Assembly (NCBI RefSeq): GCF_963921235.1
Contig: NC_086108.1
Location: 12,648,001-12,712,000 of the forward strand
Source of the DNA: Mobula hypostoma
Taxonomy: Eukaryota
Reading direction: 5' to 3'
DNA: 64,000 nucleotides
How positions within the stretch are numbered: the first letter of the stretch is position 1; each line of letters begins with the position of its first letter. The notes beneath the pieces are model-generated. The model did not search any database, had not been told where the DNA came from, and was given only the letters and a program-made list of their open reading frames with translations. This document shows, in pieces, positions 1 to 64,000 of this stretch. The position numbers and the translations under genes are program-made.

Positions 1-309
1 CAATGTCTCCTTGGATCCCATGCCTCCTTACTTTCTCAATAAGTCTTACATGGGGTACCTTATCAAATGCCTTGCTGAAATCCATATACACTACATCTAC
101 TGCTCTACGTTCACCCCCGCTCCCCCAAGTTCACTTTTTAAAAAATTCGGTAAACCTCATTTTCATTCCTCCACAGGTGGAGCTTTCTAATGTTACATCT
201 CAAAGGTTTCAAAGGTACATTTAATGTCAGAGAAATGTATACAATATGCCTCCTGAAATGCTTTTTCTTCGCAACCATCCACGAAAACAGAGGAGTCATC
301 TTTGGGTTA

Positions 310-1050
310 CATAACACCTGTCAATTCACTTCCATTCAGGGCCCCAAACAGTCCTTCCAGGTGAGGCAATGATTCACCTGTGAATCTGCTGGGGTCGTCC
401 ATAGTGTGCCTGATGCTCCCAATGCGGCCTCCTCCACATTGGTGAGACCTATCGTAAACTGGGAGAACCACTTCGTCCAGCATTTCTGCTCCATCTGCCA
501 AAAGTTGAACTTCCTGGTGGTCAAAAATTTTAATTCTAATTCTCAGTCCTGTTCTGACATGTCGGTCCACGGCCTCCTCTTGTGCCACAATGAGTCCACG
601 CTCAGGGTGGAGGAGCAACACCTTATATTCCGTCTGGGTAGCCTCCAACCTGATGACATGAATATCGATTTCTCATTCCGGTAAGGAAAATATTTTTACC
701 CTTCACCTTCCCCTCTTCCTCTATTCCCCACTCTGGCCTCTTACTTCTTCTCACCTGCTTATCACCTCTCCCTGGGTCCATTCCTACTTTCCTTTCTCAT
801 ATGGCCCACTCTCCTCTCCTATCAGATTCCTTTCTCTCCAGCCCTTTACCTTTCCCACTCTCCCCATCCTCCCAGCGTCATACCTCACCTTCAAGCTATC
901 CTCCTTCCCCTCCCCCTACCTTTTCATTCTGGCATCTTCCCCCTCCCTTCCCAGTCCTGAAGAAGAGTCTCGGCCCAAAATATCGACTGTTCATTAATTT
1001 CCATCAATGCTGTCTGACCTGCTGAGTTCCTCTAGCAATTTGGGTGGATT
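310..1050 (+). mobile_element. Penelope-like element 3' fragment (decayed GIY-YIG endonuclease plus tail)
   Basis: QGPKQSFQVRQ.FTCES...LRVEEQHLIFRLGSLQP..MNIDFS reading frame; pyrimidine-rich tail; degenerate hammerhead at 952-989. Confidence 0.85.
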
Positions 1051-1432
1051 GATCTGATATTCCTGACACAGCTGGTGATGATAGGATGTACTGTGGAGTT
1101 AGAGTATATAGCAAATATTAATTTCACCAGCAACCAATCTTCAAATTTGAATGTGGATTGTAGATTGTATTTAAAATGCAGCTCTGTACAAACGTCTCCC
1201 TGAAGCTGCAGGTTAGAATTGATTGCAAACCAGGAAACACTCATTCATTTGATTTCTCCATATGCATGAATACAAGGAGAGAGAGAGAGAGGTGATTAGC
1301 ATTTATTTTGGGTGTCTGGAGTGTGAGTATGAAGAAGGATATAGTTTGAAAACTATATGCAATTGAAAGGAAGCATTGTAGATACATTGTAACTATAGAG
1401 TTGTACTGCTCTTACCAATGATCGTTGGAATA

Positions 1433-3496
1433 AAGTGCTAGAAAGTTTGTGAACCCTGTAGAATTTTCTCTATTTCTGCATAAATATGACCTAAAATGTG
1501 ATCAAATCTTCACATATGACCTAAAACTAGATAAAGAGAACCCAATTAAATAAATAACACAATATTACATGCATTTGTTGGAAAAAGTATGTGAATCGCT
1601 GGGGTAACGCTTTTTACAAAAGGTATTTGGTGTCAGGTGTTCCAATCAATCAGATGAGATTGGAGGTGTTACTGAAACAGATCTGTTTATGTGCACCATG
1701 CCTTGATCAAAACAACTTTTTAAGGACCTTAGAAGAATTGTAGAGATGCATAAAGCTGGAAAAGGCACTTCCAAAGACCTGAATGTTTATCAGTCCACAG
1801 TAAGAGAAATTGTCTACAAATGGAGGAAACTCAGTGCTGTTGCTACTCTCCCCAGGAGTTGGCATCCTGCAAAGATCACACCAAGAGCACAACATGCAAT
1901 GCTAAAGGAGGTGAAAAAGAACCCAAAAGATCTGTAGAAATCTCTAGAACTTGCTGAAGTCTCTGTTGACTTGTCCACTATAAGAAAAACACTGAGCAAG
2001 ACTGGTGTTCATGGAAGGTCACCATGGAGGAAACCACTGCCCTCCAAAAAAACTTTGCTGTATATCTCCAATTTGCAAAATACTACCTGGATGTTCTACA
2101 ACACTTCTGGGACAATGTTCTGTGGACAGATGAGACAGAAGATGAACATTTTGGCAGGAATGTACATTGCTATGTTTGAAGGAAAAAGGGCACTGCACAC
2201 CAACACTAAAACCTCATCCCAACTGCGAAGCATGGTGGGAGGAGCATCGTGGTTTGGGGCTGCTTTGCTGCCTCAGGGCCTGGACAGCTTTCAATCGTCA
2301 AGGAAACAATGAATTCAGAATGCATCAAGAAATAGAACAGGAGATTGTCAGAGCAGCAGTCTGTCGCCTGAAGCTTAATAGAAGTTGGATAATGCAACGA
2401 TAGTAGCCCAAAAGACAAGAGTAAATCAACAACAGAATGGGTTAAAAAGAAGAAAGTGCATGTTTTAGAATGGCTGAGTCAAAGCCCTGACCTTATCCTA
2501 TAGAAATGTTGTGGAAGGACCTGAAGCAAGCAGCTCATGCAAGGAAGCCCACCAACATCCCAGAGCTGAAGCAGTTTTGTAAGGAGGAATAGCCTAAAAT
2601 TCCCCCCAAGCCAATGTGCAGGGCTGGAAATGGATAGCTGAAGATTTTTACTACAGAAGGTGGTCACACCAGTTACTGAAAGCAAAGGTTCACATACTTT
2701 TATAACCATATAACCATATAACAATTACAGCACAGAAACAGGCCATCTCGGCTCTTCTAGTCCGTGCCGAACTCATACTCTCACCTAATCCCACTGACCT
2801 GCACTCAGCCTGTAACCCTGCATTCCCTTCCTGTCCATATATCTATCCAATTTAACTTTAAACAACAACACCTAACCTGCCTCAACCACTTCTGCTGGAA
2901 ACTCGTTCCACACAGCCACCACTCTCTGAGTAAAGAAGTTCCCCTCATGTTACCCCTAAAGTTTTGGCCTTTAACTCTCAACTCGTGTCCTCTTGTTTGA
3001 ATCTCCCCCATTCTCAATGGAAAAAGCCTATCCACGTCAACTCTATCAATCCCCCCTCATAATTTTAAACACCTCTATCAAGTCCTCCCTCAACCTTCTA
3101 CACTCCAAAGAATAAAGACCTAACTTGTTCAACCTTTCTCTGTAACTTAGGAGATGAAACCTAGGCAACATTTTAGTAAATCTCCTCTATGCTCTCTCAA
3201 TTTTATTGACATCTTTCCTATAATTCGGTGACCAGAACTGTACTCAATACTCCAAATTTGGCCTTACCAATGCCTTATACAATTTTAACATTACATCCCA
3301 ACTCCTTTTGCCAATACATTGGATCTTTATTTCTCAATAAATAAATGAACAAATATAATGTTTTTGTGTTATTTATTTAATTGCGTTCTCTTTATCTAGT
3401 TTTAGGACTTATGTGAAGATCTGATCACATTTTAGGTCATGCTTATGTAGAAATAGAGAAAATTCTACAAGGTTCTCAAACTTTCTCACACCACTA
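1433..3496 (+). mobile_element. Decayed Tc1-family DNA transposon with long TIRs
   Basis: ~130-bp inverted repeats (1433-1560 vs ~3365-3496) flanked by TA; transposase remnants [49 protein letters not shown]; many stops and frameshifts. Confidence 0.9.
2702..3305 (-). mobile_element. 5'-truncated CR1 LINE nested in the Tc1
   Basis: LFPLRMGEIQTRGHELRV C-terminus; (TATGGTTA)n tail; Tc1 sequence resumes afterwards. Confidence 0.9.
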
Positions 3497-3544
3497 TATA
3501 TCCATTAGCTTCAATGTCTCTCTGGTGACTTTGTTCATACCACA

Positions 3545-3922
3545 ACAATGCAATGCTTTACAGTACCAGCGACGTGGCTTCAATTCCCACTGCTGCCTGT
3601 AAGGAGTTTGTACGTTCTCCTCCCGACCAAGTGCGCTTCCTCTGGTGCTCTGGTCTCCTCCCACAGTCCAAAGGTGTACCAGTTGGTAGGTTAATTGGCC
3701 ATTGTAAATTGTCCCATGAAATAAGCTAGGTTTAAATTAGAGGAATGCTAGTAGGTACAACTCAAAGGGCCGGATGGGTCTATTCTGCAATGTATGTACC
3801 AGTAGAAAGTTAATTGATCATTGTGAATTGTCCCATGATTAGGCTGGGATTAAATCAGGAAACTGCTGGGCAGCACGACTTGAAGGGCTGGAAGGGCCCT
3901 GCATCTCGATGAATAAATAAAT
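3545..3922 (+). mobile_element. V-SINE-like (HE1-type) SINE with partial internal duplication
   Basis: GGAGTTTGTACGTTCTCC...GGTTAATTGGCCATTGTAAATTGTCCC core; (TAAA)n tail; related copy at 44044-44320. Confidence 0.65.
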
Positions 3923-4569
3923 ATAAGTTTCAATTTTCCCAGCTTTGAAAAATGCATAATCATAAAACCCGGACAGCCTCATCCAAACTGCAGCACTACC
4001 TCAAAGCAGTGGTTGAAAACTGCTGCTCAGTCTGTGACCTGGAACTGGTATCACTCAGTTTCGTGCCTCAGCAGCAACCCACTGAGAAAATGCTTTTGCT
4101 AGGTCAAGGGGAGAGACTGTATCTTGTAAAAGACTTGATTATTCACTCTTCAATTCATCGCAAATAAATAAATATTCATCAGCCTTTCTTGTAGATTGTG
4201 AACAACAGCAATCACCGTGCTCCTTGTTCGTTCTCTAAGTGCTTCATCGGCACATCACACGTGGGGAGTAATAACAGACAACAGACAAACCGAATTAGTC
4301 TCAGTCTATTCCCAGAGAACAGGTCACTCCAGTTTTCAAATAATTCATTTGATTGAAGTACTCTGAGATGCTGCTGATTTGATCCATAAATGCATGTAGA
4401 TTAAACTCAGCACTGTAAGAGGCAGAAATACCAGGAGTCTTAAAGGGTTGGAGTTGAATTCACTGCGAAATGAAGAGATTGGCCAAAGTGCCGACGTTCA
4501 ATGAAGTGAAACGTTAATCACTATTCAGCAGCAAGGTCTCTGATCTTTTAACACGTTCCTTTGTATCAC

Positions 4570-5022
4570 GACCAGGATGCTGCTTGGTTTAAAAGTCATG
4601 TACTACCACGAACAGTGGGATAAAGTTGGGCTGTCTTCTCTGAAGCACCAGAGGTTGAGGGGAGATCTGATAGACATGTACAAGATTATGGGAGGCATAG
4701 ACAGAGTGGACAGAGAGTATCGGTTTCCCAGGTTAGAAATGTCTAACACCAGAGAGCATACATTGAAGGTGAGGGGGGGGTAGGTTCAAGGGGGATGTGA
4801 GGGTTACGTTTTTTACTCAGAGAGTGTTGGCTGCCTGGTATGGGGGTAGAGGCAAATACATCACAGACATATGGATAGGCACATGGATATGGAGATGGAA
4901 GGATATAGACATGGTGTAGGTAGGACGGATTAGTGTTTGGGTGTTTTGATTTGCTTTTTAGCTGGTTCAGCAAAACTTTGTGGTCTGAATGGCCAGTTCC
5001 TGTGCTGAACTCTTCAATGTCT
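4570..5022 (+). mobile_element. CR1 3' fragment
   Basis: RLRGDLIDMYKIMGGIDRVD..FP. Confidence 0.85.
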
Positions 5023-5058
5023 ATAATCGTCCAAAGTATTCTCTACAAAGTCCAAAGC

Positions 5059-5903
5059 AATGCACACAAAATGATGGATGAACTCAGCACGTCAGACAGC
5101 ATCCATGCAAAAGAATAAATAGTCAACATTTCAAGCCGAAACCCTTCTTACACCACCACTCTCATCCCCATTCAGGATGCCAGACAGTCCTTCCAGGTGA
5201 GGCAACTCTTCACCTGCACATCTGCTGGGATCACCTGTTGTGTCTGGTACTTCCGATGCTGCCACCTCTACGTTGGTGAGACCCGTTGTAACCTGGGGGG
5301 GGGCCACTTTGTCGCGCACCTCCACACCATCCACCACAAGTGGGACTTCTCGGGGGCCAAACATTTTAATCCTGATTCCCATTCCTGTTCCAACACATTG
5401 GTCCGTGGTCTCCTCTTGTGTCACGATGAGGCCACCATCAGGGTGGAAGTGCAACAACTTATATTCCGTCTGGGTAGCCTCCTAGCTGATGGCGTGAATA
5501 CCGATTTCTCCTTCCGGTGAACAAATCTACCTTCACCACCACCCCTCCATTCCCCACTCTGACCTTTCACTTCTTCTCACCTGCCTATTACTTCCTCCTG
5601 AGTTCCGTCTTCTTTCCCTTTCTCATATGGTTCCCTCTCCTTCCCTATCAGATACTTTCTTCTCAAGCCCTTGACCTTCCCCACTGACCTAGCTTCACCT
5701 TTCACCTTCCAGCTAGCCCCTTTCCCCTCCCTCCATCTTTTTATTCTGGCATCTTTCCCCTTCCTTCTCAGTCCTGAAGAAGGGTTGTGGCCTGAAACGT
5801 TGAATATTCATTTCCATAGATGCTGGCTGACCTGCTGAGTTCCTCCAGCATTTTGTTTTTGTTGCTTCAGATTTCCAGCATCTGCAGAATTTTTTTGTGT
5901 TTG
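5059..5903 (+). mobile_element. Penelope-like element with an inverted 5' terminal segment
   Basis: FTCTSAGITCC...LYVGETRC..LIFRLGSL GIY-YIG frame; 5059-5150 is a reverse-complement copy of the tail (~5777-5862); hammerhead at 5769-5806. Confidence 0.85.
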
Positions 5904-6499
5904 TCCTCAACCAAGTCTTTGCTTTTTCTCTTGCTGGCTCATTACAGAATAAGAAGGTGGAATTTGGAGATGGATTCACTTCACACCGGCTGGGGGCTAA
6001 CGGAACCACTCTGTAGCTGAGTCAGAGCCTGCCTTTAACGTGCTTTGACTAATATTTTCAATCAAGTATTTTGTCATTTTTGAGTAATTATCAACCCATA
6101 ATACCCTAAACACATAATTTGCTCTCTTATCAGACTTGCTGGATAAACTTCTCACTGAAGTGCTGGCCAGACAGAGACATTGTGGGGAGCTAAGTGAAGC
6201 AGGGTAGTCATCGCCCAGTGCCCACTCACAGGGCAGCTTCCTCGAGCTTCAATGAGGGCTACTGAAGACATTAGAGAGGTTCAAGGAAGCACATGGTCAC
6301 AATGGGTTTCCAGTAAAGCAAGGTCCTCAAACCATAATTAACAGAAAAGCAGAAACTTAGAACTAATGCACTAACATCTCACCAGAAAGAAGTGATTGGA
6401 ATCATGAATAATGTTGTGGGACAAGGTGACTGAGAGGTAAAATCGTGTAAATTTATCTTGTCTGGGTTCGTCACAGAGCCAAGGTGCTTGAGCTTTCTA

Positions 6500-9400
6500 A
6501 GGCTGGGTACAGTCTTGAGTTACAGTGTCTACGTACACCGGTGGGGTTACAATGTCTGTGTACATGGGAGGAATACACGGTGTACACAGGAGGGTTTCAG
6601 TTTCTATGTACTATGGTGGGGTTACAGGGTCCGTGTACACCAGTGGGTTTGCACTGTCTCGTGTATACCGGTGAGTTTCAGTGTCTGTGCACGCTGGTGG
6701 GTTACAGAGTCTGTGTACTCCAGTGGGGTTGCAGTGACTGTGTACACAGGTGGGTTGCAGTGACTGTGTACACTGGGGGGTTACAGTGTCTGTGTACTCC
6801 AGTGGGGTTACAGTAACTGTGCACACTGCTGGATTACAGTAACTGTGTACACTGGTGGGTTACAGTAACTGTGCACACTGGTGGGTTACAGTAACTGTGC
6901 ACACTGGTGGATTACAGTAACTGTGTACACTGGTGGATTACAGTGACTGTGTACACTGGGGGGTTACAGTGCCTGTGCACACTGCTGGGTTACAGTAACT
7001 GTGTACACTGGTGGGTTACAGTGCCTGTGTACACTGCTGGGTTACAGTGACTGTGTACACTGGTGGGTTACAGTGACTGTGTACACTGGTGGGTTACAGT
7101 GACTGTGTACACTGCTGGGTTACAGTGTCTGCGTACACTGGTGGATTACAGTAACTGTGCACACTGGTGGGTTACAGTAACTGTGTACACTGGTGGGTTA
7201 CAGTGACTGCGTACACTGGTGGGTTACAGTAACTGTGTACACTGGTGGGTTACAGTGACTGTGTACACTGGTGGGTTACAGTGACTGTGCACACTGGTGG
7301 GTTACAGTAACTGTGTACACTGGTGGGTTACAGTGCCTGTGTACACTGGTGGGTTACAGTGCCTGTGTACACTGCTGGGTTACAGTAACTGTGTACACTG
7401 GTGGGTTACAGTGACTGTGTACACTGGTGGGTTACAGTGACTGTGTACACTGGTGGGTTACAGTAACTGTGCACACTGGTGGGTTACAGTGACTGTGTAC
7501 ACTGGTGGGTTACAGTGCCTGTGTACACTGGTGGGTTACAGTAACTGTGTACACTGGTGGGTTACAGTGACTGTGTACACTGGTGGGTTACAGTGACTGT
7601 GTACACTGCTGGGTTACAGTGCCTGTGTACACTGGGGGGTTACAGTGACTGTGTACACTGCTGGGTTACAGTGACTGTGTACACTGGTGGGTTACAGTAA
7701 CTGTGTACACTGGTGGATTACAGTGACTGTGTACACTGCTGGGTTACAGTGCCTGTGTACACTGGTGGGTTACAGTGACTGTGTACACTGGTGGGTTACA
7801 GTAACTGTGTACACTGGTGGATTACAGTAACTGTGTACACTGGTGGGTTACAGTGACTGTGTACACTGCTGGGTTACAGTGACTGTGTACACTGGTGGGT
7901 TACAGTAACTGTGTACACTGGTGGATTACAGTAACTGTGTACACTGGTGGATTACAGTGACTGTGTACACTGGTGGGTTACAGTGACTGTGTACACTGGT
8001 GGGTTACAGTGACTGTGCACACTGGTGGGTTACAGTAACTGTGCACACTGGTGGATTACAGTAACTGTGTACACTGGTGGGTTACAGTGACTGTGTACAC
8101 TGGTGGGTTACAGTGACTGTGTACACTGCTGGGTTACAGTGACTGTGTACACTGGTGGGTTACAGTGCCTGTGCACACTGGTATATTACAGTAACTGTGC
8201 ACACTGGTGGGTTACAGTAACTGTGCACACTGCTGGGTTACAGTGACTGTGTACACTGGTGGGTTACAGTGTCTGCGTACACTGGTGGATTACAGTGACT
8301 GTGTACACTGGTGGGTTACAGTAACTGTGTACTCTGGTGGGTTACAGTGACTGTGCACACTGGTGGGGTACAGTGACTGTGTACACTGCTGGGTTACAGT
8401 GTCTGCGTACACTGGTGGGTTACAGTAACTGTGTACACTGGTGGATTACAGTAACTGTGCACACTGGTGGATTACAGTGACTGTGTACACTGGTGGATTA
8501 CAGTAACTGTGCACACTGGTGGATTACAGTGACTGTGTACACTGGTGGATTACAGTAACTGTGCACACTGGTGGATTACAGTAACTGTGTACACTGGTGG
8601 GTTACAGTGTCTGCGTACACTGGTGGATTACAGTGACTGTGTACACTGGTGGGTTACAGTAACTGTGTACACTGGTGGGTTACAGTAACTGTGTACACTG
8701 CTGGGTTACAGTAACTGTGTACACTGGTGGGTTACAGTAACTGTGTACACTGGTGGGTTACAGTGTCTGCGTACACTGGTGGATTACAGTAACTGTGCAC
8801 ACTGGTGGATTACAGTAACTGTGTACACTGGTGGGTTACAGTGACTGTGTACACTGCTGGGTTACAGTGTCTGCGTACACTGGTGGATTACAGTAACTGT
8901 GCACACTGGTGGATTACAGTAACTGTGTACACTGCTGGGTTACAGTGTCTGCGTACACTGGTGGGTTACAGTAACTGTGTACACTGGTGGGTTACAGTAA
9001 CTGTGTACACTGCTGGGTTACAGTGACTGTGTACACTGCTGGGTTACAGTAACTGTGCACACTGGTGGGTTACAGTAACTGTGTACACTGCTGGGTTACA
9101 GTGACTGTGTACACTGGTGGGTTACAGTGACTGTGTACACTGCTGGGTTACAGTAACTGTGCACACTGGTGGATTACAGTAACTGTGTACACTGCTGGGT
9201 TACAGTGACTGTGTACACTGGTGGGTTACAGTAACTGTGTACACTGCTGGGTTACAGTGACTGTGTACACTGGTGGATTACAGTAACTGTGCACACTGGT
9301 GGATTACAGTAACTGTGCACACTGGTGGGTTACAGTGACTGTGTACACTGCTGGGTTACAGTGTCTGCGTACACTGGTGGGTTACAGTAACTGTGTACAC

Positions 9401-9545
9401 TGGTGGGTTACAGTAACTGTGTACACTGCTGGGTTACAGTGACTGTGTACACTGCTGGGTTACAGTGACTGTGTACACTGCTGGGTTACAGTGTCTGCGT
9501 ACACTGGTGGGTTACAGTAACTGTGTACACTGGTGGGTTACATTG
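6500..9545. repeat. 26-bp minisatellite, ~115 copies (ACTGTGTACACTGGTGGGTTACAGT[G/A])
   Basis: Direct period of 26 (e.g. 7051, 7077); degenerate at the left edge. Confidence 0.98.
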
Positions 9546-10890
9546 TCCTCTAGTACAGTAAGATCAGTGTGAGATTGGAAGGTGTGTGTGATTGTGTTGA
9601 AGGATGAAATATGACAGCACGTTATCTGTTCATTTTATATGGTCTTCTCATCCTTAAATCAACCAATGGCTAATGGAGAACTGAATGATCTGTCTACGTA
9701 GCGGAGAAAACCTTGACAGAGCATTCAGAAGGCAAAATAGAGCACGAGTCATCTACATACAGAACACCCCCTGTCAGAGCTGCTGAGGGTAGAGTTAGGT
9801 GCAGCCAGTCTTGGAAGGCTGAGCAGATGGACAGGAGACCGGAGGAAGACCAACTCAGTTCAAAGTTCAAAGTACATTTATTATCAAAGTATGTATACAT
9901 TATACAACCTTGAGATTTGTCTCCTTATAGACAGCCACAAAACAAAAGAGCCTATTTTAAAAAAAGACCGTCAAACACCGAATTTGCAGGGAGAGAAAGA
10001 AAAAAACAAACTGTACAAACAATAAAAGTAATCAAATAGCATTTCAGTCAATGAAAGAGAGTCTAACCACAGACACAAAGCCACAGCATCAGTTCAGTGC
10101 ACAGCCGAGTAAACCGTTGTGGAGCAGCGAGCTGACCTGGCCCATCCCTCGCCTCTGGCCGCTGCACACTGACCTTTTCAATCTGGCCCAACTCTTAAAT
10201 CATCCAAACTTTGGGTCACTCCTCTTCTCAGACCTGGCCTCAGCTGCCTCGATACACTCGGGGGTCTGGACCCCACCACCTCAATTCATCCTGTACCCAA
10301 CCTTTCCAATCTGGCTTGGCGCTTAAATTGATTGAACCTCGGGTCTTTCCTCGCTCCTGGGGATGGGGCCAGGTATACTCGCAGGACAGGGAGTACTGAG
10401 AATACCCTGGTTGCCGGGGACAGGGATTTGTAAAAATGGATCCATGGGATTGAGGAACTATGTGGTGAAGATGAAGAGTGGATATGAACAGTGCACATCA
10501 AACAAGTGATGCATGCATCTGGTGATCTTGAAGATGGTGGTTGGACATAACATTTAGGATGCCTTGGGTTTAAGGTACATATGGTGACATATATGCACTT
10601 TGATAATAAATTTACTTTGTGGTTTGAACTTTATATGTTGTTGTTGTGCCAGTCACTATTGTAGGCCGAGTGTTAATCATCTTTGGTAAAGGATGAGCTA
10701 CCTCCAACTCAATTACTGACCTCACTGAACTGAAATACATGAAGGTTCATCGACATTATCAAAAGAAATTGAATGAGCCTTTGATGGGGAAGAGATGATA
10801 AAGTTGGTCCAGAGTTGCTGTTCCATTGGGATTCAGATGCTAGGAGAGAGGTGATTAAAGTGTCGTTTGAGTTGCCACTCCATTGGGATT

Positions 10891-12078
10891 CAATGCAATG
10901 TGCCTGGACTTTCAGAAAGCCTTTAATAAGGTCCCACATAGGAGGTTAGTGGGCAAAATTAGAGCAAATGGTATTGGGGGTAGGGTACTGACATGGATAG
11001 AAAATTGGTTGGCAGACAGGAAACAAAGAGTAGGGATTATTGGGTCCTTTTCAGAATGGCAGGCAGTGACTAGTGGGGTACCGCAAGGCTCAGTGCTGGG
11101 ACCGCAGCTATTTACAATATACATTAACGATTTAGATGAAGGGATTAAAAGTAACATTAGCAAATTTGCAGATGACACAAAACTGGATGGCAGTGTGAAA
11201 TGTGAGGAGGATGTTATGGGAATGCAGGGTGACTTGGACAGGTTGGGTGAGTGGGCAGATGCATCGCAGATGCAGTTTAATGTGGATAAATGTGAGGCTA
11301 TCCACTTTGGTGGCAAGAACAGGAAGGCAGATTACTATCTGAATGGTGTCAAGTTAGGAAAAGGGGAAGTACGAGGAGATCTAGGTGTCACTGAAAGTAA
11401 GCATGCAGGTACAGCAGGCAGTGAAGAAAGCTAATGGCATGTTGGCGTTCATAACAAGGGGAGTTGAGAATAGGAGCAAAGAGGTCCTTCTGCAGTCGTA
11501 CAGGGCCCTGGTGAGACCACACCTGGAGTATTGTGTACAGTTTTGGTCTCCAAATTTGAGGAAGGACATTCCAGCTATTGAGGGAGTGCAGCGTAGGTTC
11601 ACAAGGTTAATTCCCGGGATGACGGGACTGTCATGTTGAAAGATTGGAGCGACTGGGGTTGTATACACTGGAATTTAGAAGGATGAGAGGGGATCTGATT
11701 GAAACATATGAGATTATTAAGGGATTGGACACACTAGAGGCAGGAAACATGTTCCGGATGTTGGGGGAGTCCAGAACCAGAGGCCACAGTTTAAGAATAA
11801 GGGGTAGACCATTTAGAATGGAGTTGAGGAAAAACTTTTTCACACAGAGGGTTGTGGTTCTGTGGAATGCTCTGCCTCAGAAGGCAGTGGAGGCCAATTC
11901 TCTGGATTCTTTCAAGAAAGAGTTAGATAGAGCTCTTAAAGATAGCGGAGTCGAGGGATATGGGGAGAAGGCAGGAAAAGGGTACTGATTGTGGATGATC
12001 AGCCATGATCACAGTGAATGGCAGTGCTGGCTCGAAGGGCTGAATAGCCTACTCCTGCAACTATTGTCTGTTGTCTAT
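10891..12078 (+). mobile_element. 5'-truncated CR1 LINE (RT to 3' UTR)
   Basis: LDFQKAFNKVPH...GVPQGSVLGPQLF...KFADDTKL; (CTATTGT)n-like tail. Confidence 0.95.
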
Positions 12079-12079
12079 T

Positions 12080-12595
12080 TAAAGTTGGTTCAAAGTTGAT
12101 ACTCCTTTGCAATTCAGTTAGTGGGAGAGATGGATAAAGTGGGATTCAGTTAGTGGGAGAGAAATAGTTAAAATGTGTCAGAGTTACTACTACGTTGGGA
12201 TTAAGGTGGTGGGAGATAAATGGTTAAAGTGTTTCAGAGTTGGCTACTCCATTGGATGGACAGAGAGGTTTGAAGTTGGTGCGGAGTTGCTAAGCTGCTG
12301 GGATTCAGTCGGTCGGAGAGAGATGGTTAAAGTGTGACAGAGTTGTCTTCTCTATTGTTATTCAGTTGCAGGGAAAGAAATGGTTAAAGTTGGTCCACAG
12401 TTGCTACTCCGTTGTGATTCAGTTGATGGTAGAGAGATGGTTAATGGGTGTCAGAGTTGGCTGCTCTGTTGGGATTCAGTTGGTGGGAGAGAGATGGTTA
12501 AACTGTGTTGTAGTTGGCTGCTCTGTTGGGATTCAGTTGGTGGAAGAGAGATGGTTAAACTGTGTCAGAGTTACTACTCTATTGGGATTCCAGCT
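12080..12595. repeat. ~57-bp degenerate minisatellite; left part at 10785-10890
   Basis: GGGATTCAGTTGGTGGGAGAGAGATGGTTAAA... recurs (12471, 12528); related units precede the CR1 at 10891. Confidence 0.85.
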
Positions 12596-12896
12596 GGGCT
12601 GCTGATCCCAGGGGGTGAACGCACAGATCAAAGAACTGGTTGAGGCAACAGAAAGTACAGGGAACACAGCTAAATAATGCAGGAAACACAAAAGCAGCTG
12701 TGTACTTGTTTAAAAGCCAAAACGATGAGGAAACCGAGATTAAAGTTTATAAATCCCGTGATCTTTTAATTTAGCTGCTTTCATGTTCACTTTGATCACA
12801 ACCTCTCCAATGACACAGCAAGGTCTAGGGTGAAAGGCTTACCAAGTTCCCACAGAAACAGGTCACTATCAGGAGACAGATCTGGACACATGCAAA

Positions 12897-15655
12897 ATAG
12901 AATATAGAACATCAAACAGTATAGGCCTTTCGGTCCATAATGTTGCGCCAACCATTTGACTTACTTTAATGATCAATCTAACACTTCCCTCCCACATAGC
13001 AATCACTCGTTCTTTCATCCATGTGATTATCTAAGGGTGTCTTAAATGTCTCTAATGTATCTGCCTCTACCACCACTCCTGGCAGAGCGTTTCATGCACA
13101 TACCACTCTCTGTGTAAACAAAAATACTACTTCTGACCCCCTCCCTATACTTTCCTCCAATCACTTTAAATTATCTCTCTTGTATTAACCATTGCTACCC
13201 TGGGGGCAAAAACAATGCTGTCTGTCTACTCAGTCTACACCTCTGATAAACTTCTACTATCTCCATCAAATCACCTCTCATCCTCCTTCACTTCAAAGAG
13301 AAAGGCCTAGCTTGCTCTAACCCATCTTCTTAAGGCATGTTCTCTAATCCTGGCAACACCCTGGTAAATCTCCTCTGCACCGCCTCTAAAGCTTCCACAT
13401 CCTTCTTATAATGAGGTGACCAGAACTGAACACAATACTACAAACGTGGACTGACTAGCGTTTTATACAGCTCACACCCCTTGAACTCAATCCCTTGACT
13501 AATGAAGGCCAGCCCACCATACACTTTCTGAAGCACCTTATCAAATTGTGTGGCAACTTTGAGGGACTTATGGGCATGGATCCTGAGATTTCTCAGTTTC
13601 TCCACATGTACTCTTCCTTCAGTTTGTCCTTCCAAAGTGAATTCATTTGTCCTTTTCTGGATTGAACTCCATATGTCACTTCTCAGCCCAGTTCTGCATC
13701 CTCTGAATGTCCCATTGTAATGTACGGCAACTTTCAAGCCAAGCCACTGGGTACATTTAAGGCAGAGGTTGATAAGATTCTTGATTAATTAGAGCATGAA
13801 GGGATATGAGATGAGGAAAAGGCAGAAAATTGGGGCGGAGAGGGAAAATGAATCAGCTGTGATTGAATGGTGGAGCAAAATCTGGGCCAAATGGCCTAAT
13901 TCTGCTCCTATATCCTATGGTCTTTCTACACTCTCCACAACAGCATCAACCTTTGCGTTACCCCTAAACTTATCTGTCATTAATAAAAAAAAACACAAAG
14001 ACCAGGGGTCACAGAACATAACCAGTCATGGACTTCTAGGCCTCATATATTACCACCCTCTGACTTCTGTGGGTGAGCCAATTCTGACTCCACAGTGCCG
14101 TTTACCTGGATCCCATGCTTCTAGACCTTCTGAATCAGCCAACCATTAACTGCCATATACACCACATCCACTGCTCTACCTTCAAGAGCCCTGACTTATC
14201 CTTACTTTCTGCACCTTAAGTATGGTTCTTTCTTTCTTTAGATGTTCCATTCCTTTTGTTAATCATGCTTCCTCCATCTTGCCATCCTTTCCCTGCCTCA
14301 ATGGGACAAATCTATCCAGAACCCCTTGCGAGTGCTCCTAGGCAACTTCCATATTTCTGTTGTACATTTCTCTGAGTACATCTGTTCTCAATTTATGCAC
14401 CTAATAGCACTGTGATTGCACCTCCCCTTCCAATTAGGGTTGGAAGGAAATCTTTTGGTACATTGGCCTTCATAAATGTTCAAGAGACATTTGGGTTGGT
14501 ACATGAATGGTAGGGGTATAGAAGGCTATGGTTCCAGTGCAGGTTGATGGGAGAAGGCAGTTTAAATGGTTCGGCACAGACTAGATGGGCCAAAAGGCCT
14601 TTTTCTGTGCTGTACTTTTCTATGACTCCGGCTTTAATTAAATACTTTCCCATACTGTCTACTCCTATCCTTCTCCAAGACTATGGTAAAGGTCAGTAAG
14701 TTGTGGTCACTGTTTCCAAAATGCTCACCGAGCAAGAGACCTGTCACTTGACTGGGTTTTATTAACTAGTACTAGAGCCAGTCGAATCGTGGACCTTATG
14801 CAAGGAAGCGCAACGACAACTGGAGGCATTTGAAATGTGGTGTTTAAGGAGAATGCAGAAAATCAGATGGGTGATGAAGGTCAGTAATATGGAAGTGTTG
14901 AAGAGAGCGAAGAGAGAAAAGGAGCTGCTGCAGAATGTGCAGAAAAAGAAGCTGGAATATGCCGGGCACTTGTTAAGAGGTGGTGGACTGCAGACATTGT
15001 TATTGGAAGGGACGATAGAAGGAAAGAGGAAAGCAGCGAACCACTTGATAGGATAATGTGAGGCAATGGACTGGGTTGAGTTATGCTGAGGCCAGAAAAA
15101 GAGGACAAGATCGAAGAAGATGGAGGTGCATAGCCGCCAACCCCGGATTCGGGATGGCACCCACTGACTGACTGACTAGAGCCAGTATGGCCTCTCCTCT
15201 AGTCGCCCTGTTGAAATACTGCATCAGGAATCCTTGCTGGACACATCTAATAAATTCTGCCCAGTCTAAATCTTTTGTACTAAGGAGGTGCCAATCAATA
15301 TTAGGGAAATTGAAATTACCCATGACAACAACAATGGTATTTTGGAACTTTTCCAAAATCCATCCCCAATCAGTTCCTCAATGTCTCTGCTGCTATTGGA
15401 AGGGTAGGGGGTCTACAGAATACTCCAATAGGGTGATAACTCCCTTCCCGTTTCAGACTTCCACCCACACTGACTCAGCAGGTTCTAGAGAATGTGGCTT
15501 TAAGGTGAGGGGGGTAATTTCAAAGATGTGTGGAGCAAGTTTTTTTTATGCAGAGAGTGGGGTGAGGGAATGGAATGTGGATGCAGGGGTGATGGTGGAG
15601 GTAGATTGGATTGAGATAGTCAAGTGGTTCTTAGTCGGGCACATGTATATCTAGA
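12897..15655. mobile_element. Cluster of old CR1 fragments on both strands
   Basis: AFISQGIEFK..YKTLV on -, VVMGNFNFPNIDW endonuclease on -, 3' UTR pieces on +. Confidence 0.75.
14783..15174 (+). mobile_element. 5'-truncated RTE-clade LINE with a 12-bp TSD
   Basis: LEAFEMWCLRRMQKIRW..VSN.EVL; (ACTG)n tail; TSD ACTAGAGCCAGT at 14771-14782 and 15175-15186. Confidence 0.85.
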
Positions 15656-16404
15656 TTTTTTTTAAAGAGATTAGTTCCTTTCGTATCAGAGAAAGTATTC
15701 AGTATACAACCTGAAATTCGTACTCTTCACAAACATTCTGAAAACAAGAGACCCCGTAGAATGAAAGATAGAACATCCAAGCCCCGGAACTCTTCTCCCC
15801 AGACCCTTCACAGAAGCATCAGCAAGCGCATCAACCCCCTCCCCCCTCCAACTGCACTAGCAAAAGTACCGATCACCCCACCCGCCCACCATGCAAGCAA
15901 CAGCAAAAAGCCCCCAAAGAGACCTTGATCCGGAGTCCATCAAAACTACAGTTCATAACCCAGTGCTTTGGTATCTCAGACAGTCTGTCTCTCCCTCTCT
16001 CCCTCTCCCCCTCCCTCCCTCTATCCAATGAGGGAGAGAGAGGTTACTCCTGCGACACGGAGAGCAGGGACCAGCAGCTCAATGTTAGAACATGCAGAGA
16101 ATGGAGGGATCATGTGCTGGAAGAACATATTATATGTTATTAGCTTCACTAGTTCAGCACAACTTTATGGGCCAAAGAGCCTGCTTATATGCTATATGTC
16201 ATGCTATATTCCATGTTAACAAGGTCGGAGAAGAAATTAGATCAAACGCAATAGAATTTTAGATAAAAATTGAAATTAATTTAGTTAAAAGTGAAACCAG
16301 GATTTTAAATTTTAATACACAAAACTATGAAGGTTTGGTATGCATGTTGGCAGACTAGCAAACAGTAGTAACTAGCAATCGCTAATGCTTAAAGAATATA
16401 CTTA

Positions 16405-16900
16405 TGGAGAGGGTTCAAAGGAGGCTCACAAAAATGATTCTGGGCTTGAATGGCTGTCATATGAGGAGTGTTTGATGGCTCTGGGCCTCTGCTCACTGGA
16501 ATTCAGAAAAATGATGGAGGATCTTATTGAAACTCATCAACTGTTGAAAGGGCTCAACAGAATAGATTTGGAGTGGATGTTTCCCATGGTGGAGGAGTCT
16601 AGTATCAGAGGACACAGCCTCTGAATAGAGGAACGTCCATTTAGAACAGAGATGAGGAGGAATTTCTTTAGCTAGAGAGTGGGGAATTTGTGGAATTTGT
16701 CGCCACAGGTGGCTATGGAGGCCAAGTCATTGGGTATATTTAAGGCAGAGGTTGATAGATTCTTGATTTGTAAGGGCATGAAGGGATATGGGCGTAAGCA
16801 GGAGACTGGGTTTGAGGAAAAGAGGATCAGTCATGATGAAATGGTGGAGCAGAGTCGATGGGCAAAATGGCCTGATTCTGCTCTTATATCTAATGGTTTT
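16405..16900 (+). mobile_element. CR1 3' fragment
   Basis: GLEWLSYEECLMALGLCSLEFRKM. Confidence 0.85.
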
Positions 16901-17469
16901 ATCATATACATCAGTTTAAGGCACAATAAAACCAACAGGATAAGTGGTGCGCCCACAGCTATCAAGAGAAGTTAAGAATAATATTAGATCAAAGGAAAAA
17001 GGCTTATGAAGTTGCCAAGTAGAGCAAAAAGCCTGAGGATTGAAAGCATTCAATTTCAGAACAAAATCCTGACCAAGAAACTGATAAAGAACTGGAAAGC
17101 AGAATGCAAAGGAAATGTAGAAACTCAAAGACGTGCAGGTCAGGAGCTTCATTGGTCACTGTATTACACTTAAGAGTACAGGCAAGGTTTAGAAATAGGG
17201 TGGTGGTGGGGGTGTGAATTTAATGGGACTTCAGGGAGAATGAAAAATGAGATGAATGCAGGATTAGCGTAAATGGGTTGTTGATGGTGAGTGCCAAGTG
17301 GAGTCTCAGTTATCCACATCCAAGGTACCCGAATGAGTAAAACAATGATTTAAGAACTACTTCCAGATTATACAAGAATACAGTTTCCACAAATTTTGTG
17401 GCTGTGGATGAAATCCTAGTGCAGTTCCAAGTACGGTGTTTCACACACTTCCAGTACACAGGACAGATC

Positions 17470-17756
17470 TGGCATCTGCCCTCCTTCTGGGTCCCCTTCT
17501 CTTTCCCTTTCTCCTATGCTCCACTCTCCTTTTTTAACAGATCCTTCTTCTCAGCCCTTAACCTTTTCCACCCACCTGGCTTCACTATCCCCTTCCAGCA
17601 AGCCTCCCTCCCCTCCTTCCACCTTTTTATTCTGGTATCTTCTCCCTTCCTTCTCAGTCCTGAAGAAGGGCATCAGCCCAAAAGGTCAACTGTTTGTTCA
17701 TTTCCACACTGTAGATGCTGGCTGACCTGCTGGGCTCCTCCAGCTGTGTGTGCATG
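17470..17756 (+). mobile_element. Penelope-like tail fragment with a degenerate hammerhead (17655-17692)
   Basis: Same tail as 760-1035; CTGAAGA core present, GAAA mutated to AAAA. Confidence 0.75.
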
Positions 17757-18094
17757 TTTCAAAGGAACATTTAATGTCAGAGAAATATATACAATATACA
17801 TCCTGAAATGCTTTTTCTTTGCGTGTGTATGTTGCACAGAATAGATATCCCATATGTAATCTTCTCACCACACGGAGGAGTGAGGTCAAATCACATAAAC
17901 CAAGTTTAAGAGGTAAGAAACAAAAGATATAATGCTGAAGGGTACTGCACTGTTGGAAGATACCACTGGACAAGCTCTACGTTATCAGACTTGCTACTCA
18001 CTCCATCCACACTTCACACTGCCTCAGTGTAGAAAGCAATATAATCAGAGCCTACACGCATCCTGGCAGAGTCTCCCCTCCGCCCTCCACTCGC

Positions 18095-19400
18095 ATCGGT
18101 TTATTGTTGTTACATGTACCAAGATGCAGTGAAAAGCTTGTCTTGCATATTATTCGTACAGATCAGATCATTACACAGGGCATCAGGTAAAACAATAACA
18201 ATGCAGAATAAAGTTTAAAAGCTATTGAAAAAGTGCAGTGCAGGTAAGTCATAAGGTACAAGATCATAATGAGGTAGATTGTGAGGTGAAGAGTCCACCT
18301 CAACATACAAACTGAAGAATCTGATAACAGTGGAGTGGAAGCTGTCCTTGAGCCTGGTGAAACGTGGTTTCAGGCTCTTGTACCTTCTGCCCGGTGGGAG
18401 AAGGGAGAAGAGAGAATGTTCAGGGTAGGTGGGGTCTTTGATTATGCTGGCTGCTTTACTGAGGCAGCGAGAAGTGTAGACAGAGTCCAGAGAGGCGAGA
18501 CTGGTTCCTGGTTCCCATGACATGCTGGACTGCATCCACAAATCTGCAGTTTCTTGCGGTCATATGCGGAGCAGTTGTTATTCCATGCTGTTACATATCC
18601 AGACAGAATATTTTCTGTGGTACATTGATAAATATTTGTAAGATGTGACAAGGACATGACAAATTGCTTTAGTCTCCTGAGGAAGTAGAGATGTTAGTGA
18701 GCTTTCTTGGTAGTGATAACGTGGACCAGGAAAAGCTATCGGTAATGTTCACACCGAGGAACCTGAAACTTTCAACCACCTTAACCTCAACACCATTGAC
18801 GTAGACCATAAGGCAGAGGAGCTGATTCAGGCCATTCGACCCATCCAGTCTGGAAAACGTGCACTGCAGGTATCATAGCAAGGTAGATTGTGAAGCCAGG
18901 AGTCCACCTTATAGTACAAGAATTCAATTGAAGAGTCTGATAACAGTGGAGCAGAGCCTAGTGGGATGTGATTTCAGGCTTTTGTATCTTCTACGCGATG
19001 GGAGAAGGGAGAAGAGAGTCTGTCCGGGGTGGGCGGGATCTTCGATTCTGCTGGCTGCTATAGTGAGGCAGTGAGGAGTGTGGACAGAGTCCATGGAGGG
19101 GAGGCTGGATCCACAACTCTCAGCTCCTTATTTTGATCACTTGCAGAGCAGTTGCCTTACTGAGCTGTGAAGGATCAGATAGGATGCTCCCTGAGGTGCA
19201 TCATTAAAGTTGTTAAGAGTCAAAGGGTCACGTGGAAGTTCTTTAGGCTCCTGAGCAAATCGAGACATTCGTGAGCTTTCTTGGAGGTGACATCAATGGG
19301 TGGAAACATACAAAAGCCTACTAGGTCCCGGATTATGATAAGATAGACTCCTGACCTCGCAATCTACCTCATCATGGTCTGCCTTTCTCAGCAACTGCAA
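18095..19400 (-). mobile_element. Rex1/L2-like LINE 3' fragments (two copies)
   Basis: LTNIYQCTTENILSGYVTAW..CSAYDRKKLQ; KAASIIKDPTYP.HSLFSLLP.GRRYKSL. Confidence 0.7.
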
Positions 19401-20134
19401 CATTCAGAAACTGCATTGATCTTCCGGTAAGGTGGCAGCATGCGTGAATGCAGCCACTTCTCGGGGGCCAAACAAAGGTGCTTTTCTCTTTGTAAAATTT
19501 GTTTTTTTACGCTCTAACAATTCTACTCCAAGAACATCAGGTACTATTCCATCAGTCAGCATCTCACTAATCAGATTGGATGGACTGGTGTTGGCTGGGA
19601 TGGAGAGAGAGAGAGAGAGAGAGACAGACGCATTATGGAAGGAGCTGGCCCGCCAGTGTGTCGGAAGAGCTGCTCTGGGTGTGGAGGAACTGACTTGGGT
19701 GCAGGCCATGTTGACGTCCGTTGCTCAGAAGCATTGAAGTTGGTGCAGCATAACCATGGGAGATTGTCTCAGACATTGCCTCTTGTGATTGCAGCACTCT
19801 GTTGGACGGTGATAATGTAAGTTGCCACAGGCAGGACGGATGATATGGGAGCCGAGTAGTCTTGGATATAGCGAGCTCTCGGCCTCAAGCCTTGTGCTCG
19901 CCTGCTGCTGCAGACCAGATGAGAAATATGGAAGTGTTATACAGCGTGGCATCTGAGCTCAGCTGGGGCCTGGCCTGACCTGTTGGTATTGCCCAGCAGC
20001 GTTCGAGTGGTAGAATGACAGACTGGATTGCGTGTGTCTGTACACTGCCGGAAGACTGTCCTATCGATTGCTGGACCTTGTTGCACAGGGTCTTGGACGA
20101 TATACATGCTTTGTCAGAGGGAAAGTATGAAGGG

Positions 20135-22555
20135 AACCCACACTGTCAGAGAGGTAGAACTACGGGAGCCCCACGCATCACAGAGTCAGGACAAAATGAA
20201 GCCCCACACTGTCAGAGGGGCATACTGAAGGAGTGTCGCACTGTCAGAGGGGCGGTACTGAGGGAGACCCTCAGTGTCAGAGGGGCAGTACTGAGGGAGA
20301 CCCTCAATGTCAGAGGGGCAGTAGTGAGGGAGACCCACACTATCAGAGGGGCAGTAATGAGGGAGACCAACACTGTCAGAGGGGCAGTAGTGAGGGAGAG
20401 CCTCACTGTCAGAGGGGCAGTACTGAGGGCGACCCACACTGTCAGAGCGGCAGTACTGAGGAGACCAACACTGTCAGAGGGGCAGTAGTGAGGTAGACCC
20501 TCACTTTCAGAGGAAGAGTAGTGACGGAGACCCTCACTGTCAGAGGGGCAGTACTGAGGGAGACCAACACTGTCAGAGGGGCAGTACAGAAGGAATACAC
20601 ATGGTCAGAGGGGCAGTACTGAGGGAGACCCTCACTGTCAGAGGGGCAGTACTGAGGGAGACCAACACTTTCAGAGGGGCAGTACTGAGGGAGACCCTCA
20701 CTGTCAGAGGGGCAGTACTGAGGGAGACCAACACTGTCAGAGCGGCAGTACTGAGGAGACCAACACTGTCAGAGGGGCAGTAGTGAGGTAGACCCTCACT
20801 TTCAGAGGAAGAGTAGTGACGGAGACCCTCACTGTCAGAGGGGCAGTACTGAGGGAGACCAACACTGTCAGAGGGGCAGTACAGAAGGAATACACATGGT
20901 CAGAGGGGCAGTACTGAGGGAGACCCTCACTGTCAGAGGGGCAGTACTGAGGGAGACCAACACTTTCAGAGGGGCAGTACTGAGGGAGACCCTCACTGTC
21001 AGAGGGGCAGTACTGAGGGAGACCAACACCGTCAAAGGGGCAGTACTGAAGGAATCCACATGGTCAGAGGGGCAGTAGTGAGGGAGACCCTCACTGTCAG
21101 AGGGGCAGTACTGAGGGAGACCAATACTGTCAGAGGAGCAGTACTGAGGGAGACCAACACTGTCAAAGGGGCAGTACTGAAGGAATCCACATGGTCAGAG
21201 GGGCAGTACCGAATGAGTGTGACATGGTCAGAGGTGCAGTACTGAGGGAGCTCCACATTGACTGCAGAGGATGTGCAACACCATCTCAGAAGCAGTAATG
21301 AGGGAGCCCCAGGATCTGAATGAAGCGCTGAGGGAGTATACCCTATGAGAGTGATGTTACTGAGGGAGTGCAACACTGTCAAAGGGACAGTATTGAGGGA
21401 GTGCCACACAGTCAGAGGGGTAGATCTGATGAAGCACATCACCATCAGAGAGCAATACTGAGGGGGCCCCGTGCTCTCAGAGGAAGTATCTCACTGTCAG
21501 AGGGGCGATACCGAGGGAGTGTCTGTCAGAGGGGCTGTACTGAGGGAGTGTCTCACTGTCAGACGGGCGGTACTGATGGAGTGTCTCAATGTCAGAGGGA
21601 CAGTACCAAGGGAGTGTCTGTCAGATGGGCTGTACTGAGGGAGTGGCTCACTGTCAAAGGGACACTACCGAGGGAGTGTCTATCAGAGGGGCTGCACTGA
21701 GGGAGTGTCTCACTGTCAGAAGGGCAGTACCGAGGGAGTGTCTGTCAGAGGGGCAGTACTGAGGGAGTGTCTCACTGTCAGAGGGCAGTACCGAGGGAGT
21801 GTCTGTCAGAGGGGCTGTACTGAGGGAGTGTCTCACTGTCAGAGGGGCTGTACTGAGGGAGTGTCTCACTGTCAGAGGGGCAGTACCGAGGGAGTGTCTC
21901 ACTGTCAGAGGGACAGTACCGAGGGAGTGTCTATCAGAGGGGCTGCACTGAGGGAGTGTCTCACTGTCAGAAGGGCAGTACCGAGGGAGTGTCTGTCAGA
22001 GGGGCTGTACCGAGGGAGTGTCTCACTGTCAGAGGGCAGTACCGAGGGAGTGTCTCACTGTCAGAGGGACAGTACCGAGGGAGTGTCTGTCAGAGGGGCA
22101 GTACTGAGGGAGTGTCTCACTGTCAGAGGGCAGTACCGAGGGAGTGTCTGTCAGAGGGGCAGTACCGAGGGAGTGTCTCACTGTCAGAGGGCAGTACCGA
22201 GGGAGTGTCTGTCAGAGGGGCAGTACCGAGGGAGTGTCTCACTGTCAGAGGGCAGTACCGAGGGAGTGTCTCACTGTCAGAGGGCAGTACCGAGGGAGTG
22301 TCTGTCAGAGGGGCAGTACCGAGGGAGTGTCTCACTGTCAGAGGGCAGTACCGAGGGAGTGTCTGTCAGAGGGGCAGTACCGAGGGAGTGTCTCACTGTC
22401 AGAGGGCAGTACCGAGGGAGTGCCGGACTGTCAGAGGGCAGTACCGAGGGAGTGTCGCACTGCCAGAGGGGCAGTACTCAGGGAGCCCCATGCTGTGAGT
22501 TGGACAGTACTGAGCGATCCCCGCACTTTTAGAGGGGCAGTACCAAGGGAGAACC
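20135..22555. repeat. GC-rich minisatellite (33-bp unit changing to 32/27-bp units), core CACTGTCAGAGGGGCAGTACTGAGGGAG
   Basis: Direct tandem periodicity; contains a 295-bp higher-order duplication. Confidence 0.97.
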
Positions 22556-22871
22556 AGACAGGGAGGTTGAAGGTGCATTGTCAACTCTCAGATTACTTGT
22601 TCATTTTCATGCAGATCTGATGATAATATCAAAGATCTGGGACTTCTCCTGTTGTGTTGGGAAAATATTCCATGTTCAAGCACCATTGGCAAATCTATTA
22701 AAAAATTATGTTACATAAATAATTCACTTCTTTTACGGCTGATAGTGGGATCTTCCTCTTTACCAAAATAGCTTCAGGACATGTCTCTGTAGCAGCTAAG
22801 CAAACATTTCTTTGAACAGCTTACATAACTGTACTTAGTTATAAATTAACATTTCCAAATCACTTATGAAC

Positions 22872-22877
22872 TTTATT
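22872..22877 (-). terminator. Candidate poly(A) signal of the TRAPPC6 gene
   Basis: AATAAA on the - strand ~1.15 kb after the stop codon, at the end of unique, non-repetitive sequence. Confidence 0.4.
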
Positions 22878-24016
22878 TACCTCAGAATAAATTACTCTGC
22901 AGAATCTCTTAATCACTTTAATCATTTAAATCCGAGCCCAATACAGTCTAATACAGCAACTCTATTCCGTGAAAATGAGCAGTCAAAACTGTGGGCAGTA
23001 AGTGAATGTGAAAATGGGGCAAGGCTCTGAACCCCAAGGTGCTTCTGATCTCAGGGGTTGGTATTATTACATAAAGAAACAGCCTGGGCTCCATCACCTG
23101 CAGTGGAGAGTATAAACCACAGTTGAGGTCATGTCTCACAGTGAATATTATAAACTGCAGTGTAGACCACAACCCGCAATGCAGATCGCGATTTGTGGTG
23201 TAGAGCGCGAACCTGCCGGTTATGACCCTCCCACTCTCCCGACTCAACAGCTCTGAACATCAGTAGTCTTAGTACACGAAGCCAAATATAGCTTAGGCAC
23301 AAGGGGAATTTTCTCTGGGGGTGACCCTAGTCAGGCACTCAGAGACTTTGAACAATTCAGACTGACTACTCCTTGCTCCGGTCAACAAGTACCACAAGGA
23401 CACATGGGGATGGGTTTGTGCTAAATCCCCCCGTTACTAATATAGGGCAGGCAGATTGAGACTGGGATCTGCAGGTGAGAGGGACAAAGAAGCCGTGGAT
23501 TATCTCTCAATGTCCTTTGGACAGGCTAAGAACCACTTCAGCCTGCTGTCATTACATCTGGATTCTGTACACAAAGCAGTACCACAGGTGCTGAAGCCTG
23601 TTGACAGGGCATTCTCGGGATCACATTGTGTTTTCTCAGATGGAAGATGGAGGAAAACGGGAGGGGAGAGAACAGTTAAGAGTAAGAAACCAAGAACGGC
23701 TGCTCAGGAGATAGTCATAATGTTAATGGTCAGTAACAGCAGGATGATTTTTGTCCTGAGACTGGCCCATAGCAAAGGGACACTTATTGGTAATTCAAGA
23801 ATAATTTTTGTCACTGACTTCCCAGCAAGGGTTCCTTTTATCAGCAGCCATAACTCACTATAAAACAGGCTTTGATTCACTTCTATCCTCATCACAGAAC
23901 CAACTAACAACTTCAAAGTACAGCAGCTATACAGGAAATGATAAGGCACAAATCTGTCTGCAGCTACAGTTGAGCTCTATGCTTCCTCGCTGGTTCTCGT
24001 CCAGCCACACAGAGTC

Positions 24017-24048
24017 CTACGACGCCTGGATCACAATGTGAAATTTAC
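24017..24048 (-). CDS. TRAPPC6A: TRAPPC6-family last coding exon (32 nt including TAG)
   Basis: cccatttcag|(C)KFHIVIQAS*; matches the CKFQV.I C-terminus. Spliced CDS totals 474 nt = 157 aa + stop. Confidence 0.9.
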
Positions 24049-24113
24049 CTGAAATGGGAAACAAATACAGTTACAGGAGTTTCACTGAGACACAATGCAG
24101 GGAGTTTCAAATA

Positions 24114-24193
24114 TGTGTGTGTGTGTGTGTGTGTGTGTGTCTATATATACATACACACACACATATACATATATACACACACACACACACACA
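24114..24193. repeat. (TG)n/(TA)n/(CA)n microsatellite at the Tc1 left end
   Basis: Seen directly in the sequence. Confidence 0.9.
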
Positions 24194-25814
24194 CAGTGGC
24201 ATGCAAAAGTTTGGGCACCCCTGGTCAAAATTTCTGTTACTGTGAATAGTTAAGGGAGTAGAAGATGAACTGATCTCCAAAAGTCATGAAGTTAAAGATG
24301 AAACATTCTTTTCAACACTTTAAGCAAGATTAGTGTATTATTGTTGTTTTGTACAATTTTAGAGTGAAAAAAAGGAAAGGAGCACCATGCAAAAGTTTGG
24401 GTACCCCAAGAGATTTGAGTTTTCAGATAACTTTTACTAAGGTCTCAGACCTTAATTAGCTTGTTAGGGTTATGGCTTGTTCACAGTCACCGTTAGGAAA
24501 GCCCAGGTGATGCAAATTTCAAAGCTTTATAAATACCCTGACTCCTCAAACCTTGTCCCAACAATCAGCAACCATGGGGTCCTCTAAGCAGCTGCCTAGC
24601 ACTCTGAAAATTAAAATAAATGATGCCCACAAAGGAGGAGAAGGCTATAAGAAGATAGCAAAGTGTTTTCAGGTAGCCGTTGCCTCAGTTCATAACGTTA
24701 TTAAAAAATGGCAGTTAACAGGAACAGTGGAGGTCATGTTGGGGTCTGGAAGACCAAGAAAACTTTACAAGAGAACTGCTAGTAGGATTGCTAGAAAGGC
24801 AAATCAAAACCACCGTTTCACTGCAAAAGACCTTCAGGAAGATTTAGCAGACTCTGGAGTGGTGGTGCACTGTTCTACTGTGAAGCAACACCTGCACAAA
24901 TATGACCTTCATGGAAGAGTCATCAGAAGAAAACCTTTCCTGCGTCCTCACCACAAAATTTAGTGTCAGAAGTTTGTAAAGGAACATCTAAACAAGCCTG
25001 ATGCATTTTGGAAACAAGTCCCGTGGACTGATGAAGTTAAAATAGAATTTTTTGGCTGCAATGAGCAAAGGTATGTTTGGAGAAAAGAGGGTGCAGAATT
25101 TCATGAAAAGAACCCCTCTCCAACTATTAAGCACGGGGGTGGATTGATCATGCTTTGGGCTTGTGTTGCAGCCAGTGGCGCAGGGAATATTTCAGTGGTA
25201 GAGGGAAGAATTAATTCAATTAAATACCAGCAAGTTCTGGAAGCAAACATCACACCCTCTGTAAAAAAGTCAAAGATGAAAAGAGGATGGCTTCTACAAC
25301 AGGATAATGATCCTAAACACACCTCAAAATCCTCAATGGACGACCTCAAGAGGCTCAAACTGAAGCTTTTACCATGGCCCTCACAGTTCCCCGAACTAAA
25401 TATCATCGCAAATCTGTGGATAGACCTCAAAAGAGCAGTGCATGCAAGATGGCCCAAGGATCTCGCAGAACTAGAAGCTTTTTCCAAGGAAGAATGGGTG
25501 AAGATCCCCCAAATAAGAATTGAAAGACTCTTAGCTGACTACAGAAAGCGTTTACAAGCTGTGATACTTGCCAAAGGTGTGTTACTAAGTACTGACCATG
25601 CAGGGTGTCCAAACTTTTGCTTCGAGCCCTTTTCCTTTTTTGTTATTTTGAGACTGTAAAAGGTGGAAATAAAAAAGTAATCTTGCTTAAAATATTAAAG
25701 AAATGTGTCATCTTTAACTTTATGCCTTTTGGAAATCAGGTCATCTTTTACTTGCTGAGCTATTCACAGTAACAGAAATTTTGACCGGGTTGCCCAAACT
25801 TCTGCATGCCACCG
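24194..25814 (+). mobile_element. Full-length Tc1-family transposon (1621 bp) with long TIRs
   Basis: TIR CAGTGGCATGCAAAAGTTTGGGCACCCC... mirrored at the right end over ~200 bp; end motif repeated internally at ~24386. Confidence 0.95.
24574..25595 (+). pseudogene. Tc1 transposase pseudogene
   Basis: MGSSKQL..GYKKIAK..GRPRK..WTDE..QQDNDPKH..PELNIIANLW; one in-frame TAG at 24961, expected catalytic E appears as A, 1-nt frameshift near the C-terminus. Confidence 0.92.
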
Positions 25815-26875
25815 TGTGTATAAATAAAATGCATATACACATGCGTGTATATGTAAGAAAGAGACACTCACACACACATACACATATTTAATAAATAAAT
25901 GATATACATAAATAAATTAAAAAAGAGAGTGATATTGATGAATGACTAGAAAACAGTGTGGTGCCTACTCATGAGACATTAATGAATAATGAAGGTAAAT
26001 CAGGAACTAGCTGCAATTTCCACTGCCAGTCAGATAATGTTGCAAATACTGAGCAGGTCAGGCAGCATTTGTGGAGAAAGGAGCAGGTGTAATTTTCCAG
26101 ATATTGTTGTTTCATCAAAATAAGCATTTGATACGAGGTTTTTAATCCTGAATGGTTCAATTATTTTCTCTCTCCACTGAGTATTTCTAACATTTTCTGT
26201 TTTTATTTCAGATTTTCCATTTTTGTAGCTATTTGATATTTGATCAGCATAATCTTCCTCTTTGATCTTCTGGGTTTTTGACATCTTGTGGCATTCATGG
26301 CTCAGGTCTGGACTATTTGTTTTGTATGGCTACATCCTATTGATATTTTTACGTGCTTGCTATCTTGTACATGCTGTGTGTGGTTGTTGCTACTGTGTTT
26401 TGCACAGCGCAGGTGGCCGAGCAGCGCCGTGGAATCGAGGAAGGAGCGCGGGCAGCACGGGCACGCGAAGGGCGGTGGCCAGCCGTCGATGGCGCCGTGC
26501 TTGCGCAGCCGGTGGCGTGCCAGCGCAGCCCGTGTCAGGCAGCCGCGGCCGCAGTCATCGCACCGGGACCCCACCGGGTAGGAGAGAGGTCCGGCAGAGA
26601 GAAAGACCCTTTCCTCCTCCTCCTCCCCCTCCCCCTTTCTCTCCGCACACAGGTCTGCTACACTCGGCTCATCTCCCCACCCCCCCCCGTCTCTGTAACC
26701 CCTACACTCCCCATCCTCCTGTTCAAATCCCTCTCTCGCCTCCATCTCTGTAATCCCACACTCCCTGTCCTCCTGTTCAAACCCTCCCTCACCCCCTCCC
26801 TATCTCTGTAACCCCTACACTTGCCCCTCCTGTTCAAACCCCTCCTTATCTCTGTGTAGGGAGCTCTGAGGAGAG

Positions 26876-27027
26876 GGAGTACCTTTGGTGCTGATAGCTG
26901 CGCCTCACTAAGGTGGGGATGGTAGGCATCACTGGACCTCACTCATCTCCTAATTCTCTCACTTGTTGGCTCCTCGTGCCATACCCTGGAAACCGCTTCA
27001 GCTAGCGGGCGAAAACAAGTGAGGGGG
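26876..27027 (+). ncRNA. HDV-like self-cleaving ribozyme fold at the RTE 5' end
   Basis: P2 TTCTCTCACTTGTT(26954-67)/AACAAGTGAGGGGG(27014-27); P3 GGC/GCC around L3 TCCTCGT; P1 3' ATACCCT; GG for P1.1; P4 CCGCT/AGCGG; J4/2 CGAA (C27010); best P1 5' GGAGTAC (26876-82) with two mismatches. Confidence 0.8.
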
Positions 27028-27800
27028 TGGTGTCATTACTACACCACGAGGTGATCATCCCAACGGCGGAGCAGGCGGAAGAGGAGACATCTCCCAACGG
27101 CTGCAAAGGCGGATGAGGATGTCCAACAATGGGTAGGGAGGCTTGCGAGCACGCCGCAAGAACCGCCGTAGACCCACAACACTCAGGGCTTGTCTACCTA
27201 GCGTGTGAAGCCTGGATTCGGCGGACTGCGCGGAAGAAACCATCACTGGTTCAACGGGCAGAAAGGCGATTCTCAGCAATGCGTCATGGAGTGCTAAGAG
27301 GGCACAGTGAGACACACAGAACACTGCTGGCCATCCACTGCATCCTGACCTATCTCCAGCCGTCTCGACTATGTCTTGCCACTGGGTCCAGATAGGCCGG
27401 GACGAGACGGTGAGGCTGACGACCTGCGCAACTCTCCCTCACTTTAATCCAAGTCAAGCGCAAGTCATGACTTCAAACCCAAAGCGCAACCTAAAGTCCT
27501 GTGGCGATGGGGGAGTGGCGAAGCAGCAGGTACGGATACACTGGAAGCTGTAGTCACAAACCTGCACAGAGGCGGCCCAGGGCATAGGGTCGCTCTCTAC
27601 TGGACCGAAGCAGCAGTTGAGTTCGGCAGCCCCCTGGGTGTCTGAGCAGCCCTCTTCAGGGTCGCTCTGCTCACCTCCATGGAGGAAGGGGCTGGAAAAG
27701 GTGCCTCAAACATAGTCTGCTTCACTTCACCCTGGCCAGCTTACCGCGGCTGGTGGGGATCCCTCATAGCGGTCGACCTACAACAGTGAAGAAGAAAGTG

Positions 27801-30800
27801 ATGGTGCTCAACCTTGGCACATGGAACGTGAGAACTCCGCGAGATAACATCAAGGCAGACAGACCAGAGAGAAGAACAGCACTGGTTGTAAAAGAGCTAG
27901 CTCGCTACAACGTGGACATAGCAGCTCTCAGTGAAACGCGCCTAGCAGACAAGGGCCAGCTGACAGAACGTAGTGGTGGATTCACGTTCTTCTGGAGTGG
28001 TCGCAGCAGCGCTGAACAACGAGAAGCAGGCGTGGGATTTGCCATCAATTCTAACCTCGCCCGTAAACTCACCAAGCACCCAGAGAGCATCAACGACCGC
28101 CTGATGACACTTCAGCTCCCACTTGCAAACAAGAAGAGCGCTACGCTGACTAGTGGCGACGCTCCCACCATGACCAACCCAGATGACATTAAAGACAAGT
28201 TCTATGAAGAACTCGACGCCCTCATCTCAGCAATCCCACAGTCAGAGAAGCTCATCATTCTCGGGGACTTCAATGCCAGAGTAGGGACAGACTACCAAAC
28301 CTGGGAAGGGATCATTGGAAGACACGGCACTGGCAAGTGTAACAACAACGGCCTTCTGCTCCTCAAGACATGTGCCACACACGACCTTGTCATCACCAAC
28401 ACCCTGTTCCGCCTACCCACCCGTAAGAAGACATCATGGATGCACCCACGCTCGAAGCACTGGCATCTGATTGACTACATCATCACCAGGAAGAGGGACA
28501 GGATGGATGTCAGAGTGACGAGAGCCATGTGTGGTGCCGACTGCTGGACCGACCACCGCCTCATTGTGTCCAAGTTCAGGCTTCGCATTCTGCCCATGAG
28601 AAGACCCCAAGGGCAGAAGACTGCAAAGAGGCTGAATGTCTCCAAGTTGAAAAGCAGCAGGGTTGCAGAAGAATTCGTCGATGACCTTGAAGGCAGACTG
28701 CCAGACACACCACAGGAAGACGGGACCAGCGTTGAGGAACAGTGGACAGCCTTCAGAGACGCTGTCTACACTACCGCCCTTGAACATCTCGGACCAGCAG
28801 CCCAAAGAAACCAAGACTGATTCGATGAGAATGATGAAGAAATACAGGCACTACTAACGGAGAAACATCAACATTACAGAGCGCATCAGAATGACCCCAC
28901 GTCGCTAGCCGAGAAAGATGCCTTTACCAACGCAAGAAGAAAGGTGCAGAAAAAACTTCGCGAGATGCAGGACAGCTGGTTCAGCAAGAAGGCCGATGAA
29001 ATCCAGGGTTATGCAGACAGCCACGACATAAAGCGCTTCTACGATGCGCTTAAGGCTGTATACAGACCCCAGTCCTCTGGCTCTTCACCCCTCCTCAACG
29101 CAGATGAGATGCAGCTGCTGACAGAGAAGAAGCAGATTCTGGATCGGTGGGCTGAGCACTTTAACATCGTCCTTAACCGCCCTGCTGACGTCAACAACGA
29201 GGCCATTGCCCGCCTGCCCCAGGTAGAGATCAACAAGAACCTCAACACCCTCCCCACAGTAGATGAAGTCAGGAAGGCAGTGAAGCAACTCTCCTGTGGC
29301 AAAGCGCCAGGACCCGATGCAATCCCTGCTGAGGTATACAAAGCAGGAGGCCCTGTCATGATGCAAAAGCTGACTGTACTCTTCCAGTCCATGTGGAAAA
29401 AGGGACAGGTCCCGCAACAGCTGAAAGATGCCAGCATAGTCCACATCTACAAGAGGAAAGGCAACCGCCAGTCTCGGGACAACCACCGAGGCATCTCCCT
29501 CTTGTCCATTGCGGGGAAGATTCTGGCCCGTGTCCTGCTCAACCGCCTTCTCCAACATCTTGAGCAAGGTCTGCTCCCAGAAAGCCAGTGCGGCTTCCGT
29601 GCTGAACGTGAGACTGCGGACATGATTTTTGCTGCGCGCCAACTCCAGGAAAAATGCCAGGAGTAACACAGTGACCTCTTCGTGACCTTTGTCGATCTAA
29701 CCAAGGCTTTCGATACGGTCAGCAGAGAAGGCTTGTGGAAGATCATGGAGAAGTTTGGCTGCCCCAGCAAGTTCATCACAATCGTCCGGCAGTTCCACGA
29801 CGGTATGATGGTAAAAGTTCTGGATGATGGCGACGAGTCGGAGACCTTCCCAGTGACAAATGGTGTCAAACAAGGCTGCGTTCTTGCCCCGACTCTGTTC
29901 AGTATGGTATTCTCTGCCATGCTGACAGATGCCTTCCGTAACTACGAAGAAGGAATTCACGTCAGGTAGAGGACTGACGGCAGGTTGTTCAACCTTAGGC
30001 GCCTGCAGGCAGTTACAAAGGTGCCAGAAATTGTCATCAGAGATTTCTTGTTTGCTGATGACTGTGCACTCAACGCCAGCACAGAGGAGATGCAGCGTGA
30101 AATAGACTGCTTCTCACAAGCCTGCGACAACTTCGGTCTCACTATCAGCACCAAAAAGACCGAAGTTATGTACCAGCCTGCCCCAGGAAAGCCATACCAG
30201 GAGCCGCGCATCACAGTGAAGGGCCAGAACCCCCAGGCAGTCGACAACTTCACCTACCTGGGCAGCATACTCTCTCGCACAGTGAACATAGACGCTGAGG
30301 TCAACAACAGGATTGCCAAAGCCAGCGCCGCCTTTGGGAGACTCCGTGAGAACGTCTGGGAGCAGAGAGGACTCAGCCTTATCACCAGGCTGAAGGTCTA
30401 CTGTGCAGTGGTCCTTACCACCCTCCTTTATGCCAGCAAGACCTGGACTGTCTACAGCAGACACGCCAAACAGCTCAACCACTTTCACCTGAGCTGTCTC
30501 CGCAGACTCCTCCACATCAGGTGGCAGGACAAAGTCCCCGACACGGAAATCCTGGAACGAGCTGGGCTCTGCAGCGTCTACACCCTCCTGCTGAAAGCCC
30601 AAGCCAGGTGGGCTGGACATGTGGTCAGAATGCCAGACAGCCGATTGCCTAAGCAGCTGCTGTATGGAGAACTGTGTCAGGGCAAGCGCTCAGTTGGGGG
30701 GCAGAAGAAACGTTACAAAGTCTGCCTTAAAGCGTCCCTCAAAGGCCTGGGTGTCAACATCAACACGTGGGAGACGCTTGCCCTCGATCGTCCAGCTTGG

Positions 30801-31007
30801 CGCAGCAAGATCACCACAGGAGCCCGTGCAGCTGAAGTCAGGCGCATCATTGAGGCGCAACGAAAGCGTGCTGTGCGCAAGGCCCGAGCAGCATCCACTG
30901 CCACGACAGCACCCACCCACTTGTGTCCCACATGTGGGCGAGCCTTCAGGGCCCGGATTGGCCTCATCAGTCACCTCCAGACCCACAACCACCAATCTCC
31001 CATTTGA
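27801..31007 (+). pseudogene. RTE ORF (AP endonuclease + reverse transcriptase + C-terminal C2H2 zinc finger)
   Basis: LGTWNVRT..IAALSETR..GDFNAR..WTDHRLI; PGPD; VDLTKAFD; KQGCVLAPTLF; FADD; CPTCGRAF..H..TH. One frame throughout with three nonsense codons (28818, 29664, 29967). Confidence 0.95.
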
Positions 31008-31599
31008 CTTTGAAGCCATGGTAATCTTCGACTACGAAGGACGAACAACAACAACAACAACAACAACAACTGTGTTTTGCACCTTGACCCTGTAGTAATG
31101 CAATCTCATTTAGCTGTATTCATGGGTATTCATGTATAGTTGAATGTCAGCAAGCTGAAGGGCAGCGGGAATTTGGGGAACAACGAAGAGAATGAGTAGG
31201 GAGTATACAGTTCCTGCATGGGAGCCATTCGCAGGTCGAGGCAGTCTACTACTAAGGAATCTGTCTGAGCCCAATGCCTGCCCCTCTGCAGCACAGGATG
31301 GTTGCTTTCAGATGTCTATGAAGAGGGACCATTGGTGATTGACCCACTGGCTGCCTAGAGATCTTCTGAGTCCAGACAGAACAAGAGAGACAGGATTGAA
31401 AAGCACTCTTAAACAAGGGGTGCACTCTAAAATTGCTGTGACAATGTCAATGAGTAAATCAAGTCACCGTTTTAAAAGAAAAAAGCCAAGCCTTGATGTA
31501 AGGGGGACAGTATGGTCATCCTGATAATACACTTAATTTGGAAAATTTGTGTTAAAAACTCAGGAAGCATTTACTTTTAAGTTTTCCTCAAAGAATGAT

Positions 31600-32132
31600 A
31601 AGACCACAAGATTATAAGATATAGGAGCAGAATTATGCCATTTGGCCAATTGAGTCTGCTCCGCCATTTAGTCATGGGTGATCCATTTCCCTCTCAACCC
31701 CAGTCTTCTGCCTTCTCCCTGTATCCTTTCATGCCCTGACTAATTAAGAATCTATCAACCTCTGCCTTAAATATGACTTGGCCTCCATAGCCATCTGCGG
31801 CAACAAATTCCACAGATTCATCACTCTCCAGCTAAAGAAATTCCTTCTTACCTCTGTTCTAAATGGACATCCCTCTATTCTGAGGCTGAGTCCTCTGGCC
31901 TTAGAATCTTCCACCATAGGAAAGACCCTCTCCATATCCACTCTATCAGGACCTTTCACCTAACTGATAGGTTTCAATTAGGTTTCTCCTCATTCTTCTG
32001 AATTCCAGTGAATACAGGCCCAGAGCCATCAAACGCTTCTCATATGACAAATGGCTCCATCCTGGAATCATTTTCATGAACTTCCTTTGAACCTTCTCCG
32101 TGTCAGCACATCCTTTCGAAGATAAGGGGCAC
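31600..32132 (-). mobile_element. CR1 3' fragment
   Basis: FPMVEDSKARGLSLRIEGCPFRTEVRRNFF. Confidence 0.85.
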
Positions 32133-32614
32133 TGATACTGGTGTGTTAATTTTATCTATATACATATCATTAACTGTGATGAGAATGCTTATCTCCATAT
32201 TGTATATTTTTTGACTTTTTTTAATGAAAGGGGTATTAAATTAAGACAGGACCTAAGTAGAATTTCAATTCAGCAAGACCAACAGTTGTTTATTGGGAGC
32301 AGGAAGCCCTCTGTGTGTTGAGAGCGCCACCTTGTGTTACTATTGTAACATACAGCCCCAGGATTCCAACACTACACGGCAGATCAGATTACAGATATTC
32401 CATCAGGCGAGAGGCCATTCAACCCATTAACCTCTCCCCTCTGCTTTTCTCATATGCCTCTTCAAATAATTGATCTGTTCTGGAAAGTAACGAGAGGAAG
32501 CAAGCCAGACTCAGACAGAGGGCGAATGCGGAATCTGCTCTGGCCACAGCTCACTTTGAGTGTCAGCATGACCAATGCAGGTCCAATCACAGAAGGAAAG
32601 GATCTTAAAGAAAG

Positions 32615-33975
32615 ATTTTGGCACATTGGCCTTTAGAAATCAAACATTTGAGTACAGAAGATAGGATGTTATAGTTGAAGTTGTTTAAGATGCTGGTGAG
32701 GTCTAGTTTAGAGTATTATCTGCAGTTTTAGTTACCTACATACAGGAAAGATGTAAATAAGGTAGAATGAGTACAGAGAAAATTTACAAGGATGTTGCCA
32801 GGTCTGGACAACCTGAGTTATATGGAAAGGTTCAATAGCTTAGGATTCTTTTCCTTGGAACATAGAAGATTGTGAGGAGATTTGATAGCATAATACAAAA
32901 TTATGAGGGGTAAATGCAAGCAGACTTGTTCCATTGAGGTTGGGTGGGACTACAACCAGAGGTCATTGGTTAAGGGTGAAAGGTGAAAAGTTTAAGGGAA
33001 ACTTTTCAGTGAGCCTTACTTCATTGGTTGGTAAGTTGATGGAGAAGATCCTGAGAGGCAGGATTTATGAACATTTGGAGAGGAATAGTCAGCATGGCTT
33101 TGTGAAAGGCAGGTCGTGCCTTACAAGCCTGATTTAATTTTTTGAGGATGTGACTAAACACATTGATGAAGGTAGAGCGGTAGATGTAGTGTATATGGAT
33201 TTTAGCAAGGCATCTGATGAGCTATATAGGACCCTGGTCAGACCCCACTTGGAGTACTGTGCTCAATTCTGGTCGCCTCACTACAGGAAGGACGTGGAAA
33301 CCATAGAAAGGGTGCAGAGGAAATTTACAAGGATGTTGCCTGGATTGGGAAGCATGCCTTATGAGAATAAGTTGAGTGAACTTGGCCTTTTCTCCTTGGA
33401 GCGACAGAGGATGAGAGGTGACCTGATAGAGGTATACAAGATAATGAGAGGCATTGATCATGTGGATAGTCAGAGGCTTTTTCCCAGGGCTGAAATGGCT
33501 AGCACAAGAGGGCATAGTTTTAAGGTGCTTGGAAGCAGGTACAGAGGAGATGCCAGGGTTAAGTTTTTTTACGCAGAGTGGTGAGTGCGTGGAATGGGCT
33601 GCTGGCGGCGGCGGCAGACGCGAAAATGATAGGGTCTTTTAAGAGACTCCTGGATGGATACATGGAGCTTGGAAAATAGAGGGCTATGGGTAAGCCTAGG
33701 TAGTTCTAAGATAAGGGCCTGTATTGTGCGGTAGATTTTCTATGTTTCTATGAAATATGAGGGGAAATTTCTTCACATAAAGTGTTGCAAGAGTGTGGAA
33801 CGAACTCTGCGAGCTTGATTTCAATGCTTAAGGGTCTGGATAGGTACATGGATGGTAGGGGTTATGAAGGGCTATGGTCCTGGTGTAGGTTGATGGGAGA
33901 AGGCTGTTTAAATAGTTTGACATTGGACTAGATGTGCCAAAGGGCCCGTTTCTGTACTGTACTTTTCTACGACTG
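32615..33975 (+). mobile_element. CR1 fragment interrupted by a second, internally deleted CR1 (~33003-33752)
   Basis: Outer element reads ..KFKGN|insert|MRGNFFT; inner element reads SLTSLVGK..SQHGFVKGRSCLT..MDFSKA then YRTLVRPHLEYC; (TTTCTATG)n tail. Confidence 0.85.
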
Positions 33976-34115
33976 CACAGTCAGCTCTAGGGCAACACGA
34001 AGATGAAGGAATGGTGGGCAGGCAGGACTTCTTTCTCAAGTTTACGTTAACCTTTCCATTAACTGGCTGTGGACTGTAATACAGTGGATCTTTTCCTCGG
34101 TCCCAAATCACTTAC

Positions 34116-34209
34116 ACGCTGGCATCGCAGAAACCTCCGCCGTGACTGTGCAGTCAATTCCCAGGTTGGACAAGGCACCTCTCAACAGCCCACAGGTGAA
34201 TGCCAAGAA
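34116..34209 (-). CDS. TRAPPC6A: TRAPPC6-family exon 5 (94 nt)
   Basis: ttacag|FLAFTCGLLRGALSNLGIDCTVTAEVSAMPA(C)|gtaagt. Confidence 0.97.
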
Positions 34210-34734
34210 CTGTAAAGTAAAAGCCAACATGCTGAATACATTCTGACAGTGCAAGTCAATAGAACAGTACAATAATTAATAAGGTGCACTCTCTGTGGTT
34301 CTGTACATATCTCTGCAAGAGATGAGGGAAATGAACACACTCACTTCTTGCCCTTTAGGTGCAGGCAAAGTAAGGTACAGAAGCAGAATTAGGCCATTGT
34401 GTCTGATTAGCCATTTCAACATGGCTGATTCATTTCCCTCTCAGCCCCAATCTCCTGCCTTCTCCCCATATCCCTTCATGCCCTGACTAATCAATGTACC
34501 TTTCCCTCTAAGTTATATCTCTGCTACCTTTCTTTATTAATGGTTTCCATATTTGCTGTCTTCAGCCATCTGTTACCTCACCTTAGTCAACAAAGATTGG
34601 GGTCAAGAGGGTCAGTCATAGTAGCAGTTAGCACGATGCTATTACAGCTCGGGGAATTAGAGTTCGGATGGGCCTGCAAGGTAAATGCAGCCTCCCATCG
34701 AGCCATGGGACGGTGCAACAGTCACACAATGGAG

Positions 34735-35400
34735 CATCCTTCTCAGCACCACCCACCTAACATCCAGTTCCCTCAGTATTGCACACTAACATCCAGTGCT
34801 TCCTCAATACAGCTCCTTGAGCAACAAGTGCTCCCTCAGTACAGCCCCTTTAACATACAGTGCTTCCTCAATGCAGCCCCTCTAACATCCAGTTCCCTCA
34901 GTACAGCCTGCAAACATCCAGCGTTCCCTCAGTACAGCCTGCACACATCCAGTGCTTCCTCAATACAGCTCGAGCATCAAGTGTTCCCTCAGTACAGCCC
35001 CTTTAACATCCAGTGCTCTCTCAGTACTGCCCCTCTTATCATCCAGTGCTGCCTCAGTACAGTTCCTCGAGCATCCAGTACTCCCACAATAAAGCCCCGA
35101 CATCCAGTGTTCCCTAATTATAGCCATTCTGGTGTCTAGTGCCTCCCCAGTGGCTACTCCAACATCCAGTGCTCCTTCAGCACAGCTCCCTGATAGTGTT
35201 CCCACAGTACAACTCTGACATCCTGTATCCCTCAGTACTGTCCCTCTGATATTCAGTAACCCCTCAGTACTGCCCCTCTGACACTGCACTGCCCCTGTAA
35301 AATCTAGTTCTTCCTCAGCACGGCCCCTTGTTTCTGTTCCTCACCATCCAGCGCATCCTCAGCACAGCACTTCAAACATCCAGTACTCTCGTTGTACTGC
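34735..35400. repeat. Degenerate reverse-orientation array related to the 20135-22555 minisatellite
   Basis: CATCCAGTGCTCCCTCAGTAC.GCCCC units. Confidence 0.75.
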
Positions 35401-35472
35401 CTTTCCTTCAGTATACTTTTTGTTCTCCTTCAACACCACAGCCGTGCCATATTTCAACCCCCAGTCAGCATT

Positions 35473-35705
35473 GCCCTGACAGTCAGAACTCCCACAGTCC
35501 ATGGTGCAGACCTCGGTCAGCACTGCCCTGACAGTCAGAACTCCCACAGTCCATGGTGCAGACCTCGGTCAGCACTGCCCTGACAGTCAGAACTCCCACA
35601 GTCCATGGTGCAGATCTCGGTCAGCACTGCCCTGACAGTCAGAACTCCCACAGTTCATGGTGCAGACGTCGGTCAGCATTGTCCTGACAGTCGGGCTCCC
35701 ACAGT
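35473..35705. repeat. 52-bp tandem repeat, ~4.5 copies
   Basis: GCCCTGACAGTCAGAACTCCCACAG... at 35473, 35525, 35577, 35629, 35681. Confidence 0.95.
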
Positions 35706-36901
35706 TCGGTAATAAAGTACAAGCCCAGCCTGAGCAGTAGTTTTTCAGAGTTGCTGAGATTTTAAACTCAAGCAATCTTCCTCTCAGCACCAGTTTGCAT
35801 CTACACACTGATGTGAAAATTTGACAACAGTAGGGAATACAGTGGCTCAGTTGTAGGCAGAGGCCCAAGGCAGCTGGAAGTCGGCAATGAATTAGGACAA
35901 AGGATCACAGGAGTATGATAGCTGATAAAAACCGAGCGGGGCAACTGCACAATAGGGGAAGTAGCATGATCAGACACTGTGCTGGAGACAATTACTCGGG
36001 CATAAAGGATGAGGTGTTGGGTCAAGGGACTCAGCCAACGTTTTAAGAGTGGGGTTGGTACCTTCAGTGGCTACCTGGCTGCTTCCTGGCCTCACCCATT
36101 CTCTGCTCGTGGAAACTGCTTCTGCCCACAGTGTTTTCCAGCAGGGTTTGAACAAACACTGACGACAGAGTGCAAACAGAAAAAACTCTTCTTGATCACA
36201 TAGCCTACTGCTTCACTCTATGTCTCCGCCGACCCAAAGGCCTCCAAAGCTTGGAGCAGGTCTTCATTAGAGGTGGGCCTGCATGTAACCAGCTAGGAGG
36301 CCATTCAGCCCATTGAGACCAGTTGGCTCCCAGTAAAACAATCCTATCAGTCCCATCCCAGTCAACCTATTTCCTCCCACGTCCCTCAACTCCCATTTGG
36401 TTAGAGATCAAAATGAGTACACTACCAATGAATTATTGGCTGACCTGGTTTTTCCTGCAACAGTTATTTTATATAAGGTGTAAAAGATTATGAGAAACAT
36501 AGAGTAGACAGGGAATATCTTTCTCCCCAGGCTAGAAATATCTAAGATAAAAGGGTGTGCATTGAAGGTGAGAGAGGGTAGGTTCGAAGGAGATGTGAGG
36601 AATAAGTATTTTATTCAGAGAGCCGTGGATGGCTGGAATGCGCTGCCTGGTATGGTGGTAGAAGTAAATACATTAGAAGCTTTTAAGAGATGTTTAGATA
36701 AGCATATGAATATGAGGAAGATGAAGGGATATGGACATTGTGTAGGTAGGAGAGAATAGCGTTTGGGTGCTTTGATTTGATTTTTAGCTGGTTCAGCACA
36801 ACATTATGGGCCGAAGGGGCAGTTCCTGTGCTGAACTGTTCTATGTTCCATGTTTTACTGTAGCAACAGGAATGACATATCCAGAATGAAGGAACAGTTA
36901 C

Positions 36902-36985
36902 CTTTGGTGCTTCCTCCAGGTATTGCTTCCCATTGGAGATCGGTGTGAGGAGACGGAATCGGTTGTCCTGAAGCACGTAGGTTCC
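36902..36985 (-). CDS. TRAPPC6A: TRAPPC6-family exon 4 (84 nt)
   Basis: tgtcag|GTYVLQDNRFRLLTPISNGKQYLEEAPK|gtaact. Confidence 0.97.
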
Positions 36986-37079
36986 CTGACAGAAATGTGA
37001 GGTAATAGTTAACAGTCCAAATAACGACTCACTCCATAAATGGCCTCCCATTCCAACTTTTTTCTGAAATATTCACTTA

Positions 37080-37480
37080 TAGTCATAGTCATACTTTATT
37101 GATCCCGGGGGAAATTGGTTTTCGTTACAGTTGCGTCATAAATAATTAAATAGTAATAAACCATAAATAATTAAATAGTAATATGTAAATTATGCCTGGA
37201 AATAAGTCCAGAACCAGCCTATTGGCTCAGGGTGTCTGAGCCTCCAAGGAAGGAGTTGTAAAGTTTGATGGCCACAGGCAGGAATGACTTCCTATGACGC
37301 TCTGTATTGCATCTCGGTGGAATGAGTCTCTGGCTGAATGTACTCCTGTGCCCAACCAGTACATTATGTAGTGGATGGGAGACATTGTCCAAGATGGCAT
37401 GCAACTTGGACAGCATCCTCTTTTCAGACACCACCGTGAGAGAGTCCAGTTCCATCCCCACAACATCACTGGCCTTACTT
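37080..37480 (-). mobile_element. Rex1/L2-like LINE 3' fragment
   Basis: KLHAILDNVSHPLH..SQRLIPPRCNTERHRKSFLPVAIKLYN; (ATGACT)n-like tail. Confidence 0.75.
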
Positions 37481-37494
37481 CACAGAGACTTCCC

Positions 37495-37970
37495 CATTTG
37501 AGATGATTCCAGGATTGAAAGGCTTGAAATATGAGGAACATCTGATGGCTCTGGGCCTCTACTCACTACAATTCAGAAGAATGGGGAGGACCTCATTGAA
37601 GCCTATTGAATGTTGAAAGCTCCCAATAGAGTGGAAGTGGAGAGGATGTTTCCTGTGGTGGGGGAGTCTAAGACCAGAAAACACAGCTTCAGAATAGAGG
37701 GATGTCCTTTTAGAAAGGAGATGAGGAGGAAGTTCTTCACCAGAGAGTGATAATTCTGTGTAATTTGTTGCCATAGGCACCAGTGGAGGCCCAGTTATTG
37801 GGTATCTTTAAGGCAGAGATTAATGTTTCTTGATTAGTTTAGGCATGAAGGGAAACGGAGAGAAAGCAGAAGATTGGGGCTGAAAGGGAAAATGGATCAG
37901 CCATGATGAATGGTGGAGCAGACTTGATGGGCCAAATGGCCTAATTCTGCTGCCGTATGTTATGGTCTTA
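37495..37970 (+). mobile_element. CR1 3' fragment
   Basis: MIPGLKGLKYEEHLMALGLYSL. Confidence 0.8.
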
Positions 37971-38791
37971 CAAAATTGTGAAAAATGACCAAACACATCT
38001 CTATAAATATCCAACACAACTAGGAAAGTAAAACAGCATGGCGACAGGCTCTTCAGCCTATTTGTTCATACTCACCAAGATGCCCACCTAATCTAGTCCT
38101 AATAGCCAGCACTTGACCTTTCCTAACCAAACATCTTCTAAAATTTTGTTATTGTACCTGCCTCAACTACACCTCTCCGGAGGCCCACTCCATATGTGCA
38201 CCACCCTCTGCGTGAAGAAGTTTCTCCTCAGGTTCTCTATCACCTTAAATTCTAGATTTTGACCAGAGACCTTAAGACCATAAGATAAAGAAATAGAATT
38301 AAGCCATTTGGCCCATCGAGTCTGCTCTGCTATTTCATCATGACTGATCCATTTTCCCTCTCAGCTCCAATCTCCTGCCTTCGTCCCGCATCCTTTCATG
38401 CCCTGAACAATCAAGAATCTATCAATCTTTGCCTTAAATATACATACAGACTTGGTCTCCGCAGCCACCTATGGTAACTAGTTCCACAGATTCACTACAC
38501 TCTGGCTGAAGAAATTCCTCATCAACGTTCCAAGTGGATGTCCATCTATTCTGAGGCTGTGACCTCTGGTCTTAGACGCCTCCGCCCCCCCCCACCATAG
38601 GAAACATCCTCTCCACGTCCACTCTATCGAGGCCTTTCAACATTCAGTAAGCTTCAATGAGGTCACCCCTCATTCTTCTCAATTCTTGTGAGTACAGACC
38701 CAGAGCCATCAAATACTCCTCGTATGACAAACCTTTCAATCTCGGAATCATTTTCGTGAAATTTCTTTGAACCTTCTCCAATGTCAGCGCA

Positions 38792-39572
38792 AACAACAGG
38801 AATTCTGCAGATGCTGGAAATTCAAGCAACACACATAAAATTTGCTGGTGAACGCAGCAGGCCAGGCAGCATCTCTAGGAAGAGGTGCAGTCGACGTTTC
38901 AGGCCGAGACCCTTCGTCAGGACTAACTGAAGGAAGAGTGAGTAAGGGATTTGAAAGTTGGAGGGGGAGGGGGAGATCCAAAATGACAGGAGAAGACAGG
39001 AGGGGGAGGGATGGAGCCAAGAGCTGGACAGGTGATTGGCAAAAGGGATATGAGAGGATCATGGGACAGGAGGTCCGGGAAGAAAGACAAGCGGGGGGGG
39101 GGTGACCCAGAGGATGGGCAAGGGGTATATTCAGAGGGACAGAGGGAGGAAAAGGAGAGTGAGAGAAAGAATGTGTGTATAAAAATAAGTAACAGATGGG
39201 GTACGAGGGGGAGGTGGGGCATTAGCGGAAGTTAGAGAAGTCGATGTTCATGCCATCAGGTTGGAGGCTACCCAGACAGAATATAAGGTGTTGTTCCTCC
39301 AACCTGAGTGCGGCTTCATATTTACAGTAGAGGAGGCCATGGATAGACACGTCAGAATGGGAATGGGATGTGGAATTAAAATGTGTGGCCACTGGGAGAT
39401 CCTGCTTTCTCTGGCGGACAGAGCGTAAGTGTTCATCAAAGCGGTCTCCCAGTCTGCGTCTGGTCTCGCCAATATATAAAAGGCCACATCGGGAGCACCG
39501 GACGCGGTATATCACCCCAGCCGACTCACAGGTGAAGTGTTGCCTCACCTGGAAGGACTGTTTGGGGCCCTG
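38792..39572 (-). mobile_element. Penelope-like element (GIY-YIG) with a 12-bp TSD
   Basis: FTCESAGVIYRVRCSRCGLLYIGETRRRLGDRFDEH; TSD AATGTCAGCGCA at 38780-38791 and 39573-39584. Confidence 0.93.
38888..38925 (-). ncRNA. Minimal type I hammerhead ribozyme (intact core)
   Basis: TAGTC CTGACGA AGGGTCTCGGCCT GAAAC GTC^GACTG: stem I AGTC/GACT, CUGANGA and GAAA cores, palindromic ACGT in place of stem III, GUC cleavage triplet. Confidence 0.82.
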
Positions 39573-40060
39573 AATGTCAGCGCATCCTTTTTTAGATACG
39601 GAGCCCAAAACTCACAATACTCCAACTGAGGCCTCACCAATGCTTCATAAAGCCTCAATATTCCATCCTTGCTTTTATATTCTAGTCCTCTTGAAATGAA
39701 TGCTAACGTTGCATTTGCTTTCCTCACCGCCTCAATGAACTTTTTTTTTTAGGGAATCCTGCATGAGGACTCCTAAGAACCTTTGAATAAAGACAGGGTC
39801 CCTGTTCTCTGGGGAAAGACCCTCGCTGTGGCTGGCATGGATTTTTATACACATCTATAATGTCACTCCAGTCTCCTGTACAATGCATAAAGTCCTAGCC
39901 TGCCTAAACTCTCCCTATTACTCAGGCCCTCAAATCTGGGCAACATTCCTGTAAATCCAAAAGTGTAAACTCTTTCCAGTTTAATGACACTGTTCATGTA
40001 ATATGGTCACCAACCTGTACACAGGGTGACCAAAGAATAAAACGGTACTACTGTTTAAAC

Positions 40061-40140
40061 CAGGGATTCTCATTTTGAGGTCCATGGACCCCACAGTTAA
40101 TGGTAGGGGTCCAGAGTATAAAACAGGCTTGGAACCTCTG
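40061..40140. mobile_element. Small non-autonomous hAT-like MITE remnant
   Basis: Imperfect TIRs CAGGGATTC / GAACCTCTG; near-8-bp TSD GTTTAAAC/AGTTAAAC; internal palindrome GGTCCATGGACC. Confidence 0.45.
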
Positions 40141-40197
40141 AGTTAAACCCTCCCTCCAGTTCACCTACAATGGCAATTTGTGTGAACCACTGACTAC

Positions 40198-40315
40198 CTG
40201 ATGATTTGTTCGCAGGTTGTCAATCTGTTTCCGATAGAGGTTTGTCCAGAATTCCTTGCAGATAAACTTCATGATGTCCAGCTCATCTTTGAACGAAGGA
40301 GTTTCCTTAGTGAAT
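40198..40315 (-). CDS. TRAPPC6A: TRAPPC6-family exon 3 (118 nt)
   Basis: tgcag|(R)FTKETPSFKDELDIMKFICKEFWTNLYRKQIDNLRTNHQ|gtagtc; phase matches exon 2. Confidence 0.97.
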
Positions 40316-40727
40316 CTGCAACAACAATCACAGTTCACATTTATAAAATACCTTGAGCATTGATTAACTTCAAAGCAGTCATCAAACAAAAACTGGACTT
40401 GGAAAACACTCAGGCAGATGATACTGGACAACAAAGAGTTTGCTTCCTGAATACTTTTGGTATATTTTATGGATTTTGGGCTGCTGATTATGAAAACCAC
40501 CACTTTTTAAAATTGCCGATATACGTTATTTCAATTCATAATTCAAGTGAATAACAATGTTGCCCGCAATACAAGCTGAAACATTTTCTATCTTGTCTAG
40601 GCACGCATGGGAGTGCTTAGGCAGTGCAAGACAAGTCTTAGAAAGGCTATAATTTCTAATTTTCAAAAAAAACTTTTGTCCGATGTGGGACATTTGACAA
40701 ACCTTGAACTTTACTGTGCTCATGGAC

Positions 40728-42992
40728 TTAGAAACATAGAAACATAGAAAATAGGTGCAGGAGTAGGCCATTCGGCCCTTCGAGCCTGCACCGCCATTTA
40801 TTATGATCATGGCTGATCATCCACCTCAGAACCCCGCCCCAGCCTTCCCTCCATACCCCCTGATCCCCGTAGCCACAAGGGCCATATCTAACTCCCTCTT
40901 AAATATAGCCAATGAACTGGCCTCAACCGTTTCCTGTGGCAGAGAATTCCACAGATTCACCACTCTCTGTGTGAAGAAGTTTTTCCTAATCTCGGTCCTA
41001 AAAGGCTTCCCCTCTATCCTCAAACTGTGACCCCTTGTTCTGGACTTCCCCAACATCGGGAACAATCTTCCTGCATTTAGCCCGTCCAATCCCTTTAGGA
41101 TTTTATACGTTTCAATCAGATCCCCCCTCAATCTTCTAAATTCCAACGAGTACAAGCCCAGTTCATCCAGTCTTTCTTCATATGAAAGACCTGCCATCCC
41201 AGGAATCAATCTGGTGAACCTTCTTTGTACTCCCTCTATGGCAAGGATGTCTTTCCTCAGATTAGGGGACCAAAACTGCACACAATACTCCAGGTGTGGT
41301 CTCACCAAGGCCTTGTACAACTGCAGTAGTACCTCCCTGCTCCTGTACTCGAATCCTCTCGCTATAATTGCCAGCATACCATTCGCCTTTTTCACCGCCT
41401 GCTGTACCTGCATGCCCACTTTCAATGACTGGTGTATAATGACACCCAGGTCTCGTTGCACCTCCCCTTTTCCTAATCGGCCACCATTCAGATAATAATC
41501 TGTTTTCCTATTTTTGCCACCAAAGTGGATAACTTCACATTTATCCACATTAAATTGCATCTGCCATGAATTTGCCCACTCACCCAACCTATCCAAGTCA
41601 CCCTGCATCCTCTTAGCATCCTCCTCACAGCTAACACTGCCACCCAGCTTCGTGTCATCCGCAAACTTGGAGATGCTCCATTTAATTCCCTCATCCAAGT
41701 CATTAATATATATCGTAAACAACTGGGGTCCCAGCACTGAGCCTTGCGGTACCCCACTGGTCACCGCCTACCATTCTGAAAAGGTCCCGTTTACTCCCAC
41801 TCTTTGCTTCCTGACTGCTAACCAATTCTCCATCCACATCAATACCTTACCCCCAATACCGTGTGCTTTAAGTTTGCACACTAATCTCCTGTGTGGGACC
41901 TTGTCAAAAGCCTTTTGAAAATCCAAATATACCACATCCACTCGTTCTCCCCTATCCACTCTACTGGTTACATCCTCAAAAAATTCTATAAGATTCGTCA
42001 GACATGATTTTCCTTTCACAAATCCATGCTGACTTTGTCCGATGATTTCACCGCTTTCCAAACGTGCTGTTATCACATCTTTGATAACTGACTCCAGCAG
42101 TTTCCCCACCACCTACGTTAGGCTAACCGGTCTATAATTCCCCGGTTTCTCTCTCCCTCCTTTTTTAAACAGTGGGGTTACATTAGCCACCCTCCAATCC
42201 TCAGGAACTAGTCCAGAATCTAACGAGTTTTGAAAAATTATCACTAATGCATCCACTATTTCTTGGGCTACTTCCTTAAGCACTCTAGGATGCAGACCAT
42301 CTGGCCCTGGGGATTTATCTGCCTTCAATCCCTTCAATCTACCTAACACCACTTCCCTACTAACAAGTATTTCGCTCAGTTCCTCCATCTCACTGGACCC
42401 TCTGTCCCTTACTATTTCTGGAAGATTATTTATGTCCTCCTTAGTGAAGACAGAACCAAAGTAATTATTCAATTGGTCTGCCATGTCCTTGCTCCCCATA
42501 ATCAATTCACCTGTTTCTGTCTGTAGGGGACCTACATTTGTCTTTACCAGTCTTTTCCTTTTTACATATCTATAAAAGCTTTTACAGTCCGTTTTTATGT
42601 TCCCTGCCAGTTTTCTCTCATAATCTTTTTTCCCCTTCCTAATTAAGCCCTTTGTCCTCCTCTGCTGAACTCTGAATTTCTCCCAGTCCTCAGGTGAGCC
42701 ACTTTCTCTGGCTAATTTGTATGCTTCTTCTTTGGAATTGATACTATCCCTAATTTCCCTTGTCAGCCACGGGTGCACTACCTTCCTTGATTTATTCTTT
42801 TGCCAAACTGGGATGAACAATTGTTGTAGTTCATCCATGCAACCTTTAAATGCTTGCCATTGCATATCCACCGTCAATCGTTTAAGTGTCATTTGCCAGT
42901 CTATCTTAGCTAATTCACGTCTCATACCTTCAAAGTTACCCCTCTTTAAGTTCAGAACCTTTAAGTTTTTACCCCTCTTTAAGTTCAGAACT
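40728..42992 (-). mobile_element. Young 5'-truncated CR1 LINE (2.2 kb of ORF2 plus 3' UTR)
   Basis: PGPDGLHPRVLKE, YRPVSLT, DFQKAFDKVPH, GVPQGSVLGP, FADD; one frameshift (~42112) and one stop (41768); (TTTCTATG)n tail. Confidence 0.96.
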
Positions 42993-43499
42993 TCTTCATC
43001 AAGTTATGCTATTGTTGTACTGTTGTAACTATATGTTATAATTATGTGGTTTTGTCAGTTTTTTCGGTCTTGGTCTGTCTTGTGTTTTGTGTTACCACAC
43101 CGGAGGAAATAATGTATCATTTCTTAATGCACGCATTACTAAATGACAATAAAAGAGGACTACATGTCTTCATAATCATCCCTACCACCCAGGACATGCT
43201 CTCTTTTCATCACTACAATCAGGAAGGAGGTACAGAAGCCTGAAGAAACACATTCAACAAATCAGGAACAGCTTCTTCCCCTCTGCCATCCAAATTCAAA
43301 ATGGATGGTGAACCCATGAACACTGCCTCACTACTTTTTTATCTCTATTTTTTGCACTACTGATTTAACTATCTTATTTATTTTTTTCTTCCTGCAAGTT
43401 ATGTTTTTTTCTATTATTATGTGTTGCATTGAACTGCTGCTGCAAAGGCAACAAATTAAACAACGTATGTCGGTGATATTAAACCTGATTCTGATTCTG

Positions 43500-43862
43500 A
43501 GTTGGTCACCCACAGCTTCGCTTCAAAGAAGTCTGCAAAAAGGATCTGAAGCTGGCCGACACTGATGTGAATAACTGGAAAGACATAGCAGACGACCCGG
43601 CCGCCTGGAATCTCGCAGTTCAAAAAGGCATAAAAGGAGAACAGAGGACCCACATCAACGAGCTGGCTGTCCAGAGAGCTCAACAGAAGCAGAGGGCCGC
43701 TTCAACCAGATGCTCGTCTTCCTTCTCCTGCAGCCAGTGAGGAAGAGACAATCACTCTGGAGTGGGACTCCTCGGCCACTCTAGGAAGTGAACCACCACA
43801 AGCTGACTTTTCCTGTGTGCTACACACCGCTTTTCGAACAGAAGAATGCCAACAAGATGGCC
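43500..43862 (+). mobile_element. RTE 3' fragment
   Basis: QLRFKEVCKKDLK..TWKDIADD..W; zinc-finger remnant. Confidence 0.6.
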
Positions 43863-44043
43863 CTCATACACTCTGTCCAAGAAACATAAAAAGAAAGAAC
43901 TCTGGAAATGGTCCAATAAAAGGCAAAGCATTAACATTTCCAGTCAATGAATTTACATTAGAACCACGAATGCTTTAAATGAGTTTTAGGATGCAGGGAA
44001 AGGGGGAAGATTTGCGAAAGGGCAGAAACCAGCAGAGATCAGA

Positions 44044-44322
44044 TGGCAGCACAAAGAATGGTGGTTAGCACATCGCTTTGCAGCTCCAGCGACGCAGGTT
44101 CAATTTCCGATCTCCCTGCAAGGAGTTTGTACGCTTTCCACATAACCACGTGGGTTTCCTCCAGGTCCTCCGGTTTCCTCTCACAGTCTAAAGATGTATC
44201 AGGTAGTAGGTTAATTGGTCGTTGTAATCTGTCCTGTGATTAGGCTGGGATTAAATTGGGGGTTTGGTAGGTGACGCGACTCAAAGGGACAGAAGGTTTT
44301 TCAATAAATAAATAAACAAACA
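44044..44322 (+). mobile_element. V-SINE-like SINE
   Basis: tRNA-like head (TGGTGGTTAGCAC..GGTTCAATTTCC); V-domain-like core; (TAAA)n tail. Confidence 0.7.
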
Positions 44323-44641
44323 GGAAAATTTCTGGCATTCTCTGCTATAGAGTCATAGAAGAGTACAGCACAGAAACAGGCCCTTCGGCCCATCTAGTCT
44401 GTGCCGAGTCATTTAAACTTCCTACTCCCATCAACCTGCACCAGGACCTTACCATCCATGTACCTATCCAAACTTCTCTTAAACTTTGCAATCGAGCTTA
44501 CATGCACCACTTGCGCTGGCAGCTCATTCCACACTCTTATGACCCTCTGAGTGAAGATGTTTCCCCTCATATTCCCCTTAAATCTTCCGCCCTCAACCTC
44601 TCACTGTAGTCCCACCCAACCTCGGTGGAAGAAGCCTGCTT

Positions 44642-44884
44642 GGAGGGAGGGAAGGGAGGGAACATCGACTCAGACCATGAGAGGCCTGCGTCGGGCATTT
44701 TCATGCCTTACAAGGTGCAGATTGGAAGTCTGTGTGGGACGCCGCTCCTCTCACAGACACTAGAGCAACGTGTGGTTAAGTGCCTTGCTCAAGGACACAA
44801 ACACGCTGCCACAGCTGAGGCTTGAACTAGTAACCTTCACTAATTCACTAGACAAACACCTTAACCACTTGGTCACGTGCCCAT
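44642..44884 (-). mobile_element. tRNA-derived SINE inserted in a CR1 3' fragment
   Basis: Reverse complement of the 53581-53800 copy; A/B-box-like head. Confidence 0.8.
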
Positions 44885-45029
44885 TTACCCTATCTATATA
44901 CACTTCATAATTACTCCAAACTCCAGCAGGTGTAGTGTTCTGTTTTTGAATGAATTTTGGGAGCTTTATTGCAATTTACCAAGTGATCGATTGTCTCTAT
45001 GCATCTGAGGGTTAACACACAAAATCATT

Positions 45030-45865
45030 ATCAGAACTGAATCAGATCTATTATCACTGACGTTTGCCGTAAAATTTGTTGTTTTGTAGTTGCAGTACAT
45101 TGCAAGAAATAAAAAAGTATTCTAAGTTACAAGAAAAATAAATAAGTATTGCAAAAGAGGAAAAATGTCGGATTCATGGACTGTTCAGAGATCAGATGGC
45201 GGAGATTGTTCCTAAAATGTTGTCTGTGCATCTTTGGGCTCCTGTTCATCCTCCCTGCCAGTAGTAATGAGAGGAAGGTATCTCTAGATGGATGCTGCCT
45301 TCTTGAAGCACCACCGTTTGAAGATGTCCTCAAGGCTGGAGGGGCTTAGTGGCATGATGAAGCTGGCTGATTCCACAACTCTCCGCAGCCTCTTCTGACC
45401 CTCCACGCCAGACTGTGCTGCCATCAGTCAGAATACTCTCCATAGTACATCTGTGGAAATTTGCAATCCCAAACTCCTAATGAAGTACGTGCCTTTTTTC
45501 TTGACTGCATCATTATGTTGGGCCCTGACATGTTGACACTTCGGAACTTGAAACTGCTCACCGTTTCCACAGCTGACCCTTCGATGAGGACTGGTGTGTG
45601 TTCTCCCAATGACCCCTTCCTGAAGTCCACAATCAATTCCACGGTCTTGCTGACGTTGAGTGCAAGGTTGTCGCTGTGACTCTGCTCAACCAGCCAATAT
45701 ATCTCACTCCTGTTCACCATCTGAGATTCTGCTAACAACAGTGGTGTCGTCAGGAAATTTATAGACAGTGTTTAAGCTGCCACACAGTCATGAGAATAGA
45801 GAGAGTAGAGCAGCAGGCTAAGCACAAACCTCCGAGGTGTGCCACTGTTGATTATCAGTGAGGGG
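45030..45865 (-). mobile_element. Rex1/L2-like LINE fragment
   Basis: NLALNVSKTVELIVDFRK..VETVSSFKF. Confidence 0.75.
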
Positions 45866-46202
45866 GGCTTGTTCCTCAGTCACTTACTAACTAAACTATC
45901 TGCCCTCCCACTGCCACTCAGTACAAGTTTAGACATTCTGTGTTTGGACTCAGGGAGCTCTGATTTGGGTGCTGGGCACACAATAATCTTCAAAGCCAGA
46001 TGTGCTTACATTGTATGATCCAAAGGGATTCTCTTGTGGAACAGGAGGAACTCAGCAGGTCGCGCAGCATTTGTTGGTGGTGGGGAGAGGGGGAAGGAAG
46101 GTAAGAACTGTTGTCATTTTGGCTCGAGACGCAAGAGGGAAAGTAGCCAGTGTGTACGGTAAGGAACATGTAGAAAATCTCAGATGTTTGTCAAAGGCTA
46201 AC

Positions 46203-46270
46203 CTTTCAATCAGACCTTGTCCTGCACGGAAGCCCATTCGTTCCAATGTGGAAATGCACTTCCCATGGCC
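46203..46270 (-). CDS. TRAPPC6A: TRAPPC6-family exon 2 (68 nt)
   Basis: ttctctgtag|GHGKCISTLERMGFRAGQGLIE(R)|gttagc; matches the conserved LE.MGFRVGQ.L.ER motif. Confidence 0.95.
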
Positions 46271-46559
46271 CTACAGAGAAACACGAACATTAACAGATAA
46301 CCCCAGAATCATTCAGAGATCAACATTAAAATAGCAATCAAACGCTTTCATACCACTTCCTGCGGGCTTTGAAAACATATTTTGAAATGCCTCAAATCTG
46401 CAGATCAAAGAACAAATCTAACCTGCACAACTCCACAAATTAGCTTAGCCGTGTAATCCTTCTGGGCAGTCCTCTCCACCACAAGATCAGCCTCTCTCCC
46501 AGACAAGAGCAACTTGTCCGCAGGCCAGCCAATGGGCACTGGTGACCAGTGAGACAAAA

Positions 46560-47605
46560 GACCATCATCACCATCGTGACATGGGTGATCATGGTCTTCC
46601 ATCTATTTTTAATCTGAGAAGTTCTTCAAAAATTCTGCCTGCCCATCCCTTGATGTAACTCATGAATGTCATGTGCTGTTGATCACAATTTTTTCTTCCA
46701 TCCATTTTTTCCATCACTGCAAGATCTCCGAGCTCCACTTTCCTTGGTACATGACTCAGAAATTTCAGCTGCCGCTTCTTGATTGATGATATCAGCACTC
46801 ATCTTATTCTGGCTTTTTGCAAAACTTCCTCATTTGTTACTCTGTCCTTACACGATATTTTTATCATTCTTCTCAAAATCCACGTTTCTGCAGCTTCAAG
46901 TCTTCCTTCATTTTGCTTTGTCCAGCATTCACTTCCATATGTTAGTGTGGAATTAATGTAGTTCCGCAACACTGAATTTCGCACCCATTGAAATTTTGTT
47001 ATTTAGTATCTTGCTCAAATGCTCGAATGCTCATTCAGCAATCCCAATCCTCAACATCAGCCCTACTGTCAGATGTTATCATGCTCCCTGATTGGAATTC
47101 CATGTTTGTTTAATTGTTTTGCTGCCCAGTTTCAGTTTGCATTCCTGTATTTCTTTCTTCTTTGTGACAACCCACACATTTGGTCTTTTTGCAGTTGATG
47201 GTCAATCCTCTCTTTGCATTTTCTTCGACAACTTTATCTAGTATTTCTTGGAGCTTCTCTTTAGTTGTAGCCATCAGCACTGTGTCATCTGCGTATCGCG
47301 GGGCATCCACCTATTATCATATCTGGAATACTGCTAATTCTCTCAGAATCTTCTCACTATAAATGTTGAAAATGTTGGGTGAGAGAACGCAACCCTGTCT
47401 GACTCCCCTCTCAATCTGGATAAAATCACTTGTCTCATTTTTAACTCCCATTCCCGCTCTTTGTGCCCAATACAAGTTTCAAATCATTCTGATATCCTTC
47501 CCATCAACGTTCAAGTGCTGAAGGATTTTTCCAAGCTCTTCATGTCTCAACTTATCAAAAGCTTTGGAATAATCGATGAAACACTGGTATAGGTCTCTCT
47601 GGACC
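46560..47605 (-). mobile_element. Decayed RTE-clade LINE fragment
   Basis: FIDYSKAFDK, GVRQGCVLSP, RYADDTVLMA, LTYGSECWT, LEAAETWILRRM. Confidence 0.85.
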
Positions 47606-48329
47606 TCTATGGCATGCCACAGAGGTCCAGAAAGACCTAGACCTATGTTTATGAGGCAATAGCCCAACTACCCCATAAACTGAATGCCTGAATCTGTGAA
47701 CTACCTCTCTCGGTGAACTGATCACTTCTGGCGCACCAATGACCCTCCCTCTGGCTATCCACACCTGCTGACTTACCTAACAACCACACACCACCAACAA
47801 ACCGGTCTAGAACACTGACAAACCCCACCCCACCAACTGCCCAGGGTAGGAATGAGGGAGGGACATGAAGCTGAGGGGTTGCAATCGGGTAGTACGAAGT
47901 AACAGATGGAAGTGCACAAGGGGGAGACGGAGGGCAAGAGGGGTAGACTAGGATTGTATAGGAGTGGGTTGGAGAGGAAGGGGAGGGGAAAGATTTGGGG
48001 TGAGAGAGCTGGTGGTTAAGAGGTGGGCTGTTGGGTTCAGGAAGGGGTTAGGGATGATGAGGGATTACCGAGGCGGGGATTGGGCAGCAGAGGGTTACAG
48101 ATGATGAGGGTTGGAGATAGGGTGTGAGTGGTTTGGGGAAAGGTTCGGAGGTTGAGGGTCTGGAGAAAAGAAGGGGGTTAGTGGTGGTGAGGGGTAAACA
48201 AGATGTGGGTTTAAATGGGTGGGTGAGGGTTTAGGATGGAAAAAGAAGAATTTGGAGAGAGGGTGAGGGTTCGGAGGAAAGGTGAGGGTAAGGATTTAGG
48301 GTATAGTTTGAAGATTTGGAGGAAGTGGG

Positions 48330-48625
48330 AGTGAGGTTTTTGAGGGAAGAGGAGGATGAGAGTTTTGGAGTGAGGGTAAGTGTTTTTGAGGGAAGAGGAG
48401 GGTAAGAGTTTTGGAGGGAGTAATGGTGAGTGTTTTTGAGGGAAGAGGAGGGTAAGAGTTTTGGAGGGAGTGAGGGTGAGTGTTTTTGAGGGAAGAGGAT
48501 GGTGAGAATTTTGGAGAGTGAGGGTCAGTGTTTTTGAGGGAAGAGGAGGGTGAGAATTTTGTAGGGAGTGAGGGTCAGAGTTTTGGAGGGAGTGAGGGTG
48601 AGTGTCTTTGAGGGAAGAGGGGGTT
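48330..48625. repeat. 50-bp purine-rich tandem repeat in TRAPPC6 intron 1
   Basis: TGTTTTTGAGGGAAGAGGA.. at 48381, 48431, 48481. Confidence 0.9.
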
Positions 48626-48629
48626 GAGG

Positions 48630-48960
48630 ATTAGGGGCCTGCGGTCGGTCGGTCGGTCTGCGCTGCGCTGCGTTCGCGGCCTGCTTCCTGCTTCCTCCCC
48701 AGTCCTCAGCCTCAGTTACCGGGTCCTCGGGCTCAGCCTCGCTCTGCAGTCGCGACACCAGCTCCAGGTGCAGCAGCTCGAACAGCACCTCGGTCATGGC
48801 ACCGGCTCCTTCCCTCCGCTTCCCCTGCCCGGTGGCCGCCCGCTGACTCTCCCGGAGTCGCCAACCCCTGGGGAGCCTGTAGTCGGCCACTTGGGCGCGG
48901 AGTCGGGACCCGGAATCTGGGCGGTGTCACCGTGATCTGGGGCGGGAGATGGTCCGTTTC
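48630..48960 (-). promoter_or_regulatory. CpG island over TRAPPC6 exon 1, with a GC box
   Basis: High CpG density; GGGGCGGG at ~48939. Confidence 0.55.
48720..48797 (-). CDS. TRAPPC6A: TRAPPC6-family (TRAPP subunit 6A/6B-like) coding exon 1
   Basis: GCCATG start at 48797; MTEVLFELLHLELVSRLQSEAEPEDP resembles the TRAPPC6 N-terminus (..VLFEFLHTEMV..); donor GTAACT follows; CpG-rich. The A vs B paralog assignment is inferred from residues and ERCC2 linkage. Confidence 0.9.
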
Positions 48961-49560
48961 CTGGTGTTTATAATGGGCTGGGGTCGGTACTGAGATTCTG
49001 TGGTCGGGAAGTCTGTGGTCAGTGTCTGGAGATGGTGGGCAGGGTCTGAGGGTCAGTGGGCAGGCAGGCAGGATCTGGAGTCTGGGGTCAGTGGGCAGGC
49101 CGGCAGGGTCTGAGGGTCAGTGGGCAGGCCAGCTGGCAGGGTCTGAGGGTTAGTGGGCAGGATGGCCGGCAGGGTCTGAGGGTCAGTGGGCAGGCAGGCA
49201 GGATCTGGAGTCTGGGGTCAGTGGTCAGGGTATGGATCTGGTGCTCAGTGTCTGGGTCTGCTGGTCAGTGTCCCGAATCAATGGGATCAGTGTTCAGGGT
49301 CTGGGTGTTTATAACGGGCTGGGGTTGGTACTGAGATTCTGTGGTCGGGAGGTCTGATGGTCAGTGTCTGGAGATGGTGGGCAGGGTCTGAGGGTCAGTG
49401 GGCAGGCCGGCAGGGTCTGGAGTCAGTGGTCAGGGTCTGGGTCTGCTGGTCAGTGTCCTGAATCATTGGGATCAGTGTTCAGGGTCTGGGTATTTATAAT
49501 GGGCTGGGTCAGTACTGAGATTGTGTGGTTTGGGGCTGGTGCTCAGTCTGGGGCTGATCC
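48960..49560. repeat. Nested tandem duplications upstream of TRAPPC6
   Basis: GTGTTTATAA.GGGCTGGG...TACTGAGATT block three times (~48961, 49301, 49487), with internal GGGTCTGAGGGTCAGTGGGCAGG units. Confidence 0.85.
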
Positions 49561-49574
49561 ACCAGTCCCAGTCA

Positions 49575-50030
49575 ATCGTTGAGCACATCTACATGAAACG
49601 CTGTCTTAGCAAAGCAGCATCTATCATCAGGGATCACCCACCACCCACGTCGTGCTCTCTTCTCGCTGCTGCTATCAGGTGGAAGGTACAAGCGCCTCAG
49701 GACTCAGACCACCAGGTTCAAGGACAATTATCACCCCTCAACCATCAGGCTCTTGAGCAAAAGGCATAAACTCATTTCTATTTTTGGTGTTCCCACAACC
49801 GATGATCTCACTTTAAGGACACTTTATCTCATGTTCTCGTTATTAATTGCTATTTATTTATATTTTCATTTGCACAGTTTGTTGCCTTCTGCACTCTGGT
49901 AGATCTTTCATTGATCCTGTTATAGTTATTATTCTATAGATTGGTTGAATATGCCCATAAGAAAATGAATCTCAAGGTTGTATATGGTGACATATGGACT
50001 TTGATAATAACATTTGCTTTGAACTTTGAA
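49575..50030 (+). mobile_element. Rex1/L2-like LINE 3' end
   Basis: IEHIYMKRCLSKAASIIRD.HP; (TTTGAAC)n-like tail. Confidence 0.75.
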
Positions 50031-50395
50031 TTCTCTGAAGCTGATTTGCCAGTTTTCTGTCATCATTAACGAGTCAATGGATATCTTCCCAAAGCTGGAA
50101 CTTCCTTCCTCAGTATAAATCTTGTTTATTATTGTCAATAAACATACATCAATTAGATACATAAATATTGTATTTAAACACTATGAAAACTGCTGGATCT
50201 AATACTGAACCTTGCAGATCCAACTGTCTTTACCATCAGCCACTGAGCCATTGATCTGCTAGTCTGCATTGGTTCCAGTGGATTGAATTATCCTAATCAA
50301 TATTCCGCTTGGATCTCAGGAAAGGTCTTGCCAAAATCTACACAGACCATACCAAATGCCTTGGCCTCCTCAAATCTCCTTGTTACCTCCTTGAA

Positions 50396-51455
50396 TTTTT
50401 TTTGTAATTTATTTTTTATTGAAGTTCATCATCAAACAAACATTTCCATAAGATGTATTTCAGATATTGTACATACATATCATATAGTCATATATGCCAC
50501 AACTCTCCACATAATATTTATCTGAGGTATAAACTTATAGAAAAGGGAGGAAAGAAAGAACAAGCAAAAGGAGAAAACTATTCATTGATTTGTGAGAATA
50601 AAATCAGGCCTATGATGTGTTATGTAGTTAAACCATTTTTCCCAGTATGAATCAAATTGTTCCAACTTATGATTAACAGATGCTGTTATCTTCTCCATTT
50701 TGTAAATGTCCATTGTAATTTCCATTCACGTGTTTAAAGTTGGGCTCTCCTGTGATAACCATTTCCTGGTAAGAGTCTTTTTACCAGCCACCAGCAGTAC
50801 ATTCATTAAATATTTATCTCTTTTCTACCATTCTTGAGGTATGTAACCAAAATATATGGTCTTACTTTCTAAGGGTATTCCACATTTAAAGATGTCTTGT
50901 TGGGCATTATGTATCCCACTCCAATAGTCTTTGATAATGGAGCATTCCCAGAAAATATGATAATTGTTTGCATTTTGATTTCCACAATTTCTTCAGCAAA
51001 CAGGGAGGTTACTATCATAATGGGATTTCTGAGAGGGTGTAATAAAATATCTTATCAAGTTTTTCCATCCGAACTCCCCCCATTTCTGTGAACTGGTACA
51101 CTTCCATTGATACCTCCGTATTATTGTCTAGTCTTCCTCAGATATAATTATCCCTCCTTCTTTCTCCCATTTTGTTTTAATGTATGAAGTCGAAAATGTT
51201 TTAAGATTTGACAAACCCTTATACACGCTTGAAATGATTCTACTACCGTTATCTGAATGATATGCTTTTCTAGATAGCTTTATCAAACATGTACTTGCCT
51301 TGGCTACATTTTTAACCATCCTATTAACATTCTGTCGCATCTGTAAATACCGATAAAAGTCTTGTTTTTCTAATGTGTTTCTCTTTAAGCATTTCAAAAC
51401 TGAACAGTGTTCCTTCTTTCATTATATTGCAAAGAACTGTTATTCCTTTAGCTAT
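50396..51455 (-). mobile_element. 5'-truncated L1-clade LINE with a 10-bp TSD
   Basis: QDFYRYLQMR, KWEKEGG, RNCGNQNANNYHIFWEC (C-terminal Cys/His motif); AATAAA plus A-rich tail; TSD CCTCCTTGAA at 50386-50395 and 51456-51465. Confidence 0.88.
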
Positions 51456-52359
51456 CCTCCTTGAAATATTTAATTGTTAGTTAGATAATGGCTTAGCAAA
51501 TCTAGCACCTTTGGATGAACTGTGGCTTAGTGATGTCAATATCTTTCCTAGAAATTTGGCTTCCACTAATGTCAGATTGCACCTTGAGATGTCTTGATTG
51601 TCAATGAGGGGGAGATATTATTCCGGATCCACACTGATTGTGCTTTCCACAATCCAGGACAGGTCCTCTGAAATAGTACCACCCAGGAATTTAAAGTTGC
51701 TAACCCTCTTCACTTCTGATGATCCAATGATGACTGGTTCATGGACCACTGATTTCCCTCTCCTGAAGCCTACAATCAGTTCCTTTCTCTTGTTGACACT
51801 GAATGAGACACCAATCAGCCAAATTTTCAACATCCCTTCTGTATGCAAATTCATTACTACCCTTGATTCAGCCCACACTATCCACGTACGACCTTTCAAA
51901 GCACTTCTTCACAGTAGATATGAAAGCTGAGAAGTAATGCACAAGGTCAGGATTCCTTGAAATGTTCAACATGGTGAAAAAAGCAACGGACTCAAGCTGC
52001 TGGAGGAACCTAGTGGGTCAGTTAGCACCTGTGGAGGGAAATACGCAGTCGATGTTTCAGGCCGAGCCCTTTCATCAGTTGTCTCTGTTGGGAAAAAAGC
52101 GTTTGTCACATTTGCCCTCACTGAGTACAAAAGATGGGATATCAAGTCTTTGGTGAGACCACACCTGGACTGTTATGTGCAGTTCGAGTCGCCCAGCTGT
52201 AGGAAGGGTGGTATTAAGTTTGAGAGAATGCAGAAAAGATGCATATGGATGTTGCCAGGACTGGAGGACCTGAGTTAAATGGAGAGACTGGGATGCTTTA
52301 CATTGAGCTCTTTGGGCATAGCAACCTGCCGCTATTACTCCAATATCCACCCATCTGCT

Positions 52360-52692
52360 CTGCTCATTGGCTCCACATTAACTACTTCTTACACCGCCTG
52401 CCGGTGTAGCAACGCCAGGGTCACTGCTGGTGGAGCTGGGCTGGGGGCTGCACGAACTGCACAGCACGATCTTACCCATCTCCCCGAAGCTGGGATTTCA
52501 ATCAGGCTCTCGACGGTCCATTAACAGTACCTGGCTCCGTGTCGCGGCACTCGATTGCTACAGGCTGGAGAGTGAAGGCGGCTCGGATTGACGGACAGTT
52601 CGTTTAACCAATGCGATACGAGGTTTGTAGATGTCTGCCAATGATTGGTTTTTATGCCCTGCAGGGGCCGATACAGTTGCAGAGCGGCGAGG
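52360..52692 (+). promoter_or_regulatory. ERCC2 promoter/5' UTR: CpG-rich with CCAAT boxes
   Basis: CCAAT at 52608 and 52638, ATTGG at 52644 and ~52366; CpG enrichment directly upstream of the ATG. Confidence 0.6.
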
Positions 52693-52697
52693 ATGAG
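52693..52697 (+). CDS. ERCC2: ERCC2/XPD first coding exon (ATGAG, 5 coding nt)
   Basis: AGGATGAG|GTGAGT: strong donor in a CpG-rich region. Joins exon 2 in frame to give [10 protein letters not shown]. Confidence 0.85.
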
Positions 52698-52754
52698 GTG
52701 AGTGCGGAGTATTATGGGCTGTCGGCAGCTGGAATCCCAAGTTATTCCCAAATC

Positions 52755-53160
52755 CCCCCAACCCCTCTCATTCCCCCACTGCTTTACACCCTGATACTGC
52801 AAATCCCTCCAATCCCCCTCATCCCCTCTCTCACGTCCCGAGACCCCAACTCATTCCCAATTCGCCCTGACAGCCTCATCCCTCGAGACCCCAACCTATT
52901 CATAAATTCCTCGACACCCAATTCCCCTCTATCCCACACACATGAGACCCCAACTCATTCCCAAATTCTTCCACACCCCCAATCCCCCTCATTCCACTCT
53001 ATCCCACCCACCTGAGACCCCAACTCCCTCCAATCCCTCCTCCACCCCAACTAATTCCCAAATTCCTCCAGTAACCCTCATTCCCCTCCATCCCCCACTA
53101 TCCCACCTCCCCTGAGACCCTAAATCCCTCCATCCCACACTCCCGAAACCCCAACATTCC
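52755..53160. repeat. C-rich low-complexity repeats at the start of ERCC2 intron 1
   Basis: Recurrent GAGACCCCAACTCATTCCCAAATT-type units. Confidence 0.75.
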
Positions 53161-53580
53161 ATTTACTAAGGTCTATTGACATCTTCAAGCTTGCAAGAGC
53201 TGTTTTGAGTATATCCTGTCAACTTTCATGTCACTACTCCATCTGAGGTCCAGACATCAAGGCAGGCAGTCCCCAGGACTGTGTCCCTCTGATGGTATCT
53301 CTCTCTCTGTCCTCTCCTGCACCAGCTGTATGAATAGTCATAGAGTCATAGAAAAGTACAGCACAGAAACATTTCAGCCCATCTAGTTCGCGACAAACCA
53401 TTTAAACTGCCTGCTCCCATCGACCTGGATTGGGACCGTACCCCTACCCTAACCCTATCCAAACTTTTCTTAAATGGTGAAATCGAGTTCACATGCACCA
53501 CTTGTGCTGGCAACTCATTCCACACTCCTCTGGGTGAAGAAGTTTACCCTCATGTTCCCCTGAAACTTTTTACTTTTTAC

Positions 53581-53800
53581 GTGGCCAAGTGGTTAAGGTG
53601 TTCGTCTAGTTATCTGAAGGTCGCTAGTTTGAGCCTCAGCTGTGGCAGCGTATTTGTGTCCTTGAGCAAGGCACTTAATCATACATTGCTCTAGTGTCTG
53701 TGCAAGGAGTGGCGCCCCACACAGACTTCCAATCTGCGCCTTGTAAGGCATGAAAATGCCCGACACAGGCCTCTCATGGTCTGAGTCGATGTTCCTTCCC
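53581..53800 (+). mobile_element. tRNA-derived SINE inserted in a CR1 3' fragment
   Basis: GTGGCCAAGTGGTTAAGG (A box)...GCTAGTTTGAGCC (B-box-like); GTGTCCTTGAGCAAGGCACTTAA core. Confidence 0.82.
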
Positions 53801-53913
53801 CTTAACCCATGGCCTGGTGATGGGAGGAGAAGATGTGTTCGAGGACATTCTCAATCGGGTGGAGTGCATGATCCCCATCCTCACCTGTACTGGAGGGGAA
53901 CTACATGCACGGG

Positions 53914-56900
53914 ATAGAACCATAGAACCATAGAAACTACAGCACAGAAACAGGCCCTTTGGCCCTTCTTGGCTGTGCCGAACCATTTTCTGCCTAGTCC
54001 CACTGACTTGCACACGGACCATATCCCTCCATACACCTCCCATCCATGTATCTGTCCAATTTATTCTTAAATGTTAAAAAAGAACCCGCATTTACCACCT
54101 CGTCTGGCAGCTCATTCCATACTCCCACCACTCTCTGTGTGAAGAAGCCCCCCCCAATGTTCCCTTTAAACTTTTCCCCCCTCACCCTTAACCCATGTCC
54201 TCTGGTTTTTTTCTCCCCTTGCCTCAGTGGAAAAAGCCTGCTTGCATTCACTCTATCTATACCCATCATAATTTTATATACCTCTATCAAATCTCCCCTC
54301 ATTCTTCTACGCTCCAGGGAATAAAGTCCTAACCTATTCAGCCTTTATCTGTAACTGAGTTTCTCAAGTCCCGGCAACATCCTTGTAAACCTTCTCTGCA
54401 CTCTTTCAACCTTATTTATATCCTTCCTGTAATTTGGTGAGCAAAACTGAACACAATACTCCAGATTTGGCCTCACCAATGCCTTATACAACCTCATCAT
54501 AACATTCCAGCTCTTATACTCAATACTTTGATTAATAAAGGCCAATGTACCAAAAGCTCTCTTTACGACCCTATCTACCTGTGACAACACTTTTAGGGAA
54601 TTTTGTATCTGTATTCCCAGATCCCTCTGTTCCACTGCACTCCTCAGTGCCTTACCATTAACCCTGTATGTTCTACGTTGGTTTGTCCTTCCAACGTGCA
54701 ATACCTCACACTTGTCAGTATTAAACTCCATCTGCCATTTTTCAGCCCATTTTTCTAGCTGGTCCAAGTCCCTCTGCAGGCTCTGAAAACCTTCCTCACT
54801 GTCTACTACACCTCCAATCTTTGTATCATCAGCAAACTTGCTGATCCAATTTACCACATTATCATCCAGATCATTGATATAGATGACAAATAACAATGGA
54901 CCCATCCCTGTGGCACACCACTAGTCACAGGCCTCCACTCAGAGAAGCAATTCTCTACCACCACTCTCTGGCTTCTTCCATCGAGCCAATGTCTAATCCA
55001 ATTTACCACCTCTCCATGTATACCTAGCGACTGAATTTTCCTAACTAACCTCCCATGCGGGACCTTGTCAAAGGCCTTACTGAAGTCCATGTAGACTATA
55101 TCCACTGCCTTCCCTTCATCCACTTTCCTGGTAACCTCCTCGAAAAACTCCAACAGATTGGTCAAATATGACCTACCACGCACAAAGCCATGTTGACTCT
55201 CCCTAATAAGCCCCTGTCTATCCAAATGCTTGTAGATTCTGTCTCTTAGTACTCCCTCCAATACCTTACCTACTACTGACGTTAAACTCACCGGCCTATA
55301 ATTTCCCGGATTACTTTTCGATCCTTTTTTAAACAACGGAACAACATGAGCCACTCTCCAATCCTCCGGCACTTCACCCGTAGACAGCGACATTTTAAAT
55401 ATTTCTGCCAGGGCCCCTGCAATTTCAACACTAGTCTCCTTCAAGGTCTGAGGGAACACTCTGTCAGGTCCCGGGGATTTATCCACTTTAATTTTCCTCA
55501 AGACAGCAAGCACCTCCTCCTTTTCAATCTGTACAGTTTCCATGGTCTCACTACTTGATTCCCTCAATTCCATAGATTTCATGCCAGCTTCCTTAGTAAA
55601 TACAGACGCAAAAAACCTATTTAAGATCTCCCCTATTTCCTTTGGTTCCGCACAAAGCCGACCACTCTGATCTTCAAGAGGACCAATTTTATCCCTTACA
55701 ATCCTTTTGCTCTTAATATACTTGTAAAAGCTCTTTGGATTATCCTTCACTTTGACTGCCAAGGCAACCTCATGTCTTCTTTTTGCCCTCCTGATTTCTT
55801 TCTTAAGTATTTTCTTGCACTTCTTATACTCCTCAAGCACCTGATTTACCCCGTTTCCCTTACATTTCATACAACTCCCTCTTCTTCTTTATCAGAGTTG
55901 CAATATCCCTTGAGAACCAAGGTTCCTTATTCCTATTCAATTTGCCTTTAATCCTGACAGGAACATACAAACTCTGCACTCTCAAAATTTCCCCTTTGAA
56001 GGCTTCCCACCTACCAATCACATCTTTGCCAGAGAACAACCTGTCCCAATCCACGCTTTTTAGATCCTTTCTCATTTCTTCAAATTTGGCCTTCTTCCAG
56101 TTCAGAACCTCAACCCTAGGACCAGATCTATCCTTGTCCATGATCAAATTGAAACTAATAGTGTTATGATCACTGGAACCAAAGTGCTCCCCTACACAGA
56201 CTTCTGTCACTTGCCCTAATTCGTTTCCTAACAGGAGATCCAATATTGCATCCCCTCTAGTTGGTCCCTCTATATACTGATTTAGAAAACTTTCCTGAAC
56301 ACATTTTACAAACTCTAAACCATCTAGACCCCTAACAGTATGGGAGTCCCAATCAATGTATGGAAAATTAAAATCCCCTACCACCACAACTTTATGTTTC
56401 CTGCAGTTGCCTGCTATCTCTCTGTAGATTTGCTCTTCCAAGTCTTGTTGACTATTGAGTGGTCTGTAATACAATCCCACTAATGTGGCCATACCTTTCC
56501 TGTTTCTCAGCTCCACCCATAAGGACTCAGTAGACAAGCCCTCTAATCTGTCCTGCCTGAGCACTGCTGTAATATTTTCCCTAACAAGCAATGCTGCTCC
56601 CCCACCTTTCATTCCTCTGCCTCGATCACATCTGAAACATCGGAACCCTGGAATATTAAGCTGCCAGTCCTGCCCCTCCTGTAGCCAAGTTTCACTAATT
56701 GCTACAACATCGTAATTCCACGTGTCAATCCACGCCCTCAACTCATCCGCCTTCCCCGCAATACTCCTAGCATTGAAATATATACACCTCAGAAGATTTT
56801 TACCACCACTCACAACCTTTCTATCAGCGGATTTGCTTAAACTTTCAACATCATTTATTTTCACCCCAGCCACACTGTCAGCTCTGGCACTCTGGTTCCC

Positions 56901-58125
56901 ATCCCCCTGCAAATCTAGTTTAAAGCCTCCCCAATAGCACTAACAAACCTCCCTGAAAGGATATTGGTCCCCCTGTGGTTCAAGTGTAACCCGTCTCTCT
57001 TGTACAGGTCCCACCTGCCCCAGAAGAGGTCCCAATGATCCTGAAATCTGAAACCCTGCCCCCTACACCAGTTCCTCAGCCACGTGTTCCTCCTCCAGAG
57101 CATCCTATTCCTACCCTCACTGGCACCTAGCACAGGTAGCAATCCTGAGATTACCACCCTTGAGGTCCTGCTTTTCAACTTCCTACCAAGCTCTCTATAC
57201 TCACTGTCCAGGACCTCTTCACTCTTCCTTGCTACGTCATTGGTACCGATGTGCACCACGACATCAGGCTGGTCACCCTCCCACTTCAGAATGTCATGCA
57301 ATGGATCAGAGACATCCTTGACCCTGGCACCTGGGAGGCAACAAACCAGCCTGGATTCTCTGTCACGACCACAGAACCTTCTATCTGCACCTCTAACTAT
57401 CAAGTCCCCTATCACTATCGCTCTCCTCTTTTTCCCCCCTCCCTTCTGCACTGCAGAGCCAGACTCAGTGCCAGAGATCCGGCTACTGCAGCTAGTCCCA
57501 GGTAAGTCATCCCCCCAACAGTATCCAATGCGGTACACTTGTTGTTGAGGGGAATGGCCACAGGTGAACCCTGCTCTGCCTGCCCTTTCCTCTTCCCTCG
57601 CCTGACAGTGACCCAATTTCCTGTCCTCTGCTCCTTTGGCGTAACTACCTCCCTGTAGCTACTATCTATAATCTCCTCATTCTCCCGAATGATCCGCAGG
57701 TCATCCAGCTCCTGCTCCAGTTCCCTAACGCGGTTTGTCAGGAGCTGCAGCTGGATGCACTTCTTGCAGGTGTCGTTGTCAGGGACACCGGAGGGGCTCC
57801 CTGACTTCCCACATCCTGCAAGAGGAGCATTCCAACATCCTGCCTGGCATTCTCACTACGCTAGACAATCTGAACAAAAAACTTACCGGAACCTACCCCG
57901 GCCTCTGCCTGTTCTCGCCGAAGCCTGTTTGAGCCAAAGCCGCCCCACTCTGACTCAGTCCACTCCAACGATGGCTGCTGTATATGGTGGTCTGCTTTTT
58001 AAACCTTGGCGCGCTACGTCACGCGCCTGCGCAATGCAGACCCTTCTCCCCGAGCAGTTTTTTAAAAAAAAAACAACTTTTTCGACCCGAATTCTTCCGC
58101 TCACTTCTTCAGCTTCTTGCTTCGA
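53914..58125 (-). mobile_element. Full-length CR1 LINE in ERCC2 intron 1 (antisense)
   Basis: CpG-rich 5' UTR; ORF1 from 57850 (CxxC..CxxC, leucine-rich coil, SGNH esterase GD.IVRG/HIGTND/DGLHLN); ORF2 APE (YFNARSI, AISETWL, GDFN, SDHN) plus RT (FADD); few frameshifts; (TTCTATGG)n tail. 5' boundary approximate. Confidence 0.95.
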
Positions 58126-59089
58126 CTTTATATTTGATAAAATAACTCTTGTGTGTTTTTAACATTTCTCTCACTGCGGGTTCATAGCGCAACCGCTTGC
58201 TTTGATATTGTTAAATTAAGAGAGGACAGAACGAGTAAGTCATGTCTGCTATTGCCTCATCGTTCTGATAGAGCACAAGCTCCAGAGAAAATGGACTAAC
58301 GGAATCCAAAAGCCATCTCCTGGTAACAACATTTACAAGGATGTTGCTAGGATTTGAGGACGTTATCAAAATCAGGTTTAATACTTTGTGGTGATAGTAC
58401 AATGCAATACATGGTATTAGAGAGAAAAAAAAGTGTTAACGGTTAAATTAAAGAAGTAGTTCAAAAATAGAAATAACAAAGTAGTGAGGTAGTGTTCATG
58501 GATTCAATGTTCATTCAGAAATCTGATATTAGAGGGCAAGAAGTTGTTCCTGAATCAATGAGTATGTGCCTCCTTCCTGATGGTAGCAATGAGAAGACAA
58601 CTTAACCTAGGTGATGGGGGTTCCTTACATGATTTTGGCATGGACTAGCTGGGCCAAAGGGCCCGTTGTTGTGCTGTACTTTTCTATGACTATGCAGAGA
58701 CTCGTTAAAATTTGTAAAGACAGAAGATCAGCTAGCCGATTTCAACCTCTTCAGCTGATGGGAGGTAGCAACATAGTTTCTCTGCACATAAAAGAGAGAG
58801 GTCCCAATGGAGGGATGAACAGTACAGCTAATGGTGTGGCTACAAAAGTCACCACACAAGCAGTGAAAACGTTAAAGAGCGACCCCAAGAACATGTTAAT
58901 CATTGGTGCAGAGTCTGAGACACTGACTGTATTCCAGCAACTATTGAGTGATAGGCTGGTGCTCCGAGACTTTGTGGTGGACTGGAAGTGAGGGATTAGG
59001 TCTTTTGAGGGTTTGACATTTCACGAGGCTCAAGGATGGTTTTCAGCAGCTGTCTGACAATTTTTTTTTGCTCTGTTGTATTTGTTTAG

Positions 59090-59189
59090 GCTGAACATTG
59101 ACGGATTGTTGGTGTACTTCCCCTATGATTACATCTACCCTGAGCAATACTCCTACATGCTGGAGCTGAAGAGAATCCTCGATGCCAAG
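59090..59189 (+). CDS. ERCC2: ERCC2/XPD (TFIIH helicase) exon 2 (100 nt); the gene continues beyond the window
   Basis: tttgtttag|(R)[33 protein letters not shown]|gtgagg; closely matches the XPD N-terminus [25 protein letters not shown]. Confidence 0.97.
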
Positions 59190-60532
59190 GTGAGGAGGTG
59201 GGTGGGTTGAGGGTTGGCAGGGGGGGTAAATGAAGATGGTGTTAAAGAAGGTGAGATTTGAGGGGGAGTATTGAGGTGGTGGAGGAACTGTTACACACAC
59301 TGCCACTTCCTGCTTCTAGGGATCTATTTAATATCTGGTTTATAGGCTGGCTCCTGTCACTAACAGAATGTGGCATTTGATTCCCTAAAGCCTATAATTC
59401 AGAAACCTGTTCCATTCGTCAGCCTGATTGGAGTTCGTATCTCCCTCACCCATTCACTCACTTCTGTTCAGTCGTCCTTCAAACTCCATCTTGAAAAGCT
59501 ATTTAATTCCGGGTGGGGAAGAGTCCCAGATCTCCTTCACTCTCTGTCATGAACTATACCCTATTTTAGGAACCTGTCATCTTTTTCCAGCTTTCCCCAC
59601 CAGAGCAAACTTGTCTTTTTCTGTTGATCCATCGATGATTGAAACAGATCATCTCAGCCTTCTAAACTTCGAGAGTGTATGTAGAACAGAACAGCACAGG
59701 AAAAGACCCTTTGGCCCACAATGTTGTGCCAAACTAATTCATCTAGTAATCAAATAGCCAACTAAACTCTTCTGCCTACGCAATGTCTATATCCTTCCAT
59801 TTTCCTCATCAAGGACACGACCCACTCAGCCAACGCACTTTTCGTCCCTCTTCCCTCTGGGAGAAGGTTCAGGAGCTTGAAGACTCTTTCCAACTGTGAT
59901 AAGACTGCTGAATGGATCCTGACCCGGATCTCGGCCATACCCTCGAAATATCCGGACCTGCCTCTCGGTTTTTTTGCACTACCTTACTTCCCATTTTTCT
60001 ATTTTCTATTTATGATCTATAATTTAAATTTTTAATATTTACTAATTGTAACTACTTTTAATATTTAAAATTTGTAATCCAGGGAGAGTGAAGCGCAGAT
60101 ATCACTGTGATGATTGTACGTTCTAGTACCAATTGTTTGGCGACAATAAAATATAAAGTATTTGTGTGCCTATGTAAACATCTCTTAAAAGTCTCAAATG
60201 TACTTGCCTCTAACACCACCTTAGTCAGGGCATTCCAGGCACTCACCACTCTCTGTGTAAAAGTCTTGCCCCTCACCTTACGTGCATGCCCTCTGGTATT
60301 AGACATTTCAACCCTTGGAGGAAGATACTGTTGGCTACTCTATCTATGCCTCTCATAATCTTATTAACCTCTATCAGATCTCTCCTCACCCTCCATTGCT
60401 CTAGAGAAAACAACCAAAGTTTATCCAGCCTCTTGTGACTTCACATGCCACCTAATCCAAGCAGCATCCTGGTAAACCTCTTCTGCATCCTTCATATAGT
60501 GAGGTGATCAGTAATGTACACAGTACTCCAGA

Positions 60533-61515
60533 CAACACACACAAAATGCTAGTGGAATGCAGCAGGCCAGGCAGCCTCTAGGAAGGAGTACAGTCGACGT
60601 TTCGGGTTGAGACCCTTCGTCAGGACCAATGGGAAAAAGAGATAGTAAGAGATTTGAAAGTGGGAGGGGGAGGGGGAGACCCGAAATGATTAGAGGAAAC
60701 AGGAGAGCTAAGAGCTGGGAAGTTGATTGGCAAAAGGGATACAAGGCTGGAGAAGGGGGAGTATCATGGGACAGGAGGCCTTGGAAGAAAGAAAGGGGGA
60801 GGGGAGCACCAGAGGAAGATGGAGAACAGGCAAGGAGTTATTGTGAGAGGGAAAGAGAGAAAAAATAAATAAATAAATTAGGGATAGGGTAAGAAGGGAA
60901 GGAGGGGCATTAACGGAAGTCAGAGAAATCAATATTCATGCCATCAGGTTGGAGGCTATCCAGACGGAATATAAGGTGTTGTTCCTCCAACCTGAGTGTG
61001 GCTTCATCTTTACAGTAGAGGAGGCCGTGAATAGACATATCAGAATGGGAATGGGATGTGGAATTAAAATGTGTGGCCACTGGGAGATCCTGCTTTCTCT
61101 GGTGGACAGAGTGTAGGTGTTCAGCGAAACGGTCTCCCAGCCTGCATCGGGTCTCACCAATATATAGAAGGCCACACCGGGAGCACCGGACACAGTATAT
61201 CACACCAGCAGACTCACAGGTGAAGTGTCGCCTCACCTGGAAGGACTGTCTGGAGCCCTGAATGGTGGTGAGGGAGGAAATGTAAGGGCAGGTGTAGCAC
61301 TTGTTCCGCTTACAAGAATAAGTGCCAGGAGGTAGATCGGTTGCGAGGAATGGGAGGGAGCGAATCAACAATGTAGTCACGTAGTGAGCGACCCCTGCGG
61401 AAAGCAGAAAGTGTGGCGGAGGCAAAGATGTGCTTGGTGGTGCGTTCCACCAGCATTTTGTGTGTGTTGCTTGAATTTCCAGCATTTGCAGATTTCCTCG
61501 TGTTTGCATTTTTAA
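60533..61515 (-). mobile_element. Penelope-like element with an inverted 5' segment and a 13-bp near-perfect TSD
   Basis: PGTYSCKRNKCYTCP..FTCESAGVIYCVRCSRCGLLYIGET; 61441-61507 is an inverted tail copy; TSD ACA[G/A]TACTCCAGA at 60520-60532 and 61516-61528. Confidence 0.92.
60591..60628 (-). ncRNA. Minimal type I hammerhead ribozyme (intact core)
   Basis: TGGTC CTGACGA AGGGTCTCAACCC GAAAC GTC^GACTG. Confidence 0.8.
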
Positions 61516-62011
61516 ACAATACTCCAGATACGGCCTAACTAGAGTTTTATAAACTTGCAACATAACTGGCTGAGTTTCAAACTCAGTGTCTCAATTAATA
61601 AAGGCAAGTATGCCATATGCCTTCTTAACCACCCTATCAACCAGTGTAGTCACTTTCAGAAACCTTTCAGGGGTTTTGCCCTTATCAGTGTTCTGTCTCT
61701 TTATATTTGACCTAACAAGGTGCAACACTTCACATTGGGCCGAGTTAAACTCCACCTGCCATTTCTCCTCAACTTCACTCCAACGCTGAACTCAATGGAA
61801 TGTATAGACTCACTTTCAAGGACTCTTCATCTCATATTCTTGATATGTTTTGCTTATTTATTATTACTATTATTATTCTTTTGGTACTTGCACAGTTTGT
61901 TGTCTCTTGCACGGTTGTTTGTCCATCTTGTGTGGTCTTTCATTGACTTTATTGTGTTTCTCTGTATTTACTGTGAATGCACACTAGAAAATGAATCTCA
62001 TGGTTGTATAT

Positions 62012-64000
62012 GGTATAAGAGCAGAATGAGGCATTTGGCCCATCGAGTCAGCTCAGCCATTTCATCACAGCTGATCCATTCTCCCTCACTGCCTTCTTCC
62101 CGTATTCCTTCATGTCCTGACCAATCGAGAATCTATCAACCTCTGCCTTAAATATACCCAGTGACTTGGCCTCCCCAGCTGCCTGTGGAAACAAATTCCA
62201 CAGACTCACCACTCTCTGGCTAAAGAAACTCCTCCTCATCTCTGTTCTAAAAGGATGTCCCTCTATTCTAAGACTGTATCCTCTGGAGTTAGACTCTCCC
62301 ACCATAGGAAACATCCTCCCCACCTCCATTCTATCAAGGCCTTTCACCATTCGATTGCTTTCAATGAGGGCACCCGTCATTCTTCTAAATTCCAGTGAAC
62401 ACAGGCCCAGAGCCGTCAAGCACTGTTCATATGACAAGCCGTTCAAACCTGGAATTATTTTTGTGAACATCTTTTGAACCCTCTCAAGTTTCAGTACATC
62501 CTTTCTAAGATAAGGGGGCCAGAACTGCTCACAATCCTCCAAGTGAGGCCTCACCAGTGCTTTATAGAGTCTCAACATTACATCCTTGCTTTTATATTCT
62601 AGTCCTCTTGAAATGAATGCTAACATCACATTTGCCTTCCTCACCACAGTCTCGCCCTAAAAATCAACCTTTAGGGAATCCTGCACAAGGACTCCCAAGT
62701 CCCTTTAGATCTCAGTTTTTGGTATTTTCTTTCCATTTAGAAAATAGTCAAATCTTTTATTTCTTCTGCCAGAGTGCATGACCATACACTTCCCGACACT
62801 GTCTTCCATCTGTCACTTCTTTGCCCATTCTGCTAATCTGTCTAAATCTTTCTGTAGCCTCTCTGCTTCCTCAAAACTACCTGCCCCTCCTACCTATCTT
62901 CGTATCACCTGGAAACTTTGTAACAAAGCCATCAATTCCATCATCCAACTCATTAAAATAAAACATAAAAAGATCGGTCCCAGCACAGAACCCCATGGAG
63001 CACCACTAGTCACCAGCAACCAATCAGAAAAGGCTCCCTTTATCTCCACTCTGCCTCCTGCCAGTCAGCCACTCTTTTATCCCTGTAATACTGTGGGCCC
63101 ATAGCTTGATAAGCAGCCTCATGTGTGGCACCTTGTCAAGTGCCTTCTGAAAATCCAAACACACGACATGAAACAATTTTCCTTTGTCTGTCGTGCTTGT
63201 TATTTCTTCAAAGAATTCCAACAGATTTGTCAGGCAAGATTTTCCCTTGAGGAAACCATGATGACCACGACCTATTTTATCATGTGCTACCAAGTACCCT
63301 GAAACCACATCCTTAACAATCGACTCTAACTTCTTCTCAACCACTGAGGTCAGACTAACTGACCCATAATTTCCTCTCTTCTGCCTTTCTCTCTTGAAGA
63401 GTGGAGTGACATTTGCAACTTTCCAATCTTCTGGAACCATTCCAGAATTTAGTGATTCTTGAAAGATCATTACTAATGCCTCCATTGTCTCTTCAGCCAT
63501 CTCTTTCAGAACCCTGGAGTGTTCACCATCTGGTCCAGGTGACTTATCTACCTTCAGGTCTTTCAGTTTCCCAAGAACCTTCTCCCTAGTAATAGTAACT
63601 TCACACACTTGATGACCCCTGACACCTGGAACTTCCATCATACTGCTAGTGTCTTCCACAGTAAAGACTGATGCAAAATACTTATTCAATTTGTCCGCCG
63701 TTTCCTTGTCCCCCATTATTACCTCAACAGTATAATTTTCCAGTGGTCTGATATCCACTCCTGGCTCTCTTTTTCATTTTATGTATCTGAAGAAGCTTTT
63801 GGTAGCCTCTTTAATATTATTGGCTAGCTTACTTTCGTATTGCATCTTATTCCATCACCTTCTTAATGACTTTAAGTTGCGTTCTGTTGGTATTTGAAAG
63901 CTTCCTAATCCTCTAACTTCCCACTAATTTTTGCTCTATTTTATGCCCTCCCTTTGACTTTTATGTTGGCTTTGGCTTCTCTTGTTAGCCATGGCTGTGT
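62012..64000 (-). mobile_element. CR1 LINE ORF2, decayed, running off the window
   Basis: LNKYFASVFT, KSPGPDG, LDFQKALDKVPH, KALVRPHLE.C. Confidence 0.92.

Follow-up and report, generated by a model that had tools for sequence, protein, structure and literature searches.

Zinc-finger gene tail ahead of an RTE-type retrotransposon in Mobula hypostoma, and host-gene heads across its family

An RTE-type insertion in a TRAPPC6-like gene

The window analysed here, a stretch of 64,000 nucleotides (G000:C50:12648001-12712000), contains a TRAPPC6-like gene, and an RTE-type retrotransposon sits antisense to it in its last intron, as delimited by a predicted last exon (Table 1). The CpG-rich first coding exon of the gene lies at 48600-49000 on the minus strand, and that of a divergent neighbour, named ERCC2 in the initial annotation, at 52400-52700 on the plus strand; the C-rich repeats that follow both exons are unrelated to the array described below.

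The insertion is bounded by ACTGTGTTTTGCAC, the 14-bp duplication of the initial annotation, which occurs exactly twice in the window, at 26392 and 31069, cannot be extended and encloses 4663 nt. Its flanks belong to an old repeat (263 candidates, 40 scored, 39 non-self matches listed), and in 14 of the 14 other copies of this repeat that were fetched, left-flank sequence passes directly into right-flank-like sequence, with alignment scores of 37-77 against the right flank and 10-14 against the insert. Thus, the flanks rejoin as one repeat, as had been proposed, the pre-insertion site lacked 26406-31068, and everything from 26406 on was inserted. A joint from 26405 to 31106 was seen in B, C and E, three other organisms; since paralogues of the repeat in the flanks could give it, it was not taken as an orthologous empty site.

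A single ORF with the Pfam domains Exo_endo_phos and RVT_1 (AP endonuclease and reverse transcriptase), a short-repeat 3' tail and the 14-bp duplication are the traits of the RTE clade, a label that we take from this anatomy and from general knowledge of such elements. The window insertion is a young, dead RTE copy, which differs by 1.95% from the column majorities of its family. Duplications of RTE elements are reported to peak at 10-12 bp (PMC4245944).

Table 1. Positions of the features of the insertion, of its host gene and of the donor genes
Feature	Position (window unless a contig is given)	Strand	Basis or remark
Predicted last coding exon, TRAPPC6-like gene	24017..24048	-	acceptor and KFHIVIQAS-stop, sole motif-scan match
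Left target-site duplication	26392..26405	.	exact repeat; last 5 nt TGCAC
Extra A, absent from target and donor alike	26406..26406	.	
Inverted C2H2 zinc-finger coding piece	26407..26566	-	copy of G000:C80:36570412-36570253
Inversion junction, 4-nt microhomology CCGG	26563..26566	.	donor alignment
Last zinc-finger codons and TAG stop (26579-26581)	26563..26581	+	donor alignment
Predicted 3' UTR start and ~3 units of C-rich minisatellite	26582..26853	+	donor alignment
Predicted HDV-like ribozyme without first 3 nt	26854..27025	+	structure comparison
RTE-type single ORF (AP endonuclease and reverse transcriptase)	27801..31007, frame 27621-31007	+	three in-frame stops
(CAA)n 3' tail	31043..31068	+	
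Right target-site duplication	31069..31082	.	exact repeat
TRAPP-family (TRAPPC6-like) exon upstream of host intron	34111..34218	-	Pfam PF04051 match, translation
TRAPPC6-like exon	40195-40317	-	Pfam PF04051 search
OTUD5 exon 1 donor; offspring L021-L042	G000:C80:31944774-31944113	-	largest lineage found
C71 gene, exon 1 with 33-bp GC repeats	L173, G000:C71:46749550-46748825	-	
Intact single-exon MCEE-like gene	L195, G000:C5:126106874-126107104	-	at least 7 (up to 16) RTE copies start with its coding sequence

The partly inverted tail of a zinc-finger gene ahead of the element

The initial annotation had read the sequence between the left duplication and the element as a CpG-island first exon and the start of an intron, carried along from another gene. 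The stretch 26406-26590 is indeed very CpG-rich (74% GC, observed/expected 1.05). Using 26406-26600 as a query against the genome, we found four candidates with six matches: the window itself, two opposite-strand pieces each at C80:36.57 Mb and C36:82.23 Mb, and one at C50:28.80 Mb. The C80 locus holds an intact C2H2 zinc-finger ORF of 331 aa, preceded by an acceptor; a candidate first exon lies 8 kb upstream within a CpG island. This gene is single-copy, as are the 731 nt upstream of it, and its orthologue in organism C is one contig; a homologue search with its protein returned 2491 generic C2H2 matches, the best at 31-50% identity, and no orthologue name.

Alignment to this donor shows what precedes the RTE within the duplication: host-gene sequence, namely the tail of a zinc-finger gene. 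What matches are the final 290 nt of the terminal coding exon together with 3' UTR, half in antisense, rather than a first exon and intron start. The inverted, CpG-rich part is identical to the donor at 152 of 160 positions, with five of the eight changes being CpG-type, and encodes one whole finger and most of the next (Pfam zf-C2H2_4, E 1.4e-7). The segment thus consists of non-element sequence that lies within the duplication, is missing from the empty site and has a single donor locus (C80:36.57 Mb), as is typical of 5' transduction.

Several motifs of the earlier reading are present in the sequence and turn out to be something else. The ATG at 26489 exists but arose by CpG deamination and is not found in the donor, and the plus-strand reading that it opens (MAPCLRS...) was rejected, as it has no Pfam match and its ATG is derived. 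The proposed splice donor GG/GTAGGA is there (GGGTAGGA at 26576-26583) but holds the TAG stop of the zinc-finger frame (26579-81). The C-rich repeats form an array at 26673-26841, with a period of 54 bp instead of about 60. In blastn this array has no similarity to the rest of the window, including the sequence past the TRAPPC6 and ERCC2 first exons, which speaks against the supposed likeness to the first exon and intron of these two genes. In the donor, the minisatellite counts 26 units, no AATAAA was found between the stop and the array end, and the first one lies only past the array. Sequencing depth over the minisatellite (window 26673-26853) is ~80,000 in organism C versus 3,000-7,500 in B or E.

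The carried CpG-rich piece has lost CpGs at the same rate as the RTE body (5/31 versus 33/208, Fisher p 1.0), which argues against a protected island here. A sequencing run, taken as RNA by guess alone, has next to no cover over the carried segment and so has no bearing on its expression. In organism C, a single contig matches just 26407-26566 and carries the donor letters at three sites, indicating that the window letters are derived. As for the antisense CpG-rich exon that the insertion was thought to bring into TRAPPC6, the RTE itself is antisense, but the CpG-rich piece lies in zinc-finger sense relative to TRAPPC6.

Between the inverted and the sense pieces, 113 nt of the donor are missing. 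At the outer end, TGCAC matches the antisense strand of the donor directly ahead of the inverted piece, with the one extra A in between; of 992 antisense positions in the donor ORF, 5 have this 5-mer. The inverted 5' segment adjoins the duplication, the 3' segment is non-inverted and both junctions show microhomology, so that the flip, with its 5-nt and 4-nt microhomologies and 113-nt gap, fits a twin-priming signature. The model of twin priming for 5'-inverted L1 reportedly goes back to Ostertag and Kazazian in 2001. For L1, microhomologies of 2-5 nt and duplications of 10-20 bp are described (PMC2912911, PMC4245944), and the window copy, with its duplication of 14 bp, resembles these cases in the inverted 5' piece and in the microhomology at both junctions, unlike them in being RTE-type, in a non-mammal, with host rather than element sequence inverted. 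In human cells, inversions are reported almost only for L1, among assayed elements that did not include RTE (PMC4245944).

Other copies of the family show both states. The C36 copy is un-inverted, with colinear zinc-finger sequence, stop, minisatellite and RTE inside its own duplication of 11-12 bp, while further inverted copies are L139, L083, L041, L052 and L054. A sample drawn by the 3' end (696 candidates, 40 scored, 38 after setting aside the window and one other copy) contains one copy with an internal inversion of its own and four with an inherited inverted head. Inversion is thus uncommon, which counts against the explanation that we favour below.

Predicted ribozymes and host-gene heads in the family

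The element proper begins with a ribozyme-like structure at 26851/26854, ~445 nt past the insertion start rather than ~470 nt as annotated, so that the end of the originally delimited segment lies inside it. HDV-like ribozymes are reported at the 5' end of R2, R4, L1Tc and RTE elements (PMC3774820, PMC7761336). As in those, the predicted fold is a double pseudoknot, and P1 coincides with the first base of the element in clean copies. Here the 5' start of such copies pairs with a 7-nt segment 130 nt downstream (P1', 26981-87), within nested helices P1, P1.1, P2, P3 and P4. In the predicted fold, 87.8% of 417 cells are paired across 15 copies, versus 38-55% in slid controls. P1 covaries between young copies and older relatives (G-C versus A-U at pair 6, a compensatory change in 6 rows), and none of 500 shuffles attains either the paired fraction or the covariation score, a control that is inflated by relatedness. 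Counting against the fold, P2 pair 119/169 is unpaired in 8 of the 15 rows. A search of the window with Rfam at gathering score gave 0 hits. The GC after P4 is identical in 15/15 rows and includes the invariant C of J4/2, which we take to be catalytic.

A search with 26854-26995, in which all 20 candidates were scored, gave 7 young matches at 96-100% and 13 older ones at 73-86%. Five of the young matches (window, C36, C50b, C64 and C80b) have one minisatellite/RTE junction in common, with a GT microhomology at 26854-55; the other two (C9:112.17 Mb and C18:124.41 Mb) start cleanly at AGGGTGT, exactly at P1, and carry nothing in front. The older relatives begin with GGGGTAT or GGGGTGT, and in this older RTE-like family (L092-L104) the HDV-type 5' ends look intact and are usable as an outgroup. 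In the five zinc-finger-headed copies the minisatellite replaces the first three ribozyme bases and three of seven P1 pairs are lost, so that four of seven are kept, compared with 6-7 in the two clean young copies. One P1 mismatch in the horseshoe-crab R2 ribozyme went with no cleavage, and the jewel-wasp R2 ribozyme, with a P1 of 4 nt, cleaved up to 32% (PMC3774820). A 4-bp P1 thus need not be dead, and from its structure we consider the ribozyme at the zinc-finger junction likely inactive.

The same junction occurs in five separate insertions with differing 5' truncations and 1-17 repeat units, as would be expected for one read-through RNA and for 5' transduction. A tree of 20 long copies is star-like and leaves the zinc-finger clade unsupported. 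By non-CpG sites, the nearest sister of the window copy is C50b; the two have two such sites in common that are absent from copies without the zinc-finger head, and one more in the ribozyme region. C36 as the parent of the window copy was rejected on non-CpG sites. The window copy and C36 nevertheless have one 3'-UTR change in common and 5' limits within 1-5 nt of each other, which we count against our favoured explanation; at this common limit the donor ORF has the loop of its strongest 40-nt hairpin (rank 1/956, z -1.41). Moreover, a zinc-finger-headed copy (L044, C80:19888111-19888550) ends at the equivalent of window 27093 and has no RTE body within 12 kb downstream.

The single donor locus that had been predicted exists, but it is a gene tail rather than a transcription start, and no RTE follows it: none was found in C80:36535001-36585000 (35 kb downstream and 14 kb upstream, one assembly haplotype). 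No longer zinc-finger-RTE master was found, nor any copy whose zinc-finger sequence reaches beyond the common 5' limit. Features of the 3' UTR that the offspring have in common are missing from the present donor, as expected if the source was a different allele. Organism B, whose flanks differ by ~1.5%, holds the RTE family, with a depth over 26919-27135 of 1397 versus 7 in C and 4 in E, whose flanks differ by ~8%. One contig of organism B has the derived letter of the window at 26481, which suggests that organism B may share the window insertion.

Other members of the family carry other genes. When 26846-27100 was searched, with 40 scored of 322 candidates, only 7 of the 40 reached 5' of 26977, most family members thus lacking the segment, and 32 began at 26999. 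In 21 of the 22 of these that were read, the join is to the 3' end of exon 1 of another C80 gene, whose downstream exons match the solved OTUD5 (E 1e-27 and 3.5e-16); the exon ends in GAGCAG/GT and the element supplies the acceptor TTCAG/CTAG inside the P4 loop (AG at 27000-01), so that the 5' half of the ribozyme is removed. The C80 gene was not among the results of an OTU family search, and its identity as OTUD5 came from the exon matches. From ATG to donor, its exon 1 (L075) measures 662 nt with recognisable ends in different frames, which reflects either a true frameshift or a fault in the assembly; in several offspring, the GC-rich stretch of exon 1 contains additional bases. A decayed processed copy of OTUD5 exon 1 and the start of exon 2 (81%) lies at C22:113579048-113579122 (L068). 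The 37-Mb contig C80 bears two of the four donor genes, zinc-finger and OTUD5, 4.6 Mb apart.

In 14 of the 22 loci an inverted OTUD5 piece is present. Ahead of it, where the copy is long enough, a gene at C71:46.749 Mb has contributed its exon 1, spliced to 17 nt of the exon that follows, in a lineage that lacks window 27490-27790. A search with the C71 piece showed its junction motif in 29 of 30 loci read and the OTUD5/RTE motif in 25 of 30. In the MCEE lineage, coding sequence of MCEE and a different inverted piece of OTUD5 precede the RTE, which starts at 27049; of 17 matches in the MCEE search, one is the intact gene on C5, and seven of the seven others read continue into the element. Additional non-RTE 5' heads on long copies were seen at L158:760-1079 (C21:51.6 Mb) and L153:1250-1340 (C73:1.88 Mb). 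No source RTE was found at OTUD5 (50 kb), the C71 gene (8 kb) or MCEE (3 kb) either, and at all four donors we thus infer the source.

Overall, all host-headed lineages found have a damaged predicted ribozyme, in three forms: a cut P1 (zinc finger), splicing into the P4 loop (OTUD5, 21/22 loci read) and a start at 27049 (MCEE, 7/7 non-donor loci read). This breakage, in three separate ways, sets them apart from the HDV-like ribozymes described in other retrotransposons. Young copies found with a clean ribozyme start number 2, versus at least 5 + 38 + 7 with host heads, only part of the 38 having been read. That HDV-like ribozymes of retrotransposons trim the upstream transcript is called likely (PMC7761336). 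Most of the near-complete family copies examined open with host-gene sequence and have a broken predicted ribozyme, the loss of which probably allowed the host pieces to be carried along.

Origin of the window copy and its place among host-element chimeras

We consider it probable that the window copy arose by read-through 5' transduction of the zinc-finger tail, from a source in the 3' UTR that has since been lost, and was flipped by twin priming. The source RTE would have inserted in sense in the 3'-UTR minisatellite of the C80 gene, losing the first three bases of its ribozyme at the join. It was likely transcribed from the promoter of the zinc-finger gene without being cut free; the 4-bp P1 remnant would cleave poorly, leaving the upstream mRNA attached. 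At the target, the 3' overhang may then have started a second cDNA within the zinc-finger portion, which would have been joined to the first at CCGG. The source may never have been fixed, or may have recombined out between flanking repeat units, and the window copy has presumably been methylated and dead since insertion.

That no RTE lies in any of the four donor genes would equally be explained if the join had formed at the RNA or cDNA level, by template switching or by ligation of ribozyme-cut RTE RNA to zinc-finger mRNA, the chimera then inserting elsewhere, with a CpG-rich internal promoter, and spawning the five copies, the flip still being due to twin priming. The MCEE junction lies mid-coding although the gene is now intact, the join has a 2-nt microhomology and a nearly full-length RTE part behind it, the window copy and C36 have one 5' limit, as if it were an RNA start, and such mechanisms are listed for L1 (PMC13174262). 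However, a master is missing here too, since no copy extends further into the zinc-finger gene than the common 5' limit and the window copy does not descend from C36; the limit falls in the loop of the strongest donor hairpin, which could stall reverse transcription (z only -1.4), and the OTUD5 junction is an exact donor-to-acceptor splice. Overall, we regard an RNA-level join as unlikely, yet worth keeping in view. An un-inverted insertion followed by a DNA-level inversion of 26407-26566 with deletion appears highly improbable to us: the CCGG junction is a palindrome in a GC-rich, hairpin-containing region, but one breakpoint coincides within 1 nt with the duplication end and has a 5-nt microhomology, both duplication copies are perfect and the same geometry recurs in other family copies. 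Hardly any weight is left for the original proposal of an unspliced first exon and intron start with a source RTE in intron 1; the segment is CpG-rich, lies inside the duplication and has one donor locus, but its donor match is the end of a terminal coding exon and 3' UTR, half antisense, the candidate true first exon 8 kb upstream is not carried and the ATG is derived. This proposal, while failing for the window copy, holds for the OTUD5 lineage with its spliced exon 1. The initial annotation is thus partly confirmed in what it observed and partly supported in how it interpreted it.

Read-through transduction being our preferred account, the window copy is of the read-through type with an L1-like inversion, outside the first-exon type. 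The latter is known from primates, where SVA_F1 starts with MAST2 exon 1 and chimpanzee pt_SVA_D6 with STK40 exon 1 (PMC6139936). There, as in the OTUD5 lineage, a GC-rich host exon replaces the 5' end, dozens of copies exist and later 5' additions occur; a first exon joined donor to acceptor is found in the OTUD5 lineage and not in the window copy. SVA differs in being non-autonomous and is not known to carry a ribozyme; the window lineage differs in its terminal coding exon and 3' UTR, joined to the element without splicing. LINE-1/mRNA 5' chimeras, including co-option of the RAP1GDS1 promoter, were described by Law and Burns (PMC13174262). These likewise join host mRNA in front of a near-full-length LINE within one duplication, often with no source at the donor, and differ in comprising 17 events, mostly single copies at transcript starts (PMC13174262). 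Here, unlike in the L1 chimeras, the element is RTE-type, and of the long copies found, more have a host head than the native 5' end. Among the titles and abstract openings searched, a coverage that subscription papers lie outside, none couples ribozyme loss to host 5' capture, serial or single, in RTE elements.

For the family as a whole, we see about even chances that its burst was driven mainly by ribozyme-less sources riding host CpG-island promoters. Capture would have been serial, with the zinc-finger tail, OTUD5 and then MCEE or the third gene on top, via twin-primed inversions, and the sources would later have been purged from the donor genes. The job of the ribozyme would then be to block 5' transduction, and its loss would not stop, and may favour, amplification.

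The single window copy is a dead insertion, and its value lies mostly in the family-level pattern. Host-exon-headed subfamilies were previously known in primate SVA and as rare events in L1; the present family shows them in a LINE that is autonomous and bears a ribozyme, with at least three such lineages, all of which have the predicted ribozyme broken. Fragments of housekeeping-gene exons have spread to dozens of loci in this way and will confuse gene annotation. The family adds twin-priming-type inversions outside L1 and, moreover, offers natural 5' ends in matched wild-type and knock-out form for probing the role of a LINE ribozyme in the vertebrate germline.

Follow-up and report, generated by a model that had tools for sequence, protein, structure and literature searches.

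In 2011, Ruminski et al. reportedly described HDV-like ribozymes that head the non-LTR retrotransposons RTE, Baggins, R4/Dong and L1Tc. The ribozymes of these elements are nested double pseudoknots that lie at the extreme 5' end of the element, cleave at its first nucleotide and are thought to free promoter-less elements from co-transcripts. This distribution is described in PMC6765202, PMC7761336 and PMC3774820, and the same sources report the processing of non-LTR 5' ends by such ribozymes for RTE, R2, Baggins and L1Tc, in agreement with what an earlier note on the DNA analysed here had taken as established.

Several of these systems provide a direct basis for comparison. According to PMC3774820, R2 ribozymes possess a P1 helix of 6-7 bp and a J1/2 junction of 23 to >700 nt, and when P1 is altered, the cleavage site moves or cleavage is lost, with a corresponding effect on the 5' junction of the inserted element. 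R2 targets a specific site in 28S rDNA, and sequence from that target frequently makes up its P1 (PMC3774820). In Trypanosoma cruzi, the autonomous L1Tc and its non-autonomous partner NARTc carry the same 5' HDV-like module, and this module, Pr77, doubles as an internal promoter (PMC3383444). The RTE element Perere-3 of Schistosoma mansoni, which inserts non-specifically and generates target-site duplications, is described in PMC8501958 as carrying a 5' self-cleaving ribozyme of the twister-variant class.

In a 64-kb stretch of DNA from the ray Mobula hypostoma (hereafter, the window), a module of approximately 200 nt (26851-27054) heads an RTE-type element, and the same module heads two deeply diverged RTE-type lineages, A, to which the window copy belongs, and B. 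We hold with good confidence that the module is a genuine HDV-like ribozyme that forms the RTE 5' end in both lineages and that the window copy is truncated in P1 and would remain uncleaved. The sequences document the fold, its conservation and covariation, the accumulation of 5' ends at one position and an uncleaved template, and from these we infer catalysis. The proposal of the earlier note, an HDV-like ribozyme at the head of an RTE-type element, gains support from helix conservation, four compensatory pairs, an invariant cytosine and 5' ends that cluster directly next to target-site duplications. As in the RTE, Baggins, R4/Dong and L1Tc ribozymes, the predicted fold is a nested double pseudoknot at the extreme 5' end with predicted cleavage at the first element nucleotide, and we propose the same role for it. 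The ray module resembles the R2 ribozyme in its P1 of 6-7 bp, long J1/2 and conserved P3, L3 and P1.1 (PMC3774820); unlike R2, the ray elements occupy varied sites with target-site duplications, and their P1 lies wholly within the element. The ray system also parallels L1Tc/NARTc in that autonomous and non-autonomous partners share one 5' module, although the clade and the host differ, and it differs from Perere-3 in ribozyme class, which is HDV-like in the ray elements. Compared with known RTE-type ribozymes, the ray module stands out by its cartilaginous-fish host, an unusually long P2 of 12-14 bp, a structured J1/2 of 96 nt and a G:C cleavage-site pair in the B master. Both this class of ribozyme and what it does for RTEs have been described before, and the predicted ray ribozyme adds an instance. 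A search of the full-text literature, with the original RTE host lists lying outside its scope, found nothing on HDV-like ribozymes in elasmobranch, other cartilaginous-fish or other vertebrate RTEs, and HDV-like ribozyme processing of RTE elements would extend to cartilaginous fish if our reading is correct.

The window and the 42 aligned copies present the elements of the nested double pseudoknot in the order P1-J1/2-P2-P3-L3-P3'-P1'-P1.1-P4-J4/2-P2'. The features of the module in the window are as follows.

26851..26857, plus strand: remnant of the P1 5' strand, UCUGUGU (alignment columns 7-13; 4/7 pairs)
26858..26953, plus strand: J1/2, a closed multi-helix domain of 96 nt (MFE folds and alignment pairing)
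26874..26880, plus strand: alternative P1 register AGGGAGU near G26876 (6/7 pairs with an internal A.A mismatch; not conserved)
26954..26967, plus strand: P2 5' strand, pairing with 27014-27 (compensatory change at alignment columns 122:179)
26968..26980, plus strand: P3, GGC 26968-70 and GCC 26978-80, around L3 UCCUCGU 26971-77 (P3 92% paired)
26981..26987, plus strand: P1 3' strand AUACCCU (compensatory change at alignment columns 12:141)
26988..26989, plus strand: GG of P1.1, able to pair with the CC of L3 (96% paired across the alignment)
26993..27008, plus strand: P4 hairpin CCGCU-UCAGCU-AGCGG, with CCGCU at 26993-97 and AGCGG at 27004-08 (92% paired)
27010..27013, plus strand: J4/2 CGAA with the putative catalytic C27010, directly before the P2 3' strand (C kept in 42/42 copies)
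27014..27027, plus strand: P2 3' strand, partner of 26954-67 (pairing scored across the alignment)
27027..27047, plus strand: conserved hairpin GUGGUGU...ACACCAC just 3' of the ribozyme, present in lineages A and B

Both direct reading of the sequence and a descriptor scan place P2, P3, L3, the P1 3' strand, P1.1, P4 and J4/2 where the earlier note had located them. P2 of the window copy reads as 14 pairs, 4 of which are U.G. The core descriptor, a crude one of our own making, requires a P2 of 6 bp or longer, a P3 of 3 bp, L3 as U.C..G., P1.1 and C-N-R-A; it matches the 64-kb window once, at the proposed ribozyme site, compared with 0.01 matches per dinucleotide shuffle (1 in 100 shuffles). 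Covariance models, another means of detection that the earlier note had put forward, gave no such support. Rfam returned no HDV-type match at gathering score over the whole window, and at E up to 10 both the interval 26400-27400 and the intact B copy L063 yielded only chance-level lncRNA or miRNA matches. We regard this silence as weak counter-evidence, because a miss is expected for a module that combines a 96-nt J1/2 with pseudoknots.

How is the module distributed in the ray genome? A genome search with 26850-27130 returned 333 candidates; among the 40 that were scored, 7 (including the window copy) possess the 5' part of the ribozyme, 1 starts at 26977 and 32 match from 26999. When 26860-26998 was used as the query, all 16 of the scored matches resolved into 7 A copies (96-100% identity) and 9 B copies (76-87%). 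The two lineages are homologous only across window positions 26854-27054, and their endonuclease domains share only approximately 28% identity. A search with a B copy gave at least 419 candidates, and all 40 that were scored begin at query positions 1-6 (GGGGTAT). The short form of B is a non-autonomous element of approximately 470 nt with a (GAA)n end and target-site duplications of 8-13 bp (loci L048-L076). It has the first ~392 nt in common with the autonomous B form, ribozyme included, and the autonomous form enters its endonuclease ORF after position 392. Homologues of B are APE and RT proteins of 1010-1050 aa on contigs of 3.1-3.9 kb. Elasmobranch and invertebrate genomes contain close protein relatives of A and B. 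For the short form, we considered a SINE head of the tRNA or pol III type and rejected it, given that Rfam and ARAGORN found no tRNA, 5S or 7SL head; the ARAGORN runs, on four loci, detected no tRNA-like head.

The predicted structure is conserved across both lineages. We aligned 42 copies (7 A and 35 B), with the duplicate loci L047, L059, L070 and L074 left out. Across this alignment, the 31 core pairs are paired in 86.8% of cells compared with 36-52% when the partners are slid, and inclusion of five J1/2 stretches raises the set to 54 pairs, with 90.6% of cells paired compared with 42-48% in the slid controls. The covariation that the earlier note had proposed to look for among genome copies is present at four pairs that are altered on both sides between A and B: columns 12:141 in P1 (A:U vs G:C), columns 122:179 in P2 (G:C vs U:A) and columns 25:102 and 26:101 in J1/2. 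This covariation is real but thin because all four double changes fall on a single branch, the split between A and B. The hairpin that trails the ribozyme at 27027-47 contributes no covariation, since its stem sequence is conserved in both lineages.

The long J1/2 appears to be a folded domain in its own right. MFE folds of one A copy and one B copy have 13 pairs in common, distributed over three helices, and 23 J1/2 pairs are 95-97% paired across the alignment. Only one half of the J1/2 hairpin suggested from the window alone is shared in this manner: UGGUGC/GCAUCA is supported in both lineages, whereas CCUCAC/GUGGGG is restricted to lineage A. The single-stranded elements that would build the active site are likewise retained. 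The putative catalytic cytosine of J4/2 is found in all 42 copies, and C-N-A-A occurs in 41 of them, as CGAA(A) or CUAA(A) in 40 and as CAAA(A) in L034; the exception, L036, reads CAUA(A). In L3, U1, C2, C3 and G6 are kept in both lineages (UCCUCGU in A vs UCCAAGC in B), and the G and U of L3 are described as conserved in HDV-like ribozymes (PMC3774820).

The 5' ends of intact copies locate the predicted cleavage site. The upstream flanks of B copies are all different, and homology starts at GGGGTAT, a motif that occurs exactly in 19 of the 35 aligned B copies and is preceded by T, A, C or G. Our survey of 5' ends covered 19 short-form B rows, 11 of which display a credible duplication; we disregarded a twelfth, which lies in an (AC)n tract and is unreliable. 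The element starts no more than 1 nt from the first G in 7 of these 11 copies, carries 4-7 extra nt in 3 and is ambiguous in 1. Lineage A provides equivalent boundaries. The A-short copy L080 starts with GGGTGT directly after its 12-bp duplication, and A-GGGTGT is also found at the boundary in L081 and in a contig of run X9, which begins with ...AAGG followed by GTGTAGGG, an intact A-type boundary. The intact P1 5' strand, at window-equivalent 26851-57, is therefore read as GGGGUAU in B or (A)GGGUGU in A; it starts directly after the target-site duplications and pairs as GGGGUAU/AUACCCC in B and as (A)GGGUGU/ACACCCU in A. Whereas the window copy has AUACCCU as its P1 3' strand, the remaining 6 A copies have ACACCCU. 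In intact copies, the observed 5' ends fall on exactly the nucleotide at which cleavage is predicted.

The base pair at the cleavage site deserves separate consideration. HDV and the CPEB3 ribozyme present a G.U wobble (G1.U37) at this site (PMC4836649). In B, the corresponding pair is G:C in 18 copies, G.U in 8 and A:U in 2; a C is present at this pair in 8 of the 9 autonomous B copies, and the U variants lie at a decaying CpG. In A, the position is occupied by a U opposite A or by an unpaired U. A Watson-Crick pair at the cleavage site of HDV is reported to slow cleavage without abolishing it.

We propose the following mechanism. Elements that lack their own start signal would be co-transcribed from upstream DNA. 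The ribozyme would fold within the transcript, and the cytosine of J4/2 (C27010 in the window) would cleave immediately before the first nucleotide of P1. Reverse transcription would then act on an RNA that starts at P1, and new copies would begin at this nucleotide, right after the target-site duplication.

The insertion in the window departs from this scheme at its 5' end. The earlier note had placed the P1 5' strand and the cleavage site at G26876, a position from which 5 of 7 pairs can form with AUACCCU. No copy begins there (0/7 in A, 0/35 in B), and the pile-up of 5' ends that had been anticipated at G26876 is found at window-equivalent 26851 instead. A scan of 547 upstream starts identified 13 other positions that also reach 5/7 pairs with AUACCCU. 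The best nearby register starts at A26874 (AGGGAGU), where lineage B has two mismatches. At the conserved P1 position itself, the window copy carries UCUGUGU, which is paired at 4 of 7 positions and falls short of a P1 of 6-7 bp. The GGG of the P1 start has been replaced by UCU at the junction with a 54-nt satellite. The layout of the insertion is as follows.

26392..26405, no strand assigned: 5' target-site duplication ACTGTGTTTTGCAC, 14 bp (same 14-mer at 31069-31082)
26406..26672, plus strand: GC-rich 5' extension of the A-long subfamily, with the RNA 5' end placed at approximately 26406 (start directly after the duplication)
26673..26850, plus strand: approximately 3 tandem 54-nt units, joined directly to the truncated ribozyme start (TRF period 54, 3.0 copies)
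27801..31007, plus strand: single ORF with APE, RT and C-terminal C2H2 (Pfam PF03372, PF14529, PF00078)
31044..31068, plus strand: (CAA)n tail
31069..31082, no strand assigned: 3' target-site duplication ACTGTGTTTTGCAC (matches 26392-26405)

Judged by its ORF domains, short leader and simple-repeat tail, the window element is an RTE-type non-LTR retrotransposon. PF03372 (Exo_endo_phos), PF14529 (Exo_endo_phos_2) and PF00078 (RVT_1) all lie in one frame, and the closest named relatives of the endonuclease are annotated as 'craniofacial development protein 2-like' (93% in Mobula hypostoma and 78% in Hypanus sabinus), as are the best named homologues of lineage B. We take this name to mark RTE/BovB-derived sequences. 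The description of the element as a full-length RTE stands insofar as it is complete from the 5' leader to the tail, but its ORF is interrupted by three in-frame stops, at 28818, 29664 and 29967. The insertion spans 26406-31068 and starts 445 nt upstream of the ribozyme. The RNA template of the window copy was thus not cleaved, because those 445 nt were retained.

The same conclusion is suggested by related copies. The junction between satellite and ribozyme is common to five A copies (the window copy, which is L031, and L032, L033, L035 and L037). The A-long copy L078 is flanked by a separate 12-bp duplication and contains an inversion of the twin-priming type with its inner end at 26407, and L079 has its own 9-bp duplication, starts at approximately 26645 and displays the same satellite/ribozyme junction. 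Separate duplications combined with a shared leader indicate that the A-long copies are independent retrotranspositions of uncleaved RNAs starting near 26406. In the window copy, satellite sequence has taken the place of the first 3-4 nt of P1, and the simplest explanation is a 5'-truncated ancestor located in a 54-nt array; with a canonical P1 unable to form, the RNA stayed uncleaved and carried the 445-nt upstream leader along. The window copy is a dead insertion that lacks the first 3-4 nt of P1 and probably no longer cleaves itself.

The repeat and the leader invite several further remarks. The 54-nt unit is abundant in contigs of other runs, and L077 produces twelve staggered unit-length repeat matches across 1987-2896, far more units than in the window. 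Site-specific insertion into the 54-nt satellite was examined as an explanation for the junction and discarded, given that the 3' flank is non-satellite and that 445 nt separate the duplication from the ribozyme downstream of it. The segment 2448-2708 of L078 is a 5' inversion of 26407-26566 in the classic twin-priming layout, and an opposite-strand joint of the L078 type is also found in a contig of run X19. Read by eye, the minus strand of 26406-26672 resembles a C2H2 zinc-finger fragment (...FACPCCPRSFLDSTALLGHLR). The GC-rich A-long leader may have been transduced from a host gene. The intervals 26344-26431 and 27356-27487 show very high contig depth in runs X1, X5, X9 and X19; the insertion target and part of the leader, represented by these intervals, are high-copy repeats.

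Could the window copy itself be active and cleave with a P1 that begins at G26876 or, better, at A26874? Downstream of the P1 5' strand, this copy retains every core element, AGGGAGU at 26874-80 forms 6 of 7 pairs with AUACCCU, weak use of this register would fit lineage A, and the known R2 ribozymes include some that have mismatched positions at the P1 top and some whose P1 is only 4 bp long (PMC3774820). The same paper, however, links P1 mismatches to the loss of in vitro cleavage. Moreover, the register at 26874/26876 is not conserved and has two mismatches in B, the stretch 26874-80 is partly sequestered because its first bases pair in a conserved J1/2 helix, and a start at 26874-76 is observed in 0/7 A and 0/35 B copies. 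At least three independent A-long insertions with their own duplications all contain sequence upstream of 26874. We therefore consider an active window copy very unlikely.

A broader alternative is that the module is a conserved structured leader without catalysis, such as an internal promoter or a translation-initiation or protein-binding element, and that the 5' end of the copies marks a transcription start. Copies that share one 5' end after the duplication are as compatible with a transcription start as with cleavage, the cleavage-site pair of the B master is G:C instead of G.U, the Rfam models are silent on the module, and the conservation of the structured J1/2 and of the trailing hairpin exceeds catalytic need. 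Such an account leaves unexplained why both lineages keep P3, the U, CC and G of L3, P1.1 and C-N-A-A directly before P2 at the correct spacing, and why the predicted cleavage site agrees with the observed 5' ends to the exact nucleotide. In addition, the copies that lack the P1 start are exactly those that carry upstream sequence, and the short form has no tRNA, 5S or 7SL head. We judge a purely non-catalytic leader unlikely, and leader roles would in any case be compatible with catalysis, because HDV-like ribozymes are reported to act in translation and protein binding too (PMC6765202). It is extremely improbable that a GC-rich retrotransposon leader resembles the HDV fold here by coincidence alone. 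A loose descriptor can often be threaded onto any one sequence, and the silence of Rfam would suit such a coincidence; nevertheless, only 0.01 chance matches are expected per shuffled window, P2 extends over 14 bp, and the fold is kept with compensatory changes across lineages whose endonucleases are approximately 28% identical. A self-cleaving module at the RTE 5' end, disabled in the window copy by the loss of its P1 start, is thus the reading that we prefer.

Within lineage A, the ribozyme has been lost from many copies. The 32 copies that match from 26999, among the 40 scored of 333 candidates, diverge upstream of that position, with everything 5' of the P4 loop replaced, and keep a vestigial 3' third of the ribozyme. 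We examined 22 such loci (L009-L030), which comprise 17 with tandem monomers, 3 with a coding-like stretch and 2 that are truncated. In the 17 loci, monomers of approximately 45 nt, a TATA-like 'tattatacaggtataagg' and a GC-rich stretch lie approximately 250 nt upstream. The coding-like stretch in L016 (1162-1521), L019 and L023 is the N-terminal exon of OTUD5, with 69% identity to the Mobula birostris protein over 99 residues and a match that ends exactly at ...DPAKVEQ. This exon is joined to CTAGCGG at 27002, right after cttcag in the P4 loop, where a cryptic 3' splice site (cttcag/C, 27001/27002) is found. Exon 1 of OTUD5 was apparently spliced onto the cryptic acceptor of an intronic copy and then retrotransposed. 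The most abundant A subfamily, A', retains just the last 39 nt of the OTUD5 exon.

These replacements bear on the history of the module itself. The ribozyme module is 76-79% identical between A and B compared with approximately 28% for the endonucleases, and no other A/B homology was detected between the elements; together with the OTUD5 head, this disparity suggests that 5' heads are exchanged as modules. We put at about even the chance that the module was swapped between RTE lineages and that A has left the ribozyme twice, once for a satellite leader and once through the OTUD5 splice that would have produced what is now the commonest subfamily. If this history is true, it would represent a traceable case in which a LINE swaps a ribozyme head for a captured, promoter-bearing head with monomers and a TATA-like box. 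A single genome also contains natural controls, namely, intact copies that start at P1, P1-truncated copies with upstream sequence and a subfamily that has discarded the ribozyme, and these could serve as a test set for the effects of 5'-end definition, ribozyme loss and promoter capture on the success of a LINE family. As a further observation on the leader, most A' copies are without a stretch of approximately 300 nt (27490-27790) that is present in the window copy.

Follow-up and report, generated by a model that had tools for sequence, protein, structure and literature searches.

Turnover of the 5' end is familiar from L1 retrotransposons, which replace their 5' UTRs, carry tandem monomer promoters in rodents, and acquire 5' inversions by twin priming. 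HDV-like ribozymes of retrotransposons were reportedly treated by Ruminski in 2011. Such ribozymes are described at the 5' end of RTE, R2, R4, and Ingi/L1Tc retrotransposons in passages of PMC3774820, PMC5786205, and PMC6765202, and the second of these argues that RTE ribozymes cut off upstream heads in SINE formation. Single mismatches in P1 are linked to loss of cleavage in PMC3774820, which also describes a 4-bp P1 as active in a wasp R2 with up to 32% cleavage. For the twister ribozymes of Perere-3, an RTE of Schistosoma, the Discussion of PMC8501958 suggests that inactive variants result when the 5' end is copied inaccurately and that RNAs with an inactive ribozyme may take in upstream host RNA. 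A host leader can also found a subfamily, as described for SVA_F1 (MAST2) and chimpanzee pt_SVA_D6 (STK40), each of which goes back to a spliced GC-rich first exon (PMC6139936). The locus described here bears on what 5' ribozymes are for in non-site-specific LINEs and on where the internal promoters of LINEs come from.

This locus lies in the window, by which we mean the whole analyzed stretch of 64,000 nucleotides. We read it as an RTE-type LINE with a 5' HDV-like ribozyme, three P1 bases of which were replaced by the minisatellite of a host zinc-finger (ZNF) gene, likely stopping self-cleavage so that host RNA was copied along with the element, and we give this reading a probability of about 0.7.

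The window element and its ribozyme

The LINE copy spans 26854 to the end of its (AAC)n tail at 31068, and the 14-bp target-site duplication (TSD) that flanks it also encloses about 450 nt on its 5' side:

26392 to 26405, plus strand: left TSD, 14 bp
26406 to 26566, minus strand: inverted coding-exon piece of a host C2H2 zinc-finger gene, 94.6% identical to positions 5749-5913 of the donor locus L058
26560 to 26853, plus strand: direct piece of the same ZNF donor, with the end of its ORF and about three C-rich minisatellite units
26854 to 26855, plus strand: host/element junction with a 2-nt GT microhomology, element homology starting at G4
27801 to 31007, plus strand: single APE-RT reading frame of 1068 codons (Pfam)
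31044 to 31068, plus strand: (AAC)n 3' tail
31069 to 31082: right TSD, 14 bp

Pfam places PF03372 (APE) and then PF00078 (RT) in one frame, and an ORF search of 26854-27620 found no ORF1, that is, no plus-strand ORF of at least 120 aa. With a single APE-RT ORF lacking ORF1, a short tandem-repeat 3' tail, and a TSD, the element is by its architecture, rather than by RT phylogeny, an RTE-type LINE. An Atlas neighbor of its protein (0.96) is labeled "craniofacial development protein 2-like", a name that we take to be tied to RTE elements; comparison of the APE domain with the PDB gave no match. The window copy is dead because three in-frame stops (28818, 29664, and 29967) break the APE-RT frame, and taken singly it is an ordinary dead insertion; the copy L062 retains 1024 aa free of stops. 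Upstream in the window, at about 24200-25815, two ORFs (24511-24963 and 24964-25659) belong to what on visual inspection resembles a DNA transposon of the Tc1/mariner type.

An HDV-like core at 26956-27025 forms the 5' part of the element together with P1 and J1/2:

26851 to 26857, plus strand: true register of the P1 5' strand, UCUGUGU here and GGGGURU in the family, with G1-G3 replaced by host sequence
26858 to 26955, plus strand: J1/2, a predicted 98-nt branched hairpin with compensatory changes (RNAalifold and alignment)
26956 to 26967, plus strand: P2 5' strand
26968 to 26970 with 26978 to 26980, plus strand: P3
26971 to 26977, plus strand: L3
26981 to 26987, plus strand: P1 3' strand, with a private C-to-T change at 26982
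26988 to 26989, plus strand: P1.1 (GG)
26993 to 27008, plus strand: P4
27010, plus strand: predicted catalytic C in the GCGAA of J4/2, a role assigned by analogy with HDV
27014 to 27025, plus strand: P2 3' strand

A genome search with the ribozyme led to 20 places, 7 of them young (96-100% identical to the window) and 13 at 73-86%. Across these 20 copies P2, P3 (3 bp) with L3, P1.1 (2 bp), and P4 follow the order of a nested double pseudoknot and are 89-93% paired; 23 alignment cells are changed on both sides of a pair, a number reached by 0 of 500 shuffles, in rows that are related to each other. The count of covarying pairs (5, against 3.4 in shuffles) is matched by 100 of the 500 shuffles and thus does not exceed them. 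The column of C27010, presumably the catalytic C as in HDV, is nearly invariant. RNAalifold recovered J1/2 and not the pseudoknot, and Rfam returned no ribozyme match at E<=1 in 22000-34000, only repeat-driven miRNA matches; the 98-nt J1/2 may account for the absent match.

The family's P1 5' strand is the first 7 nt of the element, GGGGURU, which covaries with AYACCCY: pair 6 is G-C in 9 copies, A-U in 8, G-U in 2, and unpaired in 1, a covariation that reflects a few lineages with related rows and not 20 independent events. The nested pseudoknot built with this P1 is 86% paired in the 20 aligned copies versus 38-54% in slid registers. All seven pairs form in L044, L049, L050, L053, L055, and the native L042, and also in L047 in its own register, with duplex energies of -8.2 to -11.8 kcal/mol in the fully paired rows and of -9.9 and -10.1 kcal/mol in the two native young copies, so that the family has a P1 of 6-7 bp with a paired purine at +1. 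This purine is A rather than G1 in both native young copies, and in one of them the A is the last base of the TSD. Homology in the 20-copy alignment begins 22 nt 5' of 26876, and leaderless copies have GGGGTRT, whole or truncated, as their first bases.

Further evidence for the 5' end comes from a second APE-RT lineage with (GAA)-type tails (L086-L098, for example, at G000:C55:56.68 Mb and C36:92.78 Mb). Its protein is 20-32% identical to that of the window element and its first 200 nt, the ribozyme, are 70-83% identical, which suggests that the module moved between lineages or is strongly conserved; several of its copies have been reduced by internal deletion to about 450-470 nt. In this lineage 8 of 13 copies open with GGGG next to unrelated flanks, 5 of 13 lack the first 2-5 bases, and 2 of 13, the only ones with clear TSDs, have a TSD that ends exactly at G1. 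The self-cleavage site is predicted directly 5' of G1, to which these element ends and TSDs map.

The original prediction had placed P1 elsewhere, in a pairing of GGAGUAC (26876-82) with AUACCCU (26981-87) weakened by point lesions in the source element. The letters are as claimed, with 5 of 7 pairs, G-U at +1, and -0.8 kcal/mol, and a pairing of this quality is at chance level: J1/2 holds 2 such 7-mers starting with G and forming at least 5 of 7 pairs, the mean in shuffles is 3.3, and 98.6% of 1000 dinucleotide shuffles of J1/2 hold at least one. The two A-C mismatches that had been taken for lesions are unpaired in 20 of 20 copies, the register as a whole is 55% paired with no covarying pair, none of the 7 young copies starts at 26876, and the strand sits inside the J1/2 hairpin, which has compensatory changes of its own. 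Nor can CpG decay be claimed for 26981 and dated to after the insertion, as this base is A in all 20 copies. That a different 5' strand is the conserved one had been named in advance as the outcome that would speak against this pairing, and we consider it very improbable that 26876-82 is the P1 strand. The change that is private to the window copy is its neighbor C26982T (C in 6 of 6 other young copies and in 1297 of 1313 depth units of a run from the related organism D), by which one G-C pair of the true P1 became G-U.

A zinc-finger leader in place of the first P1 bases

The sequence upstream of the window element comes from a C2H2 zinc-finger gene on contig G000:C80 (L058), whose ORF carries the Pfam zf-C2H2 domain. 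It consists of the 3' end of the coding exon, the stop codon (TAG at 26579-81), and the C-rich minisatellite downstream of it, which is spliced off in no copy. In the window its first 160 nt are inverted, about 110 bp of the donor are missing, and microhomology is found at both ends of the inversion, a pattern that we take to be the mark of twin priming; by its sequence the inversion is of the twin-priming type.

Of the 7 young copies that bear the ribozyme, 5 have the identical junction between ZNF sequence and element. The window P1, UCUGUGU with AUACCCU, forms 4 of 7 pairs (-0.8 kcal/mol) with a U at the cut site, so that the 6-7 bp and the paired purine at +1 of the family are absent here, and the other four ZNF-leader copies have the same P1 5' strand (-2.7 kcal/mol). 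The idea that a lesion was already present in the source element thus holds for the true P1, which is broken in 5 of 5 ZNF-leader copies and hence was so already in the source that they share. An upstream leader and an intact P1 occur together in none of the 7 young copies. An internal strand at 26874-80 forms 6 of 7 pairs with the P1 3' strand (-3.4 kcal/mol for the window copy and about -4.9 for other young ones) and could support cleavage at a low level; the first bases of this strand, however, are predicted to be engaged in J1/2 pairing. Given this strand and by analogy with the active 4-bp P1 described above, the window and ZNF alleles may retain some residual cleavage.

With its junction only 3 nt past the predicted cleavage site, the hybrid probably goes back to an RNA that had been cleaved normally. 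Element copies often lack their first bases, as seen in 5 of 13 copies of the second lineage and in the A at +1 of the native copies, and P1 was therefore likely lost at the fusion itself. Its loss would explain why the hybrid's daughters retained the leader, not how host sequence was first captured. The proposal that a broken P1 accounts for the retained upstream RNA is therefore partly supported, with the true P1 (U, C, and U at positions 1-3) in place of the lesions that it had named, and the order of events that it implied was likely the reverse.

Two routes could have joined the element to the minisatellite, insertion into a ZNF allele that is now lost or a template switch, in which reverse transcriptase at the 5' end of a cleaved RTE RNA jumped to ZNF mRNA at the GT, so that the first chimera arose at a new site without any insertion in the ZNF gene. 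A jump would fit the position of the junction at the 5' end of the RTE RNA, the absence of an RTE attached to the ZNF donor or within about 25 kb past its ORF, and the lack of minisatellite 3' of the element in all 5 ZNF-type copies. In two pairs of ZNF-type copies (the window with L057, and L059 with L061) the partners extend 5' to almost the same point of the donor, at L058 5913/5914 and 5681/5682, respectively; these points are perhaps start sites or ends of secondary source elements, and in the latter case they could go together with a jump as well. Such a switch would, however, have to land inside another RNA with just 2 nt of homology, and the OTUD5 lineage described below needs an in-cis insertion that is likewise gone from the assembly, so lost source alleles do occur. 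We thus prefer insertion into a now-lost ZNF allele and consider a template switch unlikely. In the donor repeat, 0 of 25 units continue as in the junction.

Young copies form a star-like tree, in which 1 of 29 branches is starred and the ZNF copies are not united in one clade, with many rows representing the longest match only. Among the matches listed for RNA-type contigs of other organisms, which cannot reveal RNA ends, no piece spans the ZNF junction, and a raw-read run gave one read. In organism D the ribozyme is deeply covered, and 42 contigs end with loose flanks at 26854-57.

OTUD5 leaders spliced into the ribozyme

A search for 5' ends of the element showed that 32 of the best 40 of 340 candidates match the window only from 26999, where the P4 loop contains one further feature:

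26999 to 27001, plus strand: CAG in the P4 loop, 3' splice acceptor of an OTUD5-leader lineage elsewhere in the genome

This CAG holds the first AG past a pyrimidine-rich stretch of 74 nt that is free of AG. The leader of the copies that match from 26999 is exon 1 of OTUD5, with its donor also on contig C80 (L065). The gene name rests on PDB matches (E 3e-14 and 4e-6), since a Pfam OTU search of the genome found 5 places, none of them at this donor. The donor exon ends CAG|GTGAG, with exon 2 about 11 kb further on, and the chimeras read CAG|CTAG, so that the leader ends at the exon-1 splice donor and joins directly after an AG of the element as in SVA_F1. From these boundaries, OTUD5 exon 1 is spliced into the P4 loop with deletion of P1-P3. 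The same exon end is used in L069 (G000:C22:113.58 Mb), a decayed OTUD5 retrocopy in which exon 1 is joined to the start of exon 2. No RTE was found in the 80 kb from OTUD5 exon 1, which include all of the ~11-kb intron 1, and the source element may be a lost allele. Both leader donors lie on one 37-Mb contig (G000:C80:31.94 Mb for OTUD5 and 36.57 Mb for ZNF). Our literature search found nothing that links RTE retrotransposons with OTUD5.

By exact junction patterns, 31 copies are OTUD5-spliced versus 7 with a native P4 loop (5 ZNF-type, 1 native, and 1 truncated). Inspection of 29 loci showed a long direct OTUD5 leader at 4, an inverted piece plus the last 38-39 nt at 21, the short piece only at 2, and neither at 2. 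The inverted lineage carries a TATA-like motif with 26 exact matches, and its members L099-L124 open with this motif together with a tandem array of 0-14 CpG-rich units, each about 41 nt long. Clear markers of the later OTUD5 copies are only T27040C and the deletion of a 301-nt stretch of the 5' UTR (window 27490-27790) in an alignment without L070; the deletion is found in most of these copies and in contigs of organisms A and B. The OTUD5 junction was seen in DNA contigs of organisms A and B and was not among the matches listed for organism D.

A lead from read data pointed to a second OTUD5-bearing junction at 27049, which has 55 exact matches. In all 21 inspected copies (20 plus one earlier locus) the sequence leads into the RTE, and OTUD5 exon 1 is present in inverted form in 19 of them; this lineage likely derives from the OTUD5 lineage. 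Further 5' in 5 of the 21 copies lies a fragment resembling MCEE (methylmalonyl-CoA epimerase, E 5e-4); this coding fragment, 5' of the inverted OTUD5 piece in L128, L132, L134, L135, and L141, represents a further serial capture.

OTUD5-bearing lineages make up most of the young 5' ends that we found: only 2 young copies start at the ribozyme versus about 90 with host leaders, minimum counts from separate exact-match searches. An intact ribozyme is absent from all multi-copy leader lineages that we found, the ZNF lineage and those of the two OTUD5-derived junctions. The host leaders are rich in CpG (GC 0.74-0.80, CpG observed/expected 0.9-1.1), and this CpG-island composition marks them as candidate promoters. 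It is conceivable on this ground that the state of the ribozyme is incidental, with intact copies cleaving slowly or leakily in vivo and leaders spreading solely as CpG-island promoters, the more so as in the OTUD5 founder the splice had to span an intron holding the cleavage site. Leaderless copies nevertheless start at or within a few bases of G1, pointing to efficient cleavage of the template, and the lack of both a leader and an intact P1 in any one of the 7 young copies argues in the same direction, so that we regard an incidental role as quite improbable. The ribozyme likely works as a filter against 5' transduction, and lineages are founded by its loss, which comes easily because 5' truncation reaches the P1 strand first. 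It had originally been described as a switch for the capture of host exons, a term that suits it poorly: Loss by truncation or splicing is all-or-none and permanent, which fits a filter or ratchet better than anything tunable.

Proposed course of events and comparison with known systems

The P1 register, the shared junction, the donor gene, the 5' inversion, and the TSD can be read directly from the DNA, and around them we would order the steps as follows. Reverse transcription of a normally cleaved RTE RNA presumably stopped 3 nt short of its 5' end, and a GT microhomology served to join the product to the ZNF minisatellite, most likely through insertion there into an allele since lost. The hybrid would have been unable to remove its leader, and read-through ZNF-RTE RNA could then serve as a template from which at least 5 daughters were inserted, the one in the window with a twin-priming inversion. 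C26982T would have followed after or during the insertion of the window copy. A second exit from the ribozyme-led state was probably opened when OTUD5 exon 1 was spliced into the P4 loop and P1-P3 were removed, and the OTUD5 lineages would then have kept adding host sequence in the form of inversions, CpG-rich tandem monomers, and the MCEE-like fragment.

On a broader and more tentative reading, to which we give somewhat less than even odds, the LINE might be shifting from a promoterless, ribozyme-released element to an L1-like one with a captured CpG promoter, and loss of the ribozyme would be a one-way gate. Equally tentatively, the 5' end would past this gate accrete host exons, inversions, and monomers, with the resulting lineages outnumbering ribozyme copies in this genome while a related species kept the ribozyme.

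The family provides matched natural alleles on a nearly identical body (about 94-98% identical to the window), namely, intact, P1-truncated with the ZNF leader, and spliced-out with the OTUD5 leader, across which cleavage, promoter strength, and retrotransposition are directly comparable. The proposed mechanism predicts that ribozyme-led LINEs transduce 5' host sequence only via ribozyme-dead daughters, and such daughters may be common given that 5 of 13 copies of the second lineage lost their first 2-5 bases.

A literature search, with Ruminski 2011 and the repeat databases outside its scope, returned no report of an autonomous LINE swapping its ribozyme for host leaders. As far as the passages cited at the outset describe them, the known 5' HDV-like ribozymes share with this one a nested double pseudoknot at the 5' terminus, a long J1/2, and cleavage at the 5' junction, which is predicted here; unlike in those systems, most young copies here have no ribozyme and carry host leaders instead. 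What the Discussion on Perere-3 twister variants puts forward as a suggestion can be set beside named donors, shared junctions, and copy counts at this locus. The OTUD5 lineage resembles SVA_F1 and pt_SVA_D6, as these are portrayed in the cited account, in the joining of a GC-rich exon 1 to an acceptor in the 5' part of the element, in its tens of copies, and in further 5' transductions. It differs in that the element is an autonomous APE-RT LINE, that the acceptor lies in a ribozyme loop, and that splicing deletes the ribozyme, and the window's own leader is unspliced and derives from the terminal part of a ZNF coding exon. L1 and this element have in common that the 5' end turns over, that CpG-rich monomers occur (here about 41 nt long), and that 5' inversions arise, whereas the starting state here was a ribozyme and inverted daughters became source elements.
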